The notes under the pieces were generated by a model. It saw only the letters and a list, made by a program, of their open reading frames with translations, was not told the origin of the DNA and did no database searches. Positions 1 through 64,000 of a stretch of DNA of 64,000 bases are shown here, in pieces (the first letter of the stretch is position 1; every line of letters starts with the position of its first letter). The translations under genes were made by a program, and so were the position numbers. Source of the DNA: Scenedesmus sp. PABB004 (taxonomy: Eukaryota); contig JABVCE010000002.1 in NCBI GenBank assembly GCA_014905635.1, forward strand, positions 124,001 to 188,000. Reading direction: 5' to 3'.

Positions 1-21
1 CCCCGTCGCGCGGCCCCCCAG

Positions 22-216
22 GAGTTTGCGCTGCTCGAGTTCCGGCAGGCCATGCTGGAGGGCTGGGCGCAGGGCCCGCGGGCGCGCCACTCCGCGCACG
101 GCGCGCGCACGGCGCCGGCCAACCACCTCGCGGCGGCGGCGGAGGGGGCAGAGCAGCAGGAGGCGGGCGGCGGCAGCGGCGAGGACGACGACGCCGCGCA
201 GGCCGTCGGCGAGTGA
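22..216 (+). CDS. Terminal exon of an unidentified gene that begins before the window
   Basis: Acceptor ...ccccag at 19-21, then EFALLEFRQAMLEGWAQ...EDDDAAQAVGE* (TGA 214-216) with coding-like GC3. Confidence 0.6.
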   Translation, partial: EFALLEFRQAMLEGWAQGPRARHSAHGARTAPANHLAAAAEGAEQQEAGGGSGEDDDAAQAVGE

Positions 217-1452
217 GCGAGCGCGAGCGCGAGAGCGCCGCGGCGGCGGGCGGGAGTGAGCGTTGGCGTTGACAAGAGTTACTCTCAAAGCAGTTCCGGG
301 GTTCCGCGGGCAGGCACCTGCTCGCCGTCAGTCCTCCGGCCACGCCCCAGCTCGGCCTCGGCGAGGCACGCGCCGTGCCAGCTCGCGGCGCCGCAACCAC
401 CGTGGTGCGAAGCGCCGCGCGCTGCGCTCTCTCTGCGTTCCTCTCCCTGCGCGCGCGCCAATGTCAACCAAACCACACCGGGCACCGCGCGGGCGGGCAC
501 CTTTCAACGCACCTTTCAGCCGTCCAGGCTCATAACCGTGCGGGCGCTCAGCCAGCCAGAGCTGCGGCCCCGAGGCAGTGCAGTGCTGTGCAGAGGGGTG
601 AGGGTCATCACAGCCAACAAAAATGGTGCGTACTACGAGCGCCGCCCAATCGGCTGAAGAGTTTGTTGTCGCCCCCGACCGCGTTCAGGCAGCCGCCGGG
701 GGGATTTCTGGGGGCTGCACCTGGTTGTGGTGTTGGTGACAACCAGGGCGCCAGGACGATGGTGTGCAGTGTTGCGTTTTTTTGTGGGGGAGTCGGGGCG
801 GGGCGCCAGCCCGTCGTGCGAGGGGGATGGCACGCAAAGTGCCCCGGGGGAGCAAACAACAACAAAAAAAGGGGGCGGTCGGTGGGCGGGAGGCGGCGGC
901 GGCGGCGGCGCGAATTGCCGCGCCGCCGCGCTGGAGGCGTGCGTGCGTCACGGGCGGCGCCGCGGGCGCGAGAGCAGCGCAGGGAAGAACACGAGCAGAG
1001 CAGGAGGAGCAGAGCAGAGCAAACAGCTATGAGCCACCGCAGACACAGGCGGGGCGTTCATCACGAAAACCGCAGCGGGGGGCGGCCCCCGCGTTTGCGG
1101 GGGGCAGCGGGAGCAGCTCAGCAGCCCCCGCACAAGGCCACGCGGCGCGCAGCAGCGCCGCCAACGTGCGTGCTCGCCCCGGGCGCGCGGGCAGGCCGCG
1201 GCCGCCGGCCCTTTGATAACCAACGTCAACACGGCCAGGTTTGTTAGCTGCAGCTGCCGCCACCATGGCGGCCCTTGTTGTCGTGCGCCAAAGGACCCTC
1301 GCCGCTGAAAATGGCGGCTTGCGCGCGCTGCCGGCCGGGCACGTTCGGCTGCGCCCGCCGGCACTGCGGCAGCCTCGTGTGGGTTTGTCGCCTCACCCCG
1401 CGCCCGCCGGCTCGACCCCGCCTGTGTTGGAACGCGTGTGAACGCGCGCCGC

Positions 1453-2411
1453 TCACGCGAGCGGCATGAGCCGCAGCAGTTCCTGCTGCAGCTGCGCCTC
1501 CCACGCCTGCGCGGCGAGCAGCTGCTCCAGCTTGGCCTGTGTGTCCAGGTTGCGCTGCGCCGCGGCCGAACCGGCCACCAGCTGCTGCTGCAGCGCCAGG
1601 GCGTGCAGCGCGGCGCCGTCCGGGGAGCAGGGCGACAGCAGCTGGCCCGACAGCTGCGGCGCGAGGTGCTGCAGCGAGATGGGGACGCTGATCGCGTTCA
1701 CGCCGAGGCCCGCCGCTGCCAGGTGCTGGCCGCCAGCGCCGCCGCCGGCGCCGCCGACAGCTGCGGCAGCGGCGCCGAGGGCGACGCGCCGACGCCCATC
1801 GAGGGCGCGAGCAGCACGTGCTGCGGCGGCTGCTGCTGGACCAGCAGCGGCGCGGGCACAAAGCCCTGCGCCATGGGCGAGCAGGCCGCCGGCGTGAGCG
1901 CGTAGGCCGCCGGCGTGGGCGAGTAGGCCGCCAACGTGGGCGAGTAGGCCGCCGGCGCCGGCGAGTAGGCCTGCGGCGCCGGCGAGTAGGCCTGCGGCGC
2001 CGGCGAGTAGGCCTGCAGCCCGCCGTGCGCCGCCACCTGCGCCGTTGCGAGGTGCGGCATCACGTGCACCGGCGGCGAGTGCTGCCGCACCGCCCAGGGT
2101 GCGGGGTACGCCTGGGAGCTCGGGGCCAGGCCGGCGCCGGGCAGGCGCTCGAGGTCGAGGCTCGCGCGCGTGCCCAGCGCTGCTGGGTGGGACCGCGGCG
2201 GGCCGCTGCAGCTGTAGCGGCGGGGCGCCGGCGGCCGCGGCGGCGGCGGGCTGGGCCCCGCGCGCCCGGGCGGGCTGGCGCTCGGCGCCGCCGTCTGCGC
2301 CGCGGCGGGGTCGCCGCCACCAGCCGATCCGTCGGCTCGGTCATCGAACATGCACGCCGGGATGAAGACGCCGGTGCCGCGCCCGCTGCGGGAGTTCGCT
2401 GAAGCTGCCAT
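1453..2411 (-). CDS. Hypothetical low-complexity protein with GTGVFIP motif and YSPAPxA heptad repeats; apparent 1-nt frameshift near 1729
   Basis: ATG at 2411 (MAASANSRSGRGTGVFIP...). The frame stops at 1698, but coding-like sequence continues in another frame (…QHLAAAGLGVNAISVP…LLRLMPLA*) to 1453. Confidence 0.55.
1885..2013 (-). repeat. 21-nt coding tandem repeat (about 6 copies, A-Y-S-P-A/T-P-Q/A)
   Basis: Repeated ggcgagtaggcc unit at 21-nt period on the + strand. Confidence 0.9.
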
Positions 2412-3038
2412 TGCTCGCTCCCCTAGCCGGCCGGCCGGGAAAAAGGGCCGCCGACGGGACGACACTCGTGTTTCGTGCAGCGCGTCGTCGACGCGCGCCT
2501 GCGAGCGGCGTGCGGGGGCGACGCGCGCGTCACGGCACCGTACGGAAGGGACATGTAGCGTTCTGCGTTGCGCGGGGCGCCCGCGCGGCCGCGGGGCGGG
2601 GGCCGCTGCTGCCGGCGCGCGCGCAGCGCGCAGCCGCGAGGCTCCCGCCGCGTCGCCTGAGCGCCGACACGGCCCGCTGATCTCGTACGGGGGTCGGCGC
2701 GGCGCGGCGCGGCGGCAGCGCGCACCTGTCGGGGCACGTCGCGCGGAGCTAGGAGGCGCCTACGTGCGCGTCGCTGCCTCGAGCGTGCGCATTCCGACGT
2801 GCCCTGAACGTCCGCGCCGGGCGGGAGGGCGCCGTGCTCATCAAGCCGGGGCGCTCCGACAGTCGCGGTCCAGCGGCCGCTGCGCCGCGATGCCGCCAGC
2901 TGCCAGCTGAGGGCGCGGTGCCGCCGCCGCCTCAACACGCCGCTGATGAGCTGCTGCCGGCGCGCCACGGCGCCGCCGGCCGGGCGGCCGCCGCCGCGGC
3001 TCCGGCGGTCAGCGGCAGCGTTCAGCACGCTCGCCTGC

Positions 3039-3043
3039 TTACA
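3039..3043 (-). promoter_or_regulatory. TGTAA chlorophyte polyadenylation signal for the mS34 gene
   Basis: ttaca on + about 100 nt downstream of the minus-strand stop at 3146. UGUAA is the established green-algal poly(A) signal. Confidence 0.6.
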
Positions 3044-3145
3044 CTGTTCGCCCGCCGCAAGTGCGCCCGCTGCCCGCTGCCCGCCCGCTCGGGCGCGCCT
3101 GCCTAGCCTCTCCGCTGCCGCCTGCTGCTGCTGCCCCGCGCGCCG

Positions 3146-3796
3146 CTAGCCCGCCCCCGCCTCGCCAGCCGCCGCCGCTGCTGCGCCCCGGCCGCCGCCG
3201 CCGCCCGCTTCCCGCCGCGCCGCCGCGAGCCGCTGCATGTCGCGCGCCAGCGGCTCCAGCCGCGCCCGCTCCTCCGCGCTCGGCACCCAGCGCCACACGC
3301 GCTTCGCGCGGCCGTTGATGAGGCGCGGCCGCTCCTCGCGCTGCCCCCGCCACGTGAGCACGCCGTACACCTGCGCCCGGGCGCGCGGCCCGGCGGGCGG
3401 GTGGGCGGGCGGGGGTCGCAGGGGTCGCAGCAGAGGCCGGCCCTTGCCGCCGCCACTGGTGCGCTGCGATGGCGCGACCGCTGGCGCCGCGACCGCCGCA
3501 GGCGCCCCCGTGACCGCTGCCGCCGTCGCCGCCGCCGCCGCCGCGTTGGGGCGCTGCGCGCGCCGCTGCTGCCACCGGCGCTGCTGCCGCTGCTGCGCCC
3601 GCCGGCGCTGCCGCACCTTGCCGGCGGCGCCCGCGTCGTCGCGCGGCTTGACGGCGGTGACGTCCCAGTAGCTGTCGCCGTAGGGGGCCCAGGAGGCGCG
3701 CGTGACGCGCGCCCCGACGCCCAGGGCGGGCAGGCGGCCCACCACGTCCAGCAGGGCGCGGTTGGCTGGCGCCGTCAGCAGGGCCAGCAGGCTCAT
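3146..3796 (-). CDS. MRPS34: Mitochondrial small ribosomal subunit protein mS34
   Basis: Exons 3796-3617 and 3370-3146 (GT-AG). LPALGVGARVTRASW...SYWDVTAVKP...GKVYGVLTWRG matches the MRP-S34 family pattern. Confidence 0.8.
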   Translation of the reverse strand: MSLLALLTAPANRALLDVVGRLPALGVGARVTRASWAPYGDSYWDVTAVKPRDDAGAAGKVRQRRRAQQRQQRRWQQRRAQRPNAAAAAATAAAVTGAPAAVAAPAVAPSQRTSGGGKGRPLLRPLRPPPAHPPAGPRARAQVYGVLTWRGQREERPRLINGRAKRVWRWVPSAEERARLEPLARDMQRLAAARREAGGGGGRGAAAAAAGEAGAG

Positions 3797-3987
3797 GGCG
3801 TCGAGGGTTTACTAGCGTCCCGACGGGATGGGCCCGGGGGCGGCCTCTGTTTGCGCGCTGCGCGGGAGAGCAGCAGTCGATCGAGGCTCAGCGCGCCGCT
3901 CTCGTTTGGCGCGCGCCTGGCGTCGAGTGGCCCACCTTTCCCACCTTTCCCTCCCCCGCACCCCCTCGCTGCCCGGGAACTGGCGCC

Positions 3988-4823
3988 ATGCTCACCGCGC
4001 AGCGCTCCGCGATGCGCAGCGGCCAGCGGTGAGCGCGGGGCGCGGGGGCGCCTGCTAGGCGGCGCGGGTTGCTGGCAGGGCTCTCGCGGCCTCGCCGCCG
4101 CGCGCCCGCGCCGCGGCGCGCGCCAGGGACGCCGGGCCAGCGCGGTGCTGGCGTTCAACGCCCGCCCGCGCGCGCCCCGCGTTCATTGATCCCCCGCAGC
4201 GCCGCGTTCGGGGCTGGGCGCCCTGGCGCCCGTCAGAGGCTCGTCGCCGTGAGGCCGCAGGCGAGCGGCGGCGCGCCGCGGCGCGCAGCGCCGGGCGCTG
4301 CGCCGGGCGCGGCGCCGGCGGCGCGGCGGTCGCTGGGCGCGCGCTGCCCTGGGGTTAGGGGCCCCGCCGCGCTGCCGGCTCCGGCGCCACCCGCGCGCGC
4401 CACCGCCGGCGCAGTGGCGCGAGCGGCGGGGCCGCCGCCAACCGCCGCGCCGCGCGCGCAGGCGTCGGCCGCCGACGGCGCGTTTGCGGACTACAAGCCC
4501 ACCACCGCCTTCTTCTTCCCCGGCCAGGGCGCGCAGTCCGTCGGCATGGCCAAGGCGCGCCGCCGCGGGCGCGGGCGCGCGCCGCCCGCACGCTCGCCCG
4601 CCGACCCGCACGCAGCGCGCTGCTGCGCCGTCCCAACCGCCGCGCCGCGCCGCGCCCGCGCGCGCAGGAGCTGGTCGCCGAGGTGCCCGCGGCCAAGGCG
4701 CTGTTTGACAAGGCGTCCGAGATCCTCGGCTACGACCTCCTGCAGGTGCCGCGCCGGGGGGCGCGGCCGCGCGCGCAGCGCGCCGCGGCGGCGGCGGCCT
4801 GCCTGTGGCGGCGCCGCGGCGCA

Positions 4824-4864
<41 letters not shown>

Positions 4865-6353
4865 GGCGCGGGCGCGGGCGCGGGCGCCGCCTCACGGCGC
4901 GCCCCCTGCGGCCGCCGCGCAGGTGTGCGTGGAGGGGCCGAAGGAGAAGCTGGACACCACCGCCGTCAGCCAGGTGCGCGCCCGCCAGGAGCGCAGCGGC
5001 CCGGGGAGGAGCACGGCGGGGCCGCGGCGCCCACGCCGGCCCCCCGTCGCGCTCGCCGCCGCGGCGCCCCTGGCCTCCCCCCGCGCGCGCAGCCCGCCAT
5101 CTACGTCGCCAGCCTGGCCGCGGTCGAGAAGCTGCGCGCGACCGAGGGCCAGGCGCTGCTGGACAGCGTGGACGTGACGTGCGGCCTCTCGCTGGGCGAG
5201 TACACCGCCCTGGCCTTTGCGGGTGCGGCGCGGCGCGCACCGCCGCGCAGCAGCCCGGCAGCGCCGCGGCGCGCACGGCCGCGCCTGGCCGCCGCGCCGC
5301 GCCGCGGCGGCGCCCTCGAGACGCGCCCCCCGCCCGCCGCCGGCGCGGGCGCCGCCGCAGGCGCGATGTCGTTTGAGGACGGGCTGCGCCTCGTGAAGCT
5401 GCGCGGCGAGTCGATGCAGGCCGCCGCCGACGCGGCCAAGAGCGGCATGGTCAGCGTGATCGGCCTCGACAAGGACAAGGTCGCCGCGCTGTGCGAGGCG
5501 GCGACGCAGGAGGTGCGCCCGCGCGCGGCGCCGCGGGCGCGGGCGGGGGGCTCGCGCGCGGCCGCGCCGACGCGCGCCGACGCGCGCGCGCCGCCGCGCG
5601 GCGCCGCACCGCAGGTGGGCGAGGCCAAGGCGGTGCGCATCGCCAACTTCCTGTGCCCCGGCAACTACGCGGTCTCGGGCAGCATCGAGGGCTGCGAGGC
5701 GGTGGAGCGCCTCGGCAAGGACCCCGCGTTCAAGGCCCGCATGACGGTGCGGGGGCCATGGACTGCGCCGCACCGCGCGGGAGCGACAGCGGGACGGGGA
5801 GCAAGAGCAAGGGCCCCACGCCGGCCGCCGCCCCACGCCCACGCCGCCGCGCGCCGCGCACGCCGCCGCCGCCGCGGCGCAGGTGCGCCTGGCGGTCGCG
5901 GGCGCGTTCCACACGCAGTACATGGCGCCCGCGGCGGAGAAGCTCCAGGCCGCGCTCGCGGCGACCGCCATCACGGCGCCGCGCATCCCCGTCATCTCAA
6001 ACGTCGACGCGCAGCCGCACAGCGACCCCGCCGCGATCAAGGCCATCCTCGCGCAGCAGGCACGCCGCGGCGGCGCCGCGGCGGCGGCGGCGGCGGCGCA
6101 GCGCGGCAGCCCCGGCGCCGCGGCCACGCCCCCGCGCGGCGGCGGCGCTGACCCGCCCCGCCCCCGCGCCCGTCGCCCGACGCCGCGCCGCCGCGGCGCG
6201 CAGCTGACGTCGCCGGTGCAGTGGGAGACGACGCTGACGACGCTGCTGGGCAAGGGCCTGACCAAGAGCTACGAGGTCGGGCCGGGCAAGGTCATCGCGG
6301 GCATCATGAAGCGTATCGACAAGAAGGCGGAGATCATCAACGTCGTCGCCTGA
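3988..6353 (+). CDS. MCAT: Malonyl-CoA:ACP transacylase (FabD), organelle-targeted
   Basis: 10 exons (3988-4028, 4200-4260, 4462-4554, 4668-4745, 4923-4973, 5093-5222, 5361-5512, 5615-5746, 5883-6059, 6204-6353). Motifs FPGQGAQ, SQPAI, GLSLGEYTA, AGAFHT, QLTSPVQW, EVGPGKV. GC donors at 4261, 4555 and 6060. Confidence 0.95.
4824..4885. repeat. Intronic (GCGCGG)n hexamer repeat
   Basis: Directly visible in an MCAT intron. Confidence 0.8.
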
Positions 6354-6578
6354 GACCGCCCCGGCGGCCGGCGGGCGTGGCGGGGCGGGGGCAGCGCGGC
6401 GGCGGCGCCCTGGCGGCTGTGGCGGCGCGCGGCGGCTGGCCGCGCGGCGGCTGGCGGCGCGGGGGTATTGGCGGGTAACAGCGTCCGCGCGCTCGGGTTG
6501 CCCTGGACGCGCACAACTCGCGCACAACCCGCTCGCACGTGCGCCACGCACTCCGCCTTCCCCCCGCCGGCCGGCGCC

Positions 6579-7317
6579 TCACGCGCTGCCGCCCTCGCCG
6601 GGCGGCGCCATGGCGGCGCGGCCCTCCTCGCGGCCCTCGTTGAACTGCTGGGACACGCGCTCCGCCTCCGCCGAGAGGCCCTCCTTGGCCGACTCGACCA
6701 CCGACGCGGCCGAGTGCTTGGCCTGCTCCGCGCGCGCGCCCGCGGCGTCGCGCGCCGCGTCGGCGGTCTCGTGCGCGCCCTGCGAGGCGCTCGCCCGCGT
6801 CCTGCGCGCGGCTGCTGGCCTGCAGGCCGCAGGGGCGGCGGCGCGCGGCGGGCGGCAGGTTCGGCGGCGGCGCGGCCGCGGCGGCGGGGTCGCCGGCCCT
6901 GGCGGCCCGGCCGCGCGCGCGCGCGCGCGCGCGCGCCTTGTCGGCGGCGTCCTGCGCTGCGGCCTTGGTGTCGTCGGCGGCCTCGGCGGCGCCCGCCTTG
7001 CCAGACTCGTAGCTCTCCCGCGCGCGGCCGCCGATCTGCGCGCGCGCGCGCGGTGGGGAGCGCGCGAGGCCACGCGCGCGGGCCAGCGTGCGGCGCGCGG
7101 TGCGCGAGCGTCGGCGACGGCCGGCGCGGCATCGCTGCCGCCGCACCTCGCCGGCCGCCTCGGCCGCCTTGCCCTGCAGCTCGCCCGCCTTCTCCGACGT
7201 GGCCGCCCCGGTGTCCTGCGCGCGCGCCGCCGCGCCGCCGAGCGCCTCGCTCGCGCGCTGCGCGGCGTCCGCGACGGCCTGGCTGGCGTCGGCGACGGCC
7301 GACTTGACCTTGTCCAT
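6579..7317 (-). CDS. LEA-like (late embryogenesis abundant) hydrophilic protein
   Basis: MDKVKSAVADASQAVADAAQRASEA...DDTKAAAQDAADK...AEQAKHSAASVVESAKEG. A/K/E/D-rich with amphipathic periodicity. Three exons, second intron with a GC donor. Confidence 0.7.
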
Positions 7318-8773
7318 GGCGCGAGCTGTGGCGGCGGGCTCCGCGGCGGGCGGTGCGGCGGGCGGCGTGGCGGCGCGGCGCGGCGTGGTGCGCCCCGCTG
7401 CTGCCAGCGCCTGCTGGGACGCGCTGCGCGCTGCCCGCAGCGCTGCCGCCGCCGCTGGCGCGTGCCGCGAGCGAGCGCGGGCGCGGCGCGCCGCGGCCGC
7501 GCACGCACCTTGCGGGCGAGGGGGCACGCGCGGAGGCAGGCGGGCTCGGGCTGCCGGGGTGCGCGCGCGGTGTGTGGAGGGGCTGGGCGCGCGCGCTGGC
7601 GCCGTCGCCCCGCCGACGTCGCTGCGTCACGCGGGTTCAGTTCGAGCACCGCGCCCGCGCCAGGACCACGCTTACCACATCGCGCCACTCTCCCGCGAGC
7701 GCGGCGCGGGCTGCGGGGTGGCAACGGCCGGGCGGCGGTCGACCGCCGGTACGGCGGCGGCGCGCACGCGCCGCCGGCGGCCACCCCGCGCCCTGGCGCC
7801 AGCGCCCGAGGCCTCAGCGCGTGGCCGCACGCTCGCCAGGCATCGCAGCGCGGCGCCAGGCGGGCCCTGCGCGCGGGCGCGGGGGCGCTCGAGCGGCGGC
7901 GCGATCGCGCGCTCGGCGGCCGCAGGCACGCGCGTTTCTCGACTCCCCGGCGCCTCTCCACCTCTCGGAGGCTGGGGCGCTTGCCACGAGGCGCGCCACG
8001 ATCGCCGCAATCCTGGCAAGATAGCTGACCTCATCGCGGGCTCCGCGTGGCTCGCACGGCCTTCCGAGCTGCCGCCGCCCCGCCCAGAGCTCGTGGGCGT
8101 GTAGGTGCAGCTCCCCGCCATCGCCGGCGGCCAGCGGGCCCCGTAGAGCGGCGCCCCGCCAAGCAGCGTGTGCGGCGCGCACGGGCTCTGCTGGCCGCCG
8201 CGCGGCAGCTCCTCAATCCCAGCCGGCCAACGCCGTGGCGGTGCGACACGTGCACGCGGCTCAGGTTGGCGACGCGGTTACCGCCCCTAGCGGCTGCGAC
8301 CCCGCGCGCGCTCGCGCCTCAACTGCCGCCGCTCCCGCCGGGGGCGCGGCGCCGCGCGCGTACGCATCAATGAAACCGCGGCGCCGAGGCGTGTGGATGC
8401 ATTGTGCGGCCCGGCGCGCCGCCCGCTGGCGCGGCGGCTGCCGCGCCTCGGCGCAGGCCCGCGCGCGCGCTCGGCCGCGCCGCGCGCCGCGCCCCCGGCC
8501 CGCTCGTGCACACGCTCCGTCGTCGCTCGATCCGCGGATCCCCCAGTTGCGCCGGTGGCGCACGCTGCGGCTCGGCTGCTCCCCCGCCCGGCTGCCCGGC
8601 ACATGCCCTGCCTGCCCCCGCCCCCGCCCTGCGCCCCGCACCGCCCGTCCGCCCGCCCCGCGCGCGCCGCGGCGCGCGGCGGCGGCAGGCCGCTGCTGCG
8701 GCTGCTGCCGCCGCGCGCGCCGCGCGGCCGCGCCCGCGCCCGCCGCGCGCGCCGCTGTCGCTGCGGCGGGCGC

Positions 8774-10265
8774 TCAGTCGATGAGCTCGTCGTCGTCGTC
8801 CGCGGGCAGCGGCGCGTTGACGGCCTCCGCGAGCTCGCGCTCGTTGCGCTCCTGCTCCGCGAGGTCGATCTGCACCTCGGGCGGCGGCAGCGCCACCTCC
8901 TCCACAAACTGCAGGTGCGGGTCGCTGCGCGGCGGCGGCGGGGCGGCGGCGGGGCGCGGCGGGCGGTGAGCGGCTCCAGCGCGCGGGCTGTGCCCGCCGC
9001 CCGCGCGCGCCGGCGCGTCTGCTCCCGCGCCGCCTCCCTCCAGTCGCCGCCCCCGGCCGCCGGCGCACCCGGTGAGCTTGCGCGCGAGGTAGAGGAAGGG
9101 CTTCTCGTAGTTGTAGTTGGACTTGGCGCTGATCTCGTAGTACTGCAGGTTCTTCTTGCGGTGGAACGTCACCTGCTTGGGCTTGACCTGGCGGTTCTTC
9201 ACGTCCACCTTGTTGCCGCACAGCACGATGGGGATGTTCTCGCACACCCTGCGCGGCGGGGGTTTGGGCGGCGGCGGCGCAGCGCACGCGCGCGTCGGGC
9301 GGGCAGCGCGGCGGCGCTCCGCACGCGGCCAACCGCCGCAACCGCCCGCGCGCGCGCCGCCGGCGCTGGCGCGAACGCTGCCGCCGCCCGCGTGCATGCG
9401 GCCGCCCGCCACGCTGCCGCTGGCGCGCGGGCGCCGCTCACGCGCCGTCGCCGCCCTGCGGCCCCGCCGCTGCTGTGCGGCGGCGCCGGCAGCAGCAGCA
9501 GCGGCGGCAGCGGCGGCGGCGGCAGCAGCGCCGCCGGGCTCGCCCGCCCGCTCGCTCGCTGCGGCGCCGCACCTGCACAGGTCTCTGTGCCAGGTGGGGA
9601 CGTTCTTGTAGGTTAGCCGGCTGGTGACGTCAAACATGATGATCGCGCACTGGCCGTGGATGTAGTACCCGTCGCGCAGGCCGCCAAACTTTTCCTGGCC
9701 CGCCGTGTCCCAGCAGTAGAAGCGAATCTTGCCGCGGTTGGTCGTGAAGTCCAGGGGGCGCACCTCCACGCCGATGGTGGCTGCGCGCGGGCGGGCGTGC
9801 GGGGGTGGGCGCGGGCGGGCAGGCGCCGGGCGGTGGCCGCAGCCTGGCGGCCGGGGGCGGCCCTCCCCGGGCGCCGGCACTCACGCTCATACTTCTTCTC
9901 GAACTCGCCCGTCAGGTGGCGCTTCACAAAGGTCGTCTTGCCTGCGGCGCGGCGCGGGGCGGGGCCGTGATCCCTCGCCGACGCCCGCACCGCCGCGCCG
10001 GCGGCCCGGGGCGCCCCCCGCCCGCCGCGCCGCGCGGGAGGAGGGCAGCGGCCGCTGCTGGCGCCGTGGCGCGCCCGTCCGCGCGCCGCGGGGGCCGGGC
10101 TGCGCGCCTGTGCCGCCATCGCCAACCAACACCAGCTTGAAGTGGGGCACGCCCTCCGGCGTGACCTGCCCCGGCAGCGCCTGCGGACGGGCGGGGCCCG
10201 GTCGACCCCCCGCGCGCGCCGGCGGGGCCCATGCGCGCCGGGGCGCCCCGGGCGCGCCGCACCAT
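8774..10265 (-). CDS. RAN: GTP-binding nuclear protein Ran
   Basis: Coding exon 1 is the ATG alone (10265-10263), then 10180-10108, 9941-9885, 9780-9573, 9248-9069, 8924-8774. [36 protein letters not shown] and an acidic DDDELID tail. Confidence 0.98.
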
Positions 10266-11299
10266 CACAAGCTGCTGCTTCGCGCGACTGCTGCTGCGCC
10301 CGCTGCCCGCGGGAGCGCGCCGCCTGCTGGCGGTGAACTAGGCGGTCGTGGATGGGCGCGCGGGGCGGCGTCTGGGGGCGGCGGGGCGAGGGGCGCCCGG
10401 GTCGGCCGCGGCCGCGCTTCCAGAGCGCCCGCGGGTTCTGCAGTTTGAGCGGCGCGCCGCGGGGCCCCGCCCCGCTGGCCGGGCCCGGGCGGTGGCCCAA
10501 CAGCCGGCCGCGGGCAGCCGGGGGCCGGCGGCCGCGGCGGCGACAGCTGCGCGCGGCGGCGGGCGCGCGCGGCCCCCTGCGACGCCAGCGCCGCGCGCCG
10601 GGCGCGGGGCAGCGGCGCTGCCGCCAGCAGCGTCATGGCACCCCACGCGGGGCGCGGCGCCGCACGCCGGCGGCGGGCGCCGCGCCGGCGGCGGCGGCGC
10701 TGCTGCCGCGCCAGCAGCAGCCGCCAGCGGCGTCGGCAGGGGCGTCGGTCGCGCCGCCAGCAGCGACAGCGACGGCAGCGGCAGCGGCCAACAGTGGCGG
10801 CACCCACAGCGGCGGCGGCAGCCGCACTCAGCGGCGGCAGCGACCGACCACCGCTCGCCTGCGAGCGTGGGCGCCGCCATCGGCCCCGCTGGTGGAGCGG
10901 CTCGTCGCGGCGTTCGCGCCGGGCGCAGACCGGGCGCGGCCGTGCGGCGCGGCCCTGAAGTCGAGCGGCGCTGGATGGCCGTCAACCTTCGGTCAAACGG
11001 GGCGCCCGAGCTTCACGCGGCCTCCTGCGCGCGCCTGCGCCGCCTCCGAGCCCGCAGAGGTCATCGCGATCTCTCTGTGTTGGGCCACGCGCGCGGGACC
11101 TCGTCTCGCGCGGGACGGAGCGGGACAGAGCGCTCGCGGCTCCTCGGCCTCTCCGCGCGGGCCCCGGCCGGCAGCGCGTCGTAAGCCGCGTGGAGGTCGC
11201 CTGCAGGCCCCGCAGCCCACGGCAGGAGCCGCGGAGCCGGCCAGGCACGCGCGGCGGCGCCAGCAGCGCGGCGGCGGCGCCTGTGCGCGCGCGCCGCCC

Positions 11300-14200
11300 A
11301 TGGAGCCCGACGCGGCGGCGGCGGTCATCCAGGCGAGCTGGCGGCGCTTCGCCGCCGCCGCCGCGGCACGGCGCCTGGCGGCGCTGCGGCGGTCGCGGCC
11401 GCCGCGGCCGCGGCCCGACGCGCAGCGGCAGGCCCGCGTGGCGGCGTGGGCGGGCTTCGCCGCGCGCCAGGCGGCGCGCCACGTGCGCCCGCCGCCGCGC
11501 GCCGGCCGGAGGCTGCTGCCCGCGCCGGCGTGCTACCGGCTGCGCGTGCGCCGCGCGGCGGGGCTGCCGCCGCTGCCGCCCGCCCCCGGCGGCGGCGCGT
11601 TTGAGCTGCGCGTGGCGGTGTCGTTGTACGACGAGGCGCTCGGCGCGTTCTACGGCTGCACCGTGCACGGCCCGCCCGCGCCGCCGCAGCAGCAGCCGGG
11701 CGGCGGCAGTGACGTCGAGCTGTGCTTTGACGCCTTCTTCGCCTCCGCCATCGCCGACCCGCTCTGCATGGCCGTGGTGCGCGCGCCGAGCTGCCGCCCG
11801 CCCGGACCGCGCGCCTCTCGCCGCGCGCGCGGCGCCGGCCGACGGCCGCGCCGCGCGCGCCGCCCGCGCCGCGCTCCGCCGCAGGCCGAGCTCGTCCTCG
11901 TGGCGTGCGACGCGTGCGGCGGCGAGGTGCCGGGCGCGGAGTTCAGCCTGGGCTGGGCGCAGCTGCCGCTGTTCGCGGGGCCCGGCGGCCTGCCGCTGGG
12001 CGGCGCTGCGGCGGCCGCGCCGCTCATGGCCGGCACGCCGCGCTACCTGCTGCTGCGGTGCGCTGCGTGCCGCGCGCCGCGGCCCGCGGCCCGCGCCCGG
12101 CACGCGCGGCGGCGGCCGACCCGACCCGCACCCGCCCTGCCCCGCGCCGGCCGCGCCCGCAGGTCGGTGTGCGGCGAGGCGCTGCCGCCGCCCGCGGCGA
12201 TGGCGGGCGCGAGCCTCGCGTACGAGGCCGAGACCTTCCCAGCGCTCGCGCCCGCGGCCGCGCTGCTGCCGCTCGACTTCCTGGTCTGCGGCAGCGACGT
12301 CCTGCCGGGGCTGCGCCGCTTCGACGTCCGCGGCGCGCCGACCACGCGCCTCGCGGCGGCCATCAGCACGCTCGCCAGCCCCGCGCTCGCGCCGCGCGCC
12401 GCGCTGGGCCTCGCGGCGCTGCGGCTGACGCTGCCGCAGGCTCTGCACAGCCTGCTGAGCGTGCTGCCGCACCTGGCGGGAGCGACGCCGTGAGCAGCGC
12501 CGCGCAGCGCCCGGGGCGGCTCGCCCGCGCGTGCGCCACCGCGCGTGCCGCCGTGCCGCCCACTCGCGCGTGTGTGGCCTGCCGCGCAGGCCGCCCGACC
12601 TCGCATCGTCGTTGCTGGCGGCGCCGAGCCCGCCCGCCGCGGTGCGCTACACGCTCCTGGCGGGCGCGCACAACGGGCGCACGTTTGTGGGGCCGCAGGT
12701 CGCCGCGCCGCTGGCGGCGGACCCCAGCCTCGGCAGCGTCGTGCTGCGGCCGGCAGCCGCGCAGCTGGCGGCGCAGCTGCGCCTCGACGGCGTGCCAGCG
12801 GACGAGTGCGTGGTGGTGGTGCTGGAGCTGCTCGCCGCCCCCGCGGCCGAGCCCGCCGCCAGCGACGCCGCAGCGGGTGCGGCGGTCGCGACGCCTGCCG
12901 CCCAGCAGGTGCTGGTGGGCAGGGCGGTGCTGCCGCCGTTCGAGCGCGTCGCGCCCGACGGCAGCTCGGCGGCGCTGGCGACGGGGCCGCACCAGCTCGT
13001 GCTTGCCGGCGGCGCTGTCAACAGCGCCTGCGGCGACGCCTGCCCGCTCGTGCTGCTCGGCGGCATCACCGAGGGCTGGCTGCCGGTGAGCTGGCGCGCG
13101 ATGCTGCGCGACACCGCGGCGCTCGCGCTGCCGGACCCCACGGTGCAGTTTGACCTGGAGGCGGCTCAGGCGGTCGAGGCGCTGGCGGCGGCGCCGCTGC
13201 AGGCCCCGGAGCTGCGCCCGCAGCGGCTAGCGTCACCGCACGCGCGCAGCGCCGCGCGGCCCGAGCTGCTGCAAGCGCTGGAGGAGCCCCCCAGAACCTG
13301 CAGCGCGCCCAGCGCCCCGCCTGGGTGGCCCTGCGGTGCCGTCCCAGCGCCAGCGCCAGCGGCGCCGGCGGCGGCGCCGGGCGACGCGCAGCTGCAGCGC
13401 CTCGCGGACAGCATGCAGCTGCAGCTCGGCCAGCTGGCCGTCGCGGTGGCCGAGCTGAAGCAGGAGCGGGGGGCGCTGCGGTCGTCGCTGGCGCTGCTGG
13501 AGTCGGCGGCCGCGCGCCGCAGCCCCTCGCCCACAGGGCAGCAGCCCGGCGCGGAGGCGGGGCGCGGCTGGCAGCAGCAGGGCGGCCGGCCGCAGTCGCC
13601 GGAGGCGCCCAGCATGAGCGCCGGCGAGCTGGCGCGGTTCAGGGCCCTGCCGCCCAGCAGCTGGGACCCCGCCGACTGCGCGGGCTTCAGCGGCGCGCAG
13701 CAGGCGGCGGGCGCCGCGGCGGGCGCAGCCGCCGGCGGCGGCGGCGCGCCGAGCCGCGCGGTGCTGCAGCAGGTGCACGAGGCCGGCATGGCGCGGGCGC
13801 TGCCGCCCGACGTGCAGGCGCTCGTCCAGCGCTCGGCGGCGGCGCGCGGCGCCGTCGAGCGCCTGTCGCAGCGCGACTGGGGGCCGGGCGGCGGCGCGTG
13901 CGCGCGCGCGCTGGAGGCCGAGGCGCGCGACCCCCGCACGGCAAGCGAGCTCGTGCTGCAGCTGCTGGCGTTCCGGCCCGCGCACGGCCCCGACGCGGCG
14001 GCGCGGCTGCCGCCCGGCCTGGCCGCGCTGCGCTTCACGCTCTCGCTGCACGATGCGGGCCCAGTCGTCACCGAGCCCTGCCTGCTCGCGGCCGGCGGCG
14101 GCGGCAACGACGCGCTGGTGCTGCTGCCGGCGCGGCCGGTGCGGCGCGCAGCGCGCGCGGGTCAACGGGAAGGCGGCAGCCGCTGCGCCGCCGCCAGGCG

Positions 14201-16664
14201 CCCACGTGCCGCCCTCGCGGCGGCCGCCGCCGCCCGCAGGCACAGCGCGCCGCCGGCGCGGGCCTGGTGCTGAAGCACGTGGTGGACGGCAGCGCGCCAG
14301 GCCAGCTGCTGCCCGGCCAGGACGCGGCGGCAGCGGCGTTCGACGCGCACATGGCGTTTGCGGCGTGGCTGGCGCGCCACCAGCTCGCACTCGACGTGTG
14401 GGACGCCGACTCGCAGCTGCAGGCGCGAGGCCCGCTGCGGCGCGCACGCAGGCGCGCCGCCCGGCCGCGCCGCAGCACCGCGCCGCCCGCGCGCTGAGCC
14501 GCCCGCGTGCGCGCCGCAGCTCGGCACGGCGTCGCTCGGCCTGCAGGGCCTGCTGCGGCAGGGCCGGGAGTTTGCCGAGCTGCTGGTCGAGCTGCCGGTG
14601 CTGCAGGCGCGCTGCCAGGCCGCGGCGCCAGACGACGGCGGCGGCGCGGCGGCGCCCGAGCCGCTGGCCCTGGGGCACCTCGTGGTGCGGGCGATCAACA
14701 TCGGGCGCGAACCGGTCAACGCCGCCGCGCGGCTGCCAGACTTTGACGCCGCGCGCGCCGGCGGCGCCGGGGGCGGCTCGCCCGGGCGCAAGGTGCGCGT
14801 GCGCGCGGCGCCGCTGGAGCCGGGCAGCCCCGTGGCCAGGGAGCTGCGCGGCGCCGGCGCCGGCGACGCGCCGCGCAGCCCGTTCAGCGTGGACTGGCAG
14901 CAGTCGCCGGAGGCCGTCGCTGCCAGCAGGGGCGGCTGCGACGCCGACGTGGCGGCGGACATCATGGGCTTTGAGCAGCGCAAGGTGAGGGGCCGCACCC
15001 GCATCTGGCCACGCGCGCGCGCGCCGCGCTCGCGGCAGCTGGGGCCCTGGCCGACACGCGGCGCCGCCCTGCCTGCCGCCGCGCCTGGGCACCGCCGCAG
15101 CTGGCGCGCGGGCAGCGCCTGCGCGAGCTGCTGAGCGCCAGCCCAGCAGGCCGGCCCGGCAGCGCGCCCGGCAGCGGCAGCGGCGGCGGCGGCGGCGCGC
15201 CGGGGGCGCCGTGCGGCGGCAGCAGCCCGGGGCAGCTGCAGCGCGCGCGGGGCGACGGTGCGGCGGGCGAGCGCTTCCGGGCGGTGCAGCGGCAGCTGCT
15301 CGCGGACGTGGACGCGGTGCGCAAGCGCCAGCGGCCCGAGTTCATCCGCGCGCAGCTGCGCGGCGAGCTGGTCACGGCGCGCAGCCTCGTGCCGCGCCCG
15401 GGCGAGGTGCTGCTGCTGGAGCACGTGCTCGCCAACCCGCTCGGCCGCGACGCGGTGTTCGAGCTGCGCGTGTCGCACCCGGCCGAGCTGCGGGCGGTGG
15501 AGGACGCGGGGGAGCTGCGCGCGCTGCGCGCCGCGGACGCGGCGCGCCGCGGGGCCGCCGCCGGCGCGGCGGCGCCGGCCGGCCCCGCCGGCGCCAGCCT
15601 GGCGGCGGCGGCCAGCGCCGCGGACGCGGCAGCCGCCGCCGGCGGCAGCGCGGCGCTGGCCCGGCGGGGGCGCGTCTTTGTGGCGGCCAACGAGAGCGTG
15701 AGCGTGCCGTTTCGCTACAGCCTCGCAGACGGCGCCTCGCGCGGCGGCGTGCCGGGCCCGGCGCACAGCGTGGCGGTGCAGTTTGTGCCGCTCGAGCTGG
15801 GGCACGCGGTCAGCATCCTCGAGGTCACGGTGCGCGGGCGCCGCCGCCGCCGCCGCCGCAGCGCCTGCCAGCATGCCCACTCACCCACTGCTCACCCCCC
15901 CCCCCCCCGGTGCAGATCCAGCTGCGGCCGGCGATCGTCGACCGCACGCTGCGCTTCCACGCGCCGGAGCGCGAGGCGCTGCGCGTGGCGGTGCCGCTGG
16001 ACGAGCGCCGCGAGCCCCTGCTGGCGGCCGCCGCCGCGGGCGGCTGCTTGCGTGCGACGGCGAGCCGGCCCGACGTCGCGCTGCGCGTGGACTGCCCGCC
16101 CGGCGGCGCCGCCGCCGCCGTGCGCATGCGCTTCAGGGCGGGCGACGCGCCCGAGGTGGCCGACTTCAGCGTGCGGCTCTACGCCGCCGCCGACGCCGCG
16201 CTGGCGCAGCCGCTCGCGGTCTGGCAGGTGTTTGTGCACGCGCTGCAGAAGCTCGACATGTGCGCGGCGGTGGGCCAGCGGAGCAGCACCAGCCTGGCCG
16301 TTGCCGGCGGCGCCGCGGACCGCACGGTCGCGGTCTTTAGCTCGCGCCCGGCCGAGCTGCGCGCGGCGCCTGCGAGCCTGATGCTGCCGGCGGGGCGCGT
16401 CGCCGCGCTGCACCTCACCTTTGCGCCGCGCGCGGCCGGCCGCGACTGGGTGAGGCGCGCGCGCGCGCGCCGCGCCGCCGGCGGCTGCCCGCCGCGCGGC
16501 CGCGCCGACGCCCAACGCCCCTGGCACCACCGCTCGCCGCCGCAGGTGCGCGTCAACCTCGTCGACCCCGACAGCCAGCAGCTGGTGCACGCCCTCATCG
16601 TCGCCACCACCGCCACCCAGCCGGCGGAGGACGAGGGCTGGGGCGCCGCCAGCGGCGCGCCGTG
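11300..16664 (+). CDS. NPHP4: Nephrocystin-4-like ciliary transition-zone protein
   Basis: 9 exons reconstructed in frame. Blocks ELRVAVSLYD..FYG, GTPRYLL, GAHNGRTFV, LDVWDADSQLQLGTASLGLQGLLRQGR, LEHVLANP and VDRTLRFHAPE follow the order of conserved NPHP4 segments as I recall them. Confidence 0.85.
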
Positions 16665-17078
16665 AGCTCGCGTGCCGGGGCTTGCGGCGTCACCAGCAGC
16701 AGCAGCGGCGGCACCGGTGTCACACAAGCATCTCTGCGGCCGGCTGTCCCGCTCCCACGCGCGCTCAGACGAACTCCCCTGCGTCCGCGCCGCTCGCGCA
16801 GCACTCGCAGCGGTGCATCGCACGCCGCGCTCGTAAGCGATTCGCTGCTCGCCCGCCGCGCGCCACCAGGGCCCGCCAGGCCCGTGCCGCAGCCGCCCGA
16901 CACTCATCAATCTGATCGCAGGCGAGGGCGCCCACGCGCCGCGCCAGGCGGGGCGCGCGCTGGCCGGGCGAGACGGCAGGGCAGCACGCTCTGCCCGCGC
17001 GCGCGCGCGCCCCGGCCGAGAGCCCGCCCGCCGCCGCTCCGTCCATCGCGTGGCCCACCCGACCCAACCGCAGGCACT

Positions 17079-18558
17079 ATGAGGCCCGCCGTGACTCTCC
17101 TGCTGCTGCTCGCCGCCGCGCTGCTGGCGTCGCCGGCGCGCGGCGCCGCGCGGCGCCTTGCCGCCACCGACGCGGCGGCCCGGACGGACTTCTTCCTGCC
17201 GTTCGCCCTGGCGGCCGTCGACCAGGCGGCGGCGGCCCCCGCGCCGGCGGCCGCCGCGCCCGCGGCGAAGCCGGCGAAGGCCTCGGATCACCAGGACCAG
17301 GACGACGACGACGCGGAGGATGATGGCAAGAAGCTGGTCAGCGACGGCGGGCTCCGCGTCATCGTGAAGCAGGCGGCCGGCATGGTCAAGGTGGAGAAGG
17401 CCGGCGACGCCAAGGCGGCGGCGGCCACGGCGCCAGGCGACGACCAGGCGCGGCCCGGCACGAGGCTCGGGCGGGGCGGGGCCGGCTGCGCGGGGCTGGG
17501 GTTGAGGGTTGAGGGGCTGTGGGGTGAAGGGTTGGGGAGTCGGGTGGCTGCTGCCGCAGCCGGGCAGGGCACGCCGGCCAGCCGACCCCCGCACCGCGCG
17601 GCTGCGCCCGCACAGGTCCTGGTCGTGGTCAAGGACACCCGCGGCGGCAAGAACAAGCACGGCGGTGACAAGGATGGCAAGTATGGCAAGGGCGACAAGG
17701 GTGCTGATGGCTCAGACGACGAGGGCGACTCGGGCGACTCGGTCGTCACGGCGGACGGCCTGATCGTGATCATCAAGCGCGACGACGGCGGCAAGAAGAA
17801 GGTCGTGGTCCTGATCAAGGACGCCAAGGAGGGCAAGAAGCACGAGAAGGGCGACAAGGACAAGGTGAGGGCCAGCGCGGTGGACCGACCACGCACGCCG
17901 CGTGCCAGCGGCGCCGGCTGCCGCGCACCGCCTGGCCCAGGTGCACCCAGCACGGGGTGCACGCCGCAAGCCTCCCGCGCAGCTCACCGGCCGCGCTCCC
18001 CGCTTGCAGAAGGACAAGAAGAAGGACAAGAAAGGCGAGAAGAAGAAGGGCGAGAAGTCTGACAAGAAGGTGCGAGCCCCTCGCCGCACAAGGGGGGCGC
18101 ACGCGGCCGGGGCAAGGCCGCCGCGGCAGGCTGCCTCGTCGCGCCTGCGCGCTGGGCCGAGGCGCCCGCCGCGCCGCGCCCCGCCGTGCCCTGCCCGCCC
18201 CGGCGCCGTGCAGTGCGACTGCGCCCAGGGCATGCGCGGCCCGGAGGGCCGCGGTGGCCCCAAGGGCCGCGGCGGCCCGATGGGCGGCCCCGGCCCGATG
18301 GGCGGCCCCGGCCCGATGGGCGGCCCCGGCCCGATGGGCGGCCCCGGCCCGATGATGGCAGGCCCCGGTGGCCCGATGGGCGGCCCCGGCCCGATGATGG
18401 GCGGCCCCGGGCAGATGCCGCCTGAGGCAGACGGCGACGACGATGATGACGTCGACGATGACGTGGAGGTGACGGAGGAGGTGCTGCTCGTGGCGGTGCC
18501 CGCCAACGCCGTGCCGCAGGTGCAGGCCGCCACCGCGCCCGCGCCTGCCCAGGGCTGA
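17079..18558 (+). CDS. Secreted protein: signal peptide, K/D-rich region, CxC motif and Gly-X-Y (collagen-like) repeat
   Basis: MRPAVTLLLLLAAALLASPARG signal peptide. Four exons (donors 17447 GC, 17865 GT, 18070 GT). Last exon CDCAQ-(G-X-Y)14... Confidence 0.75.
18274..18410 (+). repeat. 18-nt coding tandem repeat (GPMGGP)
   Basis: ggcccgatgggcggcccc repeated. Confidence 0.9.
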
Positions 18559-18778
18559 GCCAGCTCGCGGCCACCGGCTGCTGCGTGCTGCGTGCTGCGT
18601 GCCGCACTCTGCCGCACTCCTGGCGTGAGGTCGGCCCGACGGTGCCATCTGACAAGTGCGGGGTTGCTGAAGCAAGCTTTGTTTTGGACGCGGCCCCAAC
18701 ACTCTTGCACGGGCGGCGGTGCGTGATTGATCGAGATCGGCGCGCGGTCCCAGCAAGCTCTCTGTGACTTTGAAGCAC

Positions 18779-21700
18779 TCACCGCCAGCTCGCGTGCGAG
18801 TCAGCGTGCCGGCCGCCCGAGCCGCGGCGCCCCGCGCCGCCGCCGCGCCAGCGCCGGCCCCGTGCCCGCACGCGCCGCCGCCAGCGCTGCCAGCTCTCCG
18901 AGTGCCGCCCGCCCGCCACGCGGTGGAGCTCCCGCACGAGCCGGAACTGCTGCGCGCCGATCGCGTGCCCCGGGCGGTAGTGCCAGCACCGCACGAGCGC
19001 CCAGTGCAGCACGCACAGCTGCCAGGCGCGGATGCGGGGCGCCACAGCCGCCACAGCCGCCACGCGGGCGGCGGCCTCGCCCGCGTCGCGGCCCGCCTGC
19101 GCCTGCTGCGCCCGCGCCTGCTGCGCCAGCATCTGCTGCGCCTGCTGCGCCTGCTGCGCCTGCTGCGCCTGCTGCGCCTGCGCCTGCTGCTGCTTGCGCC
19201 AGGCGATGATGGGCGGCGCCGCGGCGTCTGCGAGGTCGTCCAGCCACGCCTGCGGCGGCACCACGCCCAGCTGCGCGAGGCTCCAGCACAGCTGCGTGGC
19301 GGCCGCACACGGCGGGCGTGAGCGCGGCGCCGGCGGACAGGGTCGGCCGCCGCCCGCCACCCAGGGTGCCAGCGCCCGCGCACCTGGGTGAGCTGGTCAA
19401 AGGTCAGCACGCGCAGCTTGCCCTGCAGCCGCAGCAGCACCGCGCGCATCCACGCGCCGCCCGGCCGCACACGCAGCGCCAGCAGCAGCGCCAGCAGCGC
19501 CACCATCTGGTCGCCCCGGAACAGCGCCATGCACCGCGCCGCAGCCACCAGCAGCCGGTCCAGCAGCGCCAGCGGCGGCCGGCAGCGCAGCGCCACGAGC
19601 GACCCCAGCAGCGCCAGCAGCGCGCGCGCGTCCAGCGCCGCGCCGCCAGGCGCCGTGCCGCCCGCCGCCGCGCCCGCCGCCGGCAGCAGGGCCGCCAGCC
19701 ACGCGCGGCTGTCGCTGGGGCCCAGCGCCGCCGCGCCCCAGGCGGCGAGGCCCAGGGAGCGCGGGTCCAGCACGGCCAGCCGCGGCGCGAGGGCAGCGCA
19801 CGCCCTGTCCGCAAAGGCGCCGCCGTCGCCCGCAGCGGCCGGCTGGCCGCCGCCCGGCGCCGGCAAGGCCGCGCGCGCTGCCATGGCCGCGGCGGCCGCC
19901 GACGCCGCCGGCGTCACGCGCCGCGCCGCGCGCCGCGCGCGCACCAGGCTGCGCTTGAAGCTGCGCCAGGCGGCGCCGCTGAGGGTCCAGGGCTGGGGCG
20001 CGCGCCGCCGCTGCGTGTGCAGCAGCTGTGCCCACGCGTGCAGCAGCTCCGCCGCCGCCGTGGGCTCGCACTGCCGTGTCGGCGGCGCGTCCGCGCCCTC
20101 GAGGTGCTGCAGCACCCGCACGCCCACGCCGGCGCACCAGTCGTCGGGCGGGCGCACGCCCTGTCGCGCCAGTGCACGCAGCACCTGGGCCAGCTGCTCT
20201 GCGCGGCACACCGCGAGCTGCGGGGCGACGGCAGCGGCATAGCTGGACAGCCAGCGGCGCGCGGCAGCGCGCTGCCGCCCGTCGCCGCGCTGGTGGCGCA
20301 GCAGCGCCTCGCAGCTCAGCAGCGCTACGACCGCGTGGGAGCTGCTGGCCTGCAGCTCGCGCAGCTCGCGCCGTGGCAGCGCCCGCCGCTCGTGCGCGGC
20401 CATCTGCTGCTGCTGCCAGCTGCGCTGCCGTTGCGCGGCGGCCAGAAGCGCCGCCCGCAGTGCTGCCTGGGCTGGCACCGGCGCCCCCATGCCTGGCAGG
20501 CCCCAGCGAAGCTCGCTGGGCGCCTGCGCGGGGCGCCCTCCTCCGGCGCCGGCGGCGGCCGCCCGCGCCTCCTCGGCGCCGGCGGCCACGGCGGCGAGCT
20601 TGGCCAGCGCCCGGGCAGCAACCGCCAGGTCCGCACCCTCGGCGCCGCAGTGGTCGCCGCCGCCGTCGCCGCTGCCGCCCGGCTGCGCTCCCGGCGGGTC
20701 ACGCGCTGCGGCCGCGCCGAGCAGGGGCCCGAGGCAGCGGGTCTGGTGCAGCGCCGGCAGCACCGCCAGGCGGCCGCCGCGCCAGCCGGGCCTGTCGCCG
20801 CCTGTCGGCTCGGCCGCCGGCGGGAGCACCGCGACCAGTCGCCGCTCCTGCTCCAGCTCGGCGAGCGCCGCCAGCTGAGACAGCACCGCAGCGGCGCCGC
20901 GCCGCTGGCCGGCCGCTGCCTCGCCACCGCTGTCGCTGCCCAGGCCGTCGCTGGCGCCATCGGCGCCGCCGTCAGCTTCGATGCTGGCGCCTGCCAGCCC
21001 CGCGGCAGCGAGCAGCTGCTGCAGCACGCGCTGGCCGCCCGGCAGCGCCTGCAGTTGCGCCAGGCAGACCAGCAGCGCCGCCAGCTGGCGCAGCTGCAGC
21101 CGCTGCCGCGACGGCGCCGCGCCCGGCTGGCACCAGCTGGCCAGCACGCGCGCGAGCGCCTCCAGCACGTGCTGCTCCTGCTCGCGCCGCGACGGGGCGT
21201 CCCAGTCGGCACTGCTCTGCTGCTGCTGGCGCTGGCGCAGCAGCAGGCGGCGCCGCTGCTCCAGCAACTGCAGGTGCGCGGCCTCGCTGAGCTGCGGGTC
21301 ATTGCTTCTGGGCGCCCGTCCCAACTGTTGGTGCTGCACCTCCAGCTGCTGCTGCGGCGGCTGCTGCTCTGCCCCCTGGCCCTGCTGCCGCTGCTGTCCC
21401 AGCAGCCAGGCCGCGCCCTGCAGCAGGCCCACGAGCGCAGGCCCGCTCAGCAGCTCCGGCGCGCCCCTGGCCGCCTGCTGCAGCAGCGCCAGCAGCACAG
21501 CCGCTGGCTGCGACAGCCGCAGCTCCAGCTCCGCCGCCGCCCTCAGCAGAAGCGCGACCTGGCGAGCCTCCAGCTGCTCGGCGACGGCGGCCGGCGGCTC
21601 CTGATGTGGCTGCGAGCCCTGCTCCCCAGGCGCTGCAGCCAGGGACGCCGCGTGCTGCAGCAGCTGCCGCCCGGCTGCCTGCGCGGCGGCTCGGTCGCGC

Positions 21701-22563
21701 GGCGCCGGCTGCTGCGCCGACGCCAGCCGCGCCAGCCGCGCCAAGCGCTGCATCGCTGCCGTGGCCTGCGGCACGCCCACCGCGGGCCACGTGGCGCCCA
21801 GGATGGCCTGCAGCGCCGCGGCGCTCGGCGCCGTCGCCAGCAGCTGCGTGAGCAGCTTGCCCTTGACCGCGGGGCGGCCGCGCTGCGCGCCGGCCGCCGA
21901 CGAGCCGGGCAGCGCACGGTGCTGCTGCTCCGACTGCTGCTGCTCCGACTGCCCCGACTGCTGCTGCTCGCACTGCTGCAGCAGCGCGTCGTACCACTCG
22001 GCGCGCGGCGCCAGCCGCAGCGCCGCCACTGCCCACAGCACCGCCGTGCGCTCGGGCCGCGTGAGCACGGGGGCGCGCGCCTGCGCCGCCGCCAGCAGCT
22101 GCGCCGCCACCGCGGCCGTGCCGCTGCCGCCGACCGGCCGCCCGCCGCCCGGTGGCGGCGCCGCTGGCAGCGAGGCCAGGCGCTGCAGCGCCGCGGCGAC
22201 CTGCCGCCCGCTCAGGCCGCCCCGCCGCGCCGCCAGCAGCGCCGCGAGCTCGTCGGCGCTGCCCGCCGCGGCCAGCGCGGCGCTCAGGTCGGCGGCGCCG
22301 TGCGCCGGCCGGCGCTGCCGCTGCGCCACGCCGGCGCCGGCGGGCTGTGCGTCCGGGAGGGTCTCCTCGCCGCCGTGAGCGCCTGCGGCGCCAGCGCGGG
22401 CCCCCGGCGGCGCCGCGGCGGGCGGCGCAGCGGCCGCTGCTGCGCGCCACGGCGCCGGCCCAGCCGCTGCGCGCGCCCGCGGGGCTCCAGCGGGCGCCAG
22501 GCCGCTTGCCGACCTCCCCGCCACCCCGCCGCGCCCGGCGGAGCGCGCAGCCGTCGCCAGCAT
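18779..22563 (-). CDS. Octotricopeptide-repeat (OPR)-like helical-repeat organellar RNA-binding protein
   Basis: Transit-peptide-like N-terminus. Repeated OPR-type motifs VLWAVAALRLAPRAEW, LRALARQGVRPPDDW, LALRVRPGGAW, LCWSLAQLGVVPPQAW. One intron at about 19383-19292. Confidence 0.75.
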
Positions 22564-22856
22564 GACGCCCCCTCCCGCGAGCCCCCGCAGCTGGCGTTCA
22601 ACGGCGCGGTATGCAGGACCCGATCCAGGTTAGCCCTAGGAGGCGGGCGGCGCGCGCGGGCGACGCAGCTCGGGCGTGGCTGTTCAGGTCTCGGCGGCCC
22701 GGCAGCGGTGGCGCGGCACACATTGCTCGGCGCGCCAGGCCCTCCGCACCCTGCCCGACTCACCGCCCCGCTCGCGGCATAGCCCGCGCCAGCCAGGCGC
22801 GCGCCGGCGGCCCCCGAGCAGCAGCAGCGCTGCGCGCCCCGCTCAACGCCCGCACC

Positions 22857-26352
<3,496 letters not shown>

Positions 26353-26910
26353 GCGCGCGCTCAGACCGCGCCGGCGGCGGCGGCGAGCGGCGGCGCGCTG
26401 CGCTGGCGGGCGCGCCGTTTTGAGGCGGCGGCGCCGGCGGGCGCGCCCGGGGCGCGGTGCCACAGCAGGGCGGGCTGGCGGGGCGTAGCAGCGGGCATGG
26501 CTGGGGGGCGGCCGGGGGCAGAGCGCTGCAGGCTGGCGCTTCCAGCGCTGTCGCGTTGCGCTGGGGCCGTGGCGGCGACGCAGTTGCCGGGCGCCGGCGG
26601 CGGCGGGCCACCCGAGTGGCCGCGCGCGGCGCGCACGCGGCCGCCGTGCGTCGGCGAGCCCTGGGGCGGCGTGTGTACAACGAACAGCGCGCGCCGCGTG
26701 CAACACCAGTTTCCTGTCCCGACCCCCCGGCGCGCGAATGGGCGCCGCCGCTCGACCTCCGCCGCCGCATGTCGCACGTCGTCGCAGTGCGACTGGCAGC
26801 CCGTCCCCCGGCCGCTGGCTGGCAGCCACCGCCTGCCGCAGCCTGCCGGCCTGACACCCAGGTCCTGACCCTGGAACTCTCAATGGCCTCGGCCCGGGGC
26901 TCATGATCGA

Positions 26911-28851
26911 TCACCAGTCGTGCTGCGCCACGTAGTCCCCCCACACCGCGTGCCCCGGCTCGCGGCCGTTGAAGAAGGCGTCGCCGCTCCACTCCGGCTC
27001 CTCCACGCGCAGCGACACGGCGAGCGGCTGGAGCCCCGGCGCCGCCGCCGCCGCCGCCGGCGGCGCGCCCGGCCCCGCCGCAGCCGCGGCGGCGGCGGCG
27101 GCGGTGGCGGCCGCCTTGGCGCGTGCGGCGCCGGCGGCGGCGGCGAGTGCGGCCATGCCCTCGCGCACGCTCGCCGCATGGCCGCACGCGTAGCTCGTGC
27201 CGGGCGTGGCCTCGGGCAGCGTGAGCAGGTCCAGCCGCGTGAGGCCGGGGCGCGCGGCGAGGCGGTCGAGGCTCGCGCGCAGCCCGGGGTAGTGCTTCTC
27301 GGGGCAGCACCGCCCGCACAGCAGCGCGGCGGGCAGCGCGAGGCCGCCGAGCGCGGGCAGGCGGTCGAGCTCCGCGACTAGCGCCGCGGCCTTTGTGTAG
27401 GGATAGTTGAACGTGAGCCGCGCCTCGCACAGCTCCGGCGTCGCGAGGCTGCTGCAGAGGTCGAGGAAGTCGCTCGCGCCGTCGGGGTAGGAGTTGCTGT
27501 GGAAGCTCACGCGGCGCAGGCGCCGCCACGGCGCCGCCGCAGAGTGCCCGCTCGAGCGGATGAGGAACCAGCTGCGCGCCGGCGGGGCGGGGGCGCAGGG
27601 CGCGGCGACCAGCTTGTGACGCTCGCGCGGCGCCGCGCGCTGGCCGCCCAGGCCTGCCAGTGCCGCCGCGGACTGCGCGCCGCGCCCGGCGGCGGCGCCC
27701 GCACCTGCGGCTGCTGAACCAGTTGCGCCCCCGCATCGCGCGCAGGCCCGGCAGGCGCGCGAGCAGCTCGTCGTAGCCGGCGGCCTCGCGGGCACCGCCG
27801 CCCGCCGACACCTGCACAGCCCGGGCGCGGGCGAGGCGGCGGCGGTCGTGCGTAGGGGCGGCGGCGCAGGCAGGCGCCAGCGGCGCGCGGCGGCCGGTGT
27901 CTCACAGTCCCAGGGCCGCGGGCCGCCCACCTGAGGCACGCGGAAGAGCACGCGCAGCGCCGGGAACGCCGTGCCAAACGCGGCGGCCGCCTGCGCCGCG
28001 GTCGCCGCGGACGCCACGCTCACGGCCTGGCCGCCAAAGTGCGTGCAGCGGGGGAGCACCGCCGGCGGCGCTGGCGCCGGCGGCGCCGCCGGCGTGGCGT
28101 CCGCGCCGGCCTGCGCCTGCTGCGCCGCGCCGCCGTCGTCGGGCTCGCCCTGCTGCGCCGGCGGCGGCGCCGGCGGCGGCGGGCCGATCTCGAGCCGCCG
28201 GCAGCCCAGCTGCTCCAGGTTGGGCGCGAACGCGGCGATGGCGGCCAGGTCTGCGGGGAACTCGTTGCTGAGGAACGACGCGGCGCGCAGGCGCGGCAGC
28301 ACCAGCCCCGCCGGCAGCACGCCGGGCTCCTCGAGGTCCAGGCGCGTCAGCGCGCCAAGGCAGGCCGCGCAGCCGGGCGGCAGGCGGCACGGCTCGCCGT
28401 CCGACGCGGGGAGCCGCAGGCTCGTCAGGCGCGGCAGCTCCGCGACGACCGCCGCAAACGCCGCCCAGTCGTGCGAGTGCGCGGCGCCGCCGCCTGGCTC
28501 GTCGCTGCCGCCGGCCGCGGCGGCGCCAGGCAGGCAGAAGTCGAGGTCCAGGCGCGCCACGTGGCGCAGCCGCCCCGCCGCCGTGAGCGGGCGTGCCGGC
28601 CAGCCGCGCAGGCGCACCCCCACGACGAGCGGGTCCGCCGCGTGCGCCCACGCCCGCCCCGCCAGGCGCAGCGTGCCGAGCTCGGCGCGCGGAACGCGGC
28701 GCACCACGTGAGTGATCACGCACGCCGGCAGGGCCGGGAGCTCGCCGACGCTGCTCACGCACGCCGGCGAGGCTGGCTGCGCCGGCGCCGGCGCGTCGCC
28801 GCCTGGCTCGAGCGCCACGGCGCCCTGGGTGCCCCAGGATGCCCCCGGCAT
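26911..28851 (-). CDS. F-box-like/LRR-like protein
   Basis: LPALPACVITHVV...LGTLRLAGRAW F-box-like segment, followed by LxxLxL repeats (LPRLTSLRL, LTRLDL, LEQLGC). Two GT-AG introns near 27930-27811 and 27704-27573. Confidence 0.55.
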   Translation of the reverse strand: MPGASWGTQGAVALEPGGDAPAPAQPASPACVSSVGELPALPACVITHVVRRVPRAELGTLRLAGRAWAHAADPLVVGVRLRGWPARPLTAAGRLRHVARLDLDFCLPGAAAAGGSDEPGGGAAHSHDWAAFAAVVAELPRLTSLRLPASDGEPCRLPPGCAACLGALTRLDLEEPGVLPAGLVLPRLRAASFLSNEFPADLAAIAAFAPNLEQLGCRRLEIGPPPPAPPPAQQGEPDDGGAAQQAQAGADATPAAPPAPAPPAVLPRCTHFGGQAVSVASAATAAQAAAAFGTAFPALRVLFRVPQVGGPRPWDCETPAAARRWRLPAPPPLRTTAAASPAPGLCRCRRAAVPARPPATTSCSRACRACARCGGATGSAAAGAGAAAGRGAQSAAALAGLGGQRAAPRERHKLVAAPCAPAPPARSWFLIRSSGHSAAAPWRRLRRVSFHSNSYPDGASDFLDLCSSLATPELCEARLTFNYPYTKAAALVAELDRLPALGGLALPAALLCGRCCPEKHYPGLRASLDRLAARPGLTRLDLLTLPEATPGTSYACGHAASVREGMAALAAAAGAARAKAAATAAAAAAAAAGPGAPPAAAAAAPGLQPLAVSLRVEEPEWSGDAFFNGREPGHAVWGDYVAQHDW

Positions 28852-29226
28852 GGCTTGAGGAGCTGCGCGGGGGCCCTGCGCGCGCGGGGGCGGGTGCGCG
28901 CCCAAGCCGCGAGCCGAGCAGCACGCTAACGCGCAGAAAGAGCCTGCGCGGCAGCTGCGATCGCCTTGCCGTCGGATGTGTGGAGCACAGCCGGCGGGCG
29001 GGGCGGCGAGGCGCAGCGGACGGGGAGCGCGCGGCTCGGCGGACCGCGAAGAACCGGTGCGCGCGCATCGGCTGCACGCTCTCGTTGCCCGCGCCGTCGC
29101 ATCACGGTCGCGCCACGCACTCTCGCTCGGCCTCGCTAAGTCGCCGCCGCCGCACGCCACCCGCTGCCGCACCCGCCCGGCCGAGCCTGGGAGCTCGGCG
29201 CGCGGCCGCCTCGTGTGTGCCCCTCC

Positions 29227-32200
29227 TCACCTGCGGCCCCGCCCGCGGCCGCCGCCGCCGCGGCCGCCGTGCGGCGTGCCGCGCCCGCCGCCGCGCCCGC
29301 CGCTGCCGCCGCGGCCCATGCTGAAGCCGGGGCTGCCGCCGCCCCGGCCGCCGCCGCGGCCGCCGCCGCGGCCGCCGTAGCCGCCGCCGCTGCGGCCGTA
29401 GCCGCCGCCGCCGTCGCCGTAGCCGCCGCCGCCAAAGCCGCCGGTCGCAAAGCCCTCACGCTCCTTGAGCTCGGGCAGCCCGGTCGGCACGAGCAGCACG
29501 GGCGGCTTCTGCCCCGCCGGCCGGCGGTCGCCGTCGGCCTCGCCCGCGTCGGCCGCGCCCTCGCCGCACTGGGCGATGAACTCGGGCACGTGCTGGCTGG
29601 GCACGTCAAACACGGCGCCGCAGCCGTCGGCGGTCAGCGTCATGCGCCGCACCTCCTCGACCAGCGGCTCCGGCAGGCGGCGCCGCAGGAAGGTGAAGAC
29701 GTACCCCGGCTTCTGCACCTCCCACCCCGCCCTGCGGCGGCGGGCGGCGGCCGCGGCGGTGAGCGCATGCGTGCGGCTGCGCCCTGCGGTGCACGCGGCC
29801 GCGTCCCCGGCCCTGGCCCTTGCCCTTGCCCCGACCCCGGCCCTGGCCCGCCGCGCCGCGCCGCCGCGCCGGGCCGCCGGGCTCACTTGAACATGAGGGT
29901 CGTGAAGCCGTCATGCGCGGTGAGCAGGCTGCGCGCGCGCATGCCGGTCTGGCCGGTGATCTTGGCCAGCGCGAGCGCGAGCGCCTCGGCCGGGTCGCCG
30001 ACCTCGGCCAGCCACGCCTCGGCGGTGTCCTTGAACCAGCCGACCGTGGCCTTGTCCACCTCGCGCAGCATCTCCAGCGCGCGCCCCGCCGCGATGCCCG
30101 CCATCTCGGCCGGCTGCGGCGCGCCGACGCGCTCAAACTTGAAGCCTGGGCGGCGACGCGGCGCCGGCGGCGGCGGCGCACGGGGCGGCGCGTCAGCCAG
30201 GCCCGGCGCGCGCCCCGGGTGGCCCGCCGCGCCCGCCCCGCCCCGCCCGCCGCCAGGCTATTTCGGCGCGCACCCGCTTTCTTCTCAATGTAGGGGATGC
30301 GCTCCTCGTGCTTGCGGCCGACGAGCGTGATGCACACGCCCGTGTGGCCCGCGCGCCCGGTGCGGCCGCTGCGGTGGATGTAGGTCTCGGGGTCCTTCGG
30401 CGGCTCAACCTGCACCCGGCGGCGCGGCGGGCGAGTCCGCGGCGTGGGGCGCGGCGGGCGGCGCGGCGCGGGGCCACGGCACGCGAGCGCGAGCGCAGAG
30501 GGGGGAGGGGCTGCGCGCGCGGCGTGCGAGCGGGCTGTCAGCGCGCTGGTCGCGGCGGCCGGCACTGGCGGCGGCCGGCCGCGTGGAGAGCCAGGTGCGC
30601 TGCGGGGGTCGCTGTCGCTCCAAAGGAAGCCGGGTAGCCCACGGGGGTGGGGCGCACCAGCCCTAGTAGGAGCTAGCAGGGAGGGAAGGGCTGCGCCCGC
30701 GTCCCGCCTGGTCACCCCCCTCTGCCTGCCCGCTCCCCTGGCAGGCCTAGCCGCCCCCCCCTGGATTGCCCCGGGCGCCGCACCTGGATGACCAGCTCCA
30801 CGCCGCTGATGTCCAGCCCGCGCGCCGCAACGTCCGTCGCGACGAGCACGCTGAACTTGCCGCTGCGGAAGCCCGCCAGCGTGGCCTCGCGCTGCGCCTG
30901 CGCGATGTCGCCGTGCAGCGCGCTGCGCGTGGCGGCGGGCGGCGGCGGGCGGGCGGGCCGTGAGCCCCGCGCGCCGGCGTGCGCCGCGGCGCGCGCGGCT
31001 GCCAGGCCCCCGCCGCGCGCGCGGCTGCCGCCCCCCCCCCCCCCCCCTCTGCGCGCGCTCACCGCGCGCCGACGACCTCGCTGAGGCTGCCCGCGAGCTC
31101 GTTGGCGTCGTTCTTGGTCTCCGTGAACACGATGGACCGCCCGCCGCAGCCGTAGCAGGCGACCAGGTCGGTCACGAGGCTCACGCGCTGCGTCCAGTGC
31201 GCCGGCAGCATGAGGTGGCGCACCGTCGTCGCCGCCTGCGGCCGGGGGCGCGGCGGGCGGGCGGGCGGCGGCGGCGTCGGGGCTCCGCCCCGCACTGCTC
31301 GCCGCGGGCGCGCGGGCCGCGGCGAGCCACTGCGCGCGCCGGGGGCCAAGGCAGCGCGGGCAGGCAGCGTGCTGTACGCGCTGTGCGTCCTGTGCGCGCC
31401 GCGCGCGCCTTGAGCTTGTCGTCGCCGACGAGGTCCACCAGCTTGTGGCCCTTGGTGAGGAAGCGGCGCGTGATGTCGCGCACCCAGGTCGGCATGGTCG
31501 CGCTGAACAGCAGCGTCTGCAGCGTGCCGCCGCCCGCGTTCTTGCCCGGCTCGGGCGCGGCGCCGTCCTTGGCGCCCGCGTTGAGGATCTTCTCGACGTC
31601 ATCCACAAACCCCATGTTGAGCATCTCGTCGCACTCGTCCAGCACCCTGCGTTGAGGGGTGTGGAGGTGTGTGTGAGGAGGCGTGTGCGTGGGAGCGCGT
31701 GCATGCGGGTGGGCGACGGCCGCGTGCGTGCGGGTCCGGCAGCGGGGAGGCGCCAGCCGAGCGCGAGCGGCGGCACGCGCGCGCGCCTGAAGCGCAGCTG
31801 CCCGAGCTTGAGGCTGCCGCGCTCCATGTGGTCCTTCACGCGCCCCGGCGTGCCGACCACGACGTCCACGCCGCGGCGCAGCGCGCCTTCCTGCGGGCCG
31901 TAGGGCGTGCCGCCGTAGAGGCAGACTGTGGAGAGGCCGGCCGCCTGGCCGATGTACTCAAAGTCGGCGTGCACCTGCGCGGGAGGGGGAGAGGGGGGCG
32001 GGCACGGGGCGGCGGCGGCAGCGGCGCGTGAGCGCTGCCCCGGCAGCCGCCGGCAGCCGCCGGCAGCCGCCAGCAGCCGCCGCCGCCGCCGCCGCCGCCG
32101 CCCCCGCCGCGTCGGCGCGCCTGCTTGGCGAGCTCGCGCGTCGGCGCGAGCACGATGACCGCCGGCGCGCGGCCAAAGGGCCGGCGCCCGCTGGACGCCG

Positions 32201-32699
32201 CGCCGTCGGCGAGGCTCTGCACGATGGGCAGCACAAACGCGAGCGTCTTGCCGCAGCCCGTGCGCGCGCGGCCGACGACGTCCTTGCCCTCCAGCACGGT
32301 GTCGAAGCACGCCGCCTGGATGGCAAACAGGGCCTCGATGCCCTTGCTGCGCAGGAGGCTCTTGATGGGCTCGCTCAGCGCAAAGTTGTCGAGCGCGAGC
32401 GGCTCCGGCGGCGGCGCGGCCGTCGCCGCCGGCGCCGCCGCGGCCTCCTCCGCGCCGCCGTCGCTGCTCGCCGGCTCGGCGTCGCTCGCGGCGGCCTTGG
32501 CGGCCTTCTTGGCGGCCTTCTCGGCCTTGCGGGCCTTCTTGGCGGCGTCGCCGCCGTCGGCGGCTGCCGCCGCCGCCGCCTCGGCCTTGCGCTTCTTCTT
32601 GGCGCCCTTCTCCGCGCTCCCGCCCGGTGACGCGGCGGTGGGGGAGTCGGCCTCCTTACGCGCCCGCTTGCCGGCCTTGCCGGCCTTCGTGGCCGACAT
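29227..32699 (-). CDS. RH7: DEAD-box RNA helicase RH7/DDX21 family (GUCT domain, RGG tail)
   Basis: K-rich N-terminus, [45 protein letters not shown]-like region ([12 protein letters not shown]...AVFDVP) and RGG tail. 8 exons, 3 GC donors. Confidence 0.92.
30585..30720 (-). ncRNA. Candidate structured intronic RNA element in RH7 intron (30783-30410)
   Basis: Hand-folded nested stems on the pre-mRNA strand and base composition unlike neighbouring introns (see findings). Confidence 0.35.
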
Positions 32700-32940
32700 G
32701 GCGACCTCGCCCGGCGGCCGGGCGCTGGTTGTCCTCGCGCGCGTTGCGGCGCGGTCGTGGCGCTGGGTGCGGGCTCCCGGGAGGTGGGGCGGGGTGTCTG
32801 CGACCTGGGGGCGGCGGCGCGGAGCTGGGGGCGGCTCCTGCGCGGGCGAGGCGGGTTGTCACACGGCGCATCGCGCGCTCGCGCCGCCGGCGGCGCGCAC
32901 GCCCCGGGGGCGCGCCACGCGCCGGCCCACAGCAGCAGCC

Positions 32941-35435
32941 ATGGCGTCGCTACAGCTGCGCAACTGGGCGGTGTGCTCGCGCAGCGACAGCATCATGTCC
33001 GCGCGCGCCCCCCGGCCGCGCGCGCTGCTGCAGCGGCAGGGCTGCTGCGCTCTCCCCCTGCGGCTCTGTCGCTCGCGCACGACGGCGGTGCGGCCCGCGG
33101 CGGCAGCGCAGGTCGAGGAGGCAGCAGCAGCGGCCGGGAACGGCAACGGCGGCGTCGCGCACGACAACCACTACAAGGAGCCGGTGCTCGCGCCCTCCAC
33201 GCTCACCGTGCACGGGTGCGCGGCCCCGCCGGCGCAGCGCCCGGCCCTTGGCGCGCGCCGCGCCCCGCGTGCCCGCCCGCGCCCGCCAGGGCCGCCCGCG
33301 CCCTGATCCGGGGGCCGCGCGGGCGGTGCGCAGCCAGCGGCGGCGCGGCGAGGGCCGGCGCGGCGCCGGCGCGGGCGCGGGCGCGGGCGCGGCGCTGCTG
33401 CTGCTGCAGCCGCCGCCGGGCCGGCGCGGCGCCGCGGCGGCAGCATTGCCTGCGGCGGCCGCGGCGCCGGCGCCGCTGGCGCGCCGCGCACCTGCGGGCG
33501 CCCCCCGCCGTGCGCGCCATGCGCGGCCGCGGCACGCGGGGGGAGGGGCGCCGACCGCCGCGCGCCGCCGCGCGGCTGCCGCTGCGCCCCGCCCTGTGCC
33601 GCCGCCGCCGCGCCGCGCGCCCACCCCGGCGCCCCCGCCCCGCGCGCGCCCTCTCTCTCGCGCGCCCCGCAGCGGCGAGCGCGCAGGGCGCATGCGCCAG
33701 GGCCTGCTGGACAGCCTGACGACGCCGATCGTGCAGACGAGCACGTACACGTTCAAAAACACGGCCGAGCTCATCGCGTACCAGGAGGGCCGGCACGGGA
33801 GCTTTGAGTACGGGCGCTACGGCAACCCCACGGCGCGCGTGGTCGAGGAGAAGATCATGGCGCTCGAGGGCGCGGAGGACGCGCTGCTCAGCAGCAGCGG
33901 CATGTGCAGCGCGACGACGATGCTGCTCGCGCTCGTGCCGCAGGGCGGGCACATCGTCACCACGACCGACTGCTACCGCCGCACGCGCCAGTGAGACGCG
34001 CGGCGCGCCGGCGCCGCGGCGGCGCGGCGCCGGGGCACGCATGGCGCCGCGGCAGCTGGCGCAGCGGGGCGAGCTGCGCCGCGGGCGAGCGCGCCCAAAG
34101 GCGGCAGCGGGCCGCGGCGGCCGCACTTAACGCCGCGCCGCGGCCGCCGCCTTCACCACCGCCACCAGGTTCATCCAGACCGTGCTGCCCAAGATGGGCA
34201 TCAGCTGCACCGTGCTCGACCCGTCCGACCTCGCCGGCCTCGCGCGCGCGCTCGAGGCGCACAAGGTCTCCCTCTTCTTCAGCGAGTCGCCGACCAACCC
34301 CTACCTGCGCTGCGTCGACATCCCCGCGATCGCCAAGCTCTGCGCCGCGACCGACACGATCGTCTGCATCGACAGCACCTTTGCCACGCCCGTCAACAGC
34401 CGCGCGCTCGCGCTCGGCGCCGACCTCGTCATCCACTCGGCGACCAAGTACCTCGCCGGGCACAACGACGTCCTCGCCGGCGCGATCGCGGGCAGCGCCG
34501 ACCTCGTGGAGCAGGCGCGGCGCGGCGGCGCGGCGGCGCGGCGCGCGGCGCGGCGGCGGCGCGGCGGCGCGGCGGCGCGGCGGCGGCGCGCGCGCCGGCG
34601 GCGCGGCTCACCGCCGCCCGCGCGCCCGCGTCCCCGCGCGGGCTCAGGTGCGTTCGATGCACAACATCCTGGGCGGCGTGATCGACGCGCACGCGGCCTA
34701 CCTGCTGCTGCGGGGCATGAAGACGCTCGGCCTGCGCGTGGAGCACCAGAACCGCACCGCGCTCGAGCTCGCGCGCCGCCTGGAGGGCCACCCCAAGATC
34801 TCGCGCGTCCACTACCCCGGCCTGCCGAGCCACCCCGACCACGCGATCGCGTGCCGGCAGATGACCGGCTTTGGCGGCGTCATCTCGTTCGAGGCGCGCG
34901 GCGCCCGCGGCCGCGCAGCGGCGCCCCAGCACCAGCGGCGCGGCGCTGCGCACGCCCCAGGCGCTGGCGTGCCCGTGCGCTGCTGCGTCCTTGCCGTCCC
35001 GCTCACGCCGCCGCGCTCACGCCGCCGGCCCGCGCCGCGCACGGGCGCGCAGGTCAAGGGCGACCTGTGGAAGACGGCCGCGTTCATCGATGCCGTCGCG
35101 CTGCCCTACATCGCGCCCAGCCTGGGCGGCGTGGAGAGCCTCATCGAGCAGCCCACCATCATCAGCTACTGGGACCAGGCGCGTGCAGCGCGGCGCGGCG
35201 CGGCGGCGCGCTCCCGCGGCAGCCGCCGCCGTGCGAGGGGCCGGGCGCGCGCGCCGACCGCCGAGAGCGCGCGCCGACCGCCGGGCGCTGACCGCCGCTG
35301 CCGCCGCCGCGTGCGCAGGGGCCTGAGAAGCGCGCCGAGATCGGCATCAAGGACAACCTGGTGCGCTTCAGCTGCGGCGTGGAGGACAAGGAGGACATCT
35401 GGGCAGACATCGTCCAGGCGCTGGACAAGATCTGA
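32941..35435 (+). CDS. CGS: Cystathionine gamma-synthase, plastid
   Basis: TTPIVQTSTYTF, FEYGRYGNPT, SSGM, ESPTNP, IDSTFATP, HSATKYLAGHNDV (PLP lysine), IAPSLGGVESLIEQP, LVRFSCGVED. 6 exons; GC donors at 34515, 34894 and 35179. Confidence 0.95.
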
Positions 35436-36543
35436 GACCCAGCCACCCCCCCGCGGCGGCAACGCGCCGCGCGCCCCGGCCGCCGCGGCGCGCCGGCCGA
35501 GGGAGGGGGGAGGCGGGAGGCCGGCGGGCACGGCCGCCGCCGCGGCCGTGCCGCGCCGAGCCGCGCCGGGACGCGACGACGGCGGCGCGGGCGAGCGTGT
35601 ACAGTAGATTTAGTGCTGCCCGGCGGTGACATGCGGCGCGCCGCGGCCAAGCAGCGCAGGGCGCACGGGCGTCACTGCTGGGCGCTGCTGCGCGGCGCTG
35701 CACGATTCCTTGCGCGCGCGGGGTCGTTCGCGGCGGGGCGTGCACGCAGGGGGGCGGTCGGGGTGGGCGTGCTGTGCACGCCCCGGACGCTTCGGGCGGG
35801 CTGCATGGCCGGGCGGCGCTCTCTGCGCGCAGCGTGCTCATCTCCAATCGCCCGCAGCGCGCGCGCGCGCGCGCGTGGGTGGGCTGTAGCCTAGGCAGGC
35901 TCGGCGGACATTCTGACAGTGTCGCGTGTTGCCCTTGTGACACGCGCGTTCTCTGCCCCCGCCACACGCGCGCCGCCACGCCACGCAGCCCACCAGCTAG
36001 CGCCCGCTGCTACGCACCGCGCCGGTGCACGCCGCCGCCATGAACCCCAGTAAAGTGTGGCCAAGTTGGCCAGAGTCCAGCAGAAGCTCGGTCAGGGCCC
36101 AACCCTGAGCACCTCCCCCGCCCGGTCGGGCCTCGCACACCTCGAGGTGGGAGCTCCCCAATCCCCATTGGAAGCGCATTGCCATGGGCGGCGGTGAGCT
36201 AGCAGCGCTGCCGGGCCAGACGCTGGGCAGCGCGCCCAGCGCCTGGCCATCGCAAGAGATTGCAGCCCTCTCGCAGACACGGCTGCCGCGGCATCAACAA
36301 ACCAACAGAGCTCTCGACCAACTCCTTGCGCGGGTCCCTGCGTCACAGCGTTGTGCGCGGCGACGGGCGGGAGTGCCACGCCCCTCGTCGCGCGCGTGCG
36401 TTGGGCGTCGGCGGTGGCCCGCTGCAGCCTGGGAGCTCGGCGCTGCCTGCACAAGCAATCCCGCGGTCCTGGTCAAGCAATCCTGCACGCCCTGGTCAAC
36501 GCGGCACACACCCAACACCAAGCTGCGCCCGCGGCCGGCGCCC

Positions 36544-37126
36544 TCACGGCCCCGCCGGCGCGGGCGCCGCCGCGCTCGGCGCCTGCCCCGCCGTCGCCAT
36601 CGCGGTCGCGGGCGTCGACGCGGCGACGCGGTTGACGCTGGAGAGCGTGAACACGTACTCGGTGCCCGCGCGCAGCCCGCGCGCCGCGTACACGCCGCCC
36701 GCGCTCGCGGGCACGCTGACCGCGTCCAGCACGCGCTCGCCGCTGCGCAGCTCGTAGCCGTCCAGCTGGTAGCGCTCCACGCACGCGCCGCCGTCGCCGT
36801 CGCGCCAGCGCAGCGTGATGACGTCCGACCCGGGCGCCCCGGCGGCCGCAAACTCGGCCGGCGCGGCCGGCTCCGACGCCGACGCGCAGCCCGCGGGCGC
36901 GGCCGCGGCCGCCGGCTCCGGCGCGGGCAGCGCCGCCGCCGCGGGCGGCGCCGCCGCCACGGCTTGCGCCGCCGCCGGCGCGGGCGCGCCTGGCGCGGGC
37001 GCAGGCGCGTAGCCGCCGAAGAGGCCAAAGAGGCCGAAGAAGCCCCACGACGCCGGGGCGGGGGCCGGCGCGGGCACGGGAGCCGCCACGGGCTCTGCCG
37101 CCACGGGCCGCGCCGCCACGGGCTGA

Positions 37127-37160
<34 letters not shown>

Positions 37161-38010
37161 GCCTGGCCGCCGGCGCGGGCGCGGGGGTGGCGGGCCTGGC
37201 CGCTGGCGCGGCCTTGAACGCGCAGCTCGCGCCGCCCTCCCAGCCCCAGAGGCGGCCGGCGGAGTCCTTGTTGGTCGTCGAGGTGCGCGCGTCGCCCTTG
37301 CACGCGGGGGCCGACGCCCAGGCGTCGCGCGCCGGCGCCGCCACCGCCGCCGCCGCCGGCGCCGAGCGGTACGCGCAGCTCGCGCCGCCCTCCCAGCCCC
37401 AGAGCCGGCCCTGCGCGTCGCGGCCGGCCGCCGCGCCCGGCGCGCCCTTGCACGCGGGCGCGCGCGCCCAGGCGTCGCCGCCGGCCGGCGGCGCCGGCGC
37501 CGCGCGGCCGCCCCCGGCGCCGCCGCCGCCAGACGTCTGCACTGCCACGACCGCCATGTCGCCAAGGTTAGCGGCCAGCGCGGCGACGTTGAACTGGTAC
37601 CGCCCGCCCGGCCGCAGCCCGCTCGCGGTGAACTCGCGCGCGTCGGCGCCCACCGCGCTGCTCGCGACCTTGGCGCCTGCGCGCACGGGGGGGGGGGGGG
37701 GGGGGGGAGGCGCCGCGGGTGACGCTTCGGCGGCGGGCGAAGGCCCCGCGCGCTCGCAACGAGCCTCCGGCCGGCGCCGCGCACCCGAGGACTGGTCGTA
37801 CACCTCTACGCGGTAGCCGCGCAGGCAGGCGCCGTTGGCGCTCGGCGCCGCCCAGACCAGCTTTGCGCGGCTGCTGTCGCCGCCGATGAGCCAGGCCTTG
37901 ACCTCGCGCGGCGCGCCCGGCCGCGCGGAGGCGTCGCACTGCGCGTGAACGCGTGCGCCGGCGCACAGCACCAGGGCCGCGACCAGCGCGGCGCACGCCA
38001 GGGAGTGCAT
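36544..38010 (-). CDS. Secreted FN3 + 2x CBM10-like (WGWEGGASC) + Pro/Ala-linker protein, paralog 1
   Basis: Signal peptide. FN3 motifs (W..P...GY.V; GLRPGGRYQFNVAA; GLRAGTEYVFTLSSVN). Two W..APACKG...D..GRLWGWEGGASCA modules. Exons 38010-37785 and 37676-36544. Confidence 0.8.
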
Positions 38011-38946
38011 CCTGCGCCGGCCGCCAAGGCCGCTCTACGGCGCGCACGGGCTGCGCCGGGGCTCGCGCGCAGTCGCGACGTAGCACAAAAAACTGCGCGC
38101 GGCTCGGTGGCACGTGTGGTGAGAGAGCACGCGGTCCCACGAGCGCGCGCGCGGTCCGACTGTCGTCGCGCGCCTTGGCTGCCGGCGGGGGCCGCAAGCA
38201 ATGCTGCGGCGTCTTGGACGAGCAAACCCAAAGTAAAGGCTGCCGAACCTGCGGAGCCAAACGGCCGGACGCCTGGTCCAGCGTGCGTCAGGGCTCAGAG
38301 CAGCGGCGTAACTTTCGTTCCGCCGGCGGCGGCTCCACCTCGCGCTGCAACCTGCTCACGACATGCCAGCCACTCTGCCGCCGCGCCGCCTGCGGCGCGG
38401 CCGCCAGGGCCGCAGCCAGGCTGCGCACAGCACGCCGCGCGACGCCGCACCCCGCTCCTCCACAGAGTCGCCCTCTCTCTCTCTTCTTCTTTTTCTTGTC
38501 CTAGCATCGTGAACCCCTGCAGCGCACGACCAAAAGAGGAGCCACCCCTGCAGCGCCCCACGACTCTGGTGCCTGACCTGCTGATGGTTTTATTGGTATG
38601 CATGAGCCCAGCCGCGGGTGGGTGCACGTGCGCCACAGCTGCGCGCACAAACCGGTCCCCCCGACTTTCTGCCTGCCCGCCCACCTGCACAGCGCTGTCC
38701 AGAGCAGCAAAGCGTCCGCGCTCAGCGTGGCTACCGACGCCGCGTGCAGCTCCTGCAGCTGCCGCGGCCCCCGTGCGCGCGGCCGGCGCCACGCGGTGGC
38801 GCCGGCGCGCCGCGCGGGCGGCCAATCCGGCCGCCGCGGCACGATACCCTTGCGACCGCGCCCCCGAGCTGACCCGAGCTGCCCCCTGCCCGCCCGCGCC
38901 CTCCCGCTCCTCGCCGTCATGTTTCGCCCCCGCCGCGCCCCGGCGC

Positions 38947-40592
38947 CTACTCCTTGGGGATGCTGGCCATCGCGGTCGCGGGCGTGGAGTCGCCCGCGGC
39001 GTTGAGCGCGGTCACGGTGATCGCGTACTCGACGCCGCGCTGGAGCTGGCTCAGCGTGAAGCTCGTGGCGGACACCTTGGCCTCCGCGACGCGGTCGCCA
39101 GTCTTGAGCGCATACGCGTCCACCCGATACTCGGGCGCGCAGATGCCGGCGTTGCCGTTGGACCAGGTCAGCGCGAGCTTGTCGCTGCCCACGGGCCGCG
39201 CCTTGAGCTCCGCCGGCGCGTACGGCGCGGCGTCGGCGACGCAGCCCGGCGATGCGCCGTCCGGCGCGGTCGCCGCGCCGCCCGGCGCCGCGCTGCCCGA
39301 CTCGGTGCCGCGCGGCGCCGCGCCGGCCGCGGCCGCCACGCCGCCCGCGTCGGTGGCGACGCGCAGCGTCGCCGCGCCGCCGTCGCCCTGCGCGGACGTG
39401 GGCGTCACGGTGACGGTGAAGGCGCTCGAAGGTGACAAGTCGGTGATCAGCAGCTCCCGGTAGGTCACGTCGACGCGCGTGCTCACCACGCTGCGGCCTG
39501 CGCGCGCGCGGCGCGGCGGCGCCGGGCGTGCGCGCGTGGGGCGGGCGTGCAGCGGCGCGCGTCAGCAACAGAGCGAGCGAGGGAGGGAGGCAGCGCGCGC
39601 GGCGGGGTGCGCCGCGGTGCGCCGCGGCGGCGGCGTGACTCACGCCCCGCCTCGTCGACCACGTCGACGCGGTAGCCGCCGAGGCAGCCGGGCGCGGCGG
39701 GCAGGGACCAGCGCAGGTGCAGCGTGCGCGCGTTGGAGGCGTACGGCCCGCCGACCAGCCCCCGCACGGCGCTGGGCTTGCAGCCGTCGTTCGCGGGCGC
39801 GGGCGCGGGCGCCGGCGCCGGCGCCAGCGCCGGCGGCGCGGGCGCCTGTGCAGGTGCCGGAGCCGGCGCCGCGGCGGGCGTGGGCCTGGGCGCGGGCCCG
39901 GGCTGGGCCCGGAACGCGCACGACGCGCCGCCCTCAAAGCCCCACAGGTTGCCCTTGGAGTCGCGGCTGCTGGGCGTGGTGCTCGGGCTGCCCTTGCACG
40001 CCGGCGCGCGGAGCCAAGCGGGGTCGGCGGCCGGCGCCGCGGCCGTCCTTGCGACGGCGGAGCTCGTCGGGCTGTTGCCGCGCCGCCGGCTGAGGGCCAC
40101 CACCTCGACCGTGTAGTCGGTGGACGGCCGCAGGCCGCTGATGACCTGCCCCGGCTGCGCGTTGGGAACTATCTGCCCGGGCGCGCCGCCGCTGCCCCGC
40201 ACCGCCACTGTCCCGCGGCAGCCGCGGCGAAGCGGCGGTGGCGGCGGCGGCGGCGGCGGCAGCGCGTGCGCGTCAGCCACATTTGCGGCGGCGTGGCCAG
40301 GGGCCGTGCTTTGGGGGGCGCTGCCCAAGCCGCCGCCGGACGGGCGTCACCGGATCGCGGCGCTGCTGCACGCACCTGTGTAGGAGTCGACGCACGCCGC
40401 GTTGCTCGGGCCGCCCCAGCGGACGCGCAGGGAGCCGGCCGCCTGCGCGCGCTCCACGGCCAGCGCGCGGAGCGCGGTGGGCCGCGCGTCGGTGCAGGCC
40501 GCCTGCTGCGCTTCAACTGACGGGCTGTACGCCACGCAGAGGATCACCGAGAGCACCAGCGCCGCCCGCGCGGTGCGCATGGGTGGCGCCAT
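38947..40592 (-). CDS. Secreted FN3 x3 + CBM10-like protein, paralog 2
   Basis: Signal peptide. Exons 40592-40376, 40207-39644, 39497-38947. GLRPSTDYTVEV, WLRAPACKG..DSKGNLWGFEGGASCAF, LQRGVEYAITVTALN. Confidence 0.8.
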
Positions 40593-41238
40593 GGCCGCCT
40601 CCAACCGATCGGACCCTTTCTGGCAGGTGCTCGCGGGCCTAGCGAGGGCTGCGCGACGCGCCGCGTGCAGAACGGCGTGTGAGCGGCCGGCGCACGCGCG
40701 TCAAAGCGCCTGCCACCAGAACCGCCGGCGCGCGGCGGCTGCGCTGCGTTCCGGCGGCCAACTGGTGACGCCAGCTGTCCCCCCCCCTCCCCGCCGCCGC
40801 TGGTCGTCGTCTTCAATCTGATTGCTGCCGCCGGGTGACTCCCGTGAGCTGTGACGGCGGGCAGCGAGCGTTGCCAAGCACCGCGCTACATGCGCCAGCA
40901 CACCCGCCACGGTCGAAGCCCAGAGAGCTCGTATCTCCGCGCTGGCAAAACACAAGAGCACGTGCAGCAGACCAATCGGTGCAGTGTGGGCGCTCGAGTG
41001 CCCCCCTCGCCAGTCATCACAGCTGCGCGCGGCTGCGCTCGCAGCAGCAGTCACGGGCCGGCGCCCAGAGCAGCCGACGGCCTCCTGCGGTTCAACATCC
41101 TGCCTCTCCAGCTCGCCAGCTCAAGAGACACGCTCCCTGCCTATGTGCACGCCCGCGCCTGCAGCGACGCAGCAGGCCCAGCGCGGCCAGCTGCCGCGCC
41201 CGGGCCCGCACCACGCCCCCCGCCCCCTCCCACACCCC

Positions 41239-43286
41239 TCAGCGCCCGCTGCCGGCGCGGCGCGGCGGCGCCGGCGCCGCCGCGGGCGCGCGCGCGGCGA
41301 GGGGGATGCTGGCCATCGCGGTCGCGGGCGTGGAGTCGCCCGCCGCGTTGACCGCGGCGATGGTGAACGCGTAGGTGACGCCCGGCTTGAGGTGCGCGGC
41401 GACAAACTGGTTGAACGCGGTGCTCGTCTCCAGCACGCGGTCGCCGGTCTTGAGCTCGTAGGCGTCGATGTGGAACGAGTCGGTGCAGACCGAGGGGTCG
41501 GCGTTGCTCCAGCTCAGCACGATCGTGTCGCGCCCGGACGCCTTGGCGTCAAAGCCGAGCGGCGCGGGCGGCTCGGCGTCGGCGCGGCAGTCGCCCGTGC
41601 TGATGGCCGCCTGCGCCGGCGGCGGCGTCCAGGGCTGGAAGGCGAGCTGCTCGGGGCTCTCCGTGGTGATGGCGGGCGCGGGCTGCGGCGCCGGCGCGGG
41701 CGCGGGCGCCGCCGCGGGCGGGGGCGCCGGCCGGAACGCGCAGCTCGCGCCGCCCTCGTAGCCCCAGAGCCGGCCGCGGCCGTCCTTGGTGGTCACCGAG
41801 GTGCGGGGGTTGCCGTTGCAGGGGCGCGCGGACAGCCAGGGGTCGCCCGCGGCCGGCCGCGGCGCGGGGCGCGGCGCGGCGGGCCGCGCCGGCGCCGGCG
41901 TCGGCGCCGGCGCCGGCCGCGGCGCCGCGGGCCGCGCGGGCGCCTGTGCGGGCGCCTGTGCGGGCGCCGGTGCGGGCGCCTGTACGGGCGCTAGTGCGGG
42001 CGCGGGCGCCGGGCCGTCGGTCGTGACCGAGGCGTAGGCCTTGGGGCCGTCGCCGGCGGCGTGGGTGGCGAGGACGATGAAGTTGTAGCGCGTGCCCGGC
42101 AGCAGCCCGTTGACGCCCAGCTCCTCCACGCCCGAGCGCACGGTGATGTCGACGACCTTTTGGGCTGCGGCGCGGCGCGGCGGGCGCGGCGGGCGCGGCG
42201 GGCGCGGCGGCGCGGTGGGCGCGGCGGCGCGGTGGGCGCGGCGGCGCGGTGGGGGCGAGCGCGGACGTGGCAGGGTGGGCGGTGCGCCCCGCCTGCCGCG
42301 CCGCGCGTCACCTGTCTTTGCGTCAAAGCCCTGCACCTTGTAGCCCGTGAAGCAGGCGTTGACCGGCACCTTGGGCGCGTCCCACGCGACCGTCACCTTG
42401 TCAGCGCGCCCCGCGACCTTGGTGATGCGCGCCGCGCTGGGCGCGCCCGGCGTCTGCCGCGGGTTGCAGCTGGGGCCGGTCAACGTGGTGACCGTGGCGG
42501 TCGCAAAGGGCCCCGACCCTTGCCGCCTGCGCCGCGCCGGGCGGGGCGGGGCGGTCGGCGGTCGGCGGTCGGCGGTCGGCGGTCGGCGGTCGGCGGTCGG
42601 CGGTCGGCGGTCGGCGGTCGGCGGTCGGCGGTCGGCGGTCGGCGGTCGGCGTTCGGCGTTCGGCGTTCGGCGGTCGGCGGTCGGCGGTCGGCGGTCGGCG
42701 GTCGGCGGTCGGCAGTCGGCGGCGGCGCGGCGCGGCGCGGCGCGGCGCGGCGCGTGACGGCTGGGCGCCGCACCTGCTGACGGGCACGACGTCCACACGG
42801 TACGCGGTGTTGGGCTTGAGGTTGGAGATGATCACGCTGCGCGAGCGCACCTTGTGCGGCGACGGCTCGCGCGTCGCGCCGCTCAGCGGCCGCACGAGCA
42901 CTGCGCGGGCGTCGGCGGAGAGGGTGGGCGTGGGGGCGGCGCCGCCGGGCGCCGGGTTCGGCCCCCCGGCCCGCCGGCGCGGCGTCACCAGCCAGCTGCC
43001 GGCTGCTGCTGCGCCCGCCGCCGCCTGCCGCCGCCGCCGCGGCGCGCTGCTGCCGCTGCGCTGCGCCCAGGCGCCACCCACCAAAGTAGTGGTCGACGCA
43101 GGCGTTGTTCTCGGGCGCGTCCCAGATGGCGCCGATGCTCGACGTGGCCGGCATGGCGCGCAGGCGCAGCGCGCGGGGCTTGTTTGGCCGCAGCGACGCC
43201 GCGCACGGCGACTGCGACTGTGCGTGAGCTAGTCCCGCGGTCGCCAGCAGCAGCACCAGCGCCGCCGCGCAGGCGCGGGCAGCCAT
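41239..43286 (-). CDS. Secreted FN3 x3 + CBM10-like protein, paralog 3
   Basis: Signal peptide MAARACAAALVLLLATAGLAHA. Four exons. NLKPNTAYRVDV, GLLPGTRYNFIV, WLSARPCNG..DGRGRLWGYEGGASCAF, LKPGVTYAFTIAAVN. Confidence 0.8.
42550..42720. repeat. Intronic heptamer minisatellite (GGCGGTC)n, about 24 units
   Basis: Directly visible, with a few GGCGTTC variants. Confidence 0.95.
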
Positions 43287-43606
43287 TGTGCTGCTGCTGC
43301 TCCCCGCCAGCGCCGCCGCGCGATGCTGCGCCGCACGGCGTCAGCAGGACGCCTAGTCGCCGGTGGCCCAGTCGCGACGGCACGTGGCGGCGTCCGCGAG
43401 CGGGCGGCCGAGTGGCGGGCGCACGCCCGGGCGGCGGTGCCGCGCGGGACCGAGGCGGTGCGTGCTAGCGTCGGCGGAACTGGGCGGTGCGGCCGATGCG
43501 GGCGGCGACGGCGGGCGAGTGACAAAAAAACATGCCAGGCAATGGCGCGGTCGCGCTCCGAGCTCAAAACTCAGCCGCATCCCACTCATGATGTCTCGGC
43601 TCGCGC

Positions 43607-44649
43607 TCACGCGGCCTTGCCGGCCGCCGCGAGCGCCGCGGTGAGCGGCGATGCCGCGCCGCCCGCCTCGGGCGGCGCGCCGCAGAACTCGCGCAGGCAG
43701 GCCGCCGAGAACTCCAGCTGCTGCGCCAGGCTGCGTAACAGGAGGGGCGGCGGCCGTCGGCGCCGGCGCACGGCACGCGCGCGCAGTGGCGAGCCGCGGT
43801 CGACCGCGTGCGGCGGCGCGCGGGCGCGCACCTGCCCTCCAGCGCCCGGCGCGCCTCCTCGCTGCCGCCCGGCAGCGGCGCCGCGCCCGCGCCCGCGCGG
43901 CCCAGCATCCCCAGCAGCGTCGCGTCGATGCGCAGGAGGCGCATGTTGAGCTCGTTGCAGATGCCCGCCGTGTTGACCGCCGCGCCAGGGTTCACCGACT
44001 TGATCAGGGTCGTCCTGCGGCCGCGCGCCCGCGTGTGGGCGGCTGCGCGCAGCGCCTGCCGCCGCGCCGCGCGTGCACGCGGGCGCCGCCGTCGCACCTG
44101 TGCGTGTGCCACTGCTTCTGGCTGTGCGTGTGCGTCGTGCTGTGCGTGTGCGCGAGCACCACCGCCGCGCGGGAGGCGCCGTTGGGCGCCACCGCCGCGC
44201 GCGCGGGCCAGCAGGGCGCCGCCGGGGGCTGCGACGGCTGGGCCGCGGCCGCCGGGGGCTGCGACGGCTGGGCCGCGGCGGCGCCCTGCTGGCCCGCGCG
44301 CGCGGCGGCGGCGCCCAACGGCGCCTCCCGTGCGGCGGTGGTGTGGTAGCTCCGCGCGCGCCAGCCTGCGCGGTGCCACGCGGCGCACGGCGCCGAGGCG
44401 GCGGCGCGGCCGCGCGGCGCGCTCTGCGGTGCGCGCGCGTGGGCGGGCAGGCAGAGGGCGTGGGAAAGCCGCGGTCTTGGCGGCGGCGCATTGAGAGGGC
44501 CCACGCGGACCGGGGTCCGCGCGGCCTTCGCGCCGGGACGCGAGCAGCGCGGCGCAGGCCGAACGGCCCGGCCGCCCAGCAGCGCCCTGGCGCGCCTGGC
44601 AGGCGCCTCCTGGCACCCACGGCTTGGCTGACAGCTCGCTGAGCGGCAT
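43607..44649 (-). CDS. Small hypothetical protein (about 110 aa) whose long first intron carries a hairpin
   Basis: Exons 44649-44621, 44014-43832 and 43730-43607 join in frame via GT-AG: MPLSELSAKPTTLIKSVNPGAAVNTAGICNELNMRLLRID...SLAQQLEFSAACLREFC...*. Confidence 0.5.
44157..44343. repeat. 68-bp inverted repeat (2 mismatches) around a 30-nt tandem duplication
   Basis: Arm 44157-44224 is the reverse complement of 44276-44343. Confidence 0.95.
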
Positions 44650-44990
44650 TGTGGGGGGCAGCGCGCGGCGGCGCGGCGGGCGACGAGCAGCTGTGCTGGC
44701 CGGCTGCAACTTCAACTTTCGGGCGCCCCGCAAGCCGCTGTCAACTCGCGCGGAGCTGTGGGGCAGCGGAGAGGTGGAAGGGCGGGCGCTCGAGCGCGGG
44801 GCTGCAGCCGGTCCGCCGCTGGTCCGCTACAGCCTCGGCGCTCGACTGCTCGAGGAAGCGCCCGCGGTTGCAGGAAGCGCCCGGCGCTGCCAGGCCCAGA
44901 TCAGAGGGCAGCCCGCCGGGGGGTCGTGGCGTGCGCGCGCTGCGCCGCCGCCCAACCAAACACGCGTGCCGTGCGCCGACCCGCTGCGCG

Positions 44991-47013
44991 TCACCGCGTC
45001 GGGCGGCGCGCGGCGCTCGGGCCTGCCGTTTCCGCGCCGCCGGCGCCGTCCTGCCGCCGCGCCACCAGGCCCAGCAGGCGCAGCGCGCCGAGCAGCAGGC
45101 TGCCGGTCGCGCAGAAGAGCCGCGCGTACGCGCGCGTCCACAGGCGCACGGGGAGCAGCACGAAGAACACGATGCCGCCCAGGATCTCCGCGGGGTGCAG
45201 CACACGGAACACCAGCCGCACCAGCCGCCTGCCGCGGCACGGGCCCGGCGCCGTTGCGGCGGCGGCGGGCGCGGCGGCGGCGGCGGCGGCGGCGGGCGCG
45301 GCGGCGGCGGCGCGTGGGCGGGCGCGGCGGGCGCGGCGGCGGCCGCGGCCGCGGGCGGCCGAGCGCCGGCCGGCCGGCGCCGCGGCGCGCACCTGCTGCG
45401 CTTGCCCATGGGGAACAGCGCGTCCAGCACCTCCAGCGCCGCCAGCCGCACCGAGCGCGGCGCATAGTACGGGCCGCCTGCGCGGCGCGGCCGCGCGTGG
45501 GCCGCCGCGCGCGCGCAGGCTGCCCAGCGCCGCAGCCGCCGCCCAACCGCCCGCACGGCTGCCGCTGCCCCGCCCCGCCCCCGCGCCGCCACCGCCGGCG
45601 CGCACCCGGCGAGGTGAGGCTGTACAGCTCGCTCTGCAGGCGCAGGCGCGTGATGGCGCTCAGGCTGCGCAGGTGCGCCGCGCCGCCGAGGGCCTTGAGG
45701 CAGGACAGGTAGGTCAGCAGGCCCTGCTCGGTGCGCACGCGGCTGATGGTGTCTGTCACCTCGCCGAGCAGAAAGTCGGCGCCCTCGCCCGGCGTGTGCC
45801 CGCCCTCCGCCAGCGTGTGCGCGGGCGAGGGGAAGTCCTCCAGCACCTGCTTCGCGCCCTGCCCGCCCCAGCGACGGCGGCGGCGGCGGCGGCGGCGCGC
45901 TCAGCCGCGGCGGCGCGCACGGCGCGCACCCCCCGGCGCGCGCCCGCCGCCGCCGCCGCGGCGCAACGCGGCGCGCGGCGCGCGGCGCGCGGCGCGTGGC
46001 GCAACGCGGCGGCGCACCCCCGGCGGGTGGTAGTATGGGATGTAGGCGGCGACGACGCTGAGCACGTTCTCCCGCGCCTGCGCGGGCAGCTCGTCGAGCG
46101 CGGCCCGGTTGGGCGAGAGCACGACGTCGGCCGAGAGGAAGGCAAAGAGCGCGGCAAACTTCTGGATGCCGCTCTGCACGTCGCCCAGGAAGAGCTGGCG
46201 GCTGCCGTACATGAGCACGTTGACGTGCTTCTGCCGCTGCTCGATGCCCCCCGCCTCGCGCCGCAGCAGCAGCCACCTGCGACGACGTCCGCGCCGCGTC
46301 GGCGGCGGCGGCGCGCCGGGCGCGCGGGCGGCCGCCGCCGCGCACGCGCCGCGGCGCCGCGCCTGTGCAGCAGCAGCGCAAACGTGGGCGCGAGGTAGGG
46401 CAGGCCCCAGAGGCGCTTGCAAAAGTACAGCAGCGTGTCGGCGGCGACATTGTTCTGCGGCGCGCGGCGCGGCGCTGCCGCTCAGCGGCTGCCCAGCAGC
46501 GCGGAGGCCGGCCGCGCGGCGCGGCATGCGCGCGCAGGGAAGGGCACACGCCCACCTGGTAGTAGAAGGGGGCGAGCACCTCGAAGAAGCACACCGGGCC
46601 CGCCTGCTGCACGTGCAGCCGCTCTGCGCCCGCGCGGCGCGGCGGCGCGCGCGCGCGGGTCAGGGCGGCGCGCCACACCGCCGCGCGCGCCGCGCCTGCC
46701 GCCGCCGCCGCCAGAGGGCGCTGCCGCCGGCGGCGGCGCGCCGGCCGAGCGGGGGGCCCGCGCCGGCCGACCTTTGGCGGTGAGGTCGAGCTGGCCGGTG
46801 ATGTCGCAGAACACCTCCTCGCAGATGATCTCGCGGTCCTCCTTGGTCTCCGCCTCCGTGGCCTGCGCAGGGCGGCGCCCGCGCCCTCGCGGCCGCGCCC
46901 GCGACAGCGCCGCGCGGCGGGCAGCAGCGGCAGCAGCGGCCGCCGCCGCTCACCAGGCGCAGCTTGCGGAGCAGCTCCTGCGACAGCACCTCCTCCGGCC
47001 GTGCGTCGTCCAT
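44991..47013 (-). CDS. Conserved uncharacterised green-lineage protein with hydrophobic C-terminus
   Basis: About 8 exons join in frame: LSQELLRKL, FFEVLAPFY, LWGLPYLAPTFALLLHRWL, LYSLTSPGGPYYAPRSVRLAALEVLDALFPMG...LVFRVLHP. Resembles a plant unknown-function family from memory. Confidence 0.7.
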
Positions 47014-47063
47014 GGGCAGCAGCGCCGTGGCCGCCGCCGTCGAACGCCTGCTGCTGCTGAAGC

Positions 47064-47162
47064 TCACGCCAGCGCGCCGAGCACCGGCACGATCACGGCC
47101 TTGGTGTACGCCGCCAGCGCGACGCCCAGCGCGGCCAGGGCGCCAAGATAGGCGGCGATCAT
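47064..47162 (-). CDS. 32-aa hydrophobic micro-ORF immediately upstream of the 47013 gene
   Basis: ATG 47162 to TGA 47064: MIAAYLGALAALGVALAAYTKAVIVPVLGALA, strong GC3 codon pattern. Not in the ORF track because it is too short. Confidence 0.5.
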   Translation of the reverse strand: MIAAYLGALAALGVALAAYTKAVIVPVLGALA

Positions 47163-47413
47163 CGCCCGCAGCGCGGCCGGCTGTCGCCTGAACAGCAGCG
47201 GTGCGCTCCGCGGCAGTGGCGGCGCTCGTACGGTTCGCTGCTGGAGTGCGGGGGGCTGGGCTGGTGGTGGGGTGTTGTGTGCAAGGCCGGCGTGAACGCG
47301 GGCCCGGCCGCCGGTGCGCGCGGCGCTAGAGCCCCGCCGCAGGGCTCAACCGCCCGCACGTCTGCCACCTGCGCACGCCGCACACCCCGGGCGCGTCGAA
47401 CGGGCCTGCAGCG

Positions 47414-48827
47414 TTACAGCTCGTACGTGTAGCGCGGCGGCAGGCCCTCGCCCCCATTGGCGCCGGCGCCTCCGCCGCCGGCGGCGGCGGGGTGCTCGCC
47501 GCCGCGCCGCGCGTCCTGCGCGGCGTCGCGCCGCGCCTGCGCCGCGTCGTCGGCGCGCCAGCGGCGCACGTCGCCCCAGGGGTAGGTCCGGAAGCAGCTG
47601 CGGCAGCCCTGGCAGGCCCAGGCGTGGCAGCTCTCGATGAGGTGGTCCCCACCGAGGACTAGTCGCGCAGCATCCATGCCCGCCAACAGCGGCGCGCTGG
47701 GGAAACCGTACACCACCGGCATCACACGGGGGCCGCTGCCGCACTTGGGGCAGCGCCGCGTGGCCGCAAAGGCCGCCTGGCGGGCGAACTGCGCGCGCCA
47801 GCTCCCGGCGGGGGCCGCCGCCGGCAGCGCGGCCGCGGCGGCGGCGGCGGCGGCGGCGGCGGCCGTCGCCGCAGCGGCGCGGTCGCCCGCCGGCTGCGCG
47901 CGCCCCGCGGCCGCTGCCAGCGCGCCGGCTGCTGATGCGCCCGTGGCCGCCGTGCTGCTGCTCCTGCTACTGGTGCTGGTGCTGCTGCCGGCCAAGCTCG
48001 GGGCGTGGTCGCCGCCAAACAGCGGCACGCGGGCCCGCCCAGGCAGGCTGTGGCCGCCGCCCGCCGCCGCTGCTGCCGTTGCCGCGCCGCCCCCGCCGGC
48101 GTGCTCGCTCGTGGGGAAGATGGCGCCGTCCCAGCGCTCTGCGAAGAGCGGCCGCCACACGCCGTCGGCCGCCGCCGCACGGCGCAGCGCGCGGCACGTG
48201 CCCGCCGCGGCCAGCAGCGAGCGCCGGTCCAGGCGTGCCAGCACCGCCTCGAGCGCGTTGGCGGGCAGCCCGTCGAGCGACGGCTGCTCCGCGGGCGGCG
48301 GCGCGCCGCCCGGCTCCTGCTGGCGCGCGGCGGCGTCGTTGCCTTCGCCGCCCAGCGCGTCGCCCAGCGCAGCGGCATCGCTGGCACCGCCTGCCGCCGC
48401 CGGCCAGCCCGCAAACGCCGTCGCGTCAAAGTCCTCGCGGCCGCCGGGGGCGGGCGACGAGAGCACGGCACGAAAGTACGAGTTCACTGCGCGTGCACGT
48501 GCGCGGGGCGCAGTCAGCGGCCGCCGCGGGCCGCGCGTGCGGTGCTGCCGCCGTGCAGCGCCTCACCTGCCCAGTGGACCTTGCCCGCGGACGTGCGGAG
48601 GTGCCAGAGCAGCCGGGCTCTGTCGGCGTGCGGGCCGACGCGCGCCACCACCGCCGCCAGCAGCTCGTCCTCGTTGGCGCACTGCGGGGGCAAGCGGAGC
48701 GGCGCAGCAGCATCTGCGCCGCCGCCAGCCGCAGCGCGGCCGCCCTGTCCACGCCGTACGCTCTACGTACCGGTGGCGGGTCCTGCGCGAGCGAGAGCTT
48801 CACGCTGCCGCTGTCGAACAGCGCCAT
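47414..48827 (-). CDS. UBA-like + F-box + CxxC...CxxC zinc-ribbon protein
   Basis: Exons 48827-48771, 48681-48567, 48486-47414. LRTSAGKVHWAVNSYF (UBA-like), LDGLPANALEAVLARLD...TCRALR...VWR (F-box), CPKCGS...VVYGFP...LGG...WACQGC. Confidence 0.75.
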
Positions 48828-49004
48828 CGCGCGGGACGGCCCCGGCGCGGCGTACCGGCGCCGCTGCTGCTGCTGTCGGTCTGCCCGCAGCGCGGCACCA
48901 GAGAAGAACTGGCCTGTGCTGTGCCCGGCACTGCTATGCTGCGGCAGCGGTGTCGCTGAGAGATCCAGCGCAGAGCCCCGGCCGCGGACCGCGGCGTCGC
49001 TCCG

Positions 49005-49046
49005 TCACACGCGCAACCGCCGCTGGGCGTACGGGCTCACATAGCT

Positions 49047-49078
<32 letters not shown>

Positions 49079-49389
49079 GTCGCCGCGCGCTGCTGCCCGG
49101 CGCGCCGCCACCCGGCGCGTCCGTCGCCGCGAGGCCGCCGCCCGCCTTGCCGCGCCGGGCGCCGCCAGCTGCGGCGTTGACCGAGCTGCTGGCCAGGCTG
49201 CCGGGCGGCTGCAGGCTGCTGCTGCTGGTCTCGCCGGCCTTGCTGAACCTGCGTGCAGCGGCGGTGCACGGCGTTGAGTCCCCGGCCGGCGGGGCCCGGC
49301 GTCGGCTGCAGCCCGGCACGTGGCCGGCACCTGCGGCGCCCCACCTCGGCAGCGGCGGGGGAGCGACGGCGGCGGGCGCCGCGGCGGCG

Positions 49390-49485
<96 letters not shown>

Positions 49486-50311
49486 GCGCGGCCGCCCTGC
49501 GCCTGGCTGTAGCCCTGCGGCGCCCACGCCTTGGCCGCGCCCGCCGGCTGCTGCGCGTATCGGCCGGCCTGCGGCGCGGCGAGGTGGGCAACGGGTGAAC
49601 GACGCGCACCGCCGGGAGGGGCCAGCCGCCGCGCGCGCGGTTGCTCGCCTGCTGGGCCCCGTGGCTGCCGCGGCGCTGCCGCGCCGCCGCGCCGCCGAGC
49701 GCCACGCCCGAAGCCTGTTGCGCCAGGCCGCCGCCCGGCTTGCCCGGCAGCCGCGGCAGCTGCAGCGGCGCCCCGCCGCCGCCGGGAGCGGCGTGCAGCT
49801 CGCTGGCCTCCTCGCGCGGACTGGCCCCGCTGGCCTGCAGCTCGAGCCCGTGCGTGTGCGTCGCCACCGACGCCTCGCTCGGCAGGCGCGCCAGCGAGCC
49901 CTCGTGCACGCGCAGGCTGGCGGCGCCTGTGATGGTCAGCCCGTCAAAGGCCAGCGGCGCCGCTTGCTGCAGCGCTGACTGCTGCGACGCGGCGCCGTGC
50001 GGCGGCAGCGCGCCGCCCGCGTGTGCCGCGTGGTGCTGCGCCTGGTGGTGGTGGTGTTGCTGCTGCTGCTGCGCCGGCGGCAGCTGCAGCGGCAGCTGCG
50101 GCGCCAGCTGCTGCGCGTGGTGCCCGGGCACCACACCCGCCGGCTGTGGCGGCGCGGCGGCGACCTTGATGCCGCTGCCGGCGATGGCTGGCAGGCTGGT
50201 GCAGCTGCTGCCGCCGCCGCACGCCGCCGCCGCCGCTGCGCCGTGCTCGCCAGCTGCGGGCGCAGCAGCAGGTGGCGGCGCGCCGTTGGAGGCGCGCCTC
50301 GTGGCCCCGCC

Positions 50312-50343
<32 letters not shown>

Positions 50344-52381
50344 CTGCCTCCAGCTGTGCCTCGCTGCAGCCGCCGCCCGCGGCCACCCCCGGCGCCGCGC
50401 CGTCCAGGCTGAGCGCGTGGGGCGCCGCGCCGAGCTGGCTGTGCCCGCCGCGCTCGCTGTCCCTGCGGCGCGCGGCGCGCGCGGCGTCGGCGCCAGCCGC
50501 GCGGCCCGAGCCCGCCGCTCGGCCCCGCCCCACGCGCGCGCGCGGGCGCGCGCGCGCGCGCACAGCGCCGCGCCGAGGTAGGCGGCGCCGAGCAGGTCTG
50601 GCGGCAGCGCCGCGCGCGCGCGCTTCTCGGCGTCGCGCAGCTCCCGGAAGTAGGGGTGCCGCAGCGCCTGGCGCGCGCTGAGGCGGTCGTCGGGGTTGTA
50701 CGTCAGCAGGCGGGCGATGAGGTCGGCGCAGTCGGGGTGCACGTGCCCCAGCAGCTTGCCGAGGCCGCTGCCCTGGCACGGCGCAAAGTCGAACGCCGCA
50801 GAGTGCGCGCTGCGCCGCTTGAGCTTGGCGAGCAGCTCCGGCGGCGGCGTGCCAAGCACGGCGTGGATCTTCTGGATCTGGTCCAGCTCGTTGGTGCCTG
50901 GCGGCGCGCCGCGCCGCGGGGTGCGGGGCGAGGCTGGGCGCGCGGGCGGCACGCGGGCTGGCGCCGAGCGCAGCGCGGCGTCAAACGACGGCCAGCGCCC
51001 TCACCCGGGAAGAGCGGGAAGAGCGCGACGACTTCAAACATGACGCACCCGACGCCCCACATGTCCATCTTGAAGTTGTAGTAGCCGTCCGTCAGCAGGC
51101 ACTCGGGCGCGCGGTACCTGGCGCGCGCGCGGCGGGCGTGCAGCCGCGCGCACGCGCGCGCGGCGGCGGGGCGGCCTCTGCCGGCCGCGGGGCTGCGGGC
51201 GGGCCGCGCACCGCGGCGGCGCGCGGCTGGCCTGGCGGAGCAGCCGGCGCGGCGCGTGCACCAGCGCGTGGAGATGTACTCGGTGTACGGCTGCTTGCTG
51301 TAGATGCCGCGGCAGGACCCAAAGTCGGCGAGCTTGAGCGCGTCGTCGGTGATGAGGATGTTCTCGGGCTTGATGTCCCTGCGACGTGCGACCGGCGGCG
51401 GCACACGAGGCGCGCGTCGGCGCGCGCACGCGCCGGGCAGCCCGCCGCGCGCCGCGCGCCGCCCCCGACGACTGCCACCGCGGCCGCGCGCCGGCAGGGC
51501 TGCCGCAGCTGCCGGCCGCGCGCGTCGCGCGCCGTGCCGCGCGCCTGTGGAAGATGCCGTTGCGGTGCATGTGGTCCATCGAGCGCAGCAGCTGGTAGAG
51601 GTAGCTGCGCGTGCGCTCCTCGGGCACGTAGTGCCGCCGCCCGCGGATGAGCTCGTAAATGTTCATGTCCTGACCCCCGCGGCGGCCGGCCGGGCCGGGT
51701 CAGCAGACGGCCCGGGCCCGCTGCACCCGGCCGGCCGCGGGCGCGCCGAGCCCGCCCGCCGCCGCGCCGCGCCCGCGCTGCCGCCGCGCCGCCGCGCCGC
51801 GCCGGCGCACCATGAGCTCGAACACGAGCGCGAGGCGCCCGGTGGGCTGGTCGTAGAGCACCTCCAGCAGCTTGATGATGTGGGGGTGCGGCGAGAGCCG
51901 GCGCAGCGCCTGGATCTCGCGCAGGCTGTTCACCTGGTCGAGCGAATCAAAGTGGCTCTTCATGCACTTGATGGCCACGTACTTGCCGTTCTTGATGCAC
52001 TGCGCCTTGAGCACCTCGCTGAACGTGCCCTCGCCCTTCTTCGCGACGAGGCGGTACTCTGCGGCGGCGCGCGCGGCGCGCGCAGCGCAGCGTGGCGGCG
52101 CGCGCGCGTGGGACCGCCGCCCCGGACGACGGCAGCGACAGCGGCGGTGGGGGCGGTCGGCGCGGCGAGCGCGCCGCCGCGGCCGCGCCCGCCCGCGGCT
52201 GGCGCACGGCGCGGGCGCTGCGCTGCAGGCGCGCGGCGCTGGCCGCCCGCGCCGCTGCCTGCGCCGCCGGCGGCGCCGGCATGCCAGGCCCTGCTGCAGC
52301 TGCCTGCAGACCACAGGTGCAGTCCAGGCTGCGGGGAGCGACCGCCGCCGCCCGCGCGTGCGGAGAGCGCTCACTGTGCAT
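49005..52381 (-). CDS. MOK: MOK/LF4 (long flagella 4)-type MAPK-related kinase
   Basis: MHKYRLVAKKGEGTFSEVLKA...[47 protein letters not shown], and a long disordered tail ending YVSPY. 8 exons. Confidence 0.92.
49392..49484 (-). repeat. (CAG)31 polyglutamine tract in the MOK tail
   Basis: Uninterrupted CTG run on +, read as Q31 in the last exon. Confidence 0.9.
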
Positions 52382-52813
52382 GGCTGCTGTAGCGCGCGCC
52401 GCCGCCCGCCGCGTTGCTCTGCTGGCTCAGCCGACGCCCATGCTGGCCCCCGAGCAGCGTGGACGGGCCGGCAGCGCGCCCTGGCCGCCGGGGAGGGGGC
52501 GGCGCTGTCGCAGCGCGGACGCCGGCAGCTGCTGTCGGGCTCAGCGGCCGCACCGGAGCTTGCTGGCGCGTTTTCGACAGGCTCCTGGGCCGGTGGCACC
52601 GACGGACCCCCGTGCAGGGCGAGGGCAGGCGGACAGGCGCGGCCGGCCGCTGGTCAAACGCCCACGAGCGCTCGCTGTCCTCCCTCGTCTCGCCTGACCC
52701 GCAGCACCGCCACTGCCGCTGGCCGTGCCGCCCCCCTCGAACCCCTCGAAGTCCCTCGGGGGGTCACCGCTAGCTGCGGCGCCCGCGGCCGCGCCGCCCG
52801 CTGCAGCAGCAGC

Positions 52814-53831
52814 ATGGAGGTAGGCTTCATCGAGGTCTTCCCGCCGCGCGCCGCCGGCAGCCGCCCGCCGGCGCTGCTGCAGACGCTCGAGGCGCGCCTG
52901 CTGGAGGCCACCAACGCAGCGGCGCGCGCCGCCGGCGCGGGCCCGCACCAGCGGCGCGACCCGGCGCTGGCGGCCAACCTCGCGCTCGACGTGCACCGCC
53001 AGGCGCGCACGCCCGGCAGCGCCGGCGCGGGCGCCCGCCGTGCCGTGTCGGCCGACGCGCCAGCGCCCTGCTGCTGCTGCCCGCCGCCCGTGCACAGGTG
53101 CTCGCCGCCTTTATCGACGGCTTCAGCGCGGCATACGCGCCGCTGCTGCGCGACGTGCAGGCCGCGTTTGACGGCGCGATCGCGCAGGGCCTGCGCGACG
53201 CGCTCGACGCGAGCGCGCTGCGGGCCAAGCTGCTCGCGGCGCGCGCTGCGCAGGCGGCGGCGGCGCGGGCGGCACGCGCGGAGGTCATTGACGGTGAGCG
53301 GCCCTCCTGTCGCTCCCACCGCCGCCCGCGCCGCCGCGCACACGCCGGGCGCGGGCGCCGCCCACATGCTGCCCCAGCCGAACCGCTGCCGCCGCCGCCG
53401 CCGCCGCGCGCGCAGGCCAGGCGGCGGAGCGCGCGTGCGCGCACCGCGCCATCGCCGCCGCGCAGGCCCGCCTGGCCGCCGCGGAGCGGCGCCGCGCGGT
53501 CGGCGCCAGGGACCTCGCGCGCGCGCGGCAGGAGCTGGCGCACGTGCACGCGCTCGCCAGGGCCAGCCGCGCCGCCAAGGCGCGCCAGGCCGAGGCGGCC
53601 GCGGCCGAGGCCGAGTGGGCGGCCAAGCCGGGCGCGGCGGGAATGCTGAGCATGGTGGCCGAGCCGCTCAGCAAGCAGGAGGAGGAGGAGCTGGAGGCGG
53701 AGCTCGGCGTGGCGGCCGAGGCGGCGACGCCCAAGCACCCGCTGCAGCAGGCGCTCGAGCTGCTCGAGGCGCACGACGCAGCCGCTGCCGCGCGCCTGCT
53801 GGAGCAGACCACCGGCGCCGCCGGCGGCTGA
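52814..53831 (+). CDS. TSNAXIP1 N-terminal-domain-like coiled-coil protein
   Basis: LLQTLEARL...LALDVHRQVLAAFIDGFSAAYAPLLRDVQAAFD resembles the TSNAXIP1_N pattern. Three exons, first donor GC. Confidence 0.55.
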
Positions 53832-53839
53832 CAGACCGA

Positions 53840-53844
53840 TTACA
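53840..53844 (-). promoter_or_regulatory. TGTAA polyadenylation signal for the 53915 gene
   Basis: ttaca on + about 70 nt past the minus-strand stop. Confidence 0.55.
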
Positions 53845-53914
53845 GGGCCGGCGGCCGCCTCGGCCGCCGCCTGCGCCAACTCCTCCCGCGCTCTGCTGCC
53901 CGCCTGGTCGCTGC

Positions 53915-54302
53915 TCACTCCTGCTGCGCCGGACCCCCCTCGCCGTCGCCGGCGTCGAGCGCCTGGCCCCACGTCTGCGCCCTGCGCTCGCCGCTCTCCT
54001 GGTCGCGCACGAGCATGAGGCCCGGCATCTCCCCCCGGGCCGCCTGCTCCTTGAGCAGCGCGTCGCGGCGGCTGAGCAGCTCGTCCTTGGGCACGTCTGC
54101 GGCGGCGGCGGCGCCGGCGGCCGGCCGCGCTGGCTGCTGGCTTCGGGGCGGCGCGCCCGCGCGCGCGTGTCGGCGCTCGCCCACCTTGCAGCGTGCCCGT
54201 CGGCGTGTAGGGCGGCGCCCCGCCGTCGGGCGCGGGGGCCTCGCCGCCGGTCGCATGGGGCTGGCCCGCCGGCGCAGGCGGCGGCGGCGGTGGCGCGTCC
54301 AT
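53915..54302 (-). CDS. Small hypothetical protein
   Basis: Exons 54302-54185 and 54096-53915: MDAPPP...YTPTGTLQDVPKDELLSRRDALLKEQ...AQQE*, followed by TGTAA. Confidence 0.6.
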
Positions 54303-54771
54303 CGTCGTCGCAGCACGGCGCGGCGCGACGGTGGCGGCGGAAGCGTCGAGACGCTGAGTCGCTCTGTGGGCGCGGAGCCACATTGGGGGGCGGGTTCTGC
54401 GCACCGCCGGGGCGGCGGCGCGGCCTTGACGCCGTGTTGTGACGGCCGCGGCGGCGCGTGTTTTACCTCGTCCGCGGTCCAGGGCCGCCACACGCGCACC
54501 GGCAGCCCGTGCATCCGCAGCCCGTCCAGCGCCGCAGCCACCCCTCGCGATGCGCCGCGAGTCGCCGCCGCCGGCGCCGGGCTCGAGCGGCGACGGCCGC
54601 GTCGCCAACGCACACCTGGCCAGCCCGCCGCCCCCAGACGCGGGCAGGGACGCGCCCATCACGCAGGCAGGGGCAGGCGGCGGCGCGCTCGCCCGCGCGG
54701 CGCCCGCACAGGCGCGCCGAACGCCGCTGCGCGCCGCCGCCGCCGCTCGCCCCGCGCGGCGCGAGCAGACT

Positions 54772-55216
54772 ATGTCCCCGGTCAAGGGCCAGCTGCTCAC
54801 GCACTCGGGGCCCGACGTGGAGAGCCACGGCCACGCCCGCATCGGGGACGGCGCGCGCGTGTGCGAGGTCTCGGGCGGGCGCATCCACGTCGTGCGCCAA
54901 GCGGCGAGCCCGCCGCACCCGGCGGCGAGCACGCGCCCGCCATGGCCAGCGACCCGCCGCGCGAGTTCCTGCACGACGGCACGACCTTTGCGACCGGTGC
55001 GCGCGGCGGCTGGCTGCTGCGCTGCAGCCGCGCGGCGCCGCCCGGGCGCGGCCGGCGCGCGCCCACGGCGGGCGCTCGCGCGGCGCGGCGCGCCCGGCAG
55101 GCGCGGCGCGCGGCGGCGGCGAGGGGCTCCTGGCGCGCGTGAAGGCGGCCGTGCCCGGCACAGCGGAGCACAGGGCGAAGAAGGACGCCGAGGGCAACCT
55201 GGCGGTCTACATGTGA
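54772..55216 (+). CDS. Small hydrophilic protein with a dehydrin K-segment-like motif; apparent frameshift near 54897
   Basis: MSPVKGQLLTHSGPD...IHVVR, then a shifted frame PSGEP...MASDPPREFLHDGTTFAT, an intron, and GLLARVKAAVPGTAEHRAKK...*. Confidence 0.45.
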
Positions 55217-55310
55217 GCGGCCAGCGAGCGCGCGGCTGCAGCGAGCCTCGCTGAGGTTGCAGCGCGCGGCGTGACACAGGCAACCCATGTTGCAGCCCCG
55301 CTCCGCGCGC

Positions 55311-56124
55311 TCACGCGTCGTCGCCGCCGCCGCCCGCGAGCTGCGCGTCCAGCGCCCGGATGGTGCCGTGCAGCGCCGCCATCTCCCGCACCTGCGCGGC
55401 CGCCTCGCCCGCCACCGCGCCGAGCTGCTCGCCGCACGGCTCGCGGCCGAGCGCGCGCATGTGCGCCACCCACGCCTCGCGCTCCTCCACCTCGCCCGCG
55501 AGCTCCTGGAAACGCGCCGCCGCCGCCTGCCGCCGCGTGCGCGGGCTGCCGGCCGCGTCGGCCGCCTCCCGCGCCGCTCGCCGCTGCACGACGGGGATGT
55601 CGCCCCGGTGCTGCATGAGCAGCGCAACGCTCCTTCTCCGCCGCGCCCAGCAGGGGCCCTGGGCGGGCCGAGGCGGCGGCGGCCAGCGCGTCAGCCTTGC
55701 TTCCCTCTCGTTCTCGTGCGCTGCCGCAGCGGCCCGCACGCGCGCGCGCACCCGTCGGCAGCGGCGCGCGCCGCCACGCCTGCTCCGCGTCCGCCGCAGT
55801 GGCCGCGAGGATGTCGGACGCCGCGCGCCGGCGCGGCAGCGTCGCCAGCTTGGCCTCGCGCTCGGTCGGCGAGGCGGGGCGGCCGCCGCAGCCCAAGCGC
55901 GGCACCGCCACCGCCTTGCGCGGCCGCGGCGCCGCCTGCACCGGGCTGGGCGGCGCGCGTGTGGGGGCCGCCGCCAGGCGGCGGCGGTTGGACTCGCTGA
56001 ACGCGAGCCCACGCGCACGGCCGTTCGTCGCGCCTCCGGCGTACAGAGCCCACAGCGCGCGCCCAGCTGGCGTGTCGCGGCCCAGCTGCTCCCACGTTTG
56101 CTGGGGCTGCTCTTCCTCGCGCAT
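55311..56124 (-). CDS. UPF0193 (EVG1/C22orf23-like) protein; apparent frameshift near 55627
   Basis: C-terminal RFQELAGEVEEREAWVAHMRALG...EAAAQVREMAAL fits the UPF0193 pattern. Intron 55751-55659. Confidence 0.65.
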
Positions 56125-56240
56125 TTCGAGGGCAAGGCAGCGCGGACAGCGCCGCGCGCTGCTGCTTCGCCCACGAGCCCCCAGGGGGCGAACAGCTCGC
56201 TGGAGCCCGTGGGGACGCGAGTGGACGGGCGTGCCGCGGT

Positions 56241-56245
56241 TTACA
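56241..56245 (-). promoter_or_regulatory. TGTAA polyadenylation signal for the Rpp21-domain gene
   Basis: ttaca on + about 60 nt past the stop at 56303. Confidence 0.55.
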
Positions 56246-56302
56246 GACGTGCGGCGGCCACCACGGGGCCGGCACGCGCCGCCGCCGCCAGTCAAACGGC
56301 AG

Positions 56303-58321
56303 TCAACCGTGATGCTGGCGCGTGAGGGTTGACTGCCGTCTGTACACCGCGTGCCGCAGTGCGCGCCGGCCCGCCGTCTTGCGCAGCAGGTGCGCGCGCA
56401 CCGCGTGAAGCTGCACCAGCGCGTGCCGCCGCCCGCCAAGCACGGGCGCGGCGGCGCGGTGCCCGCGCGGCGCCGACGACCGCCGCTGCCGCACGGCGGC
56501 GCCCCCCGCCGCTCCCGCAGGCGGCGCGGCGCCGTCGCCGCCGCTCGAGACGTCCGCGAGCCCCGTCTCCTCGTGGGCGCCCTCGCTGCTGCTCGCCGCC
56601 GCGCCGTCGCCGCCCGGCCCCGAGCCGCTCGACTGCTGGCCCCCGCCGCTGGCCTCGTCACCCGGCTCGCTGCCGCCCTCGCTGCTCGCCTCGCGCCGCG
56701 CAGAGCTGGCCGCAGACTGGGACCGGCTGGACAGCCACCCGTCCGAGGCCGCAGCGCAGGCAGGTGCCCGCCCACCCGCCCATGGGCCGGCAAAGGGCGC
56801 CGCGCCGTCGCTGCCATCGGACGGCGAGCCGTCTGCCGCTGCCCCCTCTCCGCTGGCTGCGCTGGGCTGCCGCGCGCTGCCTGCGCCGCCGCTTGGCGCC
56901 AGCAGCCCCGCGCCCTGCGGCTCAGGCGGTCCTCCGACGGCAGCAGCCAGCTGCGGCGCCCTCGCAGTGCTGGCGCGCGCGTCGTCCGGCGGGGTGATGA
57001 CCGCCGGCAGGGAGCTGTCGGCGAGCACCACCAGCTGCGGTGGCTGCCACGCCGTGGCCCCCGCCTGCCGCAGGTCTGGGCCGTCAGCTGCGGCTGGCGG
57101 CGCCGACGGCGGAGCCAGGGGCCAGGCACGTGCCTGTTGCCGCCCGGCGGCCGCCCTGCTCCCGCCTGCTGCCGTGCGGCTCCTGGTCAGCACGCCAGCG
57201 ACGGCGCCTGGCCCCGCCAACGCAGGCGGCGCGGCCGCTGCTGGCGGCACCTCAGCTGCCTGCGCTGCGCTCTCAGCTGCCTCTGCTGCAGGCGCCTCCG
57301 CTGCAGGCGCCTCCGCCGCCGGTATCTCTGCCGCCAGCACCTCCGCCGCCAGCGCCTCCGCTGCAGGCGCCTCTGCTGCAGGCGCTTCTGCTGCAGGCGC
57401 CTCCGCTGCAGGCGCCTCTGCTGCAGGCGCCTCTGCTGCAGGCGCCTCTGGTCCAGGCGCCTCTGCTGCAGGGGCCTCTGCCGCAGGCGGCGCTGCCACC
57501 GGCGGCTCTGCTGCAGGCGCCTCTGCCGGCGCCGCTGCCACCGGCGCCTCTGCTGCGGGTGCCTCTGTCGGCGCCGCTGCCACCGGCGGCTCTGTTGCAG
57601 GCGCCTCTGCCGCGGCGCCTGCCACCGGCGCTGCCGCAGCCGGGCTTGCACCGCCTGCTGAGGCGGCGGGTCCCTCAGCGGCATGGTCCAGCTGCTCCAG
57701 CTGCGAGCCCTCATCCAGCTGTGGGTCCTCGCCCCGCGCACGCTTGGCGAGCTGTGCGCCGCCTGCATCGAGCGGCCGCTTCAGGGCCCCTGCCGCCACC
57801 TCCGCCGCCAGCGGCGTCGGCTGCGCCTGCACCAGCACCGCTGGCTGCGCCTCGGCCAGCTGCAGCAGCTGCGGCTCCGGCGACACGGCCAGCTGCTGGG
57901 CCAGGACGTCCGCAGGCAGCGCCTGCGCCTGCGCCTGCGCCTGCGCCTGCGCCTGCGCCTGCGCCTGCGCCTGCGCCGGCTGCGGCTCCAGAGGCGCCTG
58001 CAGCTGCGCGGTTGGGGCCTCGGCCAGGCTCGGCGCCCCCGCCAGCGAGTCGCGGCGCTGCCGGCGCAGCTGCTGCTTCGCCTTGCGCGCGACGGCTTGC
58101 TGGCGCGGGTCGGGCCCCGTGACCGGCACCTCGGCAAAGCCCTCCTTGGCCAGGTGCTTCTGGGCGAGGCCCACGGACAGGAAGGGCCGCACTGACGGCT
58201 CCTGGCAGGCCTGCGCGGGCGGCGCGGCGGCCGCCACTCAGCACCGGGGCTGCGCCCGCAGCAGCCCCGCTCGCAGCCCCCTGCGCTCACCATGCACACG
58301 CGCACCGCCGCCACGGTGTTG

Positions 58322-58355
<34 letters not shown>

Positions 58356-58928
58356 CGCCCGCTCTGGCGCTGCCACCGGTCGTGCCGCCGCTGCCACCGG
58401 TCGCGCCGCCGCTGGCGGCGGGCAGCTTGCGCGAGAGCCGCCTGCTGGCGGCGGCCGGCAGCCACGCGATGTGCACGTCTGCGCACGTCGAGGGGTTGAG
58501 CGGGCTGCCGCACTTGCGGCACAGCTGCGACCGGGCCGGCAGCGAGGTTGCCAGCAGCTGCTGCGCATCGGCGTACTGCGGGCGGCGCGCGGCGCGGGGG
58601 TTTGGCTGGGCGCCGCGCGGGGCTTCGGCGCCGCTGCTGCCGCGCGGCCGCCGCCGCCCCAGGCTGGCGACAGGGAGGCCACCGCGCGCTCCTGCGACGG
58701 CGCCCCCTGCACCACGCCCCTTCCCGCCCTGGCGCGGGCCGGGGGGCGCCCGCGCCGCCGCGCCGGCCGCCGCACCAGCAGCGCCTGCTGCCCCAAGTGC
58801 GTGGACAGCCCAGGCAGCGCCGCAGAGAAGAGCTGGGCCGCGTGCGTCAGAAAGTTCACGCGCGCGGCCTCTGGCAGCTCGGCGGTGGCCTTGCGCGTCG
58901 GCGCGCGCAGGGCGCGGCGGCCGCTCAT
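56303..58928 (-). CDS. Rpr2/Rpp21 (RNase P/MRP subunit) domain protein with a long low-complexity tail
   Basis: RVNFLTHAAQL...LSTHLG...QLCRKCGSPL...VRVCMAC (Cys4 zinc site). Exons 58928-58776, 58575-58291, 58210-56303. Confidence 0.65.
57280..57620 (-). repeat. 15-nt coding repeats (EAPAA) and related units
   Basis: ctgcaggcgcctcyg repeated on +. A (QA)n tract lies at about 57919-57975. Confidence 0.9.
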
Positions 58929-59177
58929 CGCAGCGGCGGCTCGTGCCCGCGCCGGCCCCAGGCTGCGCGGAGGGAGCGGGGAGGCTTCACAAAAGTTCAG
59001 TTCTCGGGGCCCACCGCGACCACGTCGGCGGCAGCGGCGCGACGCGACGCGCAGGGCACAGCGCAGAGCCGCCGCCCGCCCGCCGCCCCCGGGCACCGGC
59101 GCCCGTCGCCTCGCTCGCTCCCGCCGCGACTCGAGCTCGGCGTCGCCCCACCCACGTCCGCCGGCGCGGGCAGCTGC

Positions 59178-60046
59178 TCAGCGGATGGTCGCGTACGTGG
59201 CAAACTCGGGCGTGTCCCACGCGCCGTGGCCGCCCGGGCCGGCGCCGCCGCCGCCGGCGGCGGGGCCGAAGAGCAGCACCTGCCGGATGTGCGTGTCGCG
59301 CCCGTTCTGGTGGTTTGCGAGCACCGCGACCTGCAGGTGGAACGCGCGCAGGTGCGGCCCGCCCGCGCCCTCCGCCCCGAGCGGCACGACCGTCCAGCCC
59401 GACGGCTCGCGCAGCTCCACGACGCAGATGTCCTGCGCGTGCGGCGGCGGGGTGCGGCGGCGGCGGATGGGCGCGGGGGCGCGGGGGCGCGCGCGGGTGC
59501 CAGCCCCGCGCAGCTGCGCGGCACGCCCGCCGCCGCCGCGGTCGCGGCGCGCCTTGAGGTCGTGGTGCGTGCTGCCGGCGCGCACGGCGAGGCGGCTGGG
59601 CGTGTAGCTCTCGTCGGCCTTGAAGTCCATGTGCAGGTGCAGCTCCTGCGCGGGCAGCGCAGCGGAGGGCACGCGGGCACGAGGGCGCTGGGCCATGTGC
59701 GCTCCGCCGCAGGCGCGCGCCACCCGCGGCGCCGCGCCTTGAGCTCCACGCGCCGCGTGAACTGGATGTTGAGCAGGTGCGGCTGCGCGCCGTCCGACCT
59801 GCGGCGCGGCGCGCGGCGCCGGCGTCGCGACCGAGCGGCAGCGGCGGCGGCCGGTGCGGCAGCGGCGCCTCACTGCCAGAACGTCTCGCAGCTGCCGTCG
59901 CGCAGGAGCTCCACGCCGTTGCCGGGCTTGGCGCTGGTCACCGACCAGGCCGCCAGCGCGCCGAGCTCGCGCAGGCCGCTGCCGCCGCCGCTGCTGCGCG
60001 GCTCGACGGCGAACGCGCCCGGCGGCGGGCTGCCCGCCACCGACAT
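59178..60046 (-). CDS. APC10: Anaphase-promoting complex subunit 10 (DOC1)
   Basis: [17 protein letters not shown]...[34 protein letters not shown] and a C-terminal IR tail. Four exons, two GC donors. Confidence 0.96.
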
Positions 60047-60434
60047 CGACAGCGGCGATCGGGCGCCGTCAGGGCATGCCTGCCGGGTCAAGGCGCGGGC
60101 GGGGGCCCCCGACAGCTGGGCTCGCGTGCGTGGCGCGGGTCAACGGCGCTCGCGAGCCACCGCGCCGGGGCCGTCGGTGCAGGGGTGAGCAGGCGCGCCG
60201 GCAGCCGGGGCTGCCGGCGAGGTGTGATGCGCCGCGGGTGCTGCTCGGCGGTGCCGCGCTCAACCCCAGCCCGCGCGCTCCGCCCGCCCCCGTCCCCGGC
60301 CGCGCCAGAGTGCGCCCCGAGCCCAGAGCACACAGAGCAGGAGACCCGAGAGCGTGCCCCAGCGACCCCACGCGAGCGAGGCCCGCCCTCACCAACAGCG
60401 CCCTCGCCCGCCACCGCGGCCCAGGGCGGCGGCC

Positions 60435-61956
60435 ATGCAGGCCTCGCAGCAGACCGCCCGGGCGGCCGGGCGGCCGCGGGGCGCGCCGCGGGCGCCCCCG
60501 GCGCCGGCCGGGACGCGGAGGCCCGCCCGGGCGCCCCGGCAGCCCCTGCGCGTCTGCCTCTACGCCAGCGCGGGCGTGCCCGCGCAGGTGGCGGAGGCCG
60601 AGGTGGCGCTGCCCCGGCCCCTGCCCACGCGCGTGGAGAGCGTGGCGGACGACCCCACGCTCGCCAACCCGCTGCTGCGCGCCCAGCGGTGAGCCCGCAC
60701 GCCCGCGGCGCGGCCCGGGCACGCGCCCGGCGGGGCCGTGGCCGCCGCGCGCGCGGCGGGCGGCGCGGGGCCGGATCGGGGCGCGGGGGGCCACGCGCGG
60801 GCATCCGCCCGCCCGCGCGCCGCCCACGCCCGCCCCGCCGCCCCGCGCGCAGGCTGTCCACGGGCTGGTTCGGCGTGATCACCGAGTGGGAGGGCGTGCT
60901 GGTCGACAGCACGGCCGAGGCGCACGCGCGGGCGTGGCTGCAGGTGGCCGAGGAAATGGACCTCCCCCGGCCGCTGGGCCAGGTGCTGCAGCGCATCAAG
61001 GGCGCCCGCGACGAGGTGGTGCGTGCCCGCGCGCCGCGGCGGTGCATGCGCGCGCCGACCGCGCGCGGGGGCGGCGCGATGCCCCGCGGCGCTGCCCCCG
61101 CCGCCGCGCCTGGTGCTGCGCCGCCGGGCGCCGACGCGCCGGCGCGCCGGCGCCCGACGCGCCGCCGCCGCCGCGCAGGTCATCATGCAGCTGTTCCACT
61201 GGACGCGCAACCCGGGGCAGGCCGCGAAGATCGCGGCGCGCAAGGAGGAGATTTACGACGGCATCATGAACGGCGCGCAGCCCGCCGAGGTGCCGGGCTC
61301 GCGCTCCTTCCTCGACACGCTGCGCAACTTCAACGTGAGCCGCCCGCGCGGGCGCCAGGGCCGCCGCGCCGCGCCGCCGCCGCGACGCGCCGGCGGGGCA
61401 GCGCGCCGACGCGCCGCCGCCGCGCCGCCGCCGCAGATCCCGGTGGCGCTCGCGACGTCGCAGCCGGAGCGGCGAGTGCGGCCGGCGATCGAGAAGCACA
61501 ACCTGGCCAACTACTTTGACGCCGTGGTTACCGCGGAGGACAGCGGCGCGCCCGAGGTGCGCCGCGGCCCGCCCCGCGCCGCGCCGGCGCCGGCGGCAGC
61601 AGCCGGGGGCCCCGCGCGGCGCGGCAGCGTCCCGCCGACGCGCCGACGCGCCCCGCCGCCCGCAGGTCGAGTTTTACTACATCAGCGCCGCGCAGCAGCT
61701 GCAGCGCCCGTTTGTGCGCTGCGTCGTCGTCGGCGACAGCAACCGCAGCGTCGAGGCCGCGCACGAGCTGGGCATGAAGAGCGTCATCGTCACGGGCGGG
61801 CAGCCGGCGTGGAACTTTTCGGGCGCCGACCTCGTCGTGCGCAGCCTCGGCGCGCTGAGCTTTGTCAACATGAAGTCCCTCTTTGGCAACGAGGACCTCG
61901 TGGAGAGCCAGTTTGAGCTCGAGCCGCAGCCGCAGGAGGAGTTTGGCCTCCACTGA
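60435..61956 (+). CDS. Plastid HAD-superfamily hydrolase, PyrP2 (ribitylaminouracil-phosphate phosphatase)-like family
   Basis: Transit peptide, LANPLLRAQRLSTGWFGVITEWEGVLV, CVVVGDSNRSVEAAHELGMK, ADLVVRSL. Five exons. Confidence 0.85.
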
Positions 61957-63538
61957 GGCCGGCGCGCGCGCGCGGGCGCGCGCCGCCCGCCGCCCGCCGC
62001 AGGCGGCGGGCGGCGGCCGCCGCGCGCGCGCGCGCGCGGCAGCGGGCGGGCGGGCGGGCGGGCGGGCGCCTCCCGCCCGCCGCGTGTACAACCAGCAATT
62101 GGTCGCGGCGCCCAGCCGCGGCCCGCGCCTGCACGGGGTGGGGGGGGCGGGGCGGGGGCCGCCGGCGCGCGCCGCGCGCCGGCGGCCGGCGGGCGGCGGG
62201 CGGCCCGCTCGGCCGCGCCCGCGCGCACATGCACAGGCCTCTCTTGCTTCCAGGGGCGACGCAGGTTTCGGGAGGGGCGGCGCGCGGGCCCCCCGCAGAA
62301 TGCCGGGAAAAGGGCAGCGCGCCCGCCGGCGGCAGCCGTCGCACGCCGCCGCTGACGGGCGGGCGTGGGCTGCGCGCGCCCGCCTGGCGTCGCACGCGGC
62401 CGCGCGGTCTCATTGATTGTGCCGCGCGGCGGCGGCGGCGCAGGCGCGGGGAAGCGCCAGCAGCGGGGCCGACGCGGCGCCGCGTGGGCGGGGGTGATCG
62501 ATCGGGGCGCGTCAACCCTGGGCAGGCGGGGCATGGGCGTGCGTGGCGGGCGCGGCGCGGGCGGCGCCGCGGCGCGGCGGCCGGCGGGGGCGGGCCCTCC
62601 GGGCGCGCCCCCGTGCGGCGCGCGCGAGCGGGGTGCTGCTGCAGCGATGCAGCCGCCTTGTGTGTACACTACGGCTGGCAAGAGCGGCGGGCGGGGCGCG
62701 CGTGAACGGTCGGGCCTCTTCGCCGCCTCTGTTGTATTGGGTGGCGCGTGTACCTGTATGGTGGTGGTGGTGCGTCCCGTGTGCTCGGATGGAACGGAGT
62801 GTACCACCAAGCGTTGGCTCCCTCGGCGGCGCGGGCGTGCGCTGCGTGCGCTGCGCGCCTTTTGTCTCGACTCGACTTGTGTTTGGCCCCCGCGCGCCGC
62901 GGCGGCGCGTCTCGGCCGCCCGCGGGGGCGCGCCGGCTGGGCCGGCCGCGTGTGCGCTGCAGGCAGCGCCGCGGCGTGGGGCCGTGTGCCGCGAGGCACT
63001 GCTGGCTGGCTGGCGGGCGGAGTGCAGGCGCTGCGTCGCGGCGCCGTCACAGAGGCGCGCCCGCGCGTGCAACCCCAGGCCAGGTCGCCGCCCCCGCACG
63101 AGCAGCTCGAGCTAGATAGAGGCGGCGGACGGCGGGCGCTCGCTCGCTCTCCTGGCCGCTTACCCTGCCGCTGCTGCCCTCACGGCCGCAGCCGCTCCCT
63201 TCAGCAGCAGCGCACGCACGCCGCCGCGCATCGCCGCAGCGCGCCGCACCGAGGCACACACGGATCGCCAGCGCCCCCGGCCCCGCCCGCCCCGTCCCTC
63301 CCGCTAGGCGCTAGGCTCTGTCCCCGCCTGCACAACAATACCCAGACTGCCGACGCGCTGCGGGCGGCGCTGGCCGCGCGCGCGCCCGCTGCTGGCCGCC
63401 GCCCCTCCCCACTCCGCGCGCTGCGCGGCGCGGAGTGGCGCCGCCCGCCCCGCCCTGCCCCCGCCCCCGCCGCCGCTGCGGCGCCGGCCCGGCCCGCCCC
63501 GCCCAAGCTGCAGCTCGCTCGCGTCGCCGGCGCCGCGC

Positions 63539-64000
63539 CTAGTTGGTCGCGTACTGGCGCGTCCACTCCTGGGCTGCGCGCAGTGCGGCGGCGGGCGGTC
63601 GGCCGCAGCGGGCGGGGGCGGCCGGGACCCCCCGGCCTGCCTGCCGCCCGCGCCGCGCCGCCCGCGCACCTGTCTGCACCGCCTCGGCCTCGTTCTCCTT
63701 CCAGTGCTTGGCCACGTTGTCGGCCAGCGGGTCGTCCGGGTTGGGCGCGCTCAGCAGCGCTTGGATGCTGCGCGCGCGCGCGCGCGGCGCGGCGGGCGCG
63801 GCGGGCGTCGCGCGCGCGCGCGGCGCGGCGGGCGTCGCGCGCGCGCGCGGCGCGGCGGGCGCGGCGGGCGTCGCGCGCGCGCGCCCGCGCGTGCAAGCAA
63901 ACGCCGGCGCGGGCCCCGCCCGCTCGCCCGCCCGTCCGCGCGCCGCGCGCCGCGCTCTGCGCCGTGCCTGAGCAGCACGGTGCGGATCTGCAGCGCGGGG
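63539..64000 (-). CDS. UBC13: Ubiquitin-conjugating enzyme E2 N (UBC13), 3' part; truncated by the window edge
   Basis: [54 protein letters not shown]. Exons 64000-63968, 63767-63670, 63573-63539. Confidence 0.95.
63770..63885. repeat. GC-rich compound tandem repeat in a UBC13 intron
   Basis: Repeated cgcgcgcgcggcgcggcgggcgt units. Confidence 0.75.

Follow-up and report, generated by a model that had tools for sequence, protein, structure and literature searches.

A tandem trio of predicted secreted FN3 proteins with divergent CBM10/dockerin-type modules in Scenedesmus sp. PABB004

Three tandem genes and their FN3 domains

The window, a 64,000-nucleotide stretch of contig JABVCE010000002.1 from Scenedesmus sp. 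PABB004, carries three tandem paralogs, G1, G2 and G3, on its minus strand at positions 36544-43286. The first of these positions is the final base of the G1 stop codon and the last is the A of the G3 ATG, and the co-oriented trio reported there by an earlier sequence-only reading is thus exactly delimited. G1 (36544..38010; exons 38010-37785 and 37676-36544; 452 aa) is composed of a signal peptide, an FN3 domain of the Fb type, two copies of a small module (M1 and M2), a long Ala/Pro linker and a further FN3 domain (Fc), and is interrupted by an in-frame intron of 108 nt (37784-37677, minus strand). G2 (38947..40592; exons 40592-40376, 40207-39644 and 39497-38947; 443 aa) consists of a signal peptide, FN3 domain Fa, one module, an Ala/Pro linker and FN3 domains Fb and Fc, with introns at 40375-40208 and 39643-39498. 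G3 (41239..43286; exons 43286-43082, 42900-42774, 42526-42312 and 42164-41239; 490 aa) has a signal peptide, Fa, Fb, an Ala/Pro linker, one module, a linker and Fc, and its introns lie at 43081-42901, 42773-42527 and 42311-42165, all on the minus strand. The six introns are of the GT..AG type (6/6) and splicing restores the frame. The deposited annotation (model P0010) uses the same splice sites for all three introns of G1 and G2; it also fuses G2 to G1 by taking 38011..38946 as an intron, a 936-nt intergenic stretch (minus strand, GC 0.73) that is without coding signal.

The FN3 assignments are carried by Pfam fn3 (PF00041), whose gathering cut-off of 25 bits is exceeded by the ORF pieces of G1 (46.6 bits), G2 exon 3 (51.7 bits) and G3 (63 bits), with 24.8 bits on a fourth ORF piece holding only half a domain and 146 bits over five stretches of P0010 (G2 plus G1). 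Eight FN3 domains were delimited, two or three per protein, and each contains the extra paired Cys noticed in the earlier reading, one Cys standing ahead of strand A and the other within C-x-x-Y/F (8/8). On the minus strand, G1 has its first FN3 at 37528..37941 (residues 24-125) and the intronless Fc at 36586..36891 (residues 338-439). In G2, Fa lies at 40038..40499 (residues 32-129), Fb at 39343..39785 (residues 214-312) and Fc at 38956..39246 (residues 345-441). G3 has Fa, with two introns inside it, at 42475..43208 (residues 27-128), Fb at 42010..42471 (residues 130-234) and Fc at 41302..41592 (residues 374-470). The G3 Fc shares 52% identity with G2 Fc and 57% with P0155, the sole FN3 relative found outside the PABB004 genome.

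The domain orders proposed from the sequence alone, FN3-M-M-FN3 (G1), FN3-M-FN3-FN3 (G2) and FN3-FN3-M-FN3 (G3), are correct, and intron positions allow the individual FN3 domains to be matched. Fa of G2 and Fa of G3 share an intron at alignment column 46, phase 1, and the first FN3 of G1 is the counterpart of the second FN3 (Fb) of G2 and G3, all three having an intron at column 54, phase 1. Read against these positions, the module stands between Fa and Fb in G2 and after Fb in G1 and G3. Because its site differs relative to homologous FN3 domains, the module has moved or been re-inserted after the duplications, which bears out the module shuffling suspected earlier and makes the locus a clean small example of domain re-ordering in tandem paralogs, dated through common intron positions.

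Secretion signals, linkers and cysteines

The N-termini of the three proteins, as read from the sequence, are hydrophobic and finish in cleavage-like ends (VHA-Q, VEA-Q and AHA-Q), in agreement with the signal peptide claimed for each protein. Strongly hydrophobic 19-residue windows are confined to these N-termini, and hence G1-G3 have no TM helix or GPI-like tail, as had been stated for membrane helices and obvious anchors. The same holds for the lack of a catalytic domain, since a Pfam scan of G1-G3 returned none. Linkers of the (AP)n kind are likewise found in all three proteins, as Ala/Pro-rich stretches (at least 75% A+P across at least 20 residues). Each protein contains 40-68 AP/PA dipeptides, a substrate-like sequence for Pro hydroxylation and O-glycosylation, and Ala-Pro repeats resemble arabinogalactan-type glycomodules. 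The long Ala/Pro-rich linker of G1 (36856..37224, minus strand; residues about 227-349) is broken up by a hydrophobic SWGFFGLFGLFGGY motif at 37009-37050, and linker DNA is partly low-complexity. In the mature proteins, every Cys belongs to one intradomain pair.

The module and its family

Four modules are present in total, two in G1 and one each in G2 and G3, within the one to two copies per protein counted at the outset. All are on the minus strand: M1 of G1 at 37366..37476 (37 aa; model core pLDDT 87-92), M2 of G1 at 37213..37326 (38 aa), the module of G2 at 39909..40025 (39 aa), in which Phe replaces the second Trp, and that of G3 at 41731..41844 (38 aa), in which Tyr does so. M1 and M2 form a 153-nt tandem duplication at 37218-37512 (1.9 copies, 80% matches). 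A six-frame scan of the 64 kb for the pattern WG[WFY]E..SC gave four matches, all inside G1-G3. Among the four modules 17 of 38 columns are invariant, the W-G-W/F/Y pair is always kept (4/4), and each has two Cys (4/4) and therefore at most one disulfide.

Among 1.84 billion, a profile built from these modules retrieved 250 representative proteins at E≤1e-3; at the stricter E≤1e-10 there were 84. In the 280 modules counted in 140 family proteins, Trp27 is conserved at 99%, Asp21 at 96% and an aromatic residue at position 29 at 93%, while 270 of the 280 have exactly two Cys; the consensus of the subfamily reads W-x2-A-P-x-C ... D-x2-G-R-L-W-G-W-E-x-G-x-S-C-A-F-R/K. Modules are commonly repeated with short linkers between them (two copies in 76/157 proteins, three in 46/157). 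Organism-named algal members are all from Chlorophyceae and all labelled hypothetical, and members occur in Chlamydomonas, Tetrabaena and Haematococcus as well. In members such as P0003, P0006 and P0018 a basic stretch and a TM helix lie upstream of C-terminal module arrays. A carbohydrate-active catalytic module was seen only in P0068 and P0054 (both GH5) among 147 representatives. In P0060, from the same genome as the trio, a Pro-rich linker and then two modules follow a region that resembles GH113 / clan GH-A in a language-model search, a likeness that serves as a lead only. On sequence grounds, the module belongs to a large, previously unannotated subfamily that is common in Chlorophyceae and is mostly placed on predicted non-enzymatic extracellular proteins. 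The union of FN3 and module in one protein was found in the PABB004 genome alone, with fn3 in 1/147 family representatives, and a literature search for CBM10 or PF02013 in green algae found no paper; together with the single outside FN3 relative, this accords with the view that no characterised family has such an architecture.

Relation to CBM_10 and fungal dockerins

The resemblance of the module to CBM10 and the fungal dockerin fold was pursued through profiles and predicted structures. Pfam CBM_10 (PF02013, 'Cellulose or protein binding domain'; gathering cut-off 23 bits) scored below its cut-off on the window proteins, with 13.1 bits (E 0.14) for the G1 ORF and 15.4 bits (E 0.026) for P0010, and was matched in 3 of 7 first matches. 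Across family representatives PF02013 reached E≤0.05 in 64/147 and at least 23 bits in 21/147, many of these scores being sums of weak repeats in which single stretches do not pass. The window profile also finds bona fide CBM_10 proteins, with Pfam scores of 66.3 bits for the chytrid GH5 protein P0068, 73.6 for P0054 and 94.9 for the astacin P0080; for P0153, found in the same way, Pfam gave no CBM_10 match at E≤0.05. When the window modules were aligned with 20 CBM_10 modules, HHalign gave 97.8% probability (E 7.5e-13, 23 columns), against 37.2% for a reversed template and at most 1.9% in 20/20 runs with a column-shuffled template, in a test that is not fully independent because its templates had come from the search with the window profile. 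Neither the profile nor phmmer retrieved a CBM10 or dockerin chain when run against the sequences of the PDB.

Structure prediction gave AlphaFold models with an overall pLDDT of 81-82 (82.2 for the AF2 single-module model). In Foldseek, ranks 1-2 of 350,542 chains for the single module were the Piromyces equi dockerins 1e8p and 2j4m (TM 0.56 and 0.55; rmsd 2.5-2.7), and in VIA-align, where Z≥2 was reached for 3/48,161 chains, the top two were 1e8q (Z 2.9) and 2j4n (Z 2.6). The two-module model, whose inter-module linker is disordered (pTM 0.42), placed 2j4m at rank 1 and 1e8p at rank 3. None of these structural scores reaches statistical significance (E 0.33-5.3, Z<3), and the fold may be one that AlphaFold had learnt from dockerin entries of the PDB. 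The CBM10/dockerin-like call made from the sequence alone is supported: transitive profile evidence and the HHalign result, together with the first place that two aligners give to the dockerin, put the module in the CBM_10 / fungal-dockerin superfamily as a divergent relative.

Proposed role at the cell wall

The best reading of the array of three diverged paralogs, with a probability of roughly 55%, is that they encode modular glycoproteins without enzymatic activity that are secreted into the scenedesmacean wall or matrix, where the module would attach to a wall glycan or to a protein partner. The proteins are predicted to enter the secretory path by means of a cleavable signal peptide and to consist of independently folding beads, one-disulfide FN3 domains and single-disulfide modules of 38 aa, strung on Ala/Pro-rich linkers. 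The hairpin L-W-G-W/F/Y-E / A-S-C-A-F would set the invariant Trp and the next aromatic residue on one face, and this face could bind a wall glycan, which in Scenedesmus would be of the mannan or beta-1,4-glucan type, or perhaps another glycoprotein as its partner. Hydroxylated and O-glycosylated linkers would act as stiff spacers, with the FN3 domains as putative spacers or contacts to other matrix components, so that the proteins might decorate wall layers or tie them together without catalysis.

The walls of Chlamydomonas, Tetrabaena and Haematococcus are not known to contain cellulose. The presence of the module family in algae with glycoprotein walls speaks against cellulose as a family-wide ligand. 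An inner cellulose layer is described for the wall of S. obliquus (PMC11839794), and the walls of Chlamydomonas and relatives are described in a review as coverings of Hyp-rich glycoprotein. The maternal-wall proteome of S. obliquus (main text and one supplement), which comes from another species and in which few peptides were found, does not list the deposited protein. Altogether, the sequence-only interpretation as a whole, which saw glycosylated cellulose-binding cross-linkers, adhesins or docking adaptors, is partly supported. Its mention of autospores, which points to an alga of the Chlorella kind, came close to the actual Scenedesmus.

On a rival, dockerin-like reading the module would be a protein docking unit like those of anaerobic-fungal cellulosomes, and the trio, instead of binding polysaccharide, would be adaptors to a matrix scaffold or receptor, or recruiters of module-bearing partners. 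The top structural matches, being fungal dockerins and not bacterial CBM10, point this way, as do the usual tandem modules with short linkers (compare the double dockerin 2j4m), the success of the family in Volvocales, whose walls are glycoprotein, and the many members that are membrane-anchored with extracellular arrays. However, those structural scores are insignificant, we know of no partner of the cohesin or ScaA kind, the fungal modules sit on enzymes and the window modules on FN3 proteins, and P0060 would show a classic enzyme-CBM layout in the same genome if its lead is correct; we consider this reading unlikely. A broader form of it, quite unlikely as it stands, would see in Chlorophyceae, cellulosic or glycoprotein-walled, a lineage-specific expansion of CBM10/dockerin-type modules on membrane-anchored and secreted non-enzymes. 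It would serve wall or matrix assembly as a general extracellular docking code, matching the dockerin system of fungi but without its degradative task, with the FN3-module trio as soluble adaptors whose modules were re-positioned by recombination in repetitive linker DNA.

That the proteins are surface adhesins for coenobium formation, daughter-cell cohesion or flocculation, with the module as their anchor in the cell's own wall and the FN3 domains engaged in homophilic or heterophilic contacts, would suit their predicted secretion, anchor-free multi-domain build and extended linkers. Arrays of FN3 are a typical feature of adhesion proteins, and Scenedesmaceae form coenobia. The sequence has no adhesion-specific feature, however, and with one FN3 relative outside the PABB004 genome conservation among coenobial relatives is not supported, which leaves the adhesin role very unlikely. 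Spurious frames or decaying pseudogenes deserve mention in 79% GC DNA, where long ORFs occur by chance, ORFs are plentiful in all six frames of the window and the linkers are partly low in complexity. This explanation is scarcely credible, being contradicted by significant fn3 matches, four modules that match a 250-member family, canonical frame-restoring introns at positions common to the paralogs, intradomain pairing of all mature Cys and an independent deposited model.

Wall or matrix glycoproteins with a binding module thus remain the preferred reading, and the worth of the finding is that of a well-defined hypothesis and not of a function discovered. Algal wall research gains a named, testable module and candidate wall-assembly proteins, and Scenedesmus-type walls matter to harvesting, digestibility and product release. 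PABB004 itself is reportedly called sugar-secreting in the title of one paper.

Comparison with known systems

In the literature examined, CBM10 and the fungal dockerin appear as modules of bacteria and anaerobic fungi that degrade plant cell walls, and a divergent branch is now found in Chlorophyceae. Like the dockerins of Piromyces equi (1E8P/1E8Q; double 2J4M/2J4N), the window module has about 40 aa, is disulfide-stabilised, is used in tandem and, in its AlphaFold models, combines a short helix with a small antiparallel sheet. It differs from fungal dockerins in its Cys pattern and in sequence (18-21% identity), and those modules are carried by enzymes and bind scaffoldins, whereas G1-G3 are without an enzyme; we know of no scaffoldin partner in algae. 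FN3-bearing modular bacterial glycoside hydrolases likewise combine FN3, small binding modules and Pro-rich linkers, but G1-G3 lack the catalytic domain and their FN3 domains have an extra disulfide. Compared with the Hyp-rich or AGP-like wall glycoproteins of algae and plants, G1-G3 are without Ser-Pro(n) extensin or pherophorin motifs.

CBM10 modules are described as having 29-42 residues (PMC8121702) and as binding cellulose, mannan or galactomannan through Y8/W22/W24, with one subgroup having only one disulfide and a weak affinity for soluble mannan (PMC8121702, PMC4642672). Compared with CBM10 (CAZy; Cellvibrio Xyn10A, PDB 1E8R), the window module (37-39 aa) falls inside this size range and shares the C ... 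D-x2-G-x-W-G-W-E-x-G-x-S-C core, in which the hairpin aromatics match W22/W24 by motif. Of the planar triad of CjXyn10A, the W-G-aromatic pair is kept in the module family, and Trp3 (83% conserved) is only a candidate counterpart of Tyr8. Tandem copies behind Pro-rich linkers and an extracellular setting are further likenesses to the CBM10s of bacterial plant-cell-wall enzymes. Unlike canonical CBM10, which has two disulfides, the window module has one at most, adds an N-terminal W-x2-A-P-x-C segment and a C-terminal A-F-R/K, has no attached carbohydrate-active enzyme and is hosted by a green alga. The two-Cys CBM_10 repeats of P0068 (the Gaertneriomyces semiglobifer GH5 protein) and of P0080 and P0153 (bacterial astacin / epimerase-like) are shorter (21-29 aa), are without the W-x2-A-P lead-in and sit on catalytic domains, but they have the same single Cys pair as the window module and a like core, D-x2-G-x-W-G-F/W-E-N-G-x-S-C.

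Gene models and predicted secretion

Three genes, G1, G2 and G3, are arranged head to tail along the minus strand between 36544 and 43286, in gene models built from sequence, and the three co-oriented paralogs described there by the sequence-only reading are thus recovered. G1 encodes 452 aa with one intron, G2 443 aa with two and G3 490 aa with three; all six introns (108–247 nt) are GT..AG and each restores the reading frame. GC content is 74–83% across the whole window, and the genome of Scenedesmus sp. PABB004, a chlorophycean alga of the family Scenedesmaceae, is reported as 39.8 Mb with 78.5% GC (PMC12571836). The poly(A) signal TGTAA is absent from the 3' regions of all three genes. Some 20 consecutive C residues within the G1 intron (108 nt, in frame) at 37690–37720 imitate poly-Pro when translated, so that the unspliced ORF seems intact. 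Intron 2 of G3 holds 25.6 copies, 97% identical, of a 7-nt unit whose plus-strand sequence is GGCGGTC (42550–42727); translated in the wrong frame, they give a long PTADRR-type peptide repeat.

The deposited protein encoded here, P0010 (895 aa, 'hypothetical protein HT031_000967 [Scenedesmus sp. PABB004]'), uses the same three introns as the modeled G1 and G2; for G3 there is the sequence-built model alone. P0010 joins the last G2 codons to the G1 ATG through a supposed GT..AG intron of about 940 nt (38011–38952, minus strand) that removes the 936-nt intergenic stretch, and the G1 signal peptide would then fall in the middle of the product. We think that G2 and G1 are two separate genes, because each is complete at the joint (G2 with a stop codon, G1 with a signal peptide) and because the supposed intron, which carries no coding signal, exceeds the six real ones in length by a factor of 4–9. 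The fusion in P0010 is probably an artefact of annotation.

Each protein begins with a predicted hydrophobic leader with a small-x-small site (VHA|Q, VEA|Q and AHA|Q). No second strongly hydrophobic 19-residue window was found in any of them, so they have no TM helix or GPI-like tail, and Pfam detects FN3-type domains and a weak CBM_10 match with no catalytic domain, in agreement with the earlier description of non-catalytic proteins lacking a TM helix. The three proteins (1385 aa combined) contain no N-x-S/T sequon, so any glycosylation would need to be O-linked. A hydrophobic Phe/Gly motif, SWGFFGLFGLFGGY, interrupts the Ala/Pro-rich linker of G1 (37009–37050, minus strand) and is missing from G2 and G3.

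A functional gene cluster with the neighbors was considered and rejected, as the five flanking genes are ordinary and none is wall-related: a biotin carboxylase (24033–26216, plus), a DEAD-box helicase with a GUCT domain (29389–32624, minus), a Cys/Met-metabolism PLP enzyme (33650–35214, plus), an F-box protein (47543–48370, minus) and a protein kinase (50545–52110, minus). A long CAG/CTG run at 49305–49592, which reads as poly-Gln or, on the opposite strand, as poly-Leu, sits in a region of coding-like composition.

FN3 domains and history of the trio

Eight FN3 domains were delimited, and an identical extra Cys pair is found in all eight. Together with four copies of a module (37–39 aa, two Cys each) that occurs nowhere else in the 64 kb, they account for all Cys of the mature proteins, each belonging to one intradomain pair. 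Apart from an unusual extra disulfide, the FN3 domains are ordinary members of PF00041. The C-terminal FN3, used as a query, retrieved one relative, P0155, a 203-aa fragment (56–57% identity) consisting of FN3, a Ser-rich linker and FN3, with the Cys pair as in the window domains. The Protein Atlas returned generic FN3 clusters only for the C-terminal FN3, and a metagenome scan with the FN3 alignment gave 596 pattern matches, none confirmed. Among module-family representatives, a Pfam scan found FN3 in 1 of 147, the window's own protein. Judged from sequence comparisons, the FN3-plus-module architecture is confined to Scenedesmus sp. PABB004 within the 147 representatives, the FN3 search and two metagenome scans.

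With FN3 identities of only 16–52% between its members, the trio is old. A phase-1 intron at alignment column 46 is common to the first FN3 domains of G2 and G3 (type Fa), another at column 54 is common to the first FN3 of G1 and the Fb domains of G2 and G3, and the C-terminal FN3s (Fc) are intronless. These positions give the orders Fb-M-M-Fc for G1, Fa-M-Fb-Fc for G2 and Fa-Fb-M-Fc for G3 (M, module), exactly the domain orders read earlier from the sequence. The module stands on different sides of Fb between paralogs and must have moved or been re-inserted at least once, so the module shuffling proposed at that stage is upheld by FN3 orthology. Exon shuffling was ruled out as the cause because no introns bound the modules; the linker DNA contains many short GC-rich tandem repeats, which suggests relocation by unequal recombination. 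The two G1 modules (M1 and M2) form a tandem duplication of a 153-nt unit whose copies match at 80%.

Assignment of the module to the CBM_10/dockerin superfamily

The four window modules share 17 invariant columns out of 38. Comparison with CBM10 and the fungal dockerin, suggested by the sequence-only reading, gave agreement from family profiles and HHalign and a dockerin as top fold match, and fell short at the Pfam threshold: the CBM_10 cut-off is 23 bits, and the scores were 13.1 bits for G1 and 15.4 bits for P0010. Among 1.84 billion representative proteins, a profile built from the four window modules retrieved 250 at E<=1e-3, of which 84 had E<=1e-10. CBM_10 was the recurring Pfam match among the 147 best new hits (64 at E<=0.05, 21 at or above the cut-off), which included true CBM_10 enzymes: P0068, a GH5 of a chytrid (66.3 bits); P0054, a GH5 fragment (73.6 bits); and P0080, a bacterial astacin protein (94.9 bits). 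Their modules have a single Cys pair and a D-x2-G-x-W-G-W/F-E-x-G-x-S-C core, as do the window modules. HHalign of the window modules with 20 modules from these three proteins and P0153 gave 97.8% probability, compared with 37.2% for a reversed template and at most 1.9% for column-shuffled templates (20/20); these templates came from the window-profile search and are not fully independent, the independent element being the Pfam model. With the whole algal module family the probability was 97.9%.

AlphaFold models of the single module (pLDDT 82.2) and of the G1 M1-M2 pair (pLDDT 81.0) fold into a short helix plus a small sheet, with a hairpin L-W-G-W-E / A-S-C-A-F; the linker between M1 and M2 is disordered (pTM 0.42 for the two-module model). 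Among 350,542 chains, Foldseek placed the Piromyces equi dockerin at ranks 1 and 2 for the single module and at ranks 1 and 3 for the pair. With VIA-align, which is independent of Foldseek, Z>=2 was reached by 3 of 48,161 chains, and this dockerin again took the first two places. All these structural scores are insignificant in themselves (E 0.33–5.3, Z<3), as expected for only 40 residues, and the model may mirror PDB structures learnt in training. The bacterial CBM10 structure (1E8R/1QLD) is absent from both lists, which does not exclude a match.

PDB searches by sequence with the module profile and with proteins P0011 and P0060 reached no CBM10 or dockerin chain; the profile gave one chance match to an immunoglobulin light chain (E 0.7) and P0011 only chance WD-repeat matches. 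A word search with the whole G1 ORF gave no matches among 8000 candidates while the module region alone did, probably because Ala/Pro words swamped the signal. The sole locus from the metagenome scan with the module profile (L001) was rejected as a coincidence: 11 matching residues that include no Cys, in DNA of 65% GC.

From profile searches, profile-profile comparison and the predicted fold, we place the module in the CBM_10/dockerin superfamily, as a divergent member. This assignment is firm enough to be acted upon, and would come as a mild surprise to CAZyme and algal-wall specialists.

A module family in chlorophycean algae

Filtering profile hits by score and coverage yielded 280 modules from 140 proteins, with the consensus W-E-x-A-P-x-C-x3-P-T-x2-N-S-V-x-D-x2-G-R-L-W-G-W-E-N-G-x-S-C-A-F-R. 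Exactly two Cys are present in 270/280, Trp27 is conserved in 99%, an aromatic residue occupies position 29 in 93%, and Phe or Tyr stands at position 37 in 90%; modules usually occur in 2–4 tandem copies. The filter excludes P0087 (WD40), P0100 (HYR_4C), P0019 and P0094 (both Scabin-like), rejected as false positives arising from summed weak repeats. An organism name was found for 9 of 27 looked-up module proteins, including one chytrid. The named algal sources are Tetradesmus obliquus (3 proteins), Scenedesmus sp. PABB004 (3), Haematococcus lacustris (2), Chlamydomonas reinhardtii (1), Tetrabaena socialis (1) and a Chromochloris JGI label (1), all of them Chlorophyceae. Their proteins are named 'hypothetical' or, wrongly, 'rimM', and the first seven module-region hits carry no precomputed Pfam domains. 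GMC_oxred_C matches weakly within module arrays of P0063 (30.2 bits; cut-off 24.6) and of P0017, P0041, P0008 and P0033 (17.9–22.9 bits); no single stretch passes, P0063 included, and these are probably motif coincidences.

A recurrent architecture is seen in P0003, P0006 and P0018 (Tetradesmus, Scenedesmus PABB004): a long N-terminal region is followed by a TM helix and then by a conserved juxtamembrane domain that matches no Pfam family, after which a Pro-rich stretch leads to 3–4 C-terminal modules; the whole ectodomain of P0018 appears to be duplicated internally. A basic stretch and the TM helix precede the arrays, which by the positive-inside rule would lie outside the cell. On the same 2.76-Mb contig as P0010, outside the window, P0060 (annotated 'rimM') has a RimM part, which is probably a fused neighbor gene product, then about 500 aa without a known domain, a Pro-rich linker and two modules. 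The ~500-aa part resembles GH113 / clan GH-A hydrolases in a protein-language-model search (0.94, 165/256 features), and Pfam (E<=10) and PDB phmmer give nothing for it, the PDB match covering RimM only. If this likeness is real, an enzyme-linker-CBM layout exists in the same alga.

Proposed function and relation to known systems

The predicted products of G1–G3 are beads-on-a-string proteins, secretory by their leaders and devoid of an enzyme domain. With a probability of roughly 0.55, they are secreted matrix or wall glycoproteins that bind a wall component through the CBM10-type module. The invariant Trp of the hairpin and the next-but-one aromatic would form the binding face, the AP linkers would be hydroxylated and O-glycosylated, and the FN3 domains would serve as spacers or connectors. 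Characterized CBM10s are described as binding cellulose, mannan or galactomannan via a Tyr-Trp-Trp face (PMC4642672; PMC8121702). The wall of Scenedesmus obliquus is described as an algaenan sheath over an inner cellulose layer (PMC11839794), which makes a β-glucan ligand plausible for the Scenedesmus module; within this reading, cellulose specifically has perhaps an even chance of being the ligand.

The module family is also abundant in Volvocales. A review depicts the walls of these algae as Hyp-rich glycoprotein coverings, so the general ligand of the family may be another glycan or a glycoprotein. The same abundance keeps alive the idea that the module docks to a protein partner, as fungal members of the superfamily dock enzymes to scaffoldins; we regard docking as unlikely here. 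Cell-cell adhesion as the main role of the proteins is more doubtful still, and there is very little chance that G1–G3 are an artefact. Binding of a wall component by secreted glycoproteins is the preferred reading.

Literature searches turned up no paper that places CBM10 or PF02013 in green algae and none on Cre12.g540900, and neither CBM10 nor PF02013 was found in the Scenedesmus PABB004 literature examined. 'Novel Cys-rich CBMs' were proposed in 2018 on volvocine GH9 cellulases, with a '2-C motif', published as a picture only, that may overlap with the window module (PMC6032398). The finding is thus a divergent module subfamily, chlorophycean among its named sources, in a new architecture that appears from sequence to be non-enzymatic. 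The nearest known systems are Pfam CBM_10 / CAZy CBM10 and the anaerobic-fungal dockerin. The single disulfide of the window module is a deviation from canonical CAZy CBM10, and a characterized CBM10 subgroup is described as likewise having one (PMC8121702).
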